Below, piece after piece: positions 1 to 64,000 of a DNA stretch of 64,000 nt. The stretch is from positions 6,870-70,869 of the forward strand of contig CAYXSX010000001.1 in NCBI GenBank assembly GCA_964467925.1. Reading direction: 5' to 3'. The notes beneath the pieces were generated by a model, which had not been told where the DNA came from, did no database searches, and saw nothing but the letters and a program-made list of their open reading frames with translations. Numbering within the stretch: position 1 is the stretch's first letter; each line of letters begins with the position of its first letter. The DNA is from an uncultured Pseudobdellovibrionaceae bacterium (GTDB lineage: Bacteria; Pseudomonadota; Alphaproteobacteria; Micavibrionales; Micavibrionaceae). The position numbers and the translations under genes were made by a program.

Positions 1-1
1 A

Positions 2-1612
2 CAGGCCGAAGAGGGAGAAGTTGTGATCATGACCGGGCGTCAGGATGACCGCGTGCGCGCCTTGGCAAAGCTTGGCAATTTTATCGACAGCTACCTTTTT
101 GTTGGCCGTATGGTCGATCCGAAAGTTCTTAACCACCTCGATCAAACGCGCGAGGCCGTTCAAGATTATGCACGGTTGCAGGAACGTTATTCTGGGCTTC
201 AGGTCGTAGTAACCATGATTTTCGTTGTTGTGGGCCTTTTGATGGTTCTGGGCGCGATTTGGTTCGGTTTGCTTCTCGCTCGCCAGCTGGTTACCCCTAT
301 CAGCACCTTGATTACCACCGCTGACCGTGTGCGGGCCGGTGATTTAACGGCCCGCGTGCCGGAACAGGAAAAGCTGGAGGAATTTGATTACCTCGCCCGC
401 AGTTTCAACCGCATGACCCATCAGATCGAGGAACAACAGGGCGAGCTGATCGCCGCCAACCGTCAGCTCGACCGCCGCCGCCGCTTCACCGAAACCGTAT
501 TGGCCGGAGTATCTTCCGGCGTTATCGGCGTGGATGAAAACGGCAATATCAGTCTGGCAAACAATTCGGCTCGCCAGCTTTTGGGCAGTGTCGAGGAAAA
601 TTTAACGGGCCGCCCGGTAAAAGAAATTTTCCCTGAGCTCGAACGTCTGATCGCCACGGCACATGATAAACCGCACCGCATTACGCAAGGAGAAATCCCC
701 GTTCACCGCGACAAAGAGGGGGAGCGCATTTTCCTCTTCCGCATTGCCGTGGAGCTTGTAGCCGAGGAAGACAAGGGCATGATTATTACTTTCGACGACA
801 TTACCGAGCTTCAATCGGCGCAGCGCAAGGCAGCGTGGGCGGACGTTGCACGGCGCATCGCCCATGAAATCAAAAACCCGCTCACCCCCATTCAGCTTTC
901 GGCGGAGCGTTTGAAGCGTAAATATCTTGGTGAAATCAAAAGCGATGCCACCACGTTTTCGCAATGCACAGATACGATTATCAAACATGTGGAGGATATT
1001 GGACGCATGGTCGATGAATTTTCCGCCTTCGCCCGCATGCCAGAACCGGTCATGAAGATGGATAATCTGAGCAAGCTGGTAAAAGATACACTCTTCCTGC
1101 AAAAACAAGCGCACCCCGATATTGAATTTCAGCTTCATGAGGAAGAAAATACGGCCCTGATGGTGCGCCTCGACGCTCAGCAGATCCGACAAGCCCTGAC
1201 TAATCTCCTGCAAAACGCCATTGATTCCATCCATATGCGCATTGAACGCGATAAAAAGTGGAAGTCCGGCAAAGCGGCTTCCGGTGCCATTAACCTTATG
1301 CTGGGCCGTAATCCGCAAGGGGAGTTTTTCATCAGCATCAGCGATAACGGCCTTGGCTTGCCCAAGGATGAAAACCCCGTCCACCTGACTGAACCTTATG
1401 TAACGCACAAAGCCAAGGGCACTGGCCTTGGCCTTGCTATCGTTAAGAAAATTATGGAGGACCATGAAGGCGAATTGATGCTCGAGGCCCCAAGCTGGAT
1501 AAAAACCATGAAAGACTGGCGCGATCTGGGCGGGGCCAATATAATCTTGTCTTTGCCCGCCACTGCGGCGGAAGCGGAAGCCGGAAACCCTAAAAAGAGC
1601 AAGAGTGCATAA
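2..1612 (+). CDS. ntrY: Nitrogen-regulation sensor histidine kinase NtrY (5' partial, frame open to window edge)
   Basis: TM segment then HAMP and PAS-like region. H-box HEIKNPLTPIQLSAERL and ATPase boxes (DNGLGLP, GTGLGLAIVKK). Followed 4 nt later by ntrX. Confidence 0.9.
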   Translation, partial: QAEEGEVVIMTGRQDDRVRALAKLGNFIDSYLFVGRMVDPKVLNHLDQTREAVQDYARLQERYSGLQVVVTMIFVVVGLLMVLGAIWFGLLLARQLVTPISTLITTADRVRAGDLTARVPEQEKLEEFDYLARSFNRMTHQIEEQQGELIAANRQLDRRRRFTETVLAGVSSGVIGVDENGNISLANNSARQLLGSVEENLTGRPVKEIFPELERLIATAHDKPHRITQGEIPVHRDKEGERIFLFRIAVELVAEEDKGMIITFDDITELQSAQRKAAWADVARRIAHEIKNPLTPIQLSAERLKRKYLGEIKSDATTFSQCTDTIIKHVEDIGRMVDEFSAFARMPEPVMKMDNLSKLVKDTLFLQKQAHPDIEFQLHEEENTALMVRLDAQQIRQALTNLLQNAIDSIHMRIERDKKWKSGKAASGAINLMLGRNPQGEFFISISDNGLGLPKDENPVHLTEPYVTHKAKGTGLGLAIVKKIMEDHEGELMLEAPSWIKTMKDWRDLGGANIILSLPATAAEAEAGNPKKSKSA

Positions 1613-1616
1613 ATAA

Positions 1617-3062
1617 ATGCGTGGCGATATTCTGATTGTTGATGACGAAGCCGATATCTGCAAACTTGTGCAGGGTATCTTGGAAGACGAGGGTTATGAA
1701 ACCCGTCTGGCATCGAATGCGCAGCAGGCAAGAGCAGCCATAGAGCAGAAACCACCCGCCCTGATTATTCAGGATATCTGGCTTCAGGGCAGCGATCAGG
1801 ACGGCCTGCAAATCCTTGAGACCGTAAAGGCCAAACATCCCTATATGCCCATCATTATGATCAGCGGTCACGGCACGATCGAAACCGCCGTGGCGGCGAT
1901 TAAAAAAGGCGCTTACGATTTCATCGAAAAACCGTTCAAGGCGGGGCGTTTGCTACTCATGGTCAGCCGCGCGCTGGAAACCGCCGAATTGCGCCGCGAA
2001 AACGAAATCCTGAAACAGCAAAAAGCTCCCGCCGTTCAGGAAATAGTCGGCAACTCCGATGCCACGAAAGCGCTGCGCCAGACGATTGAACGCGCCGCCA
2101 GCGTAAACAGCAGTGTGCTTTTGACAGGAGAGCCGGGCACAGGCAAGGACCTTGCCGCGCGCTCGATCCACAGTTTCTCGGCACGTAAAGACAAGCCTTA
2201 TATGGTTCTAAATTGTGCCACTCTTCATCCGGACAGAATCGAGGCTGAACTTTTCGGTGTTGAAAAAACGGCGAATAATCCGGGCCAGACAGGCATTCTG
2301 GAACAGGCCGATGGCGGCACTCTTTTACTGGACGAAGTCTGCGACATGCCGCTGGAAACGCAAGGCAAGATCGTGCGCGCCATTCAGGAGCAGCGCTTCC
2401 AACGCCTTGGCGGCGCCCCGTTCGTACAAGTGGATGTGCGTATCATTGCCTCTACCAATTACGATCTGGAGCAACGCATCAAGGAAGGCACGTTTCGGCA
2501 GGATCTTTATTACCGTCTCAACGTTATCCCCATTCACATTGCCCCCTTGCGTGAACACAGCGATGATATCGTAAAGCTGTCTGCGCATTTCATCAAAACG
2601 ATTTCGCAAGATTCGGGCCTGCCCGCCAAAGATCTGTCCAAGGACGCGCTTAAAATGCTGCAAAGCTATAACTGGCCCGGCAATATCCGCCAGCTTCGCA
2701 ACGTGCTGGAATGGGTCATGATCATGCATGGCGGGGAAAGCGAAAAAATTACGGCGGCGCAGCTTCCTCCCGACATTAAATCCACAGGGGCATATGATGA
2801 AACAGCAGGCGAAACTTTGTCAGGATTTGATTTTTCCGACATGCCACTGCGCGAAGCGCGCGAGTGTTTCGAGCGGGGATATCTGGCAGCGCAGATCAAG
2901 CAGTTCGAGGGCAATATTTCAAAAACCGCTAAATTTATCGGTATGGAACGCTCTGCCCTTCACCGCAAACTCAAATCGCTTGAAATACTGGGCCCCGAAA
3001 AACAAAACTTTTCCCCCGATGCCGATGCGCCGGAACAGGAAAATACGCGCAAAATTGCCTGA
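1617..3062 (+). CDS. ntrX: Response regulator NtrX (REC + AAA+ + HTH)
   Basis: REC domain (ILIVDDE, phospho-Asp context IIQDIWL). Walker A GEPGTGKD, GGTLLLDE, and a C-terminal Fis-type HTH. The GAFTGA loop is absent. Confidence 0.9.
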   Translation: MRGDILIVDDEADICKLVQGILEDEGYETRLASNAQQARAAIEQKPPALIIQDIWLQGSDQDGLQILETVKAKHPYMPIIMISGHGTIETAVAAIKKGAYDFIEKPFKAGRLLLMVSRALETAELRRENEILKQQKAPAVQEIVGNSDATKALRQTIERAASVNSSVLLTGEPGTGKDLAARSIHSFSARKDKPYMVLNCATLHPDRIEAELFGVEKTANNPGQTGILEQADGGTLLLDEVCDMPLETQGKIVRAIQEQRFQRLGGAPFVQVDVRIIASTNYDLEQRIKEGTFRQDLYYRLNVIPIHIAPLREHSDDIVKLSAHFIKTISQDSGLPAKDLSKDALKMLQSYNWPGNIRQLRNVLEWVMIMHGGESEKITAAQLPPDIKSTGAYDETAGETLSGFDFSDMPLREARECFERGYLAAQIKQFEGNISKTAKFIGMERSALHRKLKSLEILGPEKQNFSPDADAPEQENTRKIA

Positions 3063-3102
3063 AGATCGTTATAGTGCTTAAAAATAAAAAGAGGTCAAAC
3101 CT

Positions 3103-4479
3103 ATGAGAGTTATTATTTGCGGGGCGGGGCAGGTTGGATACAGCATTGCCGCCTATCTTTCGAATGAGGAAAACGACGTTACAGTCGTGGACCAAAACCC
3201 GCAGCTTATCGCACAAATCAACGACGACATGGATGTGAACGCGGTTGTGGGCCATGCCTCCAACCCTGATATCTTGAGTAATGCCGGCGCGAAAGATGCC
3301 GACATGATCGTAGCGGTGACTCAATCGGATGAGGTCAATATGGTGGCGTGTCAGATCGGCCACTCGCTGTTCGGCATTCCGAAAAAAATCGCCCGCGTGC
3401 GCGAGCAAGCTTATCTCGATCCCGCATGGTCGAATTTGTTCAGCCGTTCCCACATGCCGATCGACGTGATCATTTCGCCCGAGGTTATTATCGCTAACGA
3501 TATTTTCCAGCGTCTGTCCGTGCCTGGCACAACATTCGTGATCCCGTTGGCCGAAGGTCTGGCGCATATGGTGGGGGTTATCTGCGGTGAGGATTGCCCC
3601 ATTCTCAACACGCCGCTAGCGCAACTCAGGAACCTGTTCCCCGATCTGGCATTTGAAATTGTTGCTATTTTGCGCAATAACAAATCCATCATTCCCGACG
3701 GCACGGATCAGCTAGAGGTCGGTGACGAAGTTTATTTCATCGTCAACACCAAGCACCTGAACCGTACTATGGTGGCTTTCGGCCACGAAGAAACCAAAGC
3801 ACGCCGCATCGTGATCGCGGGCGGCGGGAATATCGGCAAGGTATTGGTCGAACTGATCCGTGAAAAATCCAAGGGCGTACAGATCAAAATCATCGAGGCC
3901 AATGAAGCGCGCGCGAATTACCTGAGCGAACAATTCGAAGACACTATCGTTCTACAGGGTAATTGTCTGGATAAAGACCTTTTGGAAGAAGCCTCCATCG
4001 ATACGGTCGAAACCTTCGTGGCTATCACCAACGACGACGAAAGCAACATTCTGGGCTCTCTTCTGGCCAAACAATATGGCTGCAAACGCGTGATTACGCT
4101 TGTGAATAATAACGCGTATTCGCCGCTTGTCGCGCCCATGGGCATTGATGCCATGATTTCACCACGCGCCACCATCGTTGCCCAGATCATGCAGCATGTG
4201 CGCCGCGGGAGGATCAAGGGTCTGCATAATTTGCGCGACGGTTTCGCGGAAGTGATCGAGGCGGAAATTTCCGAGAATACCAATATCGCCAATACATCCA
4301 TCGCCGATCTGGAATTGCCGCATGAGGTGATTATAGGTGCCGTGATCCGCGAAGATGATGTGATTATGCCGTATCCCGAGCTTGTCTTGCGGCCCGGTGA
4401 TGATGTGATCATTCTTGCCTCTCAGGCGCAGGTGCAAGAGGTTGAAAAAATGTTCTCCGTTCTAATGGACCTGTTTTAA
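3103..4479 (+). CDS. trkA: Trk potassium uptake system NAD-binding subunit TrkA
   Basis: Two Rossmann/RCK repeats (MRVIICGAGQVG and IVIAGGGNIGK); 458 aa, typical TrkA length. Confidence 0.9.
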   Translation: MRVIICGAGQVGYSIAAYLSNEENDVTVVDQNPQLIAQINDDMDVNAVVGHASNPDILSNAGAKDADMIVAVTQSDEVNMVACQIGHSLFGIPKKIARVREQAYLDPAWSNLFSRSHMPIDVIISPEVIIANDIFQRLSVPGTTFVIPLAEGLAHMVGVICGEDCPILNTPLAQLRNLFPDLAFEIVAILRNNKSIIPDGTDQLEVGDEVYFIVNTKHLNRTMVAFGHEETKARRIVIAGGGNIGKVLVELIREKSKGVQIKIIEANEARANYLSEQFEDTIVLQGNCLDKDLLEEASIDTVETFVAITNDDESNILGSLLAKQYGCKRVITLVNNNAYSPLVAPMGIDAMISPRATIVAQIMQHVRRGRIKGLHNLRDGFAEVIEAEISENTNIANTSIADLELPHEVIIGAVIREDDVIMPYPELVLRPGDDVIILASQAQVQEVEKMFSVLMDLF

Positions 4480-4482
4480 ACC

Positions 4483-5361
4483 ATGCCCGCTTTTGCCTAT
4501 GTTAACGGTCGTTACGTTCATCATCGCGATGCCGCCGTGCATATCGAGGACCGCGGTTTTCAATTCGCCGACAGCGTGTATGAGGTCATTGCCTGTATAA
4601 ATGGTACTTTGGCCGATGCGCCCGGACATCTCGACCGGATGGAACGCTCGCTCGGTGAATTGGCAATGGGCATGCCCTGTTCGCGCAAGGCATTGCTGCT
4701 GATCATCCGCAACTTGCTTCGTAAAAACAGGCTTTCCAGCGCCGCCGTGTATATTCAGGTCACGAGAGGGAGCGCCAAGCGCGATTTCAAATTTCCCTCT
4801 GCGGATACGCCGCAAACGCTTGTGATCACAACGCGCCCCTTTAATTTTGCACAAAACCCCTATATCGAAAAGGGAGCCAAGGCGATTACCGTGCCCGACT
4901 TACGCTGGGCGAGGCGCGACATCAAAACCACCGGGCTTTTGCCTCAGGCTCTTGCGAAACAGGCGGCCGCCGAGAAAGGCGCCCAGGAAGCCCTGATGAT
5001 TGATGAGGACGGCTATATCACCGAAGGATCCTCCAGCAATTCATGGATTTTAAAGGATAAGACCTTGTATACCCGCAACGCCGATCACATGATCCTGAAG
5101 GGGGTGACGCGCATGGCGGTCAACCATGTGGCGCAAAAAATGGGCCTTACAATAACCGAGCGCAAATTCAAACCCGAAGAAGCGCTAGAGGCCGATGAAG
5201 CCTTTAACACCAGCGCAACCGCCATGATCATGCCTATCGTGGAAATCGACGGCAAAAAGCTTGGCACGGGCAAGCCCGGCCCCGTGACACAGAAGATTTT
5301 CGAAGAATATAAAAACTATGTCTTCGGAAAATACGGCTCCCCGCTTACATGGAAATACTGA
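4483..5361 (+). CDS. Class IV aminotransferase (D-amino-acid / branched-chain family)
   Basis: 292 aa. The N-terminus (GFQFADSVYEV) and the DIKTTGLL and EGSSSN segments are typical of fold-type IV PLP enzymes. Confidence 0.8.
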   Translation: MPAFAYVNGRYVHHRDAAVHIEDRGFQFADSVYEVIACINGTLADAPGHLDRMERSLGELAMGMPCSRKALLLIIRNLLRKNRLSSAAVYIQVTRGSAKRDFKFPSADTPQTLVITTRPFNFAQNPYIEKGAKAITVPDLRWARRDIKTTGLLPQALAKQAAAEKGAQEALMIDEDGYITEGSSSNSWILKDKTLYTRNADHMILKGVTRMAVNHVAQKMGLTITERKFKPEEALEADEAFNTSATAMIMPIVEIDGKKLGTGKPGPVTQKIFEEYKNYVFGKYGSPLTWKY

Positions 5362-5365
5362 TCTG

Positions 5366-6034
5366 ATGAATTTGCCCGCAAGACTTCCCGAAACCATGAT
5401 TTTCGACTGGGACGGCACGCTGGCCGACAGTTTCGTATTCCTCAACCTCGCGCATAACCATGTACGCGATGTGTTCGGCATGGATCCCATGACGCACGAA
5501 GAGTTTAAATATTATTTCGGCAAGCCGCGCGAGGTGCTTTACAAGGTCATGTATGAAAGTCGCGCGGAAGAGGCCAAAACCCATTTTGAATCCTACGTGG
5601 TGGCCAATCATCACAAGCTCGAGCCCTTGGAGGGGGCGGGGGCACTGCTCCAGAGCCTGCACGAGGCTGGCGTGGTGATGAGTGTGGTGACCAATAAACG
5701 CAGCAAATTCGTAACCGCCGAGATCGAAAACATGGGCTGGGACGGGTATTTCGCTTCGGTCGTCGGGGCGGGTGAGGCCAAAGCCGACAAACCCGATACC
5801 GCGCCCTTACTGCTTGCGTTGGAAAAGGGCGGAATAGTTAATAATCCGGCCCATACATGGTTTATCGGTGATACCGATATCGACCTTCTTTGCGCCCGCG
5901 CCTTCGGCTGCCATGCCGTTTTAATCGGCGAAACGCCCGAAAGACAATCATGGATTGAGGATTATAACCCCATGATGGCGTTCAAAACCTTACCCGAATT
6001 TCATAAAGAAATATTACAAATAGCGGCAAAATAA
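5366..6034 (+). CDS. HAD-superfamily hydrolase (phosphoglycolate-phosphatase-like)
   Basis: HAD motif I at FDWDGTLADS, motif II at VVTNK, motif III at GDTDIDL. Start moved to ATG 5366 to clear the upstream stop at 5361. Confidence 0.75.
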   Translation: MNLPARLPETMIFDWDGTLADSFVFLNLAHNHVRDVFGMDPMTHEEFKYYFGKPREVLYKVMYESRAEEAKTHFESYVVANHHKLEPLEGAGALLQSLHEAGVVMSVVTNKRSKFVTAEIENMGWDGYFASVVGAGEAKADKPDTAPLLLALEKGGIVNNPAHTWFIGDTDIDLLCARAFGCHAVLIGETPERQSWIEDYNPMMAFKTLPEFHKEILQIAAK

Positions 6035-6042
6035 GTAAAAAT

Positions 6043-6058
6043 TGGCTTGCCGCCTGCC
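6043..6058 (+). promoter_or_regulatory. Candidate sigma-54 type -24/-12 element (TGGCTTGCCGCCTGC)
   Basis: GG (6044-6045) and GC (6056-6057) have the canonical 12-nt register; the element lies 66 nt upstream of the hfq ATG. Pattern match only. Confidence 0.25.
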
Positions 6059-6123
6059 GTTTTCTTGTTTAAGAAGCTGTAAAAAGCCTGCGTAATGCAG
6101 AAAAACAATAATTGGACATAAAA

Positions 6124-6384
6124 ATGGCAGATAAAATCCAAAACGTACAAGACGTGTTTCTGAATAAAATCCGCAAGGAAAAGATGTCGGTCACCGTCTT
6201 TCTCGTGAACGGGGTAAAACTTCAGGGTGTTATTACATGGTTCGATAATTTCAGCATGTTGCTGAGACGTGATTCACACGTACAGCTGATTTACAAGCAC
6301 GCCATCTCGACAATCATGCCGGGCGGCCCGCTTAGTCTGAATGACGAAGAAGACACCGAGAAAAAGGCCGACACAGACGCCTAG
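6124..6384 (+). CDS. hfq: RNA chaperone Hfq
   Basis: Sm motifs [39 protein letters not shown] and YKHAISTI. hflX lies immediately downstream. Confidence 0.95.
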
Positions 6385-6397
6385 CCGCAAAGACCAT

Positions 6398-7711
6398 ATG
6401 TTTATCAATTATAACCATCCCGCGCATAAAAAGCGGGACAGGGCACTTATCATTCACCCTGAGCTTCCCTCCCGCCCGCAAAGCCGGGATATGGAAGATA
6501 TTCTGGAAGAAGCCGAAGGGCTGGCCCATGCGATCGAGCTTGACGTTGCACACACGGAAACTTTGAAAGTTTCCGCCATTCAGGCCGGTGCCTTTTTCGG
6601 CAAGGGGCAGCGTGAGAAAGTCGCCGGAATTATAGAGGAAACCGATCCCGACATCGTTATCGTCAACAGCACGCTTTCGCCCGTGCAGCAACGTAACCTC
6701 GAAAAAGAATGGAACCGCAAGGTTATCGACCGTACCGGACTGATCCTCGAGATTTTCGGCGCCCGCGCTCAAACGAAAGAGGGGCGGCTTCAGGTCGATC
6801 TGGCCGCTCTGGAATATCAACGCTCCCGCCTCGTGCGCTCATGGACGCACCTTGAGCGTCAGCGCGGCGGGGCAGGGTTCATGGGCGGGCCCGGCGAGCG
6901 GCAGATCGAGCTCGACCGCCGCATCATAGACCAAAAAATCGTCCAGCTTAAAAAGGAACTGGAGCAGGTGATGCGCACGCGCCGCCTTGGCCGTCAGAAC
7001 CGCGAACGCGTGCCTTATCCCGTGATCGCGCTTGTCGGCTATACCAACGCGGGGAAATCCACGTTGTTCAATACCATTACCGATGCCGGAGTGTTTGCCG
7101 AAGACCTGCCTTTTGCCACGCTCGACCCCACCTTGCGCAAGATCACACTCTCCAATAATCAGGAAGCTATTTTGTCCGATACGGTGGGATTTATCTCCGA
7201 CCTGCCTACCCATCTTGTTGCCGCCTTCCGCGCCACGCTGGAACAAACGGTTCACAGCGACGTTCTTGTCCATGTCATCGACGTTTCGCGTCATGACTGG
7301 CAATCCCAGCGCGAGGACGTCATCCGCATCCTTCAGGACCTTGGCATCGAATATGAGCGCGATAACCGTATTATCGAGGCATATAACAAAATCGATGCCC
7401 TGCCGCCCGAAGAACGCGAAAGACTGAGCCATAAATTCCATGGCCGTGACGACGTTATTCTACTTTCCGCGCTAAAGGAGGAGGGGCTCGACAGGCTGGA
7501 TGAAAGCTGTATCGATATCCTCGCCGCCCGTCATGTGGATGTGAGCCTCACGCTACCCTATGCCGACGGGCGCTCGCTCGGCTGGCTATACGATCATGCA
7601 GATATTTTGAAGCGTGAGGACGGCGAAGAGGGGATCAAACTTTCCTTTCGCATCGATCCCGGAATGCTGGAAAAGTTCAAACAGGAAACTGGGTATAAGG
7701 TTAAACCTTAA
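6398..7711 (+). CDS. hflX: GTPase HflX
   Basis: G1 GYTNAGKST, G3 DTVGF, G4 NKID. Start set to ATG 6398, just after the hfq stop. Confidence 0.9.
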   Translation: MFINYNHPAHKKRDRALIIHPELPSRPQSRDMEDILEEAEGLAHAIELDVAHTETLKVSAIQAGAFFGKGQREKVAGIIEETDPDIVIVNSTLSPVQQRNLEKEWNRKVIDRTGLILEIFGARAQTKEGRLQVDLAALEYQRSRLVRSWTHLERQRGGAGFMGGPGERQIELDRRIIDQKIVQLKKELEQVMRTRRLGRQNRERVPYPVIALVGYTNAGKSTLFNTITDAGVFAEDLPFATLDPTLRKITLSNNQEAILSDTVGFISDLPTHLVAAFRATLEQTVHSDVLVHVIDVSRHDWQSQREDVIRILQDLGIEYERDNRIIEAYNKIDALPPEERERLSHKFHGRDDVILLSALKEEGLDRLDESCIDILAARHVDVSLTLPYADGRSLGWLYDHADILKREDGEEGIKLSFRIDPGMLEKFKQETGYKVKP

Positions 7712-8499
7712 GCGGCACGTTCTTTAGCTTTTTGCTCTTGCCATGCGGCTTCCATTTCCTCCAATGAAGCGTCCTTAATATCTTCACCTTTTACTTTAAA
7801 AATACCCTCTAAACCCTTAAACCTTCTTTCAAATTTATCATTTGTGTTTCGCAGTGCCGTTTCAGCATTTATATCGAACTGACGCGCCAGTCCGGCGACC
7901 ACGAACAGCACATCGCCCAGTTCTTCCGCCTTTTCTTCTATCGTACCTGAGGCGACAGCTTCGCGCAGTTCGGCCAGTTCCTCTTCCAGTTTATTCAAAA
8001 AACCATCAATGGATTGCCATTCAAACCCCACCTTGGCCGCCTTTTTTTGCAATTTCTGCGCCCGGAGCAGGGCGGGCAGGGCCTTGGCCACACCGTCAAG
8101 CGCACTGGCGCTTTCCGGCTTTTCCAGCGCTTTTTTCTCGTCCCAGATCGCGTTAACGTCCTCTGCGCTCCCCGCCGCGCGGTCGCCAAACACATGCGGG
8201 TGGCGGGAAATCATCTTTTCGGTGACGTCCTTGATCACATCTTCGATAGTGAAAAACCCTTCTTCCGATGCCATTTGAGCATGATAAATCGGCTGGAGGA
8301 GGAGATCGCCAAGCTCCTCACGCAAATCTTTCATATCGCTACGCTCGATAGCATCTAGGACCTCATAGGCTTCCTCAACCGTATAGGGGGCGATGGATTG
8401 AAAATCCTGCCCCAGATCCCACGGGCAGCCGCCTTCCGGATCACGTAACCGCGCCATGACTTTGATTAACTCTTCGATAGGGTGTTTTTGCTCGCTCAT
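7708..8499 (-). CDS. mazG: Nucleoside triphosphate pyrophosphohydrolase MazG
   Basis: Tandem MazG domains with EExxExxD-type motifs (EEAYEVLDAIE, EELGDLLLQ, EELGDVLFV). Confidence 0.9.
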   Translation of the reverse strand: MSEQKHPIEELIKVMARLRDPEGGCPWDLGQDFQSIAPYTVEEAYEVLDAIERSDMKDLREELGDLLLQPIYHAQMASEEGFFTIEDVIKDVTEKMISRHPHVFGDRAAGSAEDVNAIWDEKKALEKPESASALDGVAKALPALLRAQKLQKKAAKVGFEWQSIDGFLNKLEEELAELREAVASGTIEEKAEELGDVLFVVAGLARQFDINAETALRNTNDKFERRFKGLEGIFKVKGEDIKDASLEEMEAAWQEQKAKERAA

Positions 8500-8508
8500 T
8501 TTTTTCCC

Positions 8509-9954
8509 TTATCTACGCCAGTATTCCGACCGGAATAATACCAGCACCGTCATCATTTCCAAACGCCCGAAAAGCATTGCTGCGCATAACAGCCATTTCG
8601 CCGTATCGGGCAGTGAGGCAAAATTTCCAGATGGCCCTATGATATTCCCTATACCCGGCCCGACATTGGCAAGCGCGGTGGCCGATGCACTGATCGCGGT
8701 TTCAAAATCAAGGCCGAGCAGGCTCAGGGCAATAGCCAGCACCGCCGCAGAAATGGCAAAAACTCCTAGAAAACCCAGAACCGCGATTGCCATATTTGAA
8801 TCAATAGGCCGTCCCTGATAATGCAGGGTAAAAACACCGTGGGGGAAGAGCAAGGTTTTAATCTGACGCTGCGCCAGTTTAAGGGCAATCACCAGCCGCA
8901 TAACCTTCATTCCGCCAGCGGTAGAGCCCGAACACGCCCCCAAGAAGGTCAGGAAGAATATAAACGTCGCCGCAAATCCGCCCCATAACGTATAATCCGT
9001 CGTAGCAAAGCCGGTGGTGGTGATAATCGAAATCACGTTAAAAACTACGTAGCGCAGACTTTCCTCTACGCTGTAGGCTGAATTCAGCCATAGCCAACTG
9101 GTGAGAACAACGAAAAAACAAACCAGCATCACCAGAAGTGATCTGAATTGCTCATCCTTGAAAAACTCAAATTTTCCCTGAAAAAAGAACTTGATATAAA
9201 GCACGAAGGGAATACCGCCGCATAGCATGAAAAATGCTCCGGCATAGTGCAGGGCAGGCTCTTTGAAAAACCCGAAAGAGGCGTCATGCGTTGAGTATCC
9301 GCCGGTAGGGATGGTGGTTAGAGCATGATTGATCGCATCAAAAATATTCATACCCAGCACAAAAAATGTTGCAGCGCACGCAGCCGTCAAAATGGCGTAA
9401 ACCTTGAGCAGTGAAGCAACAAGATCGACTGTCCTTGGCATCACTTTTTCCGATTTATCCGATGATTCCGTGCGGAAAAGCTGCATCCCGCCAATGCGCA
9501 GAAAGGGCAGAATGACGATGGCAAAGGCGATAATTCCTATCCCGCCGATCCACTGCGTAATCGAGCGCCAAAGCAAAATCCCGCGTGACATGCCGTCCAA
9601 CCCGCTAAGAACCGTAGATCCTGTCGTGGTAACACCTGAAACGGACTCAAAAAATGCGTCCGTAAAAGAAAGATCGAGATCGGAGAAATAAAACGGAAAG
9701 GCGGCGAATACGCTCATCGCGAGCCAGCTCAGCACGGTGAGCATAAAGGTCTGGCGTAGATCCAGATTGTTATCATGCGCGTAATTTGAAAGTATTAACG
9801 CTCCGCCGAAGAACAGTGAAACAAGAGCACATTCCACAAATGCGGCAGAATTCATATGATCGTCGCTCATATCGACCAGCGCCGGTATAAATTCGGCCAC
9901 GCCGATAATCACAAGTAATATCCCGATCGTAAAACCGACGATTTGATGTTTCAA
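8509..9954 (-). CDS. trkH: Trk potassium uptake system membrane subunit TrkH
   Basis: 481 aa polytopic membrane protein with repeated selectivity-filter-like segments (TTTGF, GGYS, GVTTTGS). Confidence 0.9.
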   Translation of the reverse strand: MKHQIVGFTIGILLVIIGVAEFIPALVDMSDDHMNSAAFVECALVSLFFGGALILSNYAHDNNLDLRQTFMLTVLSWLAMSVFAAFPFYFSDLDLSFTDAFFESVSGVTTTGSTVLSGLDGMSRGILLWRSITQWIGGIGIIAFAIVILPFLRIGGMQLFRTESSDKSEKVMPRTVDLVASLLKVYAILTAACAATFFVLGMNIFDAINHALTTIPTGGYSTHDASFGFFKEPALHYAGAFFMLCGGIPFVLYIKFFFQGKFEFFKDEQFRSLLVMLVCFFVVLTSWLWLNSAYSVEESLRYVVFNVISIITTTGFATTDYTLWGGFAATFIFFLTFLGACSGSTAGGMKVMRLVIALKLAQRQIKTLLFPHGVFTLHYQGRPIDSNMAIAVLGFLGVFAISAAVLAIALSLLGLDFETAISASATALANVGPGIGNIIGPSGNFASLPDTAKWLLCAAMLFGRLEMMTVLVLFRSEYWRR

Positions 9955-10163
9955 AACAAGAATACCGTTTTAATTGCTCCGGCCCAAAAGGGCATCCTAG
10001 TTTTAAAAGATTCAGCCCCGAGTTGAAAGGTAAATATAGGATAGCAAAAGTGTGATAATGTATATTATGGAAATTAATATATACGGTTATCCGGGACTAG
10101 GCCGGAACTTACTCTTAGCGCTTTAAATTGGCGTTTGGCGTTAATAATGCGCTATTATAATAT

Positions 10164-10940
10164 ATGGGCATGAAATGGTTCCTGTTTCTTATTATCGCCT
10201 TTACGCTGCCGGCATTCAATACTGTGGCGGCTGATGGTTATGTTCCCCCTACATGTGATGCGGGTCTTTACAGGGCCATCACCACCAAAGCCCACCTTGA
10301 GAGCCAGCGCGAGCAAATGCTCAATTCCAATCTTTTGTTTAAACCTGACAGCGTTCTTGAATATTCCTGTTTTAATGCGGCGCTGAATTCCGATCTTGCG
10401 CCCAAGGATACGAATTTCAGTGAAAGCCATAAAACAATTGATTTACCGGGCGCTACAAACGAAATGCTTGGAACACCCGCCCAACAATACAACAGTAACA
10501 ATTTCGGCCATCCCGCACTTGGCGGCCATGGAAAAGATCCAGCTTCACCCGGTTCCAATTACACGAATTGCAACATGATGAACAATATATGGCGTCAGGC
10601 AAAATGCGGTGATTTTCAGCAAAATCTGAGTGAAACGGCTTTTCTCGAGTTCTCCGATTACGCTAACGGTGCCAATAAACGCGGTTTGCCTCAGGAATGC
10701 GCTCCCAAAGCGCCTCTGCCGTGGAAAGAAGCCATAGCAGCCGTTTATCCGCCCGGTAACCTTGATATGAATGAAGTTTATAAGAAACTGCAGCCCGGAG
10801 CCTGCGGCGATACTTATATCATTAGCACAGGCGTACCGCTGAAATATAAAACGCCTGATGGCGCCGGAGGCCTTAAGGAAGGTAAAATCTGCGCTGCGCC
10901 GGGCTGTTCCTTTAGCATATCGGGAAAATCCTGTAACTAG
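10164..10940 (+). CDS. Hypothetical secreted cysteine-rich protein
   Basis: N-terminal signal peptide (MKWFLFLIIAFTLPAFNTVAA) and 9 Cys in the mature part. I recognise no family. AT-rich upstream spacer. Confidence 0.6.
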   Translation: MGMKWFLFLIIAFTLPAFNTVAADGYVPPTCDAGLYRAITTKAHLESQREQMLNSNLLFKPDSVLEYSCFNAALNSDLAPKDTNFSESHKTIDLPGATNEMLGTPAQQYNSNNFGHPALGGHGKDPASPGSNYTNCNMMNNIWRQAKCGDFQQNLSETAFLEFSDYANGANKRGLPQECAPKAPLPWKEAIAAVYPPGNLDMNEVYKKLQPGACGDTYIISTGVPLKYKTPDGAGGLKEGKICAAPGCSFSISGKSCN

Positions 10941-11731
10941 GCGGTTTTGACCGTAATTTCTAAGCCATCATAAGCCGGCGCGTATCCATCAGTCAATTCG
11001 TTAACAAGCGTACGGTAATCCATGGAAATCGTCAGACTGGATAAATACACCTGATCCGCACCGATTTGTTCGTTCAGCGCGTAAATCGTTTCCAGATTGG
11101 CGTGAACAAGATTATCCGTGTGATGATATCCGGCGCCGTCCACAATCCATGTTTTCACGCCCGTAAGCGCCTCGATGGCTGGCGGATCGAGATTGACGAT
11201 ATCGCAGGAATAGCCGAAATCGCCAAAGCGGTAACCGACAGAGCGGCATGTCCCGTGATCCTGATCAAAGGGAATGAAATCTATATCCCCTACCCACATT
11301 GATTTACCGTAATTTTGCGGGCCAATCTCATGCGCTTCCAGCACAGGCGGATACAGAACGCTTTTCCCTCCCTCGAACAGATATTTGAACCGCCCCGTCA
11401 GATCGCCCAATGTTTCGGCGTTCCCGTAAATAGGCACCAATTTTTGCCCGCGAATGCGGATCATACGAAGGTCGTCGATGCCCATAATGTGATCGCTGTG
11501 AGCATGGGTATAAAGCACGGCATCGACATGGGAAATATCGGCCCGGTTCATCTGCGTACGAAAATCGGCCCCCGTATCAACAATAATCGTCGTGTTTTTA
11601 CTTTGCACGGCGATGGAGGAACGCAGGCGGTTATTGCGCGGCTCATGCGGGTCACACTTGCCCCAGTGATTGCCGATAGATGGTACCCCGGTCGAATTGC
11701 CGCACCCTAAAACTGTGATCTTCAGGGTCAT
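10937..11731 (-). CDS. MBL-fold metallo-hydrolase (PhnP-like)
   Basis: HxHxDH motif (THAHSDH) and N-terminal VLGCGNSTGVP. Conserved position next to tatD-metG. Confidence 0.85.
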   Translation of the reverse strand: MTLKITVLGCGNSTGVPSIGNHWGKCDPHEPRNNRLRSSIAVQSKNTTIIVDTGADFRTQMNRADISHVDAVLYTHAHSDHIMGIDDLRMIRIRGQKLVPIYGNAETLGDLTGRFKYLFEGGKSVLYPPVLEAHEIGPQNYGKSMWVGDIDFIPFDQDHGTCRSVGYRFGDFGYSCDIVNLDPPAIEALTGVKTWIVDGAGYHHTDNLVHANLETIYALNEQIGADQVYLSSLTISMDYRTLVNELTDGYAPAYDGLEITVKTA

Positions 11732-12522
11732 AAGCGCTGCGCCCGGTTGAACAGCGTATAGAAATTATCGGTGGTCGCTTTCGCAAGCGCCCCAATTTCT
11801 TCATGGCGCAGCCCAGCCAGAAACTCCCCGGTATGGCGCACATATTCCGGCCTGTTCGGTTTTCCCCGCAATGGCACGGGCGCAAGGAAGGGCGCATCCG
11901 TTTCCACCAGAACGCGATCAATCGGCACATCTTTGGCAATCTCCTGCAGCTCCACCGCTTTGGGGAAGGTCACAATGCCGGATAAGGAAATATAAAACCC
12001 AAGCTCAAGCGCCTGCTCCGCCAGCCAGCGCGAGCCGCTGAAACAATGCATAACCCCGCGAAGCCGCCCTGCGCCCTCTTCCTTCATAATGCGGATCGTA
12101 TCTTCCTCCGCATCGCGCGTATGGATGATGATCGGCAAATCCGTTTCAAGACAGGCGCGGATGTGTTTTCTAAAACTCTCCGCCTGATCGCCGCGCGGAG
12201 AATTATCGTAATAATAATCAAGCCCGCTTTCCCCGATGCCGATGATTTTGAGATCGAAATTTGCCAGTTTCACCAACTCTTCAAGCGTGACCGCTTTTTC
12301 CGTCTCCAGCCCGGAATCGTGCGGATGTGTGCCAACAGAGCACCAGATATTTTTATGCGCTCGCGCCAGTTCAAGCTGCGCCGGAAAATCACCATTAATC
12401 TGACACGAAATGCTGAGCACTCCATCGACACCATGCTCCATCGCCCCGTCGATAAGGCTTTGCGCACCAACGCCATCCTCATGATTTTTATGGGTCAGGT
12501 GACAATGCGAGTCGATCCACAT
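11728..12522 (-). CDS. tatD: TatD-family metal-dependent DNase/hydrolase
   Basis: IDSHCHL N-terminus, GESGLDYYY, HCFSG and ETDAPFL motifs. 4-nt overlap with the downstream gene. Confidence 0.9.
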   Translation of the reverse strand: MWIDSHCHLTHKNHEDGVGAQSLIDGAMEHGVDGVLSISCQINGDFPAQLELARAHKNIWCSVGTHPHDSGLETEKAVTLEELVKLANFDLKIIGIGESGLDYYYDNSPRGDQAESFRKHIRACLETDLPIIIHTRDAEEDTIRIMKEEGAGRLRGVMHCFSGSRWLAEQALELGFYISLSGIVTFPKAVELQEIAKDVPIDRVLVETDAPFLAPVPLRGKPNRPEYVRHTGEFLAGLRHEEIGALAKATTDNFYTLFNRAQRL

Positions 12523-12548
12523 AAGAAGCCTGCTTTCCTTGAAATACC

Positions 12549-14108
12549 CTATTCCGCGGCTTCCTGTGTCATTTCCAACCGCGGAAAGACGCCTTCGGGT
12601 TTGTCGATTTTGGTGCCCGGTTTCAACGCATGATCGGGTGACAAAGTTTCAAAGCTACGCGCATCTTCGCCGATCTTAAGTTGATCGAGCATACGCGCGG
12701 CGCTTTCCGGCGTCAGCGGCTGCATGATCAGCGCAAGGCACCGTATGGTTTCCGCCAGCACATAAAGTACCGTTCCCATACGCTCCGGATTATCATTCTT
12801 AAGTTTCCATGGCGCTTGCTGGTCGATATAGACATTGCCCTCATTCGCCACGCGGATGATTTTATCAATCGCCTTGTGGAAACGCTGTAAATCAAGCTCG
12901 GCCCGTACTTCGGCGATCATCTCGCGCCGTGCAAGATCCAAAAGCGCCTTATCCTCTGCAGTTAAATCTCCGGCTTTCGCAATAACACCGTCGCAGTTTT
13001 TGTAAATCATGGACAGGCTGCGCTGCGCCAGATTACCGATGCCGTTGGCAAGATCGGCGTTGATACGCTCCACTGCGCTTTGGTGTGAGAAATTACCGTC
13101 ATTGCCGAATGGTACTTCGCGCATCATGAAATAACGCGCCTGATCGACGCCGTAACGCTCCACCAGATCATGCGGGGCGATGACATTGCCAAGAGATTTC
13201 GACATTTTTTGCCCCTCGATCGTCCACCAGCCATGGGCAAAAACCCGTTTCGGCGGCTTCAGACCCGCGGCCATCAAAAATGCGGGCCAGTAAACGGCGT
13301 GGAAACGCAGAATGTCTTTGCCCACCATATGCAGATCGGCGGGCCAATATTTTTTAAAGCTTTCACCGTCTTTGTCCGGATATCCGGCGGCGGTGATATA
13401 GTTCGTCAGCGCGTCGATCCACACATACATGACATGCTCGTCGTCGCCGGGCACAGGAATACCCCAGTCGAAATTGGTACGGCTGATTGATAAATCCATG
13501 AGCCCGCCCTTCACGAAACTGATGACTTCGTTGCGGCGGGAATCCGGCATGATGAAATCGGGATGCGCCTCGTAAAATTCCAGCAGACGGTCCTGCCACG
13601 CTGACAACTTAAAGAAATAGCTCTCCTCCTCCACCCATTCGCATGGCGCGCCGGAAGGGGCAATTTTCGTGCCGTCCGGCCCGTCGGTCAGCTCATCTTC
13701 GCCGTAATATGCCTCATCACGCACGGCGTACCAGCCCGCATATTTATCGAGATAAATATCGCCGTTATCGGCAATCGCGCGCCAGAGTGCTTGCGCCGAA
13801 ATCTTGTGCCGCTCTTCGGTTGTGCGGATGAAATCGTCGTTGGAATAATTCATCAGCGGAGTAAGATCGCGGAAATTCTGCGAGACTTTATCCGTAAAGC
13901 TTTGCGGATCAATACCAGCCTTAGCCGCCGCCTGATGCACTTTCAGGCCGTGTTCATCCGTACCGGTCAGGAACATGACATCGAAACCGTCCAGCCGCTT
14001 GAACCGCGCCAGCACGTCACAGGCCACGCTTGTATAGGTATGGCCCAGATGCGGTTTGTCGTTCACATAGTAAATGGGGGTCGTGATGTAATACGGCTTT
14101 TGGGCCAT
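12549..14108 (-). CDS. metG: Methionine--tRNA ligase
   Basis: Class I signatures HLGH (PHLGHTY) and KMSKS (QKMSKSLGN); 519 aa. Confidence 0.95.
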   Translation of the reverse strand: MAQKPYYITTPIYYVNDKPHLGHTYTSVACDVLARFKRLDGFDVMFLTGTDEHGLKVHQAAAKAGIDPQSFTDKVSQNFRDLTPLMNYSNDDFIRTTEERHKISAQALWRAIADNGDIYLDKYAGWYAVRDEAYYGEDELTDGPDGTKIAPSGAPCEWVEEESYFFKLSAWQDRLLEFYEAHPDFIMPDSRRNEVISFVKGGLMDLSISRTNFDWGIPVPGDDEHVMYVWIDALTNYITAAGYPDKDGESFKKYWPADLHMVGKDILRFHAVYWPAFLMAAGLKPPKRVFAHGWWTIEGQKMSKSLGNVIAPHDLVERYGVDQARYFMMREVPFGNDGNFSHQSAVERINADLANGIGNLAQRSLSMIYKNCDGVIAKAGDLTAEDKALLDLARREMIAEVRAELDLQRFHKAIDKIIRVANEGNVYIDQQAPWKLKNDNPERMGTVLYVLAETIRCLALIMQPLTPESAARMLDQLKIGEDARSFETLSPDHALKPGTKIDKPEGVFPRLEMTQEAAE

Positions 14109-14124
14109 GGGAATTCCTCCGGTA

Positions 14125-15288
14125 TCAAGCAGCGCGCATCAAGGAAAATGCTTCCATGACCCCGTGGCGTTTATCCAGAGAGGCGCGGGAAACCTGATCA
14201 AAGTGCTCCCCTAGGTTTTCACAGATTTTGATCAGGCTTTCAAGGGAAGAGTTTTTCAGGATGCGCCCGAAGACTTCCAGATTAAGCGGTTCCGCAGCCT
14301 GCTCCTGCCCTCGTGCTTTGGCACGCGCCAGCTCATCCGCCAGCCATAGCATAAGTCCGGCAAAGGACTCATAAGACTTTCCGCGGTCAAGACGGGCAAA
14401 CTCATCGGCCATGGCATGAAGATCGGTTTGCTTCCAATCGGGGTATTGCTGGAAAATCATTAATATCCGCTCCAGTATCTCCAGCCCGCCTTCATCCAGA
14501 AATTGTAGCGCCTTGCCGATACTTCCTCCTGAAAGATGAAGAAGCCTTGTAATCTCTTGTTCTGTAATTCTTTCGCCGCGCCGCTGCATCAACGTTTGGA
14601 TATTCTCCTGGCTCAGCGGAGAAAAATCCACCACGCGGCTACGCGAGCGGATCGTCGGGATCAGCGCGCCGATCCGGTGTGTCACCAATATCAGCAGCGT
14701 ATCGCTCGGCGGCTCTTCCAGAATTTTCAAAAGGGCGTTTTGCGCATTGCGGTTCATCGTGTCGGCATCATCAATCACCACCACACGCCAGCCGCCATAG
14801 GATGCGGTCTTACGTAGAAACGGGGCGACTTTTCTCAACTGCTCGACATCAAGGCTGTTTTTCTGCGTTCCCTTACCCTCGTCTACCGCACGCTCCAACC
14901 CTAAAAGGTCGGGATGCGCGCCCGAAGCCACCAGCCGGAAAACCGGATCGTTCACATCCATATCCATGGATGATGGACTTTCTGCCGGAAGATCGTCGAA
15001 CATGCCTCCCTGCCCCGCATCTTCTTTTTCGGTTTTTAGAACGTGGCGGGCGAGGCGGTAAGCAAAGGTGGACTTTCCGATACCTTTAATGCCTGAGAAA
15101 ATAAGCGCGTGCGGGCACTTTCCTTGCTCCAAAAGCTTTAAAAGCTCTTGCTCTATTTTGTCATGCCCCAGACAAAACGACATCAGGCGCGGATGAACCA
15201 GCCCCTCCTCTTCTTGCACCAAAGGTGCCGGAGGAATGCTTGACGCCTCGAATTCTTCTTCCGCCGGTTCATCGCCAAACAAATCCAT
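14125..15288 (-). CDS. holB: DNA polymerase III subunit delta'
   Basis: Clamp-loader AAA+ fold (GIKGIGKSTFAYRLA, VVVIDDAD, LLKILEEPP, SRSR). TAATG-type overlap with tmk. Confidence 0.85.
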   Translation of the reverse strand: MDLFGDEPAEEEFEASSIPPAPLVQEEEGLVHPRLMSFCLGHDKIEQELLKLLEQGKCPHALIFSGIKGIGKSTFAYRLARHVLKTEKEDAGQGGMFDDLPAESPSSMDMDVNDPVFRLVASGAHPDLLGLERAVDEGKGTQKNSLDVEQLRKVAPFLRKTASYGGWRVVVIDDADTMNRNAQNALLKILEEPPSDTLLILVTHRIGALIPTIRSRSRVVDFSPLSQENIQTLMQRRGERITEQEITRLLHLSGGSIGKALQFLDEGGLEILERILMIFQQYPDWKQTDLHAMADEFARLDRGKSYESFAGLMLWLADELARAKARGQEQAAEPLNLEVFGRILKNSSLESLIKICENLGEHFDQVSRASLDKRHGVMEAFSLMRAA

Positions 15289-15965
15289 TACGCGCCCTCT
15301 TGGTTTTTATGCGCTTCCAGTCTTTCTTCCACGATCTTCAAAATCTGCGCTTCGATATCTTCTTTGCTTTGTCCGGCGTCGATAACCTGACAACGCTCAG
15401 GTTCCTTTTTCGCAATCTCCAGAAACCCGGCACGCAGTTTTTCATGAAAGGATAAATCCAGATTTTCATACCGGTCTTCGCTTTGGCTAAGCCCCAGTTT
15501 TTCAGAGGCTAACCTGCGTCCCGAACGCGACAATCCCTCGCGTGGATCAATATCCAGAATAAAAGTAAGATCGGGTGTGAAGCCATCCAAAACAATGTCG
15601 TTCAATTTATTGATTTTTGAAAGCTCCATGCCAAGCCCGTAACCCTGATAGGCGCGGGTGGAATCGGTAAACCTGTCGCTGATCACAATACGTCCGTCTT
15701 CCAACGCGGGTTTGATAATTTTATCGACATACATCGCTCTTGCGGCAAAGAACATCAGGCATTCCGCCATCGGACTCCAATTGCCGCCGTGACGTTGCAC
15801 CAGTAAATTGCGGATTTTTTCGCCTTCCGGCGTGCCTCCGGGCTCTCGCGCCGTAACAACCTTATATTTCTTCGCGGTCAGGGTTTCCGCAAGCCAGTTG
15901 ATCTGTGTAGTTTTACCGCCTCCTTCGCCGCCTTCCAACGTGATAAAGAAGCCCCGCTTAGCCAT
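15288..15965 (-). CDS. tmk: Thymidylate kinase
   Basis: P-loop FITLEGGEGGGKTT and DRF motif (ISDRFTDSTRAYQG). Confidence 0.95.
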   Translation of the reverse strand: MAKRGFFITLEGGEGGGKTTQINWLAETLTAKKYKVVTAREPGGTPEGEKIRNLLVQRHGGNWSPMAECLMFFAARAMYVDKIIKPALEDGRIVISDRFTDSTRAYQGYGLGMELSKINKLNDIVLDGFTPDLTFILDIDPREGLSRSGRRLASEKLGLSQSEDRYENLDLSFHEKLRAGFLEIAKKEPERCQVIDAGQSKEDIEAQILKIVEERLEAHKNQEGA

Positions 15966-17160
15966 TGATTGTTTTTTCCTTCAAATCACGGACGGGCGGC
16001 ACACCACCCTCATCGGCGGGCAATCTTGCCCGTGCAAAAAACAAACGTCTGGCTTTCGCAAACGTACGGGAAATCAGGCCCATTTTATTGACGTCCTGTG
16101 CGGCAACCAGAGGAACTTCGAAAGTCGAAAGCTGCGGCACGTCAATCGTCATAATACCCACCTGTTGCCCCTTTTGAACGGGCGCTATCAAAGGCTGCGT
16201 CATTCTCACCTGTATTTTCAAGCCCTGCCGGGAAAGGGTTGGCAACGTAACTTTTAAATCACGCCCCGTTACTGCGGCCACGCTTTTATCCTTACCCACA
16301 GCCACAGGAATATCGGCTACAGGTTCATCACCTTTCACAAGCTCCACATTCTGGAACCCGCGTAACCCCCACTCCAGCAATTTAGCAGCCTCTTTCGCGC
16401 GCGCCTGTTCGTCTTCCAGCCCGTTGATCACGAGCACTACGCGGCGGCCATTATGCACCCCCGATCCAATCAGACCGTATCCTCCGACTTCCGTATGGCC
16501 CGTTTTGATACCATCGGCGCCGATATTGCGGTAAAGTAGCGGATTGCGGTTGCGCTGGGTAATTTTGTTATAGGTAAATTCCTTTTCACTGTAATAATGA
16601 TAATAATTCGGAAAATCGCGAATCATCGCCACGGCAAGCGTCGTCAGATCGCGCGGCGTGGAATAATGATCAGGATCGGGCCAGCCGCTGGCATTCATGA
16701 AATTGCTGTCTTTCATACCAAGCTCCTTGGCTTTGGCCGTTAGCGCCTTGGCGAAATAATCTTCGGTCCCCGCTAAACCTTCGGCCAACACGATAGTTGC
16801 ATCGTTTCCGGACTGTACGATTACACCACGTACAAGATCCTCCACCTTAACGCTTTTATCCACCTCAACGAACATTTTGGACCCGCCCTTACGCCAGGCT
16901 TTTTCGCTAACCAAAAATTCATCGTTCAGCGAAATTTGACCACTTTTCAGAGCGTCAAAAACCACATACATCGTCATCACCTTGCTCATAGAAGAGGTTG
17001 GCATACGCGCATCCGGATTCTTTTCATACAGCACCATGCCGGTTTCAAAATCGACCATATAGGCGTGACTGGCCAGCGTCGGCGGTCGCTTTTGCGCATA
17101 GGAAGAAACGGGAGCGAACGCGATAAAAACAAAAAGAATGAGTGCAAGAATACGTGTCAT
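15958..17160 (-). CDS. D-alanyl-D-alanine carboxypeptidase (PBP5/6 family, S11)
   Basis: Signal peptide, SxxK (SMSKV), SGN (QSGND) and KTG (IKTGHT) motifs, plus the C-terminal PBP5 domain. Confidence 0.9.
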   Translation of the reverse strand: MTRILALILFVFIAFAPVSSYAQKRPPTLASHAYMVDFETGMVLYEKNPDARMPTSSMSKVMTMYVVFDALKSGQISLNDEFLVSEKAWRKGGSKMFVEVDKSVKVEDLVRGVIVQSGNDATIVLAEGLAGTEDYFAKALTAKAKELGMKDSNFMNASGWPDPDHYSTPRDLTTLAVAMIRDFPNYYHYYSEKEFTYNKITQRNRNPLLYRNIGADGIKTGHTEVGGYGLIGSGVHNGRRVVLVINGLEDEQARAKEAAKLLEWGLRGFQNVELVKGDEPVADIPVAVGKDKSVAAVTGRDLKVTLPTLSRQGLKIQVRMTQPLIAPVQKGQQVGIMTIDVPQLSTFEVPLVAAQDVNKMGLISRTFAKARRLFFARARLPADEGGVPPVRDLKEKTING

Positions 17161-17219
17161 AGAGGTACCTTCGCATCCCTTTAAACGCTAATCAAGGACC
17201 TGCTGGGGTGAAATAAAAA

Positions 17220-18260
17220 TTATTCTACAACAATAATTGCCTGCTTGTTACCAGCAGAGGCAAGCTCATCAAGAAGTTTGTCGGCCAACGACACATCGTT
17301 GGAGGGAATTCGTACACGGTAAAAAGACTGACCATTGATTTCCGCCGGGTATACGCCTGCTTTTCGGCCCAGTTTATTGGCAAAGGCTATCGCGTTTTCC
17401 TTATTGGTAAACGATCCCGCCTGCACGTAAATATTGGTGGGCGTAACGGGTAATTGCCTTACGACCGGATCGGGATAAAATTTTCCGGCATTGACGTGCC
17501 CTGCAACCTGTTGATCCGTTGAAGCAGAAACTGGAGTTAACCCTGATGGCGTAGAGTACCCCTCATGCGGCGGCGGTAAAAGATCGGCAGCAGGAAGGTA
17601 ATTATCATTACCGTCATTGGCGGCCATCATTTGCGCTTCACGCGCCAAAGCAGCTTCACGTTCGTTCAGGCCCGGCGGGTCCGGCAATAACGTACCCTCA
17701 TCGCGCACTTGCCTGTGCTCGTTCATCGCCACTTCATAGCCCTTGGTGTCCTCGCCTCGGCGCGCGGCGGCGGCTACCGCGCGGCTTTCCTTGGACAGAA
17801 CCTCGATCCGCACTTTCGCGGTACCCTTGGTTTTGACATCAAGTAAATCTGCGGCGCGGCTGGAAAGGTCGAGAACGCGCCCGCGCTTGAACGGACCGCG
17901 GTCATTAATCCGCACAATCACCGAACGTCCGTTTTCAAGATTCGTCACCCGTGCGATAGACGGCATCTGGAGCGTGCGGTGCGCCGCCGTTAGCTCGTTC
18001 ATGTCGAAAATTTCGCCATTGGCCGTGTAATTGCCGTGGAATTGCGGGCCGTACCAGGATGCGATTCCCGTTTCCACCAGATCGTATTGTTCTCTTGGAT
18101 AATATGTTTTGCCGAAAATGTCGTAAGGATTCCCGACTTTGAACTTTCCTTCGCTTTGTCCCGGACCGACCGTTTTTACAACATGAGAAGCCAGTTCGAC
18201 CTCTGAACAGCCGCTGATTAAAAGTGCCGAAAGCGACAATAAAAGAACTAAAAACCGCAT
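17220..18260 (-). CDS. rlpA: Septal ring lytic transglycosylase RlpA-family lipoprotein with C-terminal SPOR domain
   Basis: Lipobox LISGCS at the internal ATG 18260. DPBB domain (ASWYGPQFHGNYTANGE, VRINDRGP). SPOR-like C-terminus (YVQAGSF...FYRVRI). Confidence 0.85.
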   Translation of the reverse strand: MRFLVLLLSLSALLISGCSEVELASHVVKTVGPGQSEGKFKVGNPYDIFGKTYYPREQYDLVETGIASWYGPQFHGNYTANGEIFDMNELTAAHRTLQMPSIARVTNLENGRSVIVRINDRGPFKRGRVLDLSSRAADLLDVKTKGTAKVRIEVLSKESRAVAAAARRGEDTKGYEVAMNEHRQVRDEGTLLPDPPGLNEREAALAREAQMMAANDGNDNYLPAADLLPPPHEGYSTPSGLTPVSASTDQQVAGHVNAGKFYPDPVVRQLPVTPTNIYVQAGSFTNKENAIAFANKLGRKAGVYPAEINGQSFYRVRIPSNDVSLADKLLDELASAGNKQAIIVVE

Positions 18261-18273
18261 CCCACCTGCCTTT

Positions 18274-19242
18274 CTATTCTGCAATTGCATCGGCCAGCAA
18301 ACCCACGCTGGTGGCGAAATAGACCGATTTATTCCACCGCATAACGACACGGTAATTATGATACACTAGATAGGCCGGGCCGCCCAAGCCATCCGGTACA
18401 ACAACCGAGGCTTCCATATCTTCAGCCATCGGTAAATCACCACCGCCTGGAAGGCGAACGCCCGCCTTTTGCCATTCGCGCAAGCTCTTTTTAACATCAA
18501 CACCTGTCAAACTCTGAGAAAAACCGGCAGGAAGAGAGACCTGCCTGCCCCATCTTTCACCGTCATGCCACCCCGAACGGCTTAAATAATTCGCGGTCGA
18601 TCCGAACACGTCGGGCAAGCTACCCCAGATATCGCGCTTTCCGTCGCCGTTATGGTCCACCGCATAGGCATGGAAGCTGGAGGGCATAAACTGATTCTGG
18701 CCCATGGCGCCAGCCCATGAACCCTTCATATGCGCGGCGTCTACATGCCTTTCATCGATAATTTTAAGGGCATTGATAAGCTCCTTGCGGAAAAACGAAC
18801 TGCGCCGCCCATCATAGGCCAATGTGGCCAAAGAATCGACCACCTTGAAACCGCCTGTGTTATTTCCGTAGCTGGTCTCGATCCCCCACAGCGCGACAAT
18901 ATATTGAGATTGCACGCCGTATTTCGCGCTCACCGCCTCCAGTTCCGCCTTATGATCATACAGCATCTGGCGGCCTTGCTGGATGCGGGCGTTATTGATC
19001 ACACGCTCGCGATACTGCGCAAATGTCATCGTTCCTTCGGGTTGTTTGCGATCCAGTTCAATGACACGCGGAATCGGCTGCACGCCCGCAAAGGCTTCGT
19101 TCAACGTATGCTGCGAGATTCCTTCACTCGCCGCCTCTTGTTTGAAATTCATAAGCCAGGTTTCGAAGCTCTCGCTCGCCGCCCTGCTTTGCCCGGCAAT
19201 AAGGATGCACAAAAGTGATAAAAGGGTAAAAAATATTTTCAT
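18274..19242 (-). CDS. Lytic murein transglycosylase (MltB/Slt35-like)
   Basis: Signal peptide starting at ATG 19242. Motifs ALWGIETSYG, GAMGQNQFMPSSF and a C-terminal peptidoglycan-binding-like segment. Confidence 0.85.
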   Translation of the reverse strand: MKIFFTLLSLLCILIAGQSRAASESFETWLMNFKQEAASEGISQHTLNEAFAGVQPIPRVIELDRKQPEGTMTFAQYRERVINNARIQQGRQMLYDHKAELEAVSAKYGVQSQYIVALWGIETSYGNNTGGFKVVDSLATLAYDGRRSSFFRKELINALKIIDERHVDAAHMKGSWAGAMGQNQFMPSSFHAYAVDHNGDGKRDIWGSLPDVFGSTANYLSRSGWHDGERWGRQVSLPAGFSQSLTGVDVKKSLREWQKAGVRLPGGGDLPMAEDMEASVVVPDGLGGPAYLVYHNYRVVMRWNKSVYFATSVGLLADAIAE

Positions 19243-19345
19243 CCGCGGATTATGACTGATTTCCTCTGGACAGATAAGGGGGAAAGCCTTAATTATCACG
19301 AGATAAATTTTCAGCCCGCTATCTCATAGGCTTATCGTGCTTTAC

Positions 19346-19435
19346 GGAGGGGTGGCAGAGCGGTTGAATGCACCGGTCTTGAAAACCGGCGTGGGTTTAC
19401 GCCCACCGTGGGTTCGAATCCCACCCCCTCCGCCA
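19346..19435 (+). tRNA. tRNA-Ser: tRNA-Ser (anticodon UGA), CCA encoded
   Basis: Acceptor stem GGAGGGG/CCCCTCC. Anticodon stem CCGGT/ACCGG with loop CTTGAAA. Long variable arm (class II). T-arm GGGTTCGAATCCC. Confidence 0.95.
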
Positions 19436-19460
19436 ATCCTGCTTTCAGGCCCGAAAACCG

Positions 19461-19655
19461 TTATAACATATTGAATAAAAACGAATTTTTCGGGGCTCGA
19501 AACCCCGAATTACGGCAGTATACGAGCCTGTCCTCGAAGGCCACTTTCAGCAGGGTACGCCGCCTGTCCAAGGCACCGCTTTCCCATACCGAACAAGGGC
19601 TTGCGAACGCCGACAGGGTGAGTTCGAACACCTCGGCAAAACGCTTGCGCGGCGA
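19461..19655 (-). pseudogene. Probable relic of a serine-recombinase-family gene (C-terminal about 64 codons only)
   Basis: My own translation of this frame gives SPRKRFAEVFELTLSAFASPCSVWESGALDRRRTLLKVAFEDRLVYCRNSGFRAPKNSFLFNML*. It resembles recalled C-termini of island-borne recombinase-family proteins. A stop codon lies directly upstream in frame. The relic ends 25 nt from the tRNA-Ser 3' end. Confidence 0.4.
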
Positions 19656-19724
19656 TTAATTGCTCATCGGCATCATAGTTTTCATCTGCGGCCATATAGG
19701 TGTCTTAATTTTAAAGAAGAAGGA

Positions 19725-20012
19725 TTATTCAGCCTCTTTCTTGCTTCTGTATTCCTTCATCTTTTCCTTCATTTTTTCGCGGAAAGCTTCGGCTTCATCC
19801 TTGGAAAAATTACCATCGCCATCCGTATCCATTTTGGCGAAACGCGCTTCTGCCTCTGCCATAAACTCAGCCTTTGAAATCACGCCATCACCGTTTGTGT
19901 CATGTTTTTCAAACATATTGCCTTTGTGATGGCCTTCATGATCCTCGGCATGAGCCGCCGGTATGGCGATACACATGGCCAGCAGAATTGTCAGTGCGAT
20001 TGTCTTTTTCAT
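19725..20012 (-). CDS. Periplasmic EF-hand calcium-binding protein
   Basis: Signal peptide ending AHA. His-rich EDHEGHHKG. Two canonical EF loops, DTNGDGVISKAE and DTDGDGNFSKDE. Confidence 0.85.
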   Translation of the reverse strand: MKKTIALTILLAMCIAIPAAHAEDHEGHHKGNMFEKHDTNGDGVISKAEFMAEAEARFAKMDTDGDGNFSKDEAEAFREKMKEKMKEYRSKKEAE

Positions 20013-20097
20013 TAATTAAGCTCCTTTTTAATTTGGTTTGTCTACCTTGTAATACGTAAGAAAACTCAAAACCCTTCGCTGTTTTTAAATTTTTTCT

Positions 20098-21447
20098 TCA
20101 TAAAAAATCCAGAATGAAATCATTGCCGTTATCGCGCGTATTAATGCTGATCGTGCCACCATGAAGCTCCGCCGCCTTTTTCACGATAGACAAACCGAGG
20201 CCAGAGCCGCGTGCGCCCGTGTTCCCGGGTAATTTTTCAAACCGTTCGAATATCTTGATTTTATGCTCTGGCGGAATGGGCGTGCCGTAATCACGCACGA
20301 TGATTTTTTTTTCCGCCACAATCACCTCGACCGGCAATTTATCCGGCGTATGTTTCAACGCGTTCTCAAGCAGATTCAAAATCGCCCTGAACAAAGTATC
20401 TTCGTTTCCCATGATCACTTGGTCGTAACAAAGCTGCTCCAGTGATAATTCCTTCTCATGGGAAATAAACAGCGGCCCTATATCTTCACATGCCTTTTTC
20501 GCAATATCGTTCAGACTCACCTCCCCTTGCGGGCCGGCATCGGCCAGATCAAGGCGAGAAATATCGAGCATCTGGCTGATCAAGTGATTGATGTTACGCA
20601 AATCCTCATTCAGCATGAAAACTTCGCGTTCATTGCTAAGCGACGATATGCGCGCCTTCAAAATAGAAATTGGCGTCCGCAGTTCATGCGCGGCATTGGC
20701 GATGAAAAATTTCTGCGCTTCGGCCTTTTTCTCCAGTCGCGCAAGGCTGTTATTCACACTCTGGATAAGCGGTAAAATTTCCGCATGAACATTGCTCTCA
20801 TCCAGTCGCGCCGAAAGATTGTCGTATTTAATGTTTCGAGCCTCACGCGCCGCTGTTAATACGGGGCGTAACGCCTCTTTAAAAATCAAGACGATGACAA
20901 AGGCCTGCAGCAAAAGCAACGGTCCGCCCAGAAGAATAATATTGTTCAAAAAGTCTTTTTTTAGCGAGGCAATAAACTTCGTGAATTCATCAGCATACTC
21001 AATCACGTAAATAGGATAAATTTTCCCTTCAAACAGGTAGTCATACTTCAGACCTGCAAAAAACTTTCCGTCTTTCGTTTCGAAATTAAAATAGTGCTTT
21101 CCTGTTTTTTTCAGGGTGCCTTTGATTTTATCACTCATGAAATTATTGGATTGAAAAAGGATTCTCCCGCTCGCGTTCATCACCGCATATTGGTGATTAT
21201 CTGTGGGCTCCGCGTAATACTCTTCATAGCGGCGCGGGAAATCGACCTCGAACTTTCCCTTCCAGTCGTATTCAATGAAGGATGCGATCTTGCGGGCTTG
21301 CTCCAGCAACTCTTCCTGCTCTACCGATTTCGTAAGTGCTGTGATCTGCGAGAAAATCAACACCCCAAGCAACATCAGTATAACAACCGAAGTCAGGAAT
21401 ACATATAATACAACCCGCAAGCTGAGTGATTTGGGCATGAACTTCAT
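20098..21447 (-). CDS. Sensor histidine kinase (two TM, periplasmic sensor, HAMP, HisKA, HATPase)
   Basis: H-box AAHELRTPISIL and G-box GSGLGLSIVKK. Directly downstream of its response regulator. Confidence 0.9.
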   Translation of the reverse strand: MKFMPKSLSLRVVLYVFLTSVVILMLLGVLIFSQITALTKSVEQEELLEQARKIASFIEYDWKGKFEVDFPRRYEEYYAEPTDNHQYAVMNASGRILFQSNNFMSDKIKGTLKKTGKHYFNFETKDGKFFAGLKYDYLFEGKIYPIYVIEYADEFTKFIASLKKDFLNNIILLGGPLLLLQAFVIVLIFKEALRPVLTAAREARNIKYDNLSARLDESNVHAEILPLIQSVNNSLARLEKKAEAQKFFIANAAHELRTPISILKARISSLSNEREVFMLNEDLRNINHLISQMLDISRLDLADAGPQGEVSLNDIAKKACEDIGPLFISHEKELSLEQLCYDQVIMGNEDTLFRAILNLLENALKHTPDKLPVEVIVAEKKIIVRDYGTPIPPEHKIKIFERFEKLPGNTGARGSGLGLSIVKKAAELHGGTISINTRDNGNDFILDFL

Positions 21448-21449
21448 GC

Positions 21450-22130
21450 TTACACCTCTTTTTTGCTTTTGATCAGATACCCGATACCGCGCAGTGTTTT
21501 AATCTCGACATCACTACCCGCAACTTCCAGTTTTTTACGCAGGCGGTGCATAACGACTTCCACGGAGTTCTGCGACCCCTCTTCGCTATGACCATATAAA
21601 GCAGAGATAAGAGTGTCCTTATTAACCACCCGCCCCGGAAGCCGCATAAGCCGCTCAAGCGCATCACGCTCCTTGGCGGTTATTTCTGTGGGCTGGTCGT
21701 TTATCCTCACCAAACTTTGGGTCGGCACAAATTCTAGATTGCCCTGCTTAAGAACCGTATCGACCGCATCGGAAGGACGGCGATGAAGCGCATGAATGCG
21801 CGCGATCAACTCATCCATTTCGAACGGCTTGATCACGTAATCATCTGCTCCGCTATTTAGTCCGGCGACTTTGTCGCCCAACTCATCTTTGGCGGTCAGG
21901 ATCAGAACCGGAATTTTCACCCCGTCCTCTCGCAGGGTTTTAAGAAGATCAAGCCCCTCCATATCGGGCAAACCGCGGTCAAGGATGATCAGGTCATGAA
22001 CGCTTGCATCAATAACGTCCAAAGCCTGCTCACCGCTTACGGCGGTCTGGCACTTAATCCCGATCTTTTCGAGTTGGGCGGCGATCAGCGCGCTCAAATC
22101 TGCCTGATCTTCAACAATAACAATATTCAT
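21450..22130 (-). CDS. OmpR-family DNA-binding response regulator
   Basis: REC domain (IVIVEDQ, LIILDRGLPDMEG, KPF) plus winged-helix C-terminus (TLRGIGYLI). Confidence 0.95.
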   Translation of the reverse strand: MNIVIVEDQADLSALIAAQLEKIGIKCQTAVSGEQALDVIDASVHDLIILDRGLPDMEGLDLLKTLREDGVKIPVLILTAKDELGDKVAGLNSGADDYVIKPFEMDELIARIHALHRRPSDAVDTVLKQGNLEFVPTQSLVRINDQPTEITAKERDALERLMRLPGRVVNKDTLISALYGHSEEGSQNSVEVVMHRLRKKLEVAGSDVEIKTLRGIGYLIKSKKEV

Positions 22131-22151
22131 ACGGCCCCAGCCTATGCTTTG

Positions 22152-22628
22152 TTAATTCCTGTAATTAGCAATAGCATAGGATTCGCCGCCGTGAATATAA
22201 TTCATGATAAGCTCGTTTTCGTTTCTGACGTCCTCGAACGATTTCATCACGTCGCGGCCCAGATCGCGCATCGAAACGATACCGCGCAAACGGTTGCCCT
22301 CAAGAACGGGCATGTATTCCCATTGATAGGCAAGCATCGCCTCATAGGTTTCCTTAACGCTCTGATACACTTCCACATGCGGCGGGTTAAGCGCCATCGC
22401 CTCATAAAGCGAAGTTTCATCCGGATTAAGGTTTTGCCTGATCACGCTACGATTAAAATCGCCGCGGCTGAACACCCCTGCGAAATCGTCTTCACATTCC
22501 ACGCCGATAATATCGATTTCGTAAATGTCCATTATCCCCATCGCGGTCGTAACACTTACACTGCCTTGCAAGCAAGGTGTTCTATTGGCGGGAAGGACAT
22601 CACCGATTCTTTGAAACATCACACACAT
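22152..22628 (-). CDS. CBS-domain pair protein
   Basis: Two CBS-like repeats (GVFSRGDFNRSVI and GIVSMRDLGRDVM). Start at ATG 22628 with AAGGAG 6 nt upstream. Confidence 0.8.
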   Translation of the reverse strand: MCVMFQRIGDVLPANRTPCLQGSVSVTTAMGIMDIYEIDIIGVECEDDFAGVFSRGDFNRSVIRQNLNPDETSLYEAMALNPPHVEVYQSVKETYEAMLAYQWEYMPVLEGNRLRGIVSMRDLGRDVMKSFEDVRNENELIMNYIHGGESYAIANYRN

Positions 22629-22684
22629 TTTTTGTCTCCTTATGCTATTTGGCCTCACACTTTCATGGTCTCAGATTCACCTTG

Positions 22685-22698
22685 CACGAACCTTACAA
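22685..22698 (-). promoter_or_regulatory. Shared 14-bp motif TTGTAAGGTTCGTG (minus-strand reading), copy 1
   Basis: An identical 14-mer also occurs at 23190-23203. This copy lies 57 nt upstream of the CBS gene start. Confidence 0.3.
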
Positions 22699-22782
22699 AC
22701 GCATCTTTTTTCATTTAATTCCGATTAAGTTTTATCCTTTGTGGATAAGTTTTTTAATGCGCTACACCCTGAAACAATACAC

Positions 22783-22815
22783 AAAAAAATGGCCGATCCG
22801 TTGAAGGACCGGCCA
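22783..22815 (-). terminator. Rho-independent terminator of the 87-aa ORF
   Basis: On the minus strand: a 10-bp stem (one mismatch; TGGCCGGTCC/GGATCGGCCA), a 6-nt loop, then a T7 run. Confidence 0.6.
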
Positions 22816-22871
22816 AGGTTTGCGGGAGTCGGGACTAGAGAAATAAGTACATAGAGAAAAAAAGCTAGTAT

Positions 22872-23135
22872 CTAATGCGTGCGGATATCGATCCGTTCCA
22901 CGGAAAATCCATCGCGCTCTGCCTGATCTTTGAGGTTTTGAAGGTCCGTCACCAGATCATAAAGGTAAGTATCAAAACCACGGAATTCTGTTTCTTCCTC
23001 GCTGTAGGTATCAAGCACAAGAACATGCTCGTCGCACTTGCCAAGGCTCGCCTCGCTCTTCATATAGGCTTTACGCACCAGCGGGTGTGCGGCGGTAAGA
23101 TTGCCCTGATATCTTTCCAAATTTAGCATTTTCAA
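22872..23135 (-). CDS. Hypothetical small acidic protein (87 aa)
   Basis: Clean ORF with its own terminator and the shared upstream 14-mer. No recognisable domain. Confidence 0.55.
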   Translation of the reverse strand: MKMLNLERYQGNLTAAHPLVRKAYMKSEASLGKCDEHVLVLDTYSEEETEFRGFDTYLYDLVTDLQNLKDQAERDGFSVERIDIRTH

Positions 23136-23189
23136 ATCCTTTCACGTTGCTCGTTTTGTCTACGAATCAACTATCGCATCCGGAGCTTT

Positions 23190-23203
23190 CACGAACCTTA
23201 CAA
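23190..23203 (-). promoter_or_regulatory. Shared 14-bp motif TTGTAAGGTTCGTG, copy 2
   Basis: Identical to 22685-22698. This copy lies 55 nt upstream of the 87-aa ORF start. Confidence 0.3.
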
Positions 23204-23326
23204 GGAAGAAAGATTCCGGCTTGTTTTTTTGATTTTTTAAATTTGAATGAGGAGATAAACGGAAATACGCCGAGCGCGAAAATCACGGCTGCTCAAAATA
23301 TGTGAGATAAAGCCGTTCAATCCCCC

Positions 23327-24661
23327 TTACGCCCGCAGCGTCTCCCGGAACCTTACCGGTTTTCCGGCGGGTTTGCCGATCAGCTCGTCATCGCGCATAA
23401 CCGTGCGTCCGCGAATAATCGTCATCACCGGCCAGCCCGTGACCTTCATCCCGTCATAGGGGGTCCAGCCCGCTTTCGATTTTTGCTGCGCATTTGTAAT
23501 GGTCTGCTCTTTCTTCAAATCCACAATGGTAAAATCGGCGTCATAACCGCGTGCGATCCGTCCCTTACACGCGATCTGATGAATGCGCTGCGGCCCGTAA
23601 CACAAAAGGTCCACCAGCCGCTCTAAACTCAGCTTGCCGTTATTCACATGGTTCAACATGACAGGTATCAATGTTTGCACTCCCGGTGTTCCGCTCGGCG
23701 ACTTCGGATAGGTTTGCACCTTTTCCTCTAATGTATGAGGAGCGTGATCTGATCCCAAAATATCGACAGTTCCGTCATTTATCGCTTTCCACAGCGCATC
23801 CTGATGGTGTTTTTCCCTGATCGGCGGGTTCTGCTGCGCCTTCGAGCCCAGCTCTTTGTAGCAATCGGGTGCATGTAGCGTCAGGTGATTGGCCAGCACT
23901 TCCACGCTTGCCACATCCTTGTTCTGCGCCAGAAACTCCATTTCCTGCGCTGTAGTAATATGAAGCACATGAACCCGGCGCCCGTATTTACGCGCCGCCG
24001 TAACAAGACGCTTGGTCGCCTTCATGCATCCTTCTTCTGACCGCCAGATATGGTGCATCGCTACATCCGTGCTCTCGCCCAGAATTTTCTCCTGATTTTC
24101 GCGCATCATAAATTCGTCTTCGGCATGGGCCGCCAGCACGCGCTTACCGTGCGACAGCACCGCCTCCACCGCTTCGTCCGTGGCGGTCAGAAGATCGCCT
24201 GTGCTCGAGCCCATGAAAATCTTGATCCCGCAAACGCCGGGCAAGCTCTCCCATTCCGGCAGGTTTTTGGCGTTTTCCTGCGTCCCGCCGAAATAAAAGG
24301 CGTAATCGGTCCACGCGCCCTTGGCCGCGCGCGCCAGCTTGTCTTCAAGCGCTTCGGGCGTGGTTGTCAGCGGCTTGGTGTTGGGCATTTCAAATATCGC
24401 CGTAACCCCGCCCATGGCGGCGGCCATCATACCGGTCTCTAGCGTTTCCTTATACTCGCCCCCCGGCTCGCGGAAATGCACCTGCGTATCGATCGCGCCG
24501 GGCATGATATGCAGGCCCGAACAATCGATAACCTCGCCTCCATCCCCTGCCCCGAAACTGCCAAAAGCCTCGATCCTGCCGTCTTTAACGGCGATATCGG
24601 TCTGGATGATCCCTTGCGGCAATACGGTCGTGCCGTTTTTGAGGATAAGGTCGTAAGTCAT
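23327..24661 (-). CDS. pyrC: Dihydroorotase (amidohydrolase, long type)
   Basis: Metal-binding DTQVHFREPG and HAED; SDHAPH near the C-terminus; 444 aa. Confidence 0.9.
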   Translation of the reverse strand: MTYDLILKNGTTVLPQGIIQTDIAVKDGRIEAFGSFGAGDGGEVIDCSGLHIMPGAIDTQVHFREPGGEYKETLETGMMAAAMGGVTAIFEMPNTKPLTTTPEALEDKLARAAKGAWTDYAFYFGGTQENAKNLPEWESLPGVCGIKIFMGSSTGDLLTATDEAVEAVLSHGKRVLAAHAEDEFMMRENQEKILGESTDVAMHHIWRSEEGCMKATKRLVTAARKYGRRVHVLHITTAQEMEFLAQNKDVASVEVLANHLTLHAPDCYKELGSKAQQNPPIREKHHQDALWKAINDGTVDILGSDHAPHTLEEKVQTYPKSPSGTPGVQTLIPVMLNHVNNGKLSLERLVDLLCYGPQRIHQIACKGRIARGYDADFTIVDLKKEQTITNAQQKSKAGWTPYDGMKVTGWPVMTIIRGRTVMRDDELIGKPAGKPVRFRETLRA

Positions 24662-24788
24662 TGTAATGATCCGCTTCCTGCTCTATAAGCCTTGTGAATG
24701 AAGTTGTGGACAGGAGTATGACAACTGCGCGCCCCATCTTCAAGCATCAAAGCGGGGAATTTCGGCCCCGCGCAAATGCTTATATTTC

Positions 24789-24816
24789 TTGACACTCCTT
24801 AATAGATGTGTATATT
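24789..24816 (+). promoter_or_regulatory. Candidate sigma-70 promoter of rplU-rpmA (TTGACA-16-TATATT)
   Basis: Consensus -35 at 24789-24794 and -10 at 24811-24816; about 58 nt upstream of the rplU ATG. Confidence 0.45.
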
Positions 24817-24873
24817 TGCGCGACTTTGATATTAAAACACTTAATAAACACTAGAAATTTAAAGGTTAGAGCG

Positions 24874-25176
24874 ATGTTTGCAATCGTACGCACAGGCGGA
24901 AAACAATATAAAGTAGCCAAAGGCGATAAAATCGAGATCGAAAAGCTTGAAGGCAAAGCCGGCGACAAAATTAACCTGGACGAAGTGCTCTTCGTAGACG
25001 GTAAAATCGGCGCGCCGCTTGTTGCTGGCGCTTCCGTTGCGGCGAAACTGGTTGACCAGATCCGCGGCCCGAAAATCACGGTATTCAAAAAGAAACGCCG
25101 TCAGAATTACCGCCGCAAAAAAGGTCACCGTCAGGATCTGACACTGATCGAAATTACAGACATCAAGGCGGCATAA
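24874..25176 (+). CDS. rplU: 50S ribosomal protein L21
   Basis: [18 protein letters not shown] start and [16 protein letters not shown] tail. Confidence 0.95.
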
Positions 25177-25217
25177 GCCCCTCACTAGGTGAGAAAAGAA
25201 TTTAAGGAGAATATATT

Positions 25218-25499
25218 ATGGCCCATAAAAAAGCAGGTGGTAGTTCCAGAAACGGTCGCGACTCGGCAGGTCGCCGTCTCGGCGTCAAGAAATTCGGCGG
25301 CGAAATCGTTCTGGCCGGTAACATTATCGTGCGTCAGCGCGGTACGAAATATTCCGCCGGCACTAATGTGGGCATCGGCCGCGATCACACAATTTACTCC
25401 CTGATTGATGGTCAGGTCGTGTTTACAAAACGCGCCAATGACCGCCCGGTTGTAAACGTTCTTCCCGCCAATGATGTACAGGCACAGGCGGCTGAATAA
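25218..25499 (+). CDS. rpmA: 50S ribosomal protein L27
   Basis: [28 protein letters not shown]. Confidence 0.97.
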
Positions 25500-25513
25500 C
25501 CCAGACCCGGTAA

Positions 25514-27765
<2,252 letters not shown>

Positions 27766-27772
27766 ATAATAT

Positions 27773-27800
27773 TTGACATAATTTTATTTTGCTGTATTTT
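27773..27800 (+). promoter_or_regulatory. Candidate sigma-70 promoter (TTGACA-16-TATTTT)
   Basis: Located upstream of the 111-aa secreted ORF. Pattern match only. Confidence 0.4.
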
Positions 27801-27832
27801 CAGCTTCTCATTGGTTTGAACAGGAGAATGAA

Positions 27833-28168
27833 ATGAATTACCCATCATCAATTAGAGCAGGAGCACTTGCCCTAGCTCTCTCAAGCGCCGCACTCACACC
27901 CGCGCTTGCCCAGCACTCAAACCTCAACGTGACACAGAGCAACACCACTCAGCCCACCGCCAATGGAAATGGCGGCACGGGGACGGCCAGTTCCCATGGA
28001 GGTACAGCTGACAACTCGTCCATAACAAACAATCTTGAAGCACAGGCACAAAGAGCATGGAAAGCTATAGAAGCAATTATGAGAGAAAACAGAGATAAGA
28101 AATTACCCCCTCAGATGCATGATTGTGGCAAAACTGAAATCAATGATCCTGCGTGTACCGCCGATTAA
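27833..28168 (+). CDS. Hypothetical secreted low-complexity protein (111 aa)
   Basis: Signal peptide ending PALA-QH. N/T/G-rich region and two C-terminal Cys. GGAGAA RBS and its own strong terminator. Confidence 0.55.
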   Translation: MNYPSSIRAGALALALSSAALTPALAQHSNLNVTQSNTTQPTANGNGGTGTASSHGGTADNSSITNNLEAQAQRAWKAIEAIMRENRDKKLPPQMHDCGKTEINDPACTAD

Positions 28169-28196
28169 AATATATATAAGCCTATAACATTCGACC

Positions 28197-28239
28197 AAGC
28201 CCGCGAATTCTTTTCCAGTTTTCGCGGGCTTTTATTTTT
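28197..28239 (+). terminator. Rho-independent terminator
   Basis: 11-bp stem AAGCCCGCGAA / TTCGCGGGCTT, 13-nt loop, then a T-rich tail. Confidence 0.75.
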
Positions 28240-28260
28240 CTAAAACACCTTCAAAAAAAA

Positions 28261-28287
28261 CTCCGTGCTCTCCGTGTTCTCCGTGTT
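28261..28287. repeat. 9-bp tandem repeat x3 (CTCCGTGYT)
   Basis: CTCCGTGCT CTCCGTGTT CTCCGTGTT, ending 13 nt before the pepN ATG. Confidence 0.85.
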
Positions 28288-28299
28288 AGAATTACCGCC

Positions 28300-30966
28300 A
28301 TGAGAACCGACACACCCAAAACAATTTATCTGAAAGATTACAAACCTTATCCCTTCGCTATCGGGCATCTGGATTTAACGTTCCAGATTCACGACGGCCA
28401 TACGGATGTATCCGCGCGCAGCGCCATTCGTAAAACCGATCAGACGGCAACGGAAATTTTCCTCAACGGTGAAGATTTGGAGCTTCTTTCCATCGAGATA
28501 GATGGTCGGGAGATCAACGATTACCGCCGTGACGAACACGGACTTTACATCCCCTGCCCGGCGGAAGGCTTTACTCTGGAGATCAAAACCCGCATCAAGC
28601 CGGAGGAAAATACGCGCCTCGAAGGTCTGTATAAGTCCGGGGATACTTACTGTACACAATGCGAAGCCGAAGGGTTCCGGCGGATTACATTTTATCCCGA
28701 CCGCCCCGATGTGATGACCACATTCACTACGCGCATAGAGGCGGACAAAAAATTTCCCGTACTTCTGGGCAACGGCAACCGTGTGGATGGCGGAGAGCTG
28801 GAAAACGGGCGTCATTACACAATCTGGGAAGATCCCTGGCCCAAACCCTGCTACCTGTTCGCGCTGGTGGCCGGAGACCTCACCCATATTCACGATACGT
28901 ACAAAACCGCATCAGACCGTCTGGTCGATCTGTATATTTTCGTACGGCCCGGAGATGAAAGCCAGTGCGCCCACGCGATGGAATCGCTCAAAAAATCCAT
29001 GAAGTGGGACGAGGACACATACGGGCTGGTTTACGACCTTGACGTATTCAATATTGTCGCGGTCAGTGACTTCAACATGGGGGCGATGGAAAATAAGTCG
29101 CTCAACATTTTCAACACCGCTCTTGTATTGGCGCATCAAGACACCGCTACGGATCAAGATTTTATGCGCGTGGAAAGCGTGATCGCGCATGAATATTTCC
29201 ACAACTGGAGCGGTAACCGCGTGACCTGCCGCGACTGGTTCCAGCTTTCACTCAAAGAGGGTCTAACCGTTTTCCGCGATCAGGAATTCTCAAGCGATAT
29301 GAATTCCCGCGCCGTGCAACGCATCGACGACGTGCAGCATTTGCGCAAATTACAATTTGCCGAGGATGCCGGGCCGCTCGCCCATCCCATCCGCCCGGAC
29401 AATTATATCGAGATCAATAATTTCTATACCATGACGGTGTACGAGAAAGGCGCCGAAGTCATCCGCATGTTCCGCACCCTGATGGGGCCGGAAAAATACC
29501 GCAAGGCGACCGATCTTTATTTCTCCCGCCATGACGGCCATGCGGCAACCTGCGAAGACTGGATTAAATGCATGGAAGAGGCTTCCGGCTTTGATTTCAG
29601 CCAGTTTCGCCTGTGGTACAGCCAGGCTGGCACGCCCGAGGTCACATTCAAAGGCGTACACGACATTAAGAACGGCGTATACAGCATTGAACTTTCACAA
29701 AAAAATCCCGATACACCCGGTCAGAAGGACAAGAAGCCCATGCACATTCCCGTGGCCATCGGCCTTGTGGATGAACATGGGGAAGACGTTGTGGAAGATG
29801 TGCTTCATCTAACTGAAGAAAAACAGGAATTTAAATTCGAAAACATATCCACAAAGGTGGTGCCGTCGGTGTTACGGAATTTCTCGGCTCCGGTGAAGCT
29901 CCGTACGTCTCTTGAAAATGCGGAATTGTCGTTTTTGATGCTGCATGACAAAGACGGATTTAATCGCTGGGAAGCCGGGCAGCAATTATATTTGCACATG
30001 CTGAATAACATGATTGATTCCTCCCCCTCTCGTCATCCTGAAGGGTCGAAGACCCTGAAGGATCTTCCCTCAACCGAACGAGATTCTTCAGCGCAAGCGC
30101 TTCAGGATGACATGTATAAATTCATGGAGACGATCGGCAAATTGATCGAACAGGGCATGGAGGCTGAAACCGATAAGGCGTTGCTCGCCCGCTCCCTCAC
30201 CCCGCCCGATATCGCCGCGATCGGTCAGAGCCGGGACGAAGTCGATCCCGATGCGATTTACAAGGCACGCCAAAGCTTGCTCGCCGCGATTAAACGCGAA
30301 CACCGCAAGGCACTCGATAAATTATATACCTCGTGCGAAGATAAGGGCGACTTCAGTATTACGCCGGAAGCCATGGGTGCCCGGGCGCTGCGCGCCGCCC
30401 TGCTTCGCATTTTGACCGCCACGCACGGCACTGGTTGTGCCAAGCTTTCCAAAGCGCATTATGATAGCGCGGATAACATGACCGACCGTATCGCGGCGCT
30501 TTCCGTACTGACCGACATCAACCAGCCGCAGCGTGAAGAGGCTTTCGATGATTTTTATGGACGGTATAAAAACTACCCACTGGTTGTAGATAAGTATTTC
30601 TCGTTGCAGGCTGTAGCAGTGCGTTCAGACATCATAGAATGCCTTAACAAACTCAAACATCATCCTGATTTTAATATCAAAAACCCAAACCGTGTGCGCT
30701 CGCTATACGCCGCTTTTGCCATGAACAACCTAGTCGGTTTCCATGCTGTGGACGGATCGGGGTATAAGTTTTTGGGCGATGCGATTGTAGAGCTCAATTC
30801 TATCAACCCACAGATTGCCGCGCGGCTGCTTACCCCTCTTCGCGAATGGCGCCGCTATACGTCGGATCGCCGCGAAAAGATGCAGGCCACGCTGGAACGC
30901 ATTCTTGAAACACCGAATCTTAGTCCCGATGTCTTTGAAATCGCCAGCAAAAGCCTTAAATCCTGA
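28300..30966 (+). CDS. pepN: Aminopeptidase N (M1 family)
   Basis: GAMEN and HEYFHNWSGNRVT...LKEG zinc motifs; 888 aa. Carries an in-frame palindromic insert at 30031-30111. Confidence 0.95.
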   Translation: MRTDTPKTIYLKDYKPYPFAIGHLDLTFQIHDGHTDVSARSAIRKTDQTATEIFLNGEDLELLSIEIDGREINDYRRDEHGLYIPCPAEGFTLEIKTRIKPEENTRLEGLYKSGDTYCTQCEAEGFRRITFYPDRPDVMTTFTTRIEADKKFPVLLGNGNRVDGGELENGRHYTIWEDPWPKPCYLFALVAGDLTHIHDTYKTASDRLVDLYIFVRPGDESQCAHAMESLKKSMKWDEDTYGLVYDLDVFNIVAVSDFNMGAMENKSLNIFNTALVLAHQDTATDQDFMRVESVIAHEYFHNWSGNRVTCRDWFQLSLKEGLTVFRDQEFSSDMNSRAVQRIDDVQHLRKLQFAEDAGPLAHPIRPDNYIEINNFYTMTVYEKGAEVIRMFRTLMGPEKYRKATDLYFSRHDGHAATCEDWIKCMEEASGFDFSQFRLWYSQAGTPEVTFKGVHDIKNGVYSIELSQKNPDTPGQKDKKPMHIPVAIGLVDEHGEDVVEDVLHLTEEKQEFKFENISTKVVPSVLRNFSAPVKLRTSLENAELSFLMLHDKDGFNRWEAGQQLYLHMLNNMIDSSPSRHPEGSKTLKDLPSTERDSSAQALQDDMYKFMETIGKLIEQGMEAETDKALLARSLTPPDIAAIGQSRDEVDPDAIYKARQSLLAAIKREHRKALDKLYTSCEDKGDFSITPEAMGARALRAALLRILTATHGTGCAKLSKAHYDSADNMTDRIAALSVLTDINQPQREEAFDDFYGRYKNYPLVVDKYFSLQAVAVRSDIIECLNKLKHHPDFNIKNPNRVRSLYAAFAMNNLVGFHAVDGSGYKFLGDAIVELNSINPQIAARLLTPLREWRRYTSDRREKMQATLERILETPNLSPDVFEIASKSLKS
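30031..30111. repeat. Palindromic MITE/REP-like element, type 1 (GTCATCCTGAAG ends), inside pepN
   Basis: Perfect 12-bp terminal inverted repeats. Inner inverted repeat TGAAGGATCT/AGATTCTTCA. By eye, about three-quarters identical to the reverse complement of 47011-47089. Confidence 0.8.
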
Positions 30967-31654
30967 TTTTTCGCTAGAGGAGGAACTCGGCGTTCCCGTT
31001 TGCGGCATAGACGAGGTCGGGCGCGGGCCGCTAGCCGGGCCGGTTGTCGCCGCGTGCGTTTTCATTCCACCGGAGGTGCGCAAGTCGGAATGGGTCGCCC
31101 ATATCCGCGACAGTAAAAAGCTTTCCGAAAAGAAGCTGGAAATGTTATTCGAGGCCATCACCGCACATTGCGTCTACGGTATTGCCGAAATCGCTCCGCA
31201 AGAGATCGACAGGATCAATATTTTACAGGCGGCCTTAAAAGCGATGAGCTTTTCTTTCTCATCATTCCTGCGCATGCAGGAATCCATTTCAATCAACTCA
31301 CCAAGCTCATCCATGGATCCCGGCCTTCGCCGGGATGACATTGTGGCTTTAGTCGATGGAAACCGCTGTCCTGAATTACCCTGCCGAAGCATGGCCGTCG
31401 TTAAAGGCGACGGCAAATCGAAATCCATCGCCGCGGCCTCAATTATCGCCAAGGTCACCCGCGACCGGATCATGCGAAAATTAGCGACAGAATTCCCACA
31501 TTACGGCTGGGAAAGCAATGTTGGCTATCCGTCAAAGGCACACCGGGACGCCATTCTCATCCACGGTATTACGCCCCACCACCGCCGTTCTTTTGCTCCG
31601 GTGAAAAATTTTTTAACGGAACAGCCTCGAGTCGAAACCCTGACTCAGCCTTAG
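30929..31654 (+). CDS. rnhB: Ribonuclease HII
   Basis: GIDEVGRGPLAGPVV, DSKKLS, VDGNRCP, KGDGKS and HRRSFAPV motifs. Start uncertain (ATG 30929 overlaps the pepN end). Carries an in-frame palindromic insert. Confidence 0.9.
   Translation: MSLKSPAKALNPDFSLEEELGVPVCGIDEVGRGPLAGPVVAACVFIPPEVRKSEWVAHIRDSKKLSEKKLEMLFEAITAHCVYGIAEIAPQEIDRINILQAALKAMSFSFSSFLRMQESISINSPSSSMDPGLRRDDIVALVDGNRCPELPCRSMAVVKGDGKSKSIAAASIIAKVTRDRIMRKLATEFPHYGWESNVGYPSKAHRDAILIHGITPHHRRSFAPVKNFLTEQPRVETLTQP
31261..31339. repeat. Palindromic MITE/REP-like element, type 3 (TCATTCCTGCG...CGCCGGGATGAC), inside rnhB
   Basis: Hairpins CCTGCGCATGCAGG and CCCGGCCTTCGCCGGG near the ends. Inner inverted repeat GGAATCCAT/ATGGATCC. 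Same architecture as 32874-32990. Confidence 0.7.
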
Positions 31655-31739
31655 TTTTAAGTCGAAGACTCATCCATAGAGTCCTGACTCTGTTACAAGA
31701 ATCGTTATTTTCGTCTTGACGGCGAATCGGTTTTGACTC
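31629..31739. promoter_or_regulatory. Cluster of 8 GANTC (CcrM target) sites upstream of ccrM
   Basis: Sites at 31629, 31642, 31667, 31679, 31686, 31699, 31724 and 31735. Six lie in the 119-bp rnhB-ccrM spacer. Confidence 0.6.
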
Positions 31740-31743
31740 ATGA

Positions 31744-32856
<1,113 letters not shown>

Positions 32857-32873
32857 CCCTCTGCCTTTCCGGC

Positions 32874-32990
32874 GTCCCCGCGAAAGCGGGGATTATACTG
32901 CCGGAATCCAGAAAAGACAGCCAGCGAAGCTGGCTGACACGTGGATCCCGTTCGTGTAAGTTCTGCTTCGCAGAACACCAACGGGATGAC
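32874..32990. repeat. Palindromic element, type 3, long variant
   Basis: Ends GTCCCCGCGAAAGCGGGGAT ... CAACGGGATGAC. Inner GGAATCCA/GTGGATCC. Extra central hairpin CAGCCAGCGAAGCTGGCTG. Confidence 0.65.
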
Positions 32991-33001
32991 GAAGGAGTAT
33001 T

Positions 33002-33352
33002 ATGAACCGGATATTTATCAAGGAACTGGAACTTCAGGCCTCTATCGGCATTTATGAGCGCGAAAAACAAGCGCCGCAGCGCATTATGGTTTCCGTCTTT
33101 ATGGATGTCGAAAATGACCGTGCCGCCGAAAGTGACACTATAGAAGACACCGTGTCTTACGAGGAAGTCATCGACACGATTAAAAAAATCGCTGCCGCGC
33201 GGCATTACAATCTGGTCGAAAGCCTTGCCGAAGAAATTGCGACTGCCTGCCTTGCCGATAAACGTGTGTTAAATATAGAACTGGAAATCACCAAGCCCGA
33301 TATTTTCAAAGACGCCGCCGGAGTGGGAATAAAAATTGTAAGAAAAAATTAG
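33002..33352 (+). CDS. folB: Dihydroneopterin aldolase
   Basis: 116 aa. IFIKELELQASIGIYEREK and DTVSYEEV are typical FolB segments. Confidence 0.85.
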   Translation: MNRIFIKELELQASIGIYEREKQAPQRIMVSVFMDVENDRAAESDTIEDTVSYEEVIDTIKKIAAARHYNLVESLAEEIATACLADKRVLNIELEITKPDIFKDAAGVGIKIVRKN

Positions 33353-33374
33353 TGCCCTTAATGTACTTAGTGTT

Positions 33375-34436
33375 TCAAAACTTTTTAAGGCGCAAAACTT
33401 TCTTAAACAGCGTAGGAAAACCGACCACAGTCAAATCATCCACCGGATGCCAAAAATAATCGTCGCCGAACTCTTCTTTCGCCGCGCCTGATTGTAAAAT
33501 CAAGGTAAGATCAAAATGCGTAAAACTATGCAGCACTTTTTCCTGATGGGTTTTTAGCCCCGGCGGCGCGGCAAAACTTTCATGCGATTTACTCCAATCA
33601 CTCGTTGGAAATCCGGTCATCCCCCCTAACATTCCCTTTTCCGGTCGCCTGTGGAGAAGCACATTCCCTATCCCGTCCTCAATCCAGTATACCATCCCCT
33701 CTCGCTGCGGCTTTACGCCCTTGTCTTTCTTACGCGGCAGCTCTTCCGCAATGCCAAGCGCCCGCCCCTCGCAAAACTCCGCTACGGGGCAAAGCATGCA
33801 TTTGGGCGATTTAGGCGTGCAAATACCTGCCCCCATATCCATCAAAGCCTGCGCCAGATCACCCGGTCTCTCCGCATTTTCAAAAAACGGCCCCGCCAGT
33901 TTTTTCAACTCCGGCTTTATGTCCGGCAATGTGCCCTGCACCGCGAAAAGCCGCGCCATCACGCGCTCGATATTGCCGTCCACTACCGTCGCCCGCTCGC
34001 CAAAGGCAATGGCCGCAATCGCCGCCGAGGTATAATCGCCGATCCCGGGCAGTTTTTTTAACTCAGCCTGCGTATCAGGAAAAACGCCGCCCATTTCCCC
34101 CGCCACTACTTTCGCGCATTTATGCAGGTTCCGCGCCCGCGCGTAATAGCCCAGCCCCGCCCATTCGCGCATAACTTCCTCGGACGGCGCAGCCGCCAAA
34201 TCCTCCATCTTAGGCCAAAGCGTCAAAAACCTCAGAAAATAGGGAATAACCGCATTGACCACCGTTTGCTGGAGCATAATTTCCGAAAGCCATACCTTAT
34301 AAGGCTCCTGCAATGCCCCCGGCGCGGCCCGCCAGGGCAATTTGCGGTGCTCGCGGTCGTACCAGTCCAGAATTTTCCCATGGAAAGTTTTTATGGTATC
34401 ATCTGATGTCTTGAGCTTTGGGGCAGCATTTGCCAT
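33375..34436 (-). CDS. mutY: A/G-specific adenine DNA glycosylase MutY
   Basis: HhH-GPD (LPGIGDYTSAAIAAIAF) and the 4Fe-4S cluster loop CTPKSPKCMLCPVAEFC, plus a C-terminal NUDIX-like domain. ATG 34436 preferred over TTG 34454. Confidence 0.9.
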   Translation of the reverse strand: MANAAPKLKTSDDTIKTFHGKILDWYDREHRKLPWRAAPGALQEPYKVWLSEIMLQQTVVNAVIPYFLRFLTLWPKMEDLAAAPSEEVMREWAGLGYYARARNLHKCAKVVAGEMGGVFPDTQAELKKLPGIGDYTSAAIAAIAFGERATVVDGNIERVMARLFAVQGTLPDIKPELKKLAGPFFENAERPGDLAQALMDMGAGICTPKSPKCMLCPVAEFCEGRALGIAEELPRKKDKGVKPQREGMVYWIEDGIGNVLLHRRPEKGMLGGMTGFPTSDWSKSHESFAAPPGLKTHQEKVLHSFTHFDLTLILQSGAAKEEFGDDYFWHPVDDLTVVGFPTLFKKVLRLKKF

Positions 34437-34468
34437 GTTGCTTACTTCTATCAATAATCGAGGTTTTC

Positions 34469-34939
34469 ATGCGCCCATTATCAGAGGCATCCGCCCGCGT
34501 CGCAGGCCAGAACTTCAAGCGCAAATATGTCGCGCTGGGGCGCATCGTCAGCCATTGGTCAGATATAGTCGGCGAAGAGCTGGCGTGCAAGGCGCAACCG
34601 GTTAAAATCCACTACCGCAAGTACGAAAAATCCAAAGAGCCGCAGGCCTCCCTCGACATCGCCGTTTCCAGTGCCGATGCCACGCTGATGCACTACCGCA
34701 AAGACCTTATTCTCGAGCGCATTAATCAGATTTTCGGCGAACGCTGGATCTCCGCCATCCGCTTTATTAATACGCCCGCAAACCAGATAGCGGCCAAAGC
34801 CTTTAAAAAGCCGGAAAAACCGCTCAGCGATGATGAAAAACAATCGCTTAATTCCCTGCTGGAAAATATCGTGGATCATGATATAAAGGCGCGGCTTGAG
34901 AGCCTTGGCTCCGAAATTATCAAAGAAGACAGAAGATAA
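34469..34939 (+). CDS. DUF721 (DciA-like) domain protein
   Basis: The pattern W..IVGEELA...P....(basic)...L.I.V.S...A..L...K..I..RIN is typical of DUF721. Divergent from mutY, as in many alphaproteobacteria. Confidence 0.7.
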   Translation: MRPLSEASARVAGQNFKRKYVALGRIVSHWSDIVGEELACKAQPVKIHYRKYEKSKEPQASLDIAVSSADATLMHYRKDLILERINQIFGERWISAIRFINTPANQIAAKAFKKPEKPLSDDEKQSLNSLLENIVDHDIKARLESLGSEIIKEDRR

Positions 34940-34943
34940 AATC

Positions 34944-35510
34944 ATGAAAGTAACAGCGATCACCCTGCGTGCGGGACACGTCATTGAATATAACGGCAAG
35001 CTTTGCGTTGTCGTGAAAAACGAAATTATCCAGCCCGGCAAGGGCAACTCCGTAGCTCAGGTGGAACTCCGCGACATCCGCACGGGCAACAAAGATAACG
35101 TGCGTTACCGCACACAGGAAACCGTAGAGCGCCTGAGACTGGAACAGGATGAATACCAGTATCTGTACACCGATGCGGACGGCATCAACCTGATGCACCA
35201 ACAGACATTCGAACAGATTTCCATCAACCCCGAAGTTTTCGGTGATATGGCCGCCTATCTTCAGGAAGGGATGATCGTCGAGGTTGAAACTTTCGAGGGC
35301 GAGCCGCTTGGCGTTAAAATGCCCGACAGCGCGGTTTATACGATTGTCGAGGCCGAGCCCGTCGTAAAGGGTCAGACGGCAACAACTTCATATAAGCCCG
35401 CCATTCTTGATAACGGCGTGCGCATTATGGTTCCCCCGCATATCGAAAACGGTACGCGCGTAGTGGTGAAAATCGAGGAAGGCGTTTACGTCGAAAGAGC
35501 GAAGGATTAG
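34944..35510 (+). CDS. efp: Elongation factor P
   Basis: 188 aa. QPGKGNSVAQVELRDIRTG loop and three OB/KOW-like domains. Confidence 0.95.
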   Translation: MKVTAITLRAGHVIEYNGKLCVVVKNEIIQPGKGNSVAQVELRDIRTGNKDNVRYRTQETVERLRLEQDEYQYLYTDADGINLMHQQTFEQISINPEVFGDMAAYLQEGMIVEVETFEGEPLGVKMPDSAVYTIVEAEPVVKGQTATTSYKPAILDNGVRIMVPPHIENGTRVVVKIEEGVYVERAKD

Positions 35511-35515
35511 ATTTT

Positions 35516-36331
35516 ATGAGCGCTTCCACCTCCCCCAATATGCAGGTCATGATCAAGGCCGCCGAAAAAGCGGCCCGTTCGCTTGTCCGCGACTTTGGCG
35601 AGGTGGAGAATCTTCAGGTCTCTACCAAGGGCCCCGGCGATTTCGTCAGCGCAGCGGATAAACGCTCCGAAGAAATTATTTTCGAAGAACTTTCCCGCGC
35701 CCGCCCCGAACATGCCTTCCTGATGGAAGAAAGCGGAACCAAGGGGCCGGAAAACGCCAAGGGCCGTTTTATCATCGACCCGCTGGACGGCACGCATAAC
35801 TTCCTGCACGGCATTCCGCACTGGTGTATTTCCATCGCGCTAGAGGAAGGCGGCGAGGTCATTGCCGGACTGGTTTACGATCCCGTTAAAAACGACATGT
35901 TCACCGCCGAAAAGGGACAGGGCGCTTATTTAAGCCGCCGAAAGCGTTTAAGAGTTTCGGGCCGCACCGAGCCGCTGGCCTCCATCATCGCGTTGGGCGA
36001 GCCGCGCCGCACGGTCAAGGGCTCAGCTGATGTGTTCTTGAAAGAACATCTCGCCGTACAAAATACAGGCGCCAGCCAGCGCCGCTTCGGTGCTTCTGCG
36101 CTTGACCTGTCCTATGTCGCTGCGGGGAAATGCGAAGCCTATTGGGAACGCGCTCTTGCGCCGTGGGATATTGCCGCGGGTTGCCTTATTGTGAAGGAAG
36201 CGGGCGGGTTTGTCTGCGACATGGATGACGACCGCAAGAACCCGCTTGAAACGGGCAACGTTCTGGCCGGAAACGAAGCGCTTTACGGCCTTCTGAAAAA
36301 GGCGATCAGAGGCGTAAAACAGGCCGCCTGA
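35516..36331 (+). CDS. suhB: Inositol monophosphatase family protein (SuhB-like)
   Basis: Motifs FLMEESG, IDPLDGTHNF and WDIAAG. Confidence 0.9.
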   Translation: MSASTSPNMQVMIKAAEKAARSLVRDFGEVENLQVSTKGPGDFVSAADKRSEEIIFEELSRARPEHAFLMEESGTKGPENAKGRFIIDPLDGTHNFLHGIPHWCISIALEEGGEVIAGLVYDPVKNDMFTAEKGQGAYLSRRKRLRVSGRTEPLASIIALGEPRRTVKGSADVFLKEHLAVQNTGASQRRFGASALDLSYVAAGKCEAYWERALAPWDIAAGCLIVKEAGGFVCDMDDDRKNPLETGNVLAGNEALYGLLKKAIRGVKQAA

Positions 36332-36374
36332 GTCCGGTAATTCATTTGCCTGCGTAAAACAGTTTGAGGGGCTG

Positions 36375-37151
36375 ATGCTTATGATAAAGCTTTATACGGT
36401 ATTTTTGGCATTGCTGAGCATAGCTGTTTTTTCAGCAAGCTCCCCGTCTCTCTCCGCCGCGATGGATGAAGAAAGCGTTATCATCAATTTCGACGTTCTC
36501 GAAAACTTCCGCCAGCCTGCCGCCCCGCCGCCACTTGTTTCTGCTACTCCTGTAGAAGTAATAACCTTGCCACTTACGCCGCCTTTGCCCGCTCGTAAGC
36601 CGCTCTATACCCCTCCGGTCAAAAAAGCTCCTGTGCATGAGCCCGAAATTTCACGGCCCTCTCCAAGCGCGCAACCTAAAGAGCCTTCCGCTTTGCCCGC
36701 TCCTGCCCCCGCGCCCGCCGCGCCACCTCCGGTTCCCCAGCCCAAAGCCGAAGCGTCGCAGCCCGTGCCTGAAGATATAACCGCCAGACCCATGCCGAGC
36801 ACTACTGAAGCGCCGCAAGCGCCCGCAACGCCGCTCAATCTGGACACCGCGACCATCACATACCACGCCGGGGAAATCGCTCCGCCGCGCGGCGCGCAAG
36901 ACGTTATCACCGCGCAAATCCTGCCTCAGCTTCAGAACGACCCCGGTTTGCGTATGTCGATCACCAGCTACGCCAGCCCTGACGGCGAAGGCCAGAGCAG
37001 CGCACGGCGCATTTCGCTTGCCCGCGGCATTATGTTGCGCAAAAAGCTCATAGAGCTCGGCGTTGCCCCCAACCGGATCGACATTAAACCCCGCGGCGCG
37101 GAAGAACAGGAAAACCCGGTGGACAAAATCGAGCTTGAATTCATCCGCTAA
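36375..37151 (+). CDS. Proline-rich envelope protein with OmpA-like C-terminal domain
   Basis: Signal peptide and a long P/A-rich linker. C-terminus with SARRISLARGIMLRKKLIELGV, typical of OmpA_C. Confidence 0.7.
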   Translation: MLMIKLYTVFLALLSIAVFSASSPSLSAAMDEESVIINFDVLENFRQPAAPPPLVSATPVEVITLPLTPPLPARKPLYTPPVKKAPVHEPEISRPSPSAQPKEPSALPAPAPAPAAPPPVPQPKAEASQPVPEDITARPMPSTTEAPQAPATPLNLDTATITYHAGEIAPPRGAQDVITAQILPQLQNDPGLRMSITSYASPDGEGQSSARRISLARGIMLRKKLIELGVAPNRIDIKPRGAEEQENPVDKIELEFIR

Positions 37152-37281
37152 CCCTCTTCAAATCGCTTGCTGCCCGCCGTTTTCCATGTGTGGATAAACC
37201 CTTGCAAAGCGCTTGAATTCCTTGACATACAGCCCCTAAAACGTGCTTTATAGGCCCATACAAAAGATAAAGGACTTTTTC

Positions 37282-38076
37282 ATGAGCAAAAAACTGCGCC
37301 CGTGGCTTTTTACCCTCGCCGGACTGATCGTTCTTTCCGTCGGTTTTTACATGCTGCAAATGCGCGATAATGGCGGCATCGTTCAGGCACAAGATGGATC
37401 GCAAGCCTCACAAATGGCCCCCGCCGCCGGAGAAGAAGAGCAAGCAGAGACACCGGTAGAAACCCCCGCAGAGACACAAGCCGAACCGCAAACGGAAGCA
37501 CAAGCGACCGCTGCTGTCCCCTCCGCCGATCTGGAAAAAATGCTCAAACCCCGCATCATGGGCGACCAGACAGCGCCGATCCGCATTGAGGAATTCGCCT
37601 CCCTCTCATGCACCCATTGCGCCGATTTTCATGAAAAAACCCTGCCCGAAATCAAAAAAAATTATATCGATACCGGCAAGGCCTATATTGTGTTCAACGA
37701 TTTTCCGCTCAACGCATCCGCTCTTTACGGCTCTATGGCCGCGCGTTGCGTGCCCGAAGCCCGTTATTTCGACTTCATCAAATTGCTGTTCGAAAAACAG
37801 AAGGATTGGGCGTTTCAGGAAAATTTCGCTCAAATTCTGGGCCAATACACCAGTCTGCTCGGTCTTGGCAAGGATGAATACGAAGCCTGTCTGAATAACG
37901 AAGCCCTGCAAAAGGGCCTGATTGCCAATGTCACGGCGGCGCAGGAAAAATGGAAAATCAGCTCCACGCCCAGCTTCGTGATCAACGATAATGATGTGGT
38001 CAGCGGCGCGCAGGCCTATAAAACATTCGAAGAAAAATTCGAGGCTATCTTAAAAGCGAAAAACACCCCTGAGTAA
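37282..38076 (+). CDS. DsbA-family thiol:disulfide oxidoreductase
   Basis: TM anchor, acidic linker, CxxC active site (SCTHCADFH) and cis-Pro region (STPSFVIN). Confidence 0.85.
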   Translation: MSKKLRPWLFTLAGLIVLSVGFYMLQMRDNGGIVQAQDGSQASQMAPAAGEEEQAETPVETPAETQAEPQTEAQATAAVPSADLEKMLKPRIMGDQTAPIRIEEFASLSCTHCADFHEKTLPEIKKNYIDTGKAYIVFNDFPLNASALYGSMAARCVPEARYFDFIKLLFEKQKDWAFQENFAQILGQYTSLLGLGKDEYEACLNNEALQKGLIANVTAAQEKWKISSTPSFVINDNDVVSGAQAYKTFEEKFEAILKAKNTPE

Positions 38077-38082
38077 CCATAC

Positions 38083-41000
38083 ATGCTGCAATTCAAAAGC
38101 CTTAGATTAAACGGCTTCAAATCTTTCGTTGAACGCACAGAACTGGAAATCGCTCCGGGACTGAACGGCATTGTGGGGCCCAATGGTTGCGGCAAATCCA
38201 ACCTTGTCGAGGCCCTGCGCTGGATCATGGGCGAAAGCTCGGCCAAGAAAATGCGCGGCGGCGGTATGGAAGATGTAATCTTCGCCGGAACCTCCAAACG
38301 CGCGGCGCGCAATATCGCCGAAGTATCACTCTTGCTCGACAATTCCTCACGCAGCGCGCCCGCAGCCTATAATACCTCCGACGAGATTGAAATCATCCGC
38401 CGTATCGAACGTGATCACGGCTCATCATACAAGATCAACGGCAAAACCGCCCGCGCCCGCGACGTGCAAATGTTCTTCGCCGATACGGTAACCGGGGCCA
38501 ACTCCCCTGCCCTCGTTTCTCAAGGGCGCGTCACGCAAATGATCAACGCCAAGCCGCTCGACCGGCGCATGATTCTTGAGGAATCAGCGGGAATCTCCGG
38601 TCTTTACGCCCGCCGCCACGAGGCCGAGCTTCGCCTGCGCGCCGCCGATTCCAATCTGGTGCGTATTGAGGATGTGCTGGGCAGTATGGAAGAGCGTCTT
38701 TCCGGTCTGAAACGTCAGGCGCGTCAGGCCACGCGCTACCGCAATATCAACGCCCAGATCCGCCAGCTTGAAATCATGATTGCCGCGCTGGAATGGGCCC
38801 AGATCGAGGAAAAGCAAAAGGCCACACAGGCCCGCTTTAACGAAGCCGAAAGCAAGGTCGCCCTCCACCTTACAGCCGTAACCCAGCTCACCAAAACGCA
38901 AAACACCCAGACAGAGGAAATCGCCCCCCTGCGCAAGTCCGAAGCGGAAGCCGCCGCCGCCTTGCAACGTCAGACCCTCGCCCTGCAAAGACTGGAAGAC
39001 GAAGCCGCCCGCGCCGAGGATATGCTTCGCGAAACGCTCGATCAGATCGAACAGACCAAGGCCGATCACAAACACGAAAACGATATTCTGAGCGAAAGCG
39101 CTCGCATTCTTGAAAAACTCACCGCCGAGCTTGCCTCTATTTCCTCGCAGGAGGAAAACAAGGGTGACAGCCTCGAAACCAAGCGCAAGGCAAAGGAAGA
39201 GCTTGAAAGCAAAGTCCTGAAGCTGGAGGAACAATATAACGCCCTCATGCAAAGCGCCGCGGAATCCAAGGCCCGCCGTGCCTCGCTCGAGGGCCAGATC
39301 GCCCAGCATCAGGAACGCCTCGAAATCATGCGCGCCCGTAAAGACAAGGCGCAGGAAGAGCTGAAAGAATTTTCCGGCAACGATGAAAAGATAAAGGAAA
39401 TAGAAACCCTCGCCAAACAGGTGAAGGACCTGGAAGCGCAGGGCGAAACCCTTGGCGTCAACATCATCGGCGCGAAACAGAAAATCGAGGCCGCTGGCGA
39501 AAGCCTCGATCATGCGCGCGGCGAACTTAACGCCGCCCAGAACCGCCAATCGGAATGGCGCGCCGAAATCGCCATGCTGGAATCCTTCTTTAACGAGGAA
39601 GAAAACGAAAGCTTCACGCCCGTGCTGCAAGATATGCGCGTTGATACTGGCTTTGAAAAGGCACTCTCCCGCGCGCTTGGTGACTCTCTCATGGCCTCGC
39701 TGGATGAGGGCGCATCCGTATCATGGCGCAAGCGTGGCAATCTCGATAAACTTCCCGCCCTGCCCGGCGGCGTGCAATCTCTCCTGCCGCATGTAAAAGC
39801 GCCGGAACAGCTTAAACCCGCGCTCAGCCAAATTGGCTTTATAGACGATGAAGCAAAAGGCACCGAATTGGCCGCCGAACTTTTGCCCGGGCAATCCCTC
39901 GTTTCTGCCGCCGGAATCTATTGGCGCTGGGACGGTTTTACCATGACCGGACAGGCGCCCGACCGTCACGCCCAGCATCTTGAATACAAGAACAAGCTAC
40001 GCGCGTTGCAGGCCAAAGCCCCCGAAATTGAAAACGCCATTACAGCCGCGCAAAAAACGCTGGAAACCGCGCAGGAAAATAAAAAGCAAGCCGCCGAGGC
40101 GCTTGATAATTTGCAAAACGACCTGCTGAAAAACGACAATGCGCGCCGCACCGCTGAACAATCTCTCGCCCGTCTCAAGGAAGCGCAAGCCGGGGTGGAA
40201 GCGCAGCGCACCCGCCTGACCGAAACCATCAATATGGCCGGGGAAGACATCGCCGCCGCCGAAGAGCTTTTAAAATGGGACCGTGACCGTCTCGCCGCCT
40301 ATGAGGGTCAGGACAACGAGAAGCAATCAGAAGATACTGAAAAACTCCGCTCTGCATTGTTGGAGGCACGCGAGGCGCATCAATCCGCCGTCAGCGCCTT
40401 TGACGTGCATGAGGCGCAAGCCCGCAGCCGCGAAGCCCGCATTCAGGCCATCGGGGATGAACGCGTAAATGCTCAGAACCGTTCGATCCGCGCGAAAGAA
40501 CGTCTGAAAATGTTGGATGCCCGCGCCCAGAGTCTCGAGGAAAAGCGCAAGGAAATCGCCGATCAGCCAAAAACCTTCAAGGCCGATAAGGAAAAGCTCC
40601 TGACCCTGCTTTCCCAGCTCGAGGAAAAACGCAGCACCGCGGCCGAAAACCTCGCCTCCAAGGAAAGTGAGATCGCCGAAACCGGCAAAGCGCTCAAGCA
40701 GGCCGAAAGCGCCATGGGCGAGGCACGCGAAGCACGCGCCCATGCTCAGGCAACATTGAGCGCGCTGAACGATCAGATCGCTGACATGAAAGCGACCGTA
40801 GCCGAAAAATTCGACATGGAACCAGCCGCGCTTTCCGCTCACGCCGCCGCTGATCTTGAGAAAAACACTGAAGGTCTCGACGTCATTCGCGCCCGCAAGG
40901 ATAAGCTGGGCGGGGAGCGGGACAATATCGGCCCCGTGAACTTACGCGCCGACGAAGAAGCGCAGGAGCTTGAAAAGGAAGTCACCGCGCTTTTGAAAGA

Positions 41001-41589
41001 ACGCAACGATTTGCTTGAGGCGATTGCCGAGCTGCGTGGCGCGATCCGGAAAATCAACAGCGAGGCGCGCGAGCGCCTGAACACCGCGTTCGAGCATGTA
41101 AACGCGCATTTCCAGCGCCTGTTCGTTCAGCTTTTCGGCGGCGGGCAAGCACATCTGGCCTTGGTCGAACCCACACCGGATGGTGAGAACGCGGGCAATA
41201 AAAACGCCGCAGATCCGCTTTCCGCGGGGCTTGAGATTTTTGCCCAGCCGCCGGGCAAAAGCCTGCAATCCCTTTCTCTGCTTTCCGGCGGGGAGCAGAC
41301 ATTGGCCTCGATCGCGCTTATTTTCGCCATGTTCCTGACCAATCCTTCTCCTATATGTGTGCTGGACGAAATCGACGCTCCGCTTGATGATGCGAACGTG
41401 GAGCGTGTCTGCGACCTGCTTGATGATATTGCCGCGCGCGGCATGACCCGTTTCCTGATCATTACCCACCACCGTATGACCATGGCCCGCATGGACCGCC
41501 TGTATGGAGTAACCATGGCAGAGCGCGGCGTATCGCAACTGGTTTCCGTTGACCTGCAACAATCCTTCGAATTCGCCGAGGCTGCCTAA
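38083..41589 (+). CDS. smc: Chromosome partition protein Smc
   Basis: Walker A GPNGCGKSN, long coiled coils and hinge, signature LSGGEQ, Walker B ICVLDEIDAPLD; 1168 aa. Confidence 0.95.
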   Translation: MLQFKSLRLNGFKSFVERTELEIAPGLNGIVGPNGCGKSNLVEALRWIMGESSAKKMRGGGMEDVIFAGTSKRAARNIAEVSLLLDNSSRSAPAAYNTSDEIEIIRRIERDHGSSYKINGKTARARDVQMFFADTVTGANSPALVSQGRVTQMINAKPLDRRMILEESAGISGLYARRHEAELRLRAADSNLVRIEDVLGSMEERLSGLKRQARQATRYRNINAQIRQLEIMIAALEWAQIEEKQKATQARFNEAESKVALHLTAVTQLTKTQNTQTEEIAPLRKSEAEAAAALQRQTLALQRLEDEAARAEDMLRETLDQIEQTKADHKHENDILSESARILEKLTAELASISSQEENKGDSLETKRKAKEELESKVLKLEEQYNALMQSAAESKARRASLEGQIAQHQERLEIMRARKDKAQEELKEFSGNDEKIKEIETLAKQVKDLEAQGETLGVNIIGAKQKIEAAGESLDHARGELNAAQNRQSEWRAEIAMLESFFNEEENESFTPVLQDMRVDTGFEKALSRALGDSLMASLDEGASVSWRKRGNLDKLPALPGGVQSLLPHVKAPEQLKPALSQIGFIDDEAKGTELAAELLPGQSLVSAAGIYWRWDGFTMTGQAPDRHAQHLEYKNKLRALQAKAPEIENAITAAQKTLETAQENKKQAAEALDNLQNDLLKNDNARRTAEQSLARLKEAQAGVEAQRTRLTETINMAGEDIAAAEELLKWDRDRLAAYEGQDNEKQSEDTEKLRSALLEAREAHQSAVSAFDVHEAQARSREARIQAIGDERVNAQNRSIRAKERLKMLDARAQSLEEKRKEIADQPKTFKADKEKLLTLLSQLEEKRSTAAENLASKESEIAETGKALKQAESAMGEAREARAHAQATLSALNDQIADMKATVAEKFDMEPAALSAHAAADLEKNTEGLDVIRARKDKLGGERDNIGPVNLRADEEAQELEKEVTALLKERNDLLEAIAELRGAIRKINSEARERLNTAFEHVNAHFQRLFVQLFGGGQAHLALVEPTPDGENAGNKNAADPLSAGLEIFAQPPGKSLQSLSLLSGGEQTLASIALIFAMFLTNPSPICVLDEIDAPLDDANVERVCDLLDDIAARGMTRFLIITHHRMTMARMDRLYGVTMAERGVSQLVSVDLQQSFEFAEAA

Positions 41590-41975
41590 TGACAAACGAT
41601 AACCGCGACGATAAGCGACTGGACGCGCTTGAAGACAAACTCGAAGCCATACGTGCCAGGGAAAAAGCCGAAAACGACCGCGAGGCCGAACGCCAGAAGG
41701 ACGGCGAAAACATGGCCAACGGCATCCGCGCAGGCGCCGAACTGGTCACGCCGATCATCGCGGGCGGGCTGATCGGCTGGGGGCTGGATAACTGGCTGGC
41801 GACCAAACCCGCCTTTTTGATCATCATGTTGGTTCTGGGCGTTATCACCGGATTTTTCAACGTCTACCGCATCTCTATGAATATGGGCTCATCGGTTGGA
41901 TTTAGGGAGTTGCATCAGCGCGAAAAAAGCGCTACAAACTCGCCAGAAAAAACAGAATCAAGCGATGAGAGTTGA
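41589..41975 (+). CDS. atpI: ATP synthase protein I (AtpI/AtpZ family)
   Basis: Two TM helices after a charged N-terminus. Start overlaps the smc stop (TAATG). Precedes atpB. Confidence 0.8.
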   Translation: MTNDNRDDKRLDALEDKLEAIRAREKAENDREAERQKDGENMANGIRAGAELVTPIIAGGLIGWGLDNWLATKPAFLIIMLVLGVITGFFNVYRISMNMGSSVGFRELHQREKSATNSPEKTESSDES

Positions 41976-41985
41976 ATAAAGAGAC

Positions 41986-42732
41986 ATGGCTGACCCTATT
42001 CACCAGTTTGTGATCACCCCGATTATCCCTTTTCAGGCCGGTGGTATAGACCTTTCTTTCACCAATTCATCACTCTGGATGGCTATTGCCGTTATTTCCT
42101 CCGCTACTTTCTTAAGCGTCGCCATGCGCGACAAAGCCCTGATCCCCGACCGCCTGCAAATGAGCGCCGAAATGATCTATCAATTCGTCGCCAATATGGT
42201 GCGCGAAAATGTCGGCTCCAAGGGCCGTGAATATTTCCCGCTGGTCTTTACCCTCTTTATGGTGGTTTTGATGGGTAACATGCTGGGCATGATCCCCTAC
42301 TCCTTTACCTATACCAGCCATCTGATCGTCACGGCGTCGCTGGCTCTTGTAATTTTCCTGACCGTTCTGATTATCGGCATAGTGCGTCACGGCCTGCACT
42401 TTTTCGAGCTTTTCGTGCCCCCCGGCGCACCGCTCTGGCTGTTCCCGCTGATTATTCCGATTGAAATTCTGTCCTTCCTCGTGCGCCCCGTTACATTGTC
42501 TGTGCGTTTATTCGCCAATATGATGGCCGGCCACCTTGTTTTAAAAGTTTTCGCAGGTTTCAGCGTATCTATGATCGGCCTCGGCACAGCCGGGTTTTTC
42601 ATGGGCCTTGTGCCCGCCGCCTTTAATGTGGCACTGATCGCTTTCGAATTTCTGATCGCCTTCCTGCAAGCTTATGTTTTTGCCGTATTAAGCTGCATTT
42701 ATTTGAAAGACACCATTGAAATCGGTCACTAA
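41986..42732 (+). CDS. atpB: F0F1 ATP synthase subunit a
   Basis: Conserved Arg helix (LSVRLFANMMAGH) and polytopic profile. Confidence 0.95.
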   Translation: MADPIHQFVITPIIPFQAGGIDLSFTNSSLWMAIAVISSATFLSVAMRDKALIPDRLQMSAEMIYQFVANMVRENVGSKGREYFPLVFTLFMVVLMGNMLGMIPYSFTYTSHLIVTASLALVIFLTVLIIGIVRHGLHFFELFVPPGAPLWLFPLIIPIEILSFLVRPVTLSVRLFANMMAGHLVLKVFAGFSVSMIGLGTAGFFMGLVPAAFNVALIAFEFLIAFLQAYVFAVLSCIYLKDTIEIGH

Positions 42733-42805
42733 ATGTGTAGGATCGCGGCGATAAAGAATTAACCTTAAACCAAACGAGTAAACCAAAAGAAAAGGAACAT
42801 AAAAC

Positions 42806-43030
42806 ATGGAACTTGAAGCAGCAAAATTGATCGCAGCCGCCCTGGCACTTGTACCGATCGCCGGCGTTGGCGTTGGTCTTGGTATGATCTTCTCTTCCTA
42901 TAACGAAGCTGTTGGCCGCAACCCCAGCTCTACGGAAATTCTGGACAAGAAATTCTTCCTCAGCTTCGCGCTGACAGAAGCTCTTGCGATTTTCGCACTG
43001 GTTGTTTCCCTTATCATCCTGTTCGGCTAA
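42806..43030 (+). CDS. atpE: F0F1 ATP synthase subunit c
   Basis: 74-aa hairpin with the loop GRNP and the carboxylate helix (LTEALAIFALV). Confidence 0.95.
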   Translation: MELEAAKLIAAALALVPIAGVGVGLGMIFSSYNEAVGRNPSSTEILDKKFFLSFALTEALAIFALVVSLIILFG

Positions 43031-43063
43031 GACTTGGCCCTTACAAGGAAGAGCGGTTAACCC

Positions 43064-43690
43064 ATGCGTAAATTAAGCGCCATTATCACCATAGCCCTGT
43101 TAAGCAGCAGCGCGGGCCGCGTTTTCGCGGCTCCCCATGCTGCTGATGCTTCCGGTGCCGCTGCCCATCACGATGGCGGCGGTTCAGGTCTGCCACAGCT
43201 TGACCCGGCTAATTTCACATCCCAGATTTTCTGGATATTGGTGGCATTCGGCGTTTTATACGTATTTTTCTCACGCCGCACCCTGCCTGAAATCTCAAGC
43301 GTGCTGGAAAGCCGTCACGCCCATATTCAAAGCGACCTGACCTCTGCCGAGGAATTGCAACAGGAAGCCGAGGAAGTGCAGGAAGCCTACGAAAAAATCC
43401 TTGCCGATGCGCGTGCAAAAGCCGCACGCAGCTTTGCTCAGGCTGAAGAAAAAATCTCCGCCAAGATGGTCAAGGAATATCAGGGTTTTCAGGAACGCTC
43501 TACCAAAGCGATCGCGGAAAAAGAAGCCGCGATTGAAAAGGCCAAAAGCGAAGCGATCGAACAGATGAACGGTCTCGCCGCTGAAATCGCCCGCGAAGCC
43601 GCCGAGAAAATCATCGGCGTGGAAACCGACCTGAAACAAGCCAAAACGGTTGTAAAATCTCTTCACAGCGCCCGCGCAAAAGCCGCATAA
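43064..43690 (+). CDS. atpF2: F0F1 ATP synthase subunit b'
   Basis: Single TM helix then a long charged helix. First of the two b-type genes typical of alphaproteobacterial F0 operons. Confidence 0.85.
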   Translation: MRKLSAIITIALLSSSAGRVFAAPHAADASGAAAHHDGGGSGLPQLDPANFTSQIFWILVAFGVLYVFFSRRTLPEISSVLESRHAHIQSDLTSAEELQQEAEEVQEAYEKILADARAKAARSFAQAEEKISAKMVKEYQGFQERSTKAIAEKEAAIEKAKSEAIEQMNGLAAEIAREAAEKIIGVETDLKQAKTVVKSLHSARAKAA

Positions 43691-43702
43691 GGAATACATC
43701 CC

Positions 43703-44191
43703 ATGGAACTCTTTCATGATACTGGTATCTGGCTGTTAGCATCCTTCGCCGCATTTCTTTTCATTATGTGGAAATTCGCCTTTGGCAAGATTATCGCCAT
43801 GCTGGACAAGCGCATTCAAGACATTAAAAGTGAGCTTGAAACCGCTGAAAACCTTCGTATTGAGGCACAAGAGCTTCTGGCCCAGTATCAGCGCAAGCAC
43901 CGCGACGCTCTTAAAGATGCCGAAGACATCATAGCCAATGCGGCGGCGCAAGCCAAGCACATCCAGAAACAGGCCGAAACCGATTTGCATGAAACAATGA
44001 AGCGCCGTGAAAACCAGCTGGCGCAGCGCCTCACCCGTATGGAAGAAAGCGCAATTGCTGAAATCCAGAGCTATGCCGCCGACCTTGCCATGAACGCCGC
44101 GGCACAAATTATCGCCGATAAAATGGACAAAAAAACCTCCGACGATCTGGTTAAAAAATCCATCTCTTCCGTCTCCGGCAAACTGCATTAA
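43703..44191 (+). CDS. atpF: F0F1 ATP synthase subunit b
   Basis: N-terminal TM helix plus a charged coiled helix; 162 aa. Confidence 0.9.
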   Translation: MELFHDTGIWLLASFAAFLFIMWKFAFGKIIAMLDKRIQDIKSELETAENLRIEAQELLAQYQRKHRDALKDAEDIIANAAAQAKHIQKQAETDLHETMKRRENQLAQRLTRMEESAIAEIQSYAADLAMNAAAQIIADKMDKKTSDDLVKKSISSVSGKLH

Positions 44192-44203
44192 TTTTTCTTC
44201 CTA

Positions 44204-44287
44204 CGTCATTGCGAGGAGCGCCAGCGACGCGGCAATCTAGGATGACGCTTGTATCAGAAGATTGCTTCGCTTACGCTCGCAATGACG
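44204..44287. repeat. Palindromic MITE/REP-like element, type 2 (CGTCATTGCGAG ends)
   Basis: Perfect 12-bp terminal inverted repeats CGTCATTGCGAG/CTCGCAATGACG. Inner GCAATC/GATTGC. Homologous to 61378-61469. Confidence 0.8.
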
Positions 44288-44308
44288 AATGAAACAAAGT
44301 GTCCAAAA

Positions 44309-45580
44309 ATGAAACAAGCCTTTTCATCACCGCAAGAAATTATTCAGGAACTGGGCCGTAGCGCAAAGCAAGCCGCGCAAATCCTGTCCCGTACATCCGA
44401 AGATCAAATTAATGCCGTTCTGGCCGACATTGCCTCTGCCCTTAGCAAAAATGCTGCCGCCATACTGACGGCCAATGCCAAAGACATAGAAACGGCACAA
44501 AAAGCGGGTCAGAACGCAGCCATGATCGACCGTTTGAGGCTTGATGAAAAACGTATCGCCGCTATCGCCTCAGGCGTTGAAACCGTCAGAAACCTGCCCG
44601 ATCCTGTCGGACGTATTTTGTGGGAGCAATCCCGCCCCAACGGTCTGGAAATTCAGCGCATTGCCGTTCCCATCGGTGTACTGGGCATGATTTATGAATC
44701 CCGGCCCAATGTCACGGTCGATGCCGCCGCCCTGTGCCTCAAATCACGCAATGCGGTTATTTTACGCGGCGGTTCGGAAAGCCTGCACAGCTCGCTGGCG
44801 CTTCATAAAATTATTCAGGATGTGCTTACCGCCCATGCCCTGCCCGCTGCCTGCGTATCCATGGTCCCTACCGCCGACCGCGATGCCGTGGGCGCGATGT
44901 TGGCCGATCATAAACATATAGACGTCATGATCCCGCGCGGCGGCCGCGGCCTGATCGAACGTGTGATGAACGAGGCCCGCATGCCAGTTTTCGGTCATCT
45001 GGAGGGTCTGTGCCACATTTACGTCCACCCGAGTGTCAAACCCGAAATCGCCCGTACCGTTCCGCTCAACGCTAAAATGCGCCGTACCGGTATCTGTGGT
45101 GCTATGGAAACCCTACTCCTTGATGCCGCGCTTGATCCTGACCTTGCGAGAGAAATTCTGGGTGGCATTCTGGATGCGGGCTGTGAAATCGTGGGCGACA
45201 AGCTCGCGCAAAATCTCGACCCTCGTATCGGCGCGGCCACCTCGGAAGACTGGAGCACCGAATATCTCGACAGCAAGCTAAGCGTGGCCGTGGTCAATGG
45301 CGTTGAGGAAGCCGCCGCCCACATTAATTCCTACGGCTCGCATCATACCGACAGCATTCTGGCCGAGGATAAAGACGCCGTTTCCTGGTTCCTGTCGGTG
45401 GTCGATAGTGGCATCGTCATGCACAATGCCTCCACGCAATTCGCCGATGGCGGGGAATTTGGAATGGGCGCTGAAATCGGTATCGCGACCGGAAAAATGC
45501 ACGCCCGCGGCCCCGTCGGGCTGGAACAATTATGCACCTATAAATATCTGGTGCATGGTTCCGGCCAAACCCGCCCATAA
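44309..45580 (+). CDS. proA: Glutamate-5-semialdehyde dehydrogenase
   Basis: Aldehyde-dehydrogenase fold with catalytic Cys region (TGICGAMETLL) and HTDSI. Start set at ATG 44309, outside the repeat. Confidence 0.95.
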   Translation: MKQAFSSPQEIIQELGRSAKQAAQILSRTSEDQINAVLADIASALSKNAAAILTANAKDIETAQKAGQNAAMIDRLRLDEKRIAAIASGVETVRNLPDPVGRILWEQSRPNGLEIQRIAVPIGVLGMIYESRPNVTVDAAALCLKSRNAVILRGGSESLHSSLALHKIIQDVLTAHALPAACVSMVPTADRDAVGAMLADHKHIDVMIPRGGRGLIERVMNEARMPVFGHLEGLCHIYVHPSVKPEIARTVPLNAKMRRTGICGAMETLLLDAALDPDLAREILGGILDAGCEIVGDKLAQNLDPRIGAATSEDWSTEYLDSKLSVAVVNGVEEAAAHINSYGSHHTDSILAEDKDAVSWFLSVVDSGIVMHNASTQFADGGEFGMGAEIGIATGKMHARGPVGLEQLCTYKYLVHGSGQTRP

Positions 45581-45587
45581 CAAACAT

Positions 45588-45703
45588 GTCATCCTGAGTG
45601 GAGCGACCCCGGACTTTGATCCGGGGGAGCGCAATCGAAGGATCTCATAAAACCGTAAGGAGATCCTTCGACTTCGGCACTCCGTGCCTGCGCTCAGGAT
45701 AAC
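45588..45703. repeat. Palindromic element, type 1 long variant (GTCATCCTGAG ... CTCAGGATAAC)
   Basis: Imperfect terminal inverted repeats. Arm hairpins CCCCGGACTTTGATCCGGGG and GGCACTCCGTGCC. Central inverted repeat CGAAGGATCTC/GAGATCCTTCG. Confidence 0.75.
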
Positions 45704-45747
45704 ATTGTTAGGTTGCTTATGCCTAAGCGGGATGCAAATATGATCCG

Positions 45748-46398
45748 ATGAGCATATTTACAAAACCCCATCTTCTGAATTCGCCGCGCTGGAAGGGAAA
45801 GCGCGTGGGATTGCTGGGCGGTTCATTCAACCCGCCGCATGAGGGGCATTTGCATATTTCATTGGCTGCACTAAAGGGTCTGAAACTTGATTGCGTCTGG
45901 TGGCTGGTCAGTCCGCAAAATCCGATCAAGGCGGACAAGCCCTTGCCGCTGGAAACACGCATGGAGTTGTGCGAAAAACTGGTCGATCATCCACAAATCC
46001 TGATCAGCGATATAGAAAAGGATCTGGGCACCACCATTACCTATTACAGCGTCAAAGAACTCAAGAAACGTTTTCCGGCTACCGAATTCGTCTGGATCAG
46101 CGGCATGGACAACGCGCTTTCCTTACATAAATGGAATTACTGGCGCGAGCTTCTAGGCGAAATTTGCATGGTCCACCTTACCCGCACGCCGGCGAAAACA
46201 CTGGTGACCAAAAGCCCGCTGAGAATGTACGCGCGCCAGAAACATGTTTTCATAGATCATGCGCAGCGCCTACCGCTCGATTCGGGCACGACTTACTGGA
46301 TGATGCAGAAAAAAATGGTGAATATCTCGTCCACGGAAATACGTGAAAAAATGGCGGAAAACAACGTTTCACGTGAAACATTGGGAATTTATTCATAA
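45748..46398 (+). CDS. nadD: Nicotinate-nucleotide adenylyltransferase
   Basis: GGSFNPPHEGH nucleotidyltransferase motif and ISSTEIR near the C-terminus. Confidence 0.9.
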   Translation: MSIFTKPHLLNSPRWKGKRVGLLGGSFNPPHEGHLHISLAALKGLKLDCVWWLVSPQNPIKADKPLPLETRMELCEKLVDHPQILISDIEKDLGTTITYYSVKELKKRFPATEFVWISGMDNALSLHKWNYWRELLGEICMVHLTRTPAKTLVTKSPLRMYARQKHVFIDHAQRLPLDSGTTYWMMQKKMVNISSTEIREKMAENNVSRETLGIYS

Positions 46399-46611
46399 AT
46401 AACAATATTTTGGCCTTTGCGCCTTTTACAAAACGTTATATAATGGAAGTATGAGATTAATGATTAGTCTTCATAAAGGCGAAAGGGAATAGATGGAAAG
46501 AAAAGCCATCTTACTTTTGCAAAATACTGCCAGAGAAACTGGAATTTACAGGTCTGAGCCTTGAAAAGGGTTCGGGCTTTTTTATTTTAACAAAGAGAAA
46601 GGAGAACCAAC

Positions 46612-46998
46612 ATTCTGACATACAACCCCAAAGGCGAGCTTACTCCCCTTGAAATCAAAACTCTTATCGAGCAGTCATTGGACGCAGATAAGGCCGCAGA
46701 CATCCTCACCATAGATTTAAACGATCAGACCGCGCTGGCAGATTACATGATCATCGCTTCAGGCACGTCGTCACGCCATGTCGCGGCGCTGGCCAGCAAG
46801 CTTAAGGACCGCCTGAATGCGCGTGGCGTTAAAGAAATACGCATGGAAGGCATGACCCAGGCAGACTGGGTGGCGATGGATGCGGGCGATGTGATCATTC
46901 ACCTGTTCCGCCCGGAAGTGCGCGAGTTTTATAACATCGAGAAAATGTGGTGCGCGTACCAGCCCTCCTCCTTCCTTGACGGACAGGTTCGGGCCTGA
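46612..46998 (+). CDS. rsfS: Ribosomal silencing factor RsfS (start uncertain, probably non-ATG)
   Basis: DYMIIASGTSSRHV and DWVAMDAGDVIIHLF motifs. Homology-like sequence (TPLEIKTLIEQS) extends upstream of the TTG at 46678. AAGGAG at 46599-46604 precedes in-frame ATT 46612 / CTG 46615. Confidence 0.8.
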   Translation: MLTYNPKGELTPLEIKTLIEQSLDADKAADILTIDLNDQTALADYMIIASGTSSRHVAALASKLKDRLNARGVKEIRMEGMTQADWVAMDAGDVIIHLFRPEVREFYNIEKMWCAYQPSSFLDGQVRA

Positions 46999-47010
46999 TT
47001 TTCTTTAGCT

Positions 47011-47089
47011 GTCATCCTGAAGCGCTTGCGCTGAAGGATCTCAAGCGATTGAAACTAGATCCTTCAGGGCTAAAGCCCTTCAGGATGAC
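47011..47089. repeat. Palindromic MITE/REP-like element, type 1
   Basis: Perfect 12-bp ends GTCATCCTGAAG/CTTCAGGATGAC. Inner TGAAGGATCT/AGATCCTTCA. Inverted orientation relative to the pepN copy. Confidence 0.85.
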
Positions 47090-47142
47090 AACAATCAAAA
47101 AAACCCGTTCCCCAAAGCGGCAAACCCTGCTCTAATACCCCT

Positions 47143-47583
47143 ATGTTAAAAGTCGATATTATCGCCGTCGGGCGTTTGCGCCGCGGCCCATATTTTGAAT
47201 TATCCGAAGAATACCGGAAGCGTATCCGCTGGAACCTTGCCGTCCATGAACTGGAGGCGGAAACGCAGGAAGCGGAAATTGCAAAGATCGCCGCGCGCCT
47301 TGATAACAATGCCTTTATCATCGCCATGGACGAACGCGGAAACGGCCTGAAAAGTCTGGATTTCGCCGACACTCTAAGCAAGTTGCAGGATGGCGGCACG
47401 GACCATATCCAGTTCATAATCGGCGGACATGAAGGTCTGACAGACGAAATCCGCAACCGCGCCAGCCTTCTTTTAAGCTTCGGCCAGCAAACATGGCCGC
47501 ATATGATGGCGCGTATCATGCTTCTGGAACAGGTTTACCGCGCCCAGCAAATTATCGCCGGACATCCGTATCACAGGGAATAA
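47143..47583 (+). CDS. rlmH: 23S rRNA (pseudouridine1915-N3)-methyltransferase RlmH
   Basis: SPOUT fold with the FIIGGHEGL motif. Conserved position after rsfS. Confidence 0.9.
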   Translation: MLKVDIIAVGRLRRGPYFELSEEYRKRIRWNLAVHELEAETQEAEIAKIAARLDNNAFIIAMDERGNGLKSLDFADTLSKLQDGGTDHIQFIIGGHEGLTDEIRNRASLLLSFGQQTWPHMMARIMLLEQVYRAQQIIAGHPYHRE

Positions 47584-48782
47584 TGAAATACGTTTTACCA
47601 TATTTTTTACTTTTATTCCTTCTGGTCGTTAACCCGCTTGCAGGATACGCCTCCACGCCGCCCATTCCCAAAAATAAAAACGAAGCCATCGGCACGTTAA
47701 ATGAAAAGCTGGAAGCCGAGAAAAAGCGCAAAGAGGCGCTGGCGGAAAAAATGAAAGCGCTTCAGGGCGATCTGGACAGCACGCGCGAAGAACTTGTGCG
47801 CGTCGGAAAATCCATGCGCCGTAACGAAGATACGCTGCAAACTCTGGAAAGCCGGATCACCGAACTGGAGGCAAAACGCAAAGAGGTTCAGGAAACCCTG
47901 CAATCGGACCGTGCTTCTATCTCCCGGCTTATACTCGCGCTGCAACGCCTGCGCCGCCTGCCGCCCGAGGCGATTATAGCGCGGCCCGGCGCGCCGCTTG
48001 AAACCGCGCAAAGCGCAATGTTACTGCAAGAAGTCATTCCGGCGCTCAATAATCACGCCAAAGATTTGCAGAAAAACCTTGCCGAACTGGCATCCATTTC
48101 CGACGAATTGCAAAACAAGCGCGAAAAAGTTCTGGCCACCACCGAAGAATTACAGGACGAACAGCAAATGCTTTCCGGCCTTCTGGAAAAACGCGAAAAA
48201 CTTTATACCTCCACCCACAGCGATTACAAACAACGGGAAAAAGCGGTAAAGGAAATTTCCGCCCAGGCCAAAAACCTTCAGGACCTTGTTGCCAAGCTGG
48301 AGGAAGACCGCAAACGCGCCGAAGCACGCGAAGCGGCAAACCGAGCCCTGCAGGCACAAGGAACCAACGCGCCGCCGCCCGTAACCGATTTCCCAAAAAC
48401 GGGAGAAGGCCAGCTTCCGGTATCGGGGATTATCACTATCGCATACAACCAGCCGGACGATTTCGGCGCACCCAGTCAGGGCATTACCATTACGGGCCGC
48501 CCGGGCGCAGTGGTCGTGGCACCAATGGGCGGGATTGTGCGTTTTGCCGGACCGTTTAAGGGCCACGGGAAAATGGTCATTCTGGAGCACAAAAAAGGTT
48601 ACCATAGCCTTATTGCAGGATTGGAAAAAATTGATACAGTGGTCGGGCAAAGCCTTAAAGCGGGAGAGCCTCTCGGCCTTATGAAAGAAGCACAAGACAA
48701 GCTTCGCCCGAGGCTTTATTATGAATTGCGGCACAACGGAAAACCGGTTAATCCGTCGCAAAAATTTGCTGAGTTGGGATAG
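47583..48782 (+). CDS. Coiled-coil M23 family murein endopeptidase/activator (EnvC-like)
   Basis: Signal peptide, long coiled coil and a C-terminal LytM domain (HGKMVILEHKKGYHSLIAGL). ATG overlaps the rlmH stop. Confidence 0.85.
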   Translation: MKYVLPYFLLLFLLVVNPLAGYASTPPIPKNKNEAIGTLNEKLEAEKKRKEALAEKMKALQGDLDSTREELVRVGKSMRRNEDTLQTLESRITELEAKRKEVQETLQSDRASISRLILALQRLRRLPPEAIIARPGAPLETAQSAMLLQEVIPALNNHAKDLQKNLAELASISDELQNKREKVLATTEELQDEQQMLSGLLEKREKLYTSTHSDYKQREKAVKEISAQAKNLQDLVAKLEEDRKRAEAREAANRALQAQGTNAPPPVTDFPKTGEGQLPVSGIITIAYNQPDDFGAPSQGITITGRPGAVVVAPMGGIVRFAGPFKGHGKMVILEHKKGYHSLIAGLEKIDTVVGQSLKAGEPLGLMKEAQDKLRPRLYYELRHNGKPVNPSQKFAELG

Positions 48783-48876
48783 GTTGTTATAACCGCCGCC
48801 TTATATAATTCGGGTTAGCCCGTGTTTAGGCTGTGAAAAAACGAAAAGACAAAATAAAAGTCAGGACTTTAGTTAC

Positions 48877-50247
48877 ATGCGCAAATTCTTCATCACCACT
48901 GTTATGACCATCGCTCTTGTTTCCGGCACTTTGCATGCGCCGGTTCAGGCACAGGAGCCCCGCACGGCCGGAACCCAGCCGGAAGCGGAGGATGAAGAAG
49001 CCCGCAGCTACAGCGACACATACCGCCAGCTCAATTTATTCGGCGATGTTTTCGAGCGGGTTCGCGCGCAATATGTAGACGAGCTGGAAGACAAGGAGCT
49101 GGTTGAAAAGGCGATCAACGGGCTTTTGTCCGGCCTCGATCCGCACTCCTCATACCTCGACGAAGAGCATTTCGCCGATATGCAGATTCAAACCAAGGGC
49201 GAATTCGGCGGCCTTGGTATCGAAATCACCATGGAAAACGGGCTGGTCAAGGTCGTTTCTCCCATTGACGACACGCCCGCCTTCCGTGCCGGGATCGAGG
49301 CGGGCGACCTGATCGTTGAAATCGACGGCGAGCCTGTCATGGGCCTGACCTTAAGCGAGTCGGTAGAAAAGATGCGCGGCAAGGTCGGTACGGATATCGA
49401 TATCGTCGTGCGCCGCGAAAGCGAGCCGGAGCCTCTGGAATTTACCATTACGCGCGACATCATCCATATCCGCGCGGTGCGTCACCGTGTGGAAGGCAAC
49501 GCCGGATATATCCGTATCACCACCTTTAACCAGAACACCGAAGAAGGCGTGGAAAAAGCCATCGAGGAAATCAGGGAAGAGCTTGGCGATAAGCTAGTCG
49601 GCTATGTGATCGATCTGCGTAACAACCCCGGCGGATTGTTGGATCAGGCGATTGCGGTATCCGATGCGTTCCTTGATCAGGGGGAAATCGTTTCAACGCG
49701 CGGGCGTCATAAACGCGACACCAAACGCGATAACGCCCATAGCGGCGATCTGGCAGAAGGCTTGCCTCTGGTCGTGCTGATTAACGGCGGATCGGCTTCG
49801 GCATCCGAAATTGTTGCTGGAGCTCTCCAAGACCATAAACGCGCGATTGTTTTAGGCACGAAATCTTTCGGCAAGGGATCGGTACAGACCGTTATTCCGC
49901 TGCCCGGACATGGCGCGATGCGCCTGACGACCGCGCGGTATTATACTCCGTCCGGGCGTTCCATTCAGGCGACTGGCATCGAACCCGATATCATCGTTGA
50001 ACCCGCCAAGGTGGAGACGATCAAGTTCAAGCGCCTGAGCGAAAACGATTTGCGCGGCGCACTGGACCGTAAGGAAGAAGACGAGAAGCCGAAAAAAGAT
50101 GAAGGCAAGAAAAAGCCCAAGAAAGGCGAGGTGGAAGTTTCCGTTACTGAAGAAGAGCCCGTGGATTATCAATTATCCCGCGCGCTAGATCTTCTGAACG
50201 GATTGTCACTTTATAAAGGCAATATTGTCGAACATTCCGAACCCTAA
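48877..50247 (+). CDS. ctpA: Carboxy-terminal processing protease (S41)
   Basis: PDZ domain (GGLGIEI, PAFRAGIEAGDLIVEIDG) and catalytic GSASASEI ... KSFGKGSVQ. Confidence 0.9.
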   Translation: MRKFFITTVMTIALVSGTLHAPVQAQEPRTAGTQPEAEDEEARSYSDTYRQLNLFGDVFERVRAQYVDELEDKELVEKAINGLLSGLDPHSSYLDEEHFADMQIQTKGEFGGLGIEITMENGLVKVVSPIDDTPAFRAGIEAGDLIVEIDGEPVMGLTLSESVEKMRGKVGTDIDIVVRRESEPEPLEFTITRDIIHIRAVRHRVEGNAGYIRITTFNQNTEEGVEKAIEEIREELGDKLVGYVIDLRNNPGGLLDQAIAVSDAFLDQGEIVSTRGRHKRDTKRDNAHSGDLAEGLPLVVLINGGSASASEIVAGALQDHKRAIVLGTKSFGKGSVQTVIPLPGHGAMRLTTARYYTPSGRSIQATGIEPDIIVEPAKVETIKFKRLSENDLRGALDRKEEDEKPKKDEGKKKPKKGEVEVSVTEEEPVDYQLSRALDLLNGLSLYKGNIVEHSEP

Positions 50248-50261
50248 ATGATCGCAGCTTC

Positions 50262-51521
50262 ATGGACATAAATGGTGTAAAATCAAAGATCGACATGACC
50301 GCGTTTTTGCAAGGGACGGTTGCCGTTCTCTTGATATGGACCGGGATTATCATTTATGCCTTTACCCAAAGCGGCGCGGTTAAAGAGGAAATGCAAAGCC
50401 GGATGCCCGTGCGCACTGTCTTGATCGAAGCGGTAAAGCCCGCCGTTTCTGTTGCAAGGGTTGAGGCTTATCCTCCGACCGATATTCCGCAGACACCTGG
50501 AGTAGCCTCTCCCGGAATGCCGGAAGCCGTGCCCTCGCCCGATGTGAATATGCCTGTGGTTCTGGAGGGGTTGCGCTCTTCCCCGATAGAGGGACTGGTG
50601 GAAAATACCCCGCAAGGACCCTTGCCGCAAAAACGCGAATATGACGGCATGACGCCATTTAACGCCTATAAGCGCCCGTATGATTTCGCCGACGATACGC
50701 CGCTCGTGGCTTTGCTGGTGAAGGATTTCGGCCTGTCGCAAAATCTTTCGCGCGAGGCGATGGCCAAGCTGCCGGCGGAAATAAGTTTTCTCGTTTCGCC
50801 CTATAGCGACGATATTCAGGGAATTTCGACAGCCGCGCGCAATCACGGTCACGAGACATGGCTGGAAACGCCGATGGAAAATCGCGGCTTCGAAGAGGCA
50901 GACCCCGGCCCCACGATTATCATGAGTCGCAGCAGCCTTAAGGATAACGAGGTTGTTCTTCGCAAACTTATGGCGCTGTTTCACGGCTATGCGGGTATTG
51001 CCGGATTTGTCGATAACAGCTTCAATAATTTCGCCGCAACAATGATGGACGCACTGATCGGAAATGCTTTTGAGCGTGGTATCGGCTATATCGATCTGAA
51101 CCCTGATGCGCCGCCGCTAATGCCGCGTCTTGCGTTTAACTATAGCGCGCCCTATGCGCGGGCGGATAAACAGGCCGATGATCTTGCCGCGCTGGAGGCG
51201 CTGGAGAAAAAAGCGTCGGAAAACCGTTTCGCGCTCGGCACGATCCAGCTCACGCCCTATAATTTGAAAACGATTGTGAGTTGGATTCAATCCTTAAAAG
51301 AAAAAAATATCACACTTATTCCAGCTTCCGCGATAGCCGACGCCCCTACCCGCCTGATGGGTTCTATGGCCGCCCCGCCGCCGGAGGAACCTGCGGCGCC
51401 GGCAAATGAAGATGAAGCGGAAGAAAGCGCAGAGCATTCCGAGAGTAAAACGCATGCAGAGCCTGAAACGCCTGCCGAACATTCCGAAGCCCCGCATCCA
51501 AAAGATGAGACCCACCATTAA
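50262..51521 (+). CDS. Divergent polysaccharide deacetylase family protein (YibQ-like)
   Basis: TM anchor and proline-rich linker. Conserved core (LSFLVSPYS, GHETWLETPME). Acidic C-terminal tail. Confidence 0.8.
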   Translation: MDINGVKSKIDMTAFLQGTVAVLLIWTGIIIYAFTQSGAVKEEMQSRMPVRTVLIEAVKPAVSVARVEAYPPTDIPQTPGVASPGMPEAVPSPDVNMPVVLEGLRSSPIEGLVENTPQGPLPQKREYDGMTPFNAYKRPYDFADDTPLVALLVKDFGLSQNLSREAMAKLPAEISFLVSPYSDDIQGISTAARNHGHETWLETPMENRGFEEADPGPTIIMSRSSLKDNEVVLRKLMALFHGYAGIAGFVDNSFNNFAATMMDALIGNAFERGIGYIDLNPDAPPLMPRLAFNYSAPYARADKQADDLAALEALEKKASENRFALGTIQLTPYNLKTIVSWIQSLKEKNITLIPASAIADAPTRLMGSMAAPPPEEPAAPANEDEAEESAEHSESKTHAEPETPAEHSEAPHPKDETHH

Positions 51522-52005
51522 CAGCGCGAACAAAAATCCCGAAACGCTGCCTTACCGGCCCTGCGTCGGTATCGCCCTGTTCAATGCAAAGGGAGAGGTG
51601 TTCGTCGGCGAGCGTATCGATACGCCCGGCGCATGGCAGATGCCGCAAGGCGGGATCGACGAGGGGGAAGATTTAATTCCCGCCGCGAAACGCGAACTGC
51701 GCGAGGAAGTGGGATCGGATAATATCGAAGTGATAAGAGTGTTCGGCCAAACCGTGAAATATGACGTACCGGAAGATTTGCGCCAAAGACTATGGAACGG
51801 GCAATATCGCGGGCAGGAACAATTCTGGGTCGCGGCACGGTTTTTGGGCAAAGATGAGGATATAGACATCGAACACCATCCCCTGCCGGAATTCAGCCGG
51901 TGGAAATGGGTGAAGCTGGAGGAAACGGTGGAACTGATCGTGCCGTTTAAACGCGACGTTTATAAACAGATCATAGCAATGTTCAAAGATATCCCGGGCT
52001 CATAA
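51505..52005 (+). CDS. rppH: RNA pyrophosphohydrolase RppH (NUDIX)
   Basis: LPYRPCVGIALFN and the Nudix box GGIDEGEDLIPAAKRELREEVG. Start at ATG 51505. Confidence 0.9.
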   Translation: MRPTINSANKNPETLPYRPCVGIALFNAKGEVFVGERIDTPGAWQMPQGGIDEGEDLIPAAKRELREEVGSDNIEVIRVFGQTVKYDVPEDLRQRLWNGQYRGQEQFWVAARFLGKDEDIDIEHHPLPEFSRWKWVKLEETVELIVPFKRDVYKQIIAMFKDIPGS

Positions 52006-52050
52006 ACATTCAGGGAATGCCCTATCCGCCATTTCGGATCATAAAAAATT

Positions 52051-52151
52051 TCCCCTCCCTAAGGGAGGGGATCAAGGGGAGGGTTTAGAATCGGTGTTTA
52101 AAGGCAACATACAACACCCCCACCCTAACCCTCCCCCTCAAGGGGGAGGGA
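52051..52151. repeat. G/C-tract palindromic element (CCCCTCCC / GGGAGGGG hairpins)
   Basis: Hairpin TCCCCTCCCTAAGGGAGGGGA at the left and CCCTCCCCCTCAAGGGGGAGGG at the right. AAGGGGAGGGTT pairs with AACCCTCCCC. Lies between the convergent rppH and tolB. Confidence 0.75.
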
Positions 52152-52175
52152 AAAGTTATAATGCCCACTCAAACC

Positions 52176-53495
52176 TTACGGATTAACCGGTGACCAGGTG
52201 GGGTCGGAGCCGTCACGCGGGGTCGATAACTGGCGTTCGTTAAATCCGGTAATGTCGATCGTATAAAGCTTGGCTTCGCGCCCTTCGCGCCGCGCGCCGA
52301 CCGGATTTTCCTTGAAGTAAACCAGCACGCGCCCGTTGGGAGACCAGCTTGGCGCTTCCACGTGATAGGCGTTGGTGATCAAACGCTCACCGCTGCCATC
52401 CGGGCGGATCACGCCGATATAGAACTTGCCCTCATAGATACGGGTAAAGGCGATCAAATCGCCGCGCGGCGACCAGACGGGCGCGCCGTAACGGCCCTTG
52501 CCGAATGTAATACGCGTGGCGGTATCGCCGTTTGCATCCATCACGTAAAGTTGCTGAGAACCGCCGCGGTCGGATTCAAACACGATTTTCTTACCGTCGG
52601 GCGAATAGGATGGTGATGTATCAATCGCCGAATTATTCGTCATACGGCGGGAACGGCGGGAAGCCAGATCGAGTTCGTAAATATCGGTATTGCCGCCTGT
52701 GGCAAGGCTCATGACGACCTTTTTGCCATCAGGCGAGAACCGGGGGGAGAAGGTCATGCCGGGAAAATCGCCCAGCACTTCGCGGCGCCCCGTATTGATG
52801 TCGTAGAGATAAACGCGCGGTTTATTACGCTCGTAAGACATATAGGCAATCGTCTGCTGGCTTGGTGAAAAACGCGGCGTCAACACAAGCGCGTTGCCAT
52901 CGGTCAGATAACGGTGGTTCGCGCCGTCTTGATCCATAATCGCCAGGCGTTTTACACGCTGGCCGGTCGGACCGGATTCGGAAATATACACGATACGCGA
53001 ATCGAAATATCCCTCCTCGCCCGTCAGGCGCTTGTAAATCTCGTCCGAAATAATATGCGCGATACGCCGCCAATTGGCATCGGTCGTTACATAAGCAACG
53101 CCGGAAAGTTGCTTTTCTGAGAACACATCCCAAAGACGGAATTCCACACGGGAACGCCCGTCCGCTTGCTGGGTTACGTTTCCGGTAATAAGCCCCTGCG
53201 CATTAATAGCACGCCATTCCCCGAAACGAACGCCGTCTTGATAAACGGAAGCAGAAGACTGCACAAAAGCCTTGGGGTCGATCGGCTTGAACAGGCCGGA
53301 ACGTTTAAGGTTCGCGGAAATAATTTCGGGAATTTGGGCTGCGATGTCTCTCGGTGCGCCCTCATCAGCATAAAACGGGCTTACGGCCACGGGTATGGGT
53401 TCGGATACGCCGCGCGTAATGTCAATTTTAATCTCGGCCCGCGCGCTAAGCGGGATGGACAGGGCAATTACAAGGAATAGGAGAATCTGTTTCAT
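52176..53495 (-). CDS. tolB: Tol-Pal system beta-propeller protein TolB
   Basis: Signal peptide and repeated P.FSPDG / P.WSP blades; 439 aa. Confidence 0.95.
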
Positions 53496-53531
53496 AATGT
53501 CTTATACCACCTCTTTTAGAGCATTTCACTT

Positions 53532-54458
53532 TTAAAGCATTTCACGCGGATCAAATCTTATGACGGTGACCTTCCAGCTTTCATATTTATCCGGCGGCAA
53601 GGCCAAGGGCGAACAACGGGGATTACGCAGAGCCCGCAAAGCCGCATCGGCGGCAGCGCGGTAATGCGGGTTGGCGGCGTTCAACCCCTCGTTAATCACG
53701 CGGGCGGAATTTACCGTGCGGTCGGGATTAACGATCACGCGAACCTCGACCACCAGATTTTCGGCGTATTTTGCACCGGCCAGAACGTTCCAGCATTTTG
53801 CCATCTGCGCGCGCAACGCCTCTTCCTCACTCACCGTAATACGGGCGGCCACGGGTGCCTGCGGCGAAGGTTTATCGGGCTGCGATTCCAGTTCCGGTGA
53901 ATCGTTTTTCGCAACTGATTCATCTAGGTTCGGCGTCAGGTTTTTCAACAGCGTCTGGAAATCATTCGCTTTCTCTTTCGGCTTTTCCGGTTTTTTGGTC
54001 GCCGGCTTTGGAGCGGGCGGGGGCGGTTTTTTCTGCTCTTCCGGTTTCTTTATATCTTTTCGCTCAAGCGGTTCAGGCGCGGGCGGCGGCGGCACATCCT
54101 CCACCGCTTCGGAAGCATCGGGAGCCTTGGGCGAGCTTAAATCGGGAGGCGCCTCCGCGGTCATGGGCGGGGGCTTATACGCCTCGGGCGGTGGCGGTTC
54201 CGTTTCTTGCGGCGGTTGTTCTTTGGGCATTTCGGTGAATGACGGTACGCGGTCGGTTTGGGTAAGCTCGTCAATATCGGCGATTTCCACGCTGATCGGA
54301 TTTGAAATAGTCATAGGTTCTTTTTTGACAAAGGGCATGCCCATGGCAAAAACCAGAACGATAAAAAGGTGAAAGACGCCCGAGCCGAGCAAAGCCTTTA
54401 GCGAAAAATTCGGAGCTTCTCTTAAATCGAGACGAGATCTGAGCGCCGGGGCGTGCAT
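53532..54458 (-). CDS. tolA: TolA-like protein (TM anchor, P/K/E-rich linker, TonB_C-like domain)
   Basis: Position between tolR and tolB. Single TM helix, proline/lysine-rich spacer and a C-terminal globular domain. Confidence 0.8.
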   Translation of the reverse strand: MHAPALRSRLDLREAPNFSLKALLGSGVFHLFIVLVFAMGMPFVKKEPMTISNPISVEIADIDELTQTDRVPSFTEMPKEQPPQETEPPPPEAYKPPPMTAEAPPDLSSPKAPDASEAVEDVPPPPAPEPLERKDIKKPEEQKKPPPPAPKPATKKPEKPKEKANDFQTLLKNLTPNLDESVAKNDSPELESQPDKPSPQAPVAARITVSEEEALRAQMAKCWNVLAGAKYAENLVVEVRVIVNPDRTVNSARVINEGLNAANPHYRAAADAALRALRNPRCSPLALPPDKYESWKVTVIRFDPREML

Positions 54459-54465
54459 TTGCGGC

Positions 54466-54915
54466 CTACCTTCCGCCCCCGGGTTCAGAGATCAGGGCGA
54501 CCTTGTTAAACCCGGCCCCATTTACGGCGCCGATAACCTGCATCACCATGCCGTAGGAAATGGCCTGATCACCGCGGATATAGATGCGCCGGTCCACCTG
54601 CCCTTGCGTCATCGCGGCCAGAAGCGGCACAAGGCGCTCGCGCTTGACCTCGCTTTCGCCGATATAAATAACGCCATCAGCCGTAACAGTAATCTCGATG
54701 GGTTTGTTGTCTTCGTCGCTGATCGCCTTGGCTTCGGTATTGGGAAGATCGACAGGAACTCCGGCGGTCAAAAGCGGCGCTGCCACCATAAAGACGATCA
54801 AAAGCACCAGCATCACATCGACAAACGGGGTGACGTTGATCTCCGCCATCGGACGGTAAGAACCGCCCGAACGCCGCCCGCGTGATCGCGTTTTTGTGGT
54901 GAGTGTCGCCGCCAT
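54466..54915 (-). CDS. tolR: Tol-Pal system protein TolR (ExbD family)
   Basis: MAEINVTPFVDVMLVLLIVFM motif with the conserved Asp. Confidence 0.9.
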   Translation of the reverse strand: MAATLTTKTRSRGRRSGGSYRPMAEINVTPFVDVMLVLLIVFMVAAPLLTAGVPVDLPNTEAKAISDEDNKPIEITVTADGVIYIGESEVKRERLVPLLAAMTQGQVDRRIYIRGDQAISYGMVMQVIGAVNGAGFNKVALISEPGGGR

Positions 54916-54919
54916 TTAT

Positions 54920-55669
<750 letters not shown>

Positions 55670-56080
55670 TTACGTTTCCAGAAATTGTTCAAATTCGTTT
55701 TTGACCTTTTCCGGTAACCGCACCGGCTTTAAGGTTTTACTATCTACGCATACGATAACGACCTGCATGTCACAAATGACCTCGCCGTCGCGCTCCAGGC
55801 ATTGATGCATGATGAAACTAGTATTTTTCAGGGCGGAAATCGAGGTCTTTAATGAACATAAATCATCTAAATGCGCGGTCTTAAGATAATCGATTTCGAC
55901 ATGGCGCACTACGAAAATCATTCCCAGTTCTTTTGAAAGCGTGGAATTTTCATGACCCAAGCTGCGCAAGAACTCGGTGCGGCCACGCTCGGCGAATTTC
56001 AGGTAATTAGCATGGTACACGACGCCGCCGGCATCGGTATCCTCGTAATATATGCGTACGGGAAGGGTGTGGGTGGTCAT
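55670..56080 (-). CDS. ybgC: Tol-Pal-associated acyl-CoA thioesterase YbgC
   Basis: Hot-dog fold with N-terminal [19 protein letters not shown]. Confidence 0.9.
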
Positions 56081-57111
56081 TCGTCAAACAAATTTTCTTG
56101 AGAATTCACTTTAACTTCGATCCCTAAATATTTGAAACCTTTAGAAGAAATACATCTGCCGCGAGGGGTTCTTTGCACCAATCCCTGCTGCATCAAATAA
56201 GGCTCTATCACGTCTTCGATCATATCGCGTTGCTCCGATAACGCGGCGGCGAGGGTTTCGACACCCACGGGCCCGCCGCCGTAATTTTCAGCGATACAGG
56301 CCATGTAACGCCGGTCCATCGAATCGAGGCCGCTGGCATCGACATCAAGACGGCGCAGGGCCTCATCGACTTTTTCTTTTGTGATCTCGCCCGATCCGGA
56401 TGAGAAATCACGAACACGCCTTGTCAAACGCCCGGCGATACGGGGAGTTCCCCGCGAGCGTTTTGCCACTTCAAGCGCGCCCTCTTCGCTGAGGTTCATT
56501 TTCAAAATTCCGGCGCTGCGCTTGACGATAAGAGCGAGCTCCGCATCTTCGTAAAACTCGAGCCGCAAGGGAATACCGAAACGATCACGCAAGGGGTTGG
56601 TCAAAAGGCCGGAACGCGTGGTTGCACCCACAAGCGTAAAGGGCACGAGGTCGATCTGGACAGAGCGGGCCGCAGGCCCCTCCCCGATAATCAGGTCGAG
56701 CTTGCGGTCCTCCATGGCCGGATACAGGATTTCCTCCACCGCCGGATTGAGGCGGTGAATTTCATCAATAAAGAGAACGTCATTCGGCTCCAGATTGGTC
56801 AGCAGAGCGGCCAGATCGCCGGACTTCGCGATAACGGGGCCTGAAGTGGCGCGGAAACCGACGCCGAGTTCCTTGGCGACAATCTGCGCTAAGGTGGTTT
56901 TACCAAGGCCGGGCGGGCCGAAAAGCAGGACGTGATCCATTGCCTCGCCGCGGGACCGGGCGGCCTCCACGAAAACACGCAAATTCGCGCGCAAACCCTC
57001 CTGCCCGATAAAGGCATCAAGCGTATCAGGGCGCAGAGGGTTTTCCTCCACCCCCTCGAATTCATGAGGTTCGCGATCAAGGTCGGTGTTTTTCATTGGC
57101 TCAATACTCAT
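56077..57111 (-). CDS. ruvB: Holliday junction branch migration helicase RuvB
   Basis: Walker [10 protein letters not shown], Walker B LFIDEIH and the sensor region. Confidence 0.97.
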
Positions 57112-57728
57112 GCACTTAGCTCCTTGAGCGCGGCGCGGATAATATCTTGCAAATTATCATTGGCCCTTGCTTTCGCCGCCATGACGGCCTGAAACGCCTG
57201 CGCGCGCGGGTAACCGAGATTGATGAGGGCGGAGACGGCGTCCTGATCGACGCTGCCCGCCTCCTCATTTCCGGCGGCGATGTCCTTGTACGAAACCGGA
57301 GCGGCAGCACCCTGCCCCATGGCAAGGCTTCCGGCCTTGTCTTTAAGCTCGGTCACAATGCGCACGGCCAGTTTGGGTCCGACGCCATCGGCCTGACGGA
57401 TCGCGTTCTGATCCTGTGAGGCGATAATCATCGGCAGCTTATCCGCCGGGCACACGGCCAGAATAGCCAGCCCGGCCTTCGCGCCCACCCCCTGCACGGA
57501 TGTAAGAAGTTTAAACCATTGCTGCTCGGCGGCGTCGGCAAAACCGTAAAGTGTGATCGCATCTTCGCGCACCTGCGTTTCGATCAAAAGACTGGCCGGG
57601 TCGCCCTTTTGCCCGATGCGGCCCAACGTCCGGCGGCTGGCATGCACCAGATAGCCCACCCCGCCGACATCGAGTATCAGATGCCCGTCCGCGAAAGAAT
57701 CAATAATGCCGGAAAGTTTGCCAATCAT
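57108..57728 (-). CDS. ruvA: Holliday junction DNA helicase RuvA
   Basis: MIGKLSG start and HhH motifs ([31 protein letters not shown]). Confidence 0.95.
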
Positions 57729-57755
57729 TTGTGTCTTATGATAAACGATTTCCCC

Positions 57756-58559
57756 ATGATGTTAAGTACTGAGTTCAATCCGACTGCAGATATTCAAAAG
57801 ATTTTGAAGGAAGCCCCCTTTTGCACCAGAAATTCCTTTAGAGTATTGTTGGCACAAGCTGACTGGACACATGAGCGGCAGACAAGAATAATCCATCTTT
57901 CGGGCGATGGAAAATGGGCTATCAAGATTTTTTCCGCCGCACAGCGATATCATGAGGGAGAATTTGCTCGGTTTTGTCAACAAGCCCCCTCTGCGATTGC
58001 GTCGCCGCATATCGTAAAAGTTCCATACATTGGCCGTCTTCAGGGCGGCGATTTCTTTATGGTAATGGAAGCATTGGAAGCTCTGGACGCGCTTCATCGT
58101 AGATCCAGCCTGCACAAAACCGTTAGAGATATCCAAACAGCATATGGCGATGAGGTTTATGATTCAAAAAGCCAAAAGTATAAAACGCCGTCCACTTCGG
58201 AACGGCGCGACATTTTAGAACAGTTGGACAGCAACCATCCTGCGCTCATGGAGGCTTTTCGCGCTATATTACGGCATGCCGCCATGCAATTTTTTCACAA
58301 TAGATACGGGCCGCGGAAATGTGTAATGCCGTATCTGGATTTAAAATTAGACAACGTTATGAAACGTAAAAACGAAAACGGTTCTTACGACCTGGTCTTC
58401 ATAGATCAGTTTTTTGGCGGCGGCATCCAAATACTCGCCCCTTTCGTACAGGAAACCTGGAAGATTTTCGGCATTGAACTTGACGATATCTGGAACAATC
58501 CTCCCCCTTTAATAGTGCAGGCACGGCAAAACAGGTTTTTACCTGAACCTGCTTATTGA
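57756..58559 (+). CDS. Orphan protein with protein-kinase-like motifs (267 aa)
   Basis: Kinase-like order of motifs: SGDGKWAIKIF (beta3 Lys), HEGEF (alphaC Glu), FFMVMEAL (hinge), YLDLKLDNVM (catalytic loop D-x-K-x-x-N), VFIDQFFGG (DFG-like). AT-rich with several AGA/TTA/ATA codons. Opposite strand to the ruv genes. Confidence 0.6.
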   Translation: MMLSTEFNPTADIQKILKEAPFCTRNSFRVLLAQADWTHERQTRIIHLSGDGKWAIKIFSAAQRYHEGEFARFCQQAPSAIASPHIVKVPYIGRLQGGDFFMVMEALEALDALHRRSSLHKTVRDIQTAYGDEVYDSKSQKYKTPSTSERRDILEQLDSNHPALMEAFRAILRHAAMQFFHNRYGPRKCVMPYLDLKLDNVMKRKNENGSYDLVFIDQFFGGGIQILAPFVQETWKIFGIELDDIWNNPPPLIVQARQNRFLPEPAY

Positions 58560-59017
58560 TGATGCGCATGGGTAATGGCCACGGCGAGCGCATCCGCCTC
58601 GTCTTCGCTGGGGCGGCCGGAGGCGGGAAGCAGAGTTTTAATCATCATGCCGATTTGTTCCTTGCCCGCATGGCCCGTGCCGACGATGGATTTTTTGACC
58701 TTGTTGGCAGAATATTCCCCCACTGCAAGTCCGTAAAGCGCCGGAACACTAAGAACCACGCCGCGCGCCTGCCCCAGTTTCAAGGCAGATGCCGGATTCT
58801 GGTTGACGAAAGTTTCCTCCACCGCCGCGCTATCGGGATTGTGCAGTTTAATTACATCCGCAAGTCCGGCGTGCAGCGCGGCAAGGCGCGCAGGCAAAGG
58901 GTCCGCAGCGTTTGTTTTGACCAGCCCGCACGCCACGAATTGCAGCCTGCTCCCTTGTGAAATAATTATCCCCCAGCCGGTTTTTTGCAGGCCGGGATCA
59001 ATGCCGAGAATCTTCAT
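58553..59017 (-). CDS. ruvC: Crossover junction endodeoxyribonuclease RuvC
   Basis: MKILGIDPGL start with catalytic acidic residues (EETFVN, DEADALAVAI). Confidence 0.95.
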   Translation of the reverse strand: MKILGIDPGLQKTGWGIIISQGSRLQFVACGLVKTNAADPLPARLAALHAGLADVIKLHNPDSAAVEETFVNQNPASALKLGQARGVVLSVPALYGLAVGEYSANKVKKSIVGTGHAGKEQIGMMIKTLLPASGRPSEDEADALAVAITHAHHQ

Positions 59018-59074
59018 GTGATTAATGTAACAAAGTTATTGCAAAAAACAGAATTAATGATTATCTTTTAAATT

Positions 59075-59332
59075 ATGACAAAGAAAATTTCAGTCGGCGA
59101 TCTTGTTCTGATTAAAGCTAGGTTTAGAGACCACAAATCTAGCTCACAGCGTCCGGATCTTAATTTTAGATTAGCTTTTAAAGTTATTGCCACCGACGAA
59201 GAAGGCATCTTGCACATTGCCAACCCCGGGGAAGTTTTATTACAGCAGGACTCTAAAGAACCCATTTCTGCAGGCTTAGGGGCAGTAGAAAAACTAGATT
59301 TTCAAGGTTTAGAAATTATAGGCCACGCCTAA
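59075..59332 (+). CDS. Hypothetical AT-rich orphan (85 aa)
   Basis: Clean ORF in a visibly AT-rich spacer between ruvC and yebC. Rare codons (AGA, TTA, CTA, ATA). No recognisable domain. Confidence 0.45.
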   Translation: MTKKISVGDLVLIKARFRDHKSSSQRPDLNFRLAFKVIATDEEGILHIANPGEVLLQQDSKEPISAGLGAVEKLDFQGLEIIGHA

Positions 59333-59361
59333 CCAGCCGCCATCCCGTCTTCGCCTTTCGG

Positions 59362-60117
59362 CTAGGACGCGGCGAGCAATTTTTCCATCACTTCGTCATC
59401 AAGCTCGAGATTGGCTGTAACGGTCTGAACGTCGTCATCTTCTTCGAGGGTGTCGATTAGTTTTAGAATCGTTTCCGCCTGTTCCTCGCTTACTTCGGAC
59501 ATTACATTGGGTTTCCAGATAAGGCCCGCCTTTTGCGGCTCGCCATATTGTCCCTCAAGCGCCTTTTGCACGGCGGCGAAATCTGTAACCTCGCAAGTAA
59601 TAATGTGATCTTCCTCGTCACTTTCAACATTTGTGGCCCCAGCTTCGAGAGCGGCCTCAAACATATCTTCATCGCTGGCGACGGATTTGGGGTAAATGAT
59701 TTCGCCGATGCGGTCGAACATGAAATTCACGCTGCCGCTTTCACCCAGATTGCCGCCATTTTTGGTGAAAATGGAGCGAACCTCTCCGGCCGTGCGGTTA
59801 CGGTTATCGGTCAGAGCTTCGACGATAATCGCCACGCCGCCGGGGCCGTAGCCTTCGTAACGGACTTCCTCGTAATTCTCTCCCTCGCCGCCGCCGATGC
59901 CCTTTTGGATGGCCTTTTCAATACCGTCTTTGGGCATGGATTGCCCGCGCGCGGTGGCAATGGCAAGGCGCAGACGCGGGTTCATATCAGGATCGCCACC
60001 ACCCAGTTTGGCCGCCACATATATCTCGCGCCCCAGTTTGGAAAATTGTTTGGCGCGCACCGCATCGGCGCGCCCTTTTCTATGTTTGATGTTTGCCCAT
60101 TTGGAATGACCGGCCAT
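59362..60117 (-). CDS. yebC: YebC/PmpR family DNA-binding transcriptional regulator
   Basis: [15 protein letters not shown] start; 251 aa. Confidence 0.95.
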
Positions 60118-60261
60118 CGTAATTTATCCTTTTAATGTGTAATCAAGCGGGCACACTATACAAATTCCCCCGCATAATGGAAATATGAAATAATTGCGCC
60201 TAAGCTATGAAAAAATATGCTAAAATCGACATAACGACACTAAGACGGCCCTGTAAATTTT

Positions 60262-60831
60262 ATGAGCTATACATTCGACCATCTCAACGTTCTTGTCATT
60301 GAAGACAACAAGCCGGTTCTGGATCTGGCCAATTCGATATTGCTGGCCTTTGGCGTGGGCGAGGTTTTGACCGCGCGCGACGGCAAAACCGGGTTCGAGG
60401 TGTTTTGTGAAAAAAACCCGGATATCGTCATTTCGGACTGGATGATGCAGCCCATCGACGGTATTGCCCTGACCCGGCTCATAAGGGAAGACGCGGCATC
60501 GCCCAACCGTTTCGTGCCCGTGATTTTGATGACGGGCGTAAGCGAGCGCGACAAGGTCATGCATGCGCGCGATGCGGGCGTGACGGAATTTTTGCTTAAA
60601 CCGTTTAACGCGCGAGAAATGTACCGCCGGATCGAGCAAGTCATCGAGCGCCCGCGCCAGTTCGTGCGCACGGAAGAGTTTTTCGGCCCCGACCGCAGAC
60701 GGCTGCGCGGCAATCCGTACCCCGGAGACAAACGACGTTTTACCGACGTGCCGGAAGAGCCGTTCCGCCGGAATATCGATTTCAATACGGATTTGAAAGT
60801 CAGACCGCCGGAAGACCGGACAAAACGATAG
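60262..60831 (+). CDS. CheY-like single-domain response regulator with Arg-rich C-terminal extension
   Basis: REC motifs (VLVIEDN, IVISDWMM, MTGV, LLKPF) followed by about 60 aa containing FFGPDRRRLRG and KRRF. Confidence 0.9.
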   Translation: MSYTFDHLNVLVIEDNKPVLDLANSILLAFGVGEVLTARDGKTGFEVFCEKNPDIVISDWMMQPIDGIALTRLIREDAASPNRFVPVILMTGVSERDKVMHARDAGVTEFLLKPFNAREMYRRIEQVIERPRQFVRTEEFFGPDRRRLRGNPYPGDKRRFTDVPEEPFRRNIDFNTDLKVRPPEDRTKR

Positions 60832-60837
60832 GGATTT

Positions 60838-61368
60838 ATGATGGCAGAACAGGGACATTTCAACAGAAAGCCAAGACGCAGAGCAGAATTTATCCGCCCG
60901 CCGCATCCGCTGAAGGCCAAGGTAGGATCGGGCGGATTGAGCGAGGAGATTATTTCCAAGGCGCAAAAATTGCTGGAGAGCAGCGCGGCCGACTTTGCTC
61001 CATTGGCCAACGCGCATCTGGACGATCTAACCAAAGCCATGCAGATCGCACGTGAAAATAACGACCCGGCAAATAACGAAGCCTTGATTGAAGGCATTCT
61101 TTACCCCGCGATGCAGCTTAAGGCCAATGGCGGGCTATTCAACTTTCCGCTTGTGACAAGAACCGCCAAAGGGATGGTGGAGTTCCTCGAGGTTATCGAT
61201 GTACTCGATGCCGAAGCGATCGAGATTGTCGCCGGGTTTCATGCCACCATCAAGGCGGTCATCATGGGCCGCATTTCCGGCGACGGCGGGGAAAAAGGCC
61301 GCGAACTGGTCGATACGTTCGACAAGGCTTGCCGCTGGTATTTCGAGAAACAGAAGAAGCAGCGGTGA
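60838..61368 (+). CDS. Hypothetical helical protein, Hpt-like but lacking the canonical His
   Basis: The segment LIEGILYPAMQLKANGGLFNFPLVTRTAKGMVEFLE mirrors the Hpt pattern aHxLKGxaxxxGxxxlxxxaxxlE, with Met at the His position. 7 nt after the REC gene, with an AGGGA RBS. Confidence 0.55.
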   Translation: MMAEQGHFNRKPRRRAEFIRPPHPLKAKVGSGGLSEEIISKAQKLLESSAADFAPLANAHLDDLTKAMQIARENNDPANNEALIEGILYPAMQLKANGGLFNFPLVTRTAKGMVEFLEVIDVLDAEAIEIVAGFHATIKAVIMGRISGDGGEKGRELVDTFDKACRWYFEKQKKQR

Positions 61369-61377
61369 TGTTTTTAC

Positions 61378-61469
61378 CGTCATTGCGAGGCCTGTTAAGG
61401 CCGAAGCAATCTAGGGATACAAACGCTATTTCTGGATTGCTTCGTCGGCTTCGCCTCCTCGCAATGACG
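61378..61469. repeat. Palindromic MITE/REP-like element, type 2
   Basis: Ends CGTCATTGCGAGG/CCTCGCAATGACG. Inner AAGCAATC/GATTGCTT. Lies between convergent genes. Confidence 0.85.
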
Positions 61470-61472
61470 AAC

Positions 61473-62291
61473 TCAAGAAATCTCCGGCATTGCCTGTGAG
61501 AGCAAACCGCCAAGACGGATGGGCTGGATGTTTTTGGCAAGGCCGGTTTTATCGCTGGTTTCAATATAAACGCCGCACATCGTTCCCTCACCCTTCGCCG
61601 GAGTCATGCGCTCTCCCGGGACTTTTTTCACAAAGCGGTGAACGCCGATATCCTTGCGCACGCCGATCACGCTGTCAAAATCTCCGCTCATTCCCGCATC
61701 GGCCATAAAGGCCGTGCCGCCAGTCATGACATGATAATCTGCTGTGGGAATATGGGTATGCGTGCCGATCACGGCGGAAACGCGCCCGTCCAGATGATGG
61801 CCGAGCGACATTTTTTCTGACGTGGCCTCGCCGTGAAAATCGACGAAAATTGCGCTGACGTCACGGCCCAGTTTGTAATTTTTCAACAGCGCATCCATCG
61901 CGGCAAACGGATCGTCGATAGGCTCCATGAACAGGCGAGTCAGAAGATTGACGATCAGGATTTTCTGCCCCGCCTCGGTCTGAAATATATAAGAACCGTT
62001 GCCCGGCGTGGCTTGCGGGTAATTCAGTGGACGAATGAGTTTTTGATCGCGGTCGATATAGGGGATGATTTCGCGCTGGCTCCAAGTGTGATTGCCGAGC
62101 GTAATACAGTTCACTCCTGCCTCATAAAGCTGGGTGCAGATTTTTTCATTAATGCCCGCGCCGTTTGCCGCGTTCTCACCATTGACGATCACGACATCGG
62201 GATCAAGGGCGGCACGAATTTTCGGCAAGTGCTTTTCCACCGCCTCGCGCCCGCTGCGCCCCATCACATCGCCGATAAATACTATTTTCAT
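61473..62291 (-). CDS. ymdB: YmdB-family metallophosphoesterase (2',3'-cyclic-nucleotide phosphodiesterase-like)
   Basis: MKIVFIGDVMGRSGR, NGENAANG, GNHTW and DFHGEATSEK motifs. Confidence 0.9.
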   Translation of the reverse strand: MKIVFIGDVMGRSGREAVEKHLPKIRAALDPDVVIVNGENAANGAGINEKICTQLYEAGVNCITLGNHTWSQREIIPYIDRDQKLIRPLNYPQATPGNGSYIFQTEAGQKILIVNLLTRLFMEPIDDPFAAMDALLKNYKLGRDVSAIFVDFHGEATSEKMSLGHHLDGRVSAVIGTHTHIPTADYHVMTGGTAFMADAGMSGDFDSVIGVRKDIGVHRFVKKVPGERMTPAKGEGTMCGVYIETSDKTGLAKNIQPIRLGGLLSQAMPEIS

Positions 62292-62861
62292 TTATTGCTT
62301 TCTAAAATCATAAATCCGTTCCGGCGTCACAGCCATATTAAGACGCTGATCATGCGCCTCCAACGGCAGGTCAGACAAGCATGCCTGCGCCTCATAGGCA
62401 AGCCCGATCGCGAGTATCTCTTTTTTGGCGCGTAAATCGGCGAGCGTGGCGTCATAATATCCACCCCCCTGCCCCAGCCTTGTTCCGGTCTGATCAAAAG
62501 CAAGCAAGGGAACGATAACAATATCGGGCACAAGCAATTCCCCGCTTTCGGGATAAAAGACGCCGTGCGGTCCTTCGGCAAGCTTGGTTTCTTTCGTCCA
62601 TTTGCGAAAACTCAACACACGCCCTTCCTCCGTAATGACAGGCAGGCAGCAGCGAAACCCGCGTTGCAGCGCTTCCTCCATCAAAGGGGTAACATCGAAT
62701 TCGGAACCCGAAGGCCAGTATCCGGCGATAATGGTGGGAGAAACCGGATTAACATGGGCAAAAAACAGATCGCGCGCGGTCGTGAAAAGTGAGGGATCAT
62801 GGCCCTGCTCCGTCCGCTTGCGCCGCGCCTCTTGTCGCAATGTTTGTTTTGAATTGGTCAT
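62292..62861 (-). CDS. ygfA: 5-formyltetrahydrofolate cyclo-ligase
   Basis: 189 aa with LRQEARRKR at the N-terminus and the GQGGGYYD motif. Downstream of the putative 6S RNA, as in E. coli. Confidence 0.85.
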   Translation of the reverse strand: MTNSKQTLRQEARRKRTEQGHDPSLFTTARDLFFAHVNPVSPTIIAGYWPSGSEFDVTPLMEEALQRGFRCCLPVITEEGRVLSFRKWTKETKLAEGPHGVFYPESGELLVPDIVIVPLLAFDQTGTRLGQGGGYYDATLADLRAKKEILAIGLAYEAQACLSDLPLEAHDQRLNMAVTPERIYDFRKQ

Positions 62862-62889
62862 GATATGTGCCGCCCCTTTGCGAAGAAAG

Positions 62890-63083
62890 AGTGCCGCGAA
62901 GCCGTGTAGAGTGGTATCCGCGTGAAGCCCGGTAATACCAGGTGGGTGCCGTATACTTCAGAAATCCACCGCACAATCCCCGCTAGGGGCAGCATTGGGA
63001 TATTCAAAGCAGGGACAGATCCCTAATGCGAATGCATCGGCCTCCGGGATAAAGTTTCTATCACGAACTTCGCAGCAAGGGTG
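62890..63083 (-). ncRNA. ssrS: Putative 6S RNA (boundaries approximate)
   Basis: 247-bp ORF-free spacer between zapA and the cyclo-ligase gene (the classical zapA-ssrS-ygfA synteny). The 5' segment GCUGCGAAGUUCGUG can pair with the 3' segment CACGGCUUCGCGGC as a closing stem. TATAGT/TATAAG -10-like hexamers at 63084-63096. Confidence 0.6.
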
Positions 63084-63108
63084 CTTATATACTATAATCT
63101 GAAAAAAC

Positions 63109-63438
63109 TTAAGCTTTTTGAATACGTCCGGCGATGGCGTTAATACGCTCGGCCAGATAATCGATGCTCTCGGCGATCGCCTTTTCGTCTTCGGCAGAAT
63201 AACCGTTGGCGGCGGGAGCGCTTACAGCGCCGCCCTCGCGCAGTTCAAATATTTCATCGGCCAGTACCAGCCCGGCCAGTACCAAAAGATGCGATTCGTT
63301 AGAAGCCGCCCCGGCGCGGGCGATTTCACCGATACGGTTATCGACATATTGGCCGAGGTCGATCACGCGCTGCTCCTGCCCGTCTTCGCAGGAGATGCCG
63401 TAATTGCGTCCGTTAATGGTAAGGGTGACTTCGGCCAT
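63109..63438 (-). CDS. zapA: Cell division protein ZapA
   Basis: VTLTINGRNYGISCEDGQE and LLVLAGLVLADE, typical of ZapA. Confidence 0.9.
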   Translation of the reverse strand: MAEVTLTINGRNYGISCEDGQEQRVIDLGQYVDNRIGEIARAGAASNESHLLVLAGLVLADEIFELREGGAVSAPAANGYSAEDEKAIAESIDYLAERINAIAGRIQKA

Positions 63439-63444
63439 ATACTC

Positions 63445-63702
63445 TTATGCCTCTTCTTCTTCCTGCAAAAGCTCTTCGACCTTGTTAATGGCAAAATCGA
63501 GACGGCGGGCAATGGCCTGTGCATCCGGAAGAGAACTGACAATCGGGCCTTTCGGACGACCATCTGCATCAAGCGCCATATCGGGCCCGCCGAACATATC
63601 GCGCTGGGTTCCTGTATGACGCGCATCGAGCGTGTCCATGGCACCTTCCAGATTATCCACGACCTGTTCGAGTTTACGCAAAGATTGAATTACTGCGGCC
63701 AA
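63445..63702 (-). CDS. Small coiled-coil protein (DUF4164-like) upstream of zapA
   Basis: Coiled N-terminus (IQSLRKLEQVVDNLEGAMDTLD). TTG 63702 preceded by GGAAAAGGAAG. The longer ORF reaching 63810 has no RBS. Confidence 0.55.
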   Translation of the reverse strand: MAAVIQSLRKLEQVVDNLEGAMDTLDARHTGTQRDMFGGPDMALDADGRPKGPIVSSLPDAQAIARRLDFAINKVEELLQEEEEA

Positions 63703-63903
63703 AAGCGTCTTCCTTTTCCAGAGGTTAGGTATAACATTTAATGAATGGCCTGACGTTAGCAGTCCGCCTTGAATGCGGTCAAGCACCCGCAAGCATTTTT
63801 TACAAAACAATCACAATTTAAGTAAAAACCCTTACTTGACCTGAGCGCCGCGGCTGAGGCATTGTAGCGGTGAATTTTACCGCCCATAGATAAAGGAATA
63901 AAA

Positions 63904-64000
63904 ATGAGTATAGAAGCCGTGCGCGCCGATAAAAACCTTTCCCCTGCTCTGGATTTGAAACAAATGGCCAACGCCATTCGCGCCCTCGCCATGGATGCTG
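63904..64000 (+). CDS. tkt: Transketolase (3' partial, N-terminal 32 codons only)
   Basis: MSIEAVRADKNLSPALDLKQMANAIRALAMDA matches the transketolase N-terminus pattern (ANAIRxLxMDA). Confidence 0.75.
   Translation, partial: MSIEAVRADKNLSPALDLKQMANAIRALAMDA

Follow-up and report, generated by a model that had tools for sequence, protein, structure and literature searches.

A predicted kinase-fold protein, remotely related to the phage T7 kinase, encoded antisense between ruvC and ruvA in a Micavibrionaceae genome

The gap between ruvC and ruvA in the window (the whole 64,000-nt stretch of DNA analysed here) is filled by a plus-strand open reading frame, 57756–58559 (+), that encodes a protein of 267 aa and approximately 31 kDa. 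Structure prediction and profile comparison showed that the product of this gene, referred to here as X (protein P0001), has the fold of a protein kinase and is a homologue of Hanks kinases and of phage kinases, both T7K-like and other. We consider it rather probable that X is a minimal-kinase-fold protein from a small, fast-evolving family with remote kin among T7K-type and Hanks kinases, that it is catalytically active and has a role in biological conflict, and that its gene harbours an embedded promoter for ruvAB.

X is divergent from ruvA (57108–57728, −), the stop of which is overlapped by ruvB (56077–57111, −), and convergent with ruvC (58553–59017, −). The product of ruvA is 61–74% identical to those of relatives, and Pfam RuvA domains were noted on its orthologue from contig L090, while ruvC was matched to relatives by tblastn. 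The start codon of X (ATG, 57756) lies 27 nt from that of ruvA, and the 3' ends of X and ruvC overlap by 7 nt (58553–58559), the TAA stop of ruvC being the complement of 58553–58555 and the TGA stop of X occupying 58557–58559. These coordinates agree with the geometry given in an earlier note on this DNA, which described an 804-nt opposite-strand frame 27 nt from ruvA and overlapping ruvC by 7 nt. The frame is open on the plus strand from 57519 and contains a second in-frame ATG at 57738. Neither an obvious Shine-Dalgarno sequence nor an evident promoter of its own was found for X, and no N-terminal signal peptide was evident in the protein. The statement in the same note that ruvC and ruvA are normally adjacent also held, since the gap between them was 2–141 nt, most often 26–140 nt, in about 70 of 78 Micavibrionaceae loci that carry both genes.

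The composition of X is likewise as had been described, i.e., AT-richer than its neighbours and enriched in AGA, TTA and ATA codons that are rare elsewhere. Thus, the GC content of X is 45.4%, compared with 52.5% for the genome and 56–60% for ruvA, ruvB and ruvC, which corresponds to the 2nd percentile among 827 long ORFs, and its GC3 is 45.9% as opposed to a mean of 61.8%. The three codons are over-used 2–5 times in X, where AGA makes up 32% of Arg codons (6% in the genome), TTA 32% of Leu codons (6.7%) and ATA 26% of Ile codons (11.6%), and a CAI-like index placed the gene at the 3.8th percentile.

X is a genuine protein-coding gene, unannotated in its full length, as indicated by full-length homologues (24–35% identity) and a confidently predicted fold. 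Six proteins matched X in an exhaustive phmmer search of 1.84 billion representatives. Four of the six (P0003, P0004, P0005 and P0007) are full-length relatives of 259–269 aa with 25–35% identity to X, another match is a domain within a 1433-aa protein (P0006), and the remaining one (P0002) matches the C-terminal end of X exactly over its 77 aa. This last protein, which corresponds to the final 77 codons, is the sole public gene call at the locus in the source genome, and the full gene is therefore unannotated, an instance of how genes of this kind are overlooked or cut short by standard gene callers. A word-indexed homologue search with the single X sequence returned nothing, X alone gave no significant match in Pfam, NCBIfam or PDB sequences, and no model of either Pfam or NCBIfam was matched above threshold.

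Of 237 genomes from the same GTDB family, 7 had a member of the X family by profile A2, and of 320 genomes from the order, 28 had one by the broader profile A3; 27 of these 28 belong to Micavibrionaceae, which are obligate epibiotic predators. Among other Alphaproteobacteria, the family was present in 3 of 400 genomes, all of them small, and one of the three contained five tandem copies. As delineated by these profiles, the family has roughly 25 or more members, nearly all from Micavibrionaceae. The designation of X as an orphan is thus appropriate in that the gene was mis-called in its source genome and belongs to no Pfam or NCBIfam family, but not in the sense of a gene without relatives. 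The comparison of related genomes that the earlier note had proposed revealed a family, the distribution of which is patchy.

The bilobal kinase fold of X was evident from structure prediction as well as profile comparison. An AF2 model from the single sequence had a pLDDT of 41, whereas that from a 12-sequence alignment had a pLDDT of 86.3 and a pTM of 0.85. All of the top 50 Foldseek matches of the X model in PDB were kinase-fold proteins, the best of which was APH(3')-IIIa (E 1.6e-4, probability 1.00, TM about 0.33); APH(3')-Ia, APH(2''), FN3K, CDC7, RNase L, PknS, Abl, p38 and PINK1 also appeared in this list. Against BFVD, most of the top matches were small phage kinases or protein kinases of other viruses (E 1e-5, TMq 0.43–0.49, TMt up to 0.66); they included T7-like gp0.7 orthologues as well as proteins of 221 and 387 aa, which may be QIG70573 and QIG70572, respectively, of Rhizobium phage RHph_I1_18. 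The Foldseek TM-scores were modest, from 0.33 (PDB) to 0.49 (BFVD).

Profile comparisons pointed in the same direction. In hhalign, profile A3 matched T7 gp0.7 (E 3.2e-7), Pantoea phage SK1 gp0.7 (E 2.9e-7), the 221-aa and 387-aa proteins of Rhizobium phage RHph_I1_18 (E 1.7e-7 and 1.4e-10, respectively) and a canonical Hanks kinase (E 2.3e-8), as opposed to three unrelated control proteins, for which E was 0.17–0.39 and the probability 0.15–0.3%. StkP kinase ranked top when profile A2 was compared with PDB sequences. PHROG 15752, annotated as T7 kinase, was matched collinearly and in one register by 5 of the 12 members, the best with E 4.9e-5, while P0001 alone matched no PHROG family; up to 4 of the 12 matched PADLOC PD-T4-6 kinase models. 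No match to Pfam Pkinase (PF00069) was obtained at E<=1 for X or any of the 12 members. Pfam APH (PF01636) was matched below its gathering threshold by 2 of the 12, with a best E of 0.007, and was not matched by X. Since the best E value of members against PHROG 15752 is above the E<=1e-10 used as the HMM criterion for T7K, the relationship of X to T7K-like kinases is one of remote homology and not of membership by that criterion. Fold prediction, Foldseek and profile comparison nevertheless agree on the kinase-like product that had been proposed from motifs.

Those motifs, five in number, were all found in X in the order stated, and AIKIF, FMVME, LDLKLDN and IDQF map to kinase motifs. The exception was GDGK, which had been listed among the landmarks but is not a conserved glycine loop. 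Thus, SGDGK of X is not conserved, the family carrying SPD at this position, and no glycine-rich nucleotide-binding loop was present in the X family, for which the consensus before β3 is L-x-SPD-x3. WAIKIF (57915–57932, +) corresponds to the β3 strand with the putative ATP-anchoring Lys57 and aligned to VIKV of T7 gp0.7 and AIKVL of a Hanks kinase; this Lys is kept in 9 of 9 close-clade members and in 9 of 25 members of the wider family. FFMVMEAL (58053–58076, +), assigned to the β5 strand and hinge, aligned to FFMVMEFL of a canonical Hanks kinase and to the StkP hinge, and its Glu105 is invariant in all 25 family members. The catalytic loop assigned by hhalign, YLDLKLDNVMKR (58332–58367, +), carries Asp195 (the putative base), Asn200 (a putative Mg ligand) and Arg204, and aligned to HRDLKPDN of a Hanks kinase and FDMHSGNIMF of T7 gp0.7, with LDLKLDN of X opposite HRDLKPDN in the former and FDMHSGN in the latter. 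All 25 members have Arg204, and 24 of them have Asp195. The DFG equivalent, VFIDQFF (58395–58415, +) with Asp217, aligned to TDPV of T7 gp0.7 and IDFG of a Hanks kinase. At this position the motif is D217-Q-F in X and D-[QML]-F in its clade, while D-P is found in 11 of 25 members of the wider family and D-P-[FVLY] in the more basal ones.

With regard to activity, X carries the catalytic constellation of PKL proteins, i.e., the β3 Lys, an Asp, an Asn five residues on and a putative Mg-binding Asp at the expected 17–18 residues past the Asn. K57, D195, N200 and D217 are all kept in the nine-sequence clade that contains X, the members of which are 24–52% identical, and this retention argues for catalysis. 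We accordingly lean, though not strongly, toward the prediction that X is an active protein kinase. As an ATP-dependent enzyme of this type, X would employ K57 to anchor ATP, D195 as the catalytic base and N200 together with D217 to bind Mg, and would presumably do so without a regulatory activation segment and without the shut-off domain of T7 gp0.7 (T7K).

The most durable alternative, which we nonetheless judge improbable, is that X has the kinase fold but is a catalytically dead pseudokinase that serves in binding, scaffolding or as a decoy without phosphotransfer. Many relatives in the wider family do look like pseudokinases because catalytic residues are often replaced; among the 25 aligned members, 14 have Arg or His in place of the β3 Lys, 10 are without N200 and 9 without D217, while E105, R204 and V214 are invariant. 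Judged from this alignment, the most conserved residues, E105 and R204, are not the classical catalytic ones, and the family has features beyond textbook kinase chemistry. The missing glycine-rich loop, together with a DFG equivalent that differs from DFG and DPV alike, would also suit a dead enzyme. In contrast, conservation of all four catalytic residues across the clade of X would be difficult to account for if catalysis were not under selection, and the D-x4-N-x16-D spacing in X equals that of active kinases.

A further possibility, which seems decidedly unlikely, is that X belongs with the small-molecule phosphotransferases (APH, choline-kinase or FN3K type) and has an antibiotic, sugar or metabolite as its substrate instead of proteins. 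APH(3')-IIIa, APH(3')-Ia, APH(2'') and FN3K were the best structural matches in PDB, two family members had the weak Pfam APH matches mentioned above, and X resembles APH enzymes in the long helical insert between hinge and catalytic loop. These APH matches are, however, far under the Pfam threshold and are outscored by matches to phage protein kinases in BFVD, and profiles favour protein kinases, whether T7 gp0.7, other phage or Hanks kinases (E 1e-7 to 1e-10). In addition, APH and ChoK typically carry a His two positions ahead of the catalytic Asp, and X, with Y-L-D there, does not. An active protein kinase thus remains the preferred prediction for X.

The arrangement ruvC-X(antisense)-ruvA was found in three genomes, namely that of the window, G073 (= L005/L085; P0004) and Logan contig L090 (P0007), and in the latter two the X homologue also overlaps the 3' end of ruvC. 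The three ruv-site copies of X are 25–30% identical, as opposed to 61–70% for RuvA from the same genomes. Since the three hosts are scattered in a RuvA+RuvB tree, where their nearest neighbours lack X, instead of forming a clade, simple recent vertical inheritance of X was rejected. Other lineages carry unrelated cargo in the same ruvC-ruvA gap (a sugar transferase, a GIY-YIG protein, a GNAT protein and a LysE protein), which marks this junction, on comparison of gene order, as an insertion-tolerant spot. Elsewhere, a second clade of X occurs in a leuC-X-154aa-HD-leuD cassette, and further family members adjoin alaS, fba and other core genes. The possibility that X and the HD protein of the leu operon arrived as a block from a Rhizobium phage was rejected; the phage kinases also adjoin an HD protein but the HD proteins are unrelated. 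No similarity was detected between the Gly-rich C-terminal part of P0006 (1433 aa) and the Gly-rich neighbour of X in L009.

Comparison of two genomes that carry the leu-operon cassette showed, at the level of sequence, that the X family diverges far faster than flanking genes. Thus, G106 and L111 share 94% identity in LeuC and 87% in the HD protein but 46.5% in X, and their nucleotide identity falls from 80–90% in the flanks to 49–65% within X. Because X evolves so fast, the 25–30% identity among ruv-site copies would fit an old insertion followed by many losses. In 18 of 19 family members, the X gene has a higher AT content than the DNA flanking it, yet GC of the family follows that of the host (0.37–0.62). 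Given this tracking of host GC and the same site and orientation of X in distant relatives, the AT bias would fit a long-resident, weakly codon-adapted and fast-evolving accessory gene at least as well as a recent import. The suggestion of foreign origin in the earlier note is therefore borne out in its premise, the atypical GC and codon usage of X, but not clearly in its conclusion, since X occupies the same site and orientation in two distant relatives and its GC content tracks that of the host.

A stronger version of foreign origin, i.e., that X is a recent single-gene import from a phage or another bacterium that disrupts ruvCAB and is now decaying or neutral, appears very unlikely. In keeping with such an import, X stands out from the genome in GC and codon usage, the distribution of X is patchy, the closest genome by RuvAB (L010, 83% identity) lacks X, and the nearest recognisable relatives beyond the family are phage kinases. 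Against it, L090 has X at this very site, in an unchanged orientation and with a homologous junction, G073 also has X at this site at an identity of merely 25–30%, and the frame of X is intact with catalytic residues conserved. Flanking repeats and mobility genes are absent around X, where a search for repeats or mobile-element ends gave short chance matches alone. There was also no sign of recent recombination through the ruv flanks. The X-bearing genomes are not unusually similar to each other in these flanks, and the window and L090 do not gain in nucleotide identity beside X. Long residence of X at the ruv site is thus the preferred reading of its origin. A chance open frame or annotation artefact, with non-coding DNA or a 124-aa minus-strand ORF (57762–58136) as the real feature, might be read from a public call that spans merely the last 77 codons and from a ribosome-binding site that is not evident, but it is already effectively refuted, on comparative and modelling grounds, by homologues that align along the entire length of X in the same frame, by the confidently predicted fold and by the lack of a family match for the minus-strand ORF.

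The window also contains an 85-aa AT-rich ORF in the yebC-ruvC spacer. A link between X and this ORF was rejected, as the ORF had no homologue in 237 genomes of the family and no Pfam match. In G073, a methyltransferase is present at the yebC-ruvC position.

A promoter-like element for ruvA(B), TTAACA-16-TATCAT, was noted on the minus strand at 57738–57765 (scan score 10 of 12). This element ends 9 nt before the ATG of ruvA and overlaps the first codons of X. L090 has the same two hexamers, again 16 nt apart, with a different spacer sequence. Identity between the window and L090 is approximately 75% over the ~85 nt upstream of ruvA and decays to noise beyond. These findings suggest that ruvAB may have its own promoter, embedded in the first codons of X, from which a near-leaderless mRNA would be transcribed. 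The earlier note had reasoned that X would be transcribed antisense over its whole length if ruvCAB were still one transcript; with a promoter-like element directly upstream of ruvA, such transcription is probably unnecessary. The placement of X may thus be historical, the ruvC-ruvA junction tolerating inserts and the embedded promoter preserving ruvAB expression. If so, the locus would exemplify a conserved repair operon that has absorbed an opposite-strand gene and still works by means of a promoter within the insert.

With regard to role, the patchy, hypervariable, sometimes multi-copy and AT-biased nature of the X family suggests a function in biological conflict, either phage defence or counter-defence in the predator or action on prey proteins. 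A housekeeping function or partnership with Ruv proteins is unlikely. No fixed partner gene was found at the ruv site, and no secretion signal or recognisable targeting domain in X. Type I and type II secretion, but neither type III nor type IV, are reported for cultured Micavibrio (PMC3189940), which disfavours injection of X into prey. A bolder and, in our estimation, doubtful reading is that Micavibrionaceae and a few Alphaproteobacteria with small genomes have domesticated and diversified a broad-specificity, T7K-like phage kinase as a weapon or shield of their own, directed at prey during epibiotic attack or at their own phages. In that event, the hypervariability, patchiness and tandem arrays of the family would be the signature of an arms race, and the family would be the first lineage of T7K-type kinases to reside in bacterial chromosomes outside prophages. 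The X family would also provide a tractable candidate with which to approach an unexplored aspect of Micavibrio biology.

Among known systems, the single-gene anti-phage kinase PD-T4-6 of PADLOC resembles the X family in the N-lobe (best E 3e-4) and in its patchy, accessory-gene-like distribution. The similarity is limited to approximately 60–70 residues of longer PD-T4-6 models (327–443 positions); for X itself, the match covered residues 44–112 against 46–116 of a 443-position model (E 0.009) and not the full length. APH and FN3K proteins (PF01636) provided the best structural matches in PDB and are similar to X in size and helical insertion, but sequence support for this relationship is sub-threshold and details of the motifs differ. 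Among the eukaryote-like bacterial Ser/Thr kinases of the Hanks type (e.g., StkP and PknS; PF00069), the one compared by hhalign shares with X the pairs AIKIF/AIKVL, FMVME/FMVME, LDLKLDN/HRDLKPDN and IDQF/IDFG. X differs from kinases of this type in lacking the GxGxxG loop, the HRD Arg, the APE motif and the activation loop, in the absence of C-lobe helices αF–αI at normal length and in a 90-residue helical insert between the hinge and catalytic loop.

The best profile matches of the X family were two proteins of Rhizobium phage RHph_I1_18, QIG70572 (387 aa) and QIG70573 (221 aa, annotated as 'putative protein kinase'). Features common to these proteins and the X family include GW...SPD..VVK.F, NP.VPK, the hinge E.L, [VI]DP and D....N[VI]M.R, the last of which contains the family-specific Arg. 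Unlike X, the two proteins are phage-encoded and in tandem, and one has an extra N-terminal region of 190 aa.

T7 gp0.7 is a hyperpromiscuous kinase that phosphorylates nearly the whole host proteome and disarms diverse defences (Bartolec et al., Nature 2026; PMC13645617). A survey that left out MAGs and used E<=1e-10 found homologues of T7K almost nowhere but in phages (PMC13645617); they occur in Autographiviridae, jumbophages and prophages. Like T7K, X is predicted to be a minimal kinase domain without activation-segment regulation, and the two align collinearly from the β3 Lys through the catalytic D-x4-N to the DFG equivalent. T7K carries DPV at the DFG position (PMC13645617) as opposed to DQF in X, while D-P-[FVLY] of basal Micavibrionaceae members resembles the phage motif. 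X further differs from T7K in an N-terminal helical segment, in which a Trp is conserved, and in an invariant Arg four residues past the catalytic Asn. The hhalign match to T7 gp0.7 ends at residue 253 of 359, and X itself ends approximately 50 residues after the DFG equivalent, with no C-terminal shut-off (SO)/DNA-binding domain; the rare homologues of T7K from bacteria and jumbophages likewise lack the shut-off domain. The gene for X is chromosomal, between core genes and not in a phage or prophage, and no phage genes or repeats were found to flank it at the ruv site. By sequence comparison, X is thus assigned to a kinase type akin to that of phage T7, nearly all reports of which have to date concerned phages, and the presence of remote chromosomal kin in obligate predators would extend this type of enzyme to conflicts between bacteria or between bacteria and phages.

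Micavibrionaceae have a hot spot for insertions between ruvC and ruvA, where the cargo varies by lineage (loci L043, L074, L082 and L088 of relatives). The gap was found to hold a GIY-YIG protein of 102 aa in M. aeruginosavorus HCB189; in other lineages it encodes a 196-aa sugar transferase, a 192-aa GNAT acetyltransferase-like protein or a 227-aa LysE-type membrane protein. In G073, a genome that carries a homologue of the kinase gene antisense at this same site, the ruvC frame (L005:2238-2750) extends 16 codons beyond the usual ...HAHH terminus and overlaps the kinase homologue by 58 nt, as if the original ruvC stop codon had been displaced by the insertion.

Two further features were noted near ruvC in the window. 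Within the kinase gene, 345 nt 3' of the ruvC stop, the minus strand carries a terminator-like hairpin (58185-58208) that has 9 pairs, including 6 G-C pairs, and a T-rich tail after the stem, and the ruvC transcript could end at this predicted structure; terminator-like sites are over-represented in the surrounding region (9 observed versus 3.3 expected). The yebC-ruvC spacer contains an AT-rich ORF of 85 aa on the plus strand (59075-59332) that had no homologue among 237 family genomes, no match in a Pfam search and a CAI-like index in the 2nd percentile, and that may be non-coding. This ORF is not linked to the kinase gene in other genomes.

The kinase family includes a second clade, located in a three-gene cassette inserted between leuC and leuD (L111:4001-6092; also loci L006 and L002). 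The cassette consists of the kinase gene, a gene for an unknown protein of 154 aa and one for an HD_5 phosphohydrolase. The cassette kinase is hypervariable, with 46.5% amino acid identity between two genomes that were compared; LeuC and the cassette HD protein of the same two genomes are 94% and 87% identical, respectively. The kinase gene of G016 (OZ246000.1, L002:1471-2259) contains a single in-frame TGA at a position occupied by Arg (CGA) in relatives. Similarity to relatives persists beyond this TGA, so either the copy became a pseudogene recently or the TGA is a sequencing error.

Tandem copies of kinase-family genes, up to five, were noted in two small-genome Alphaproteobacteria outside the order, G682 (C5:772303-775000; loci L118 and L120) and G556. 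These copies are shorter (195–230 aa) and reach their C-terminus directly after the V-D-P motif. The kinase domain was also noted at residues 687-884 of P0006, a protein of 1433 aa from a Logan contig (sample ERR4592245), between an upstream HEVGH (zinc-protease-like) motif and a downstream Gly-rich segment. P0006 gave no match in a Pfam search and looks like a multi-domain effector.

The closest phage relatives of the family are encoded by two neighbouring genes (387 aa and 221 aa) of Rhizobium phage RHph_I1_18 (L124:41-3075), 3' of which lie an unrelated ORF and then an HD phosphohydrolase gene on the opposite strand. Kinship of this phage HD protein with that of the Micavibrionaceae leu cassette was ruled out, the two proteins being unrelated on comparison.
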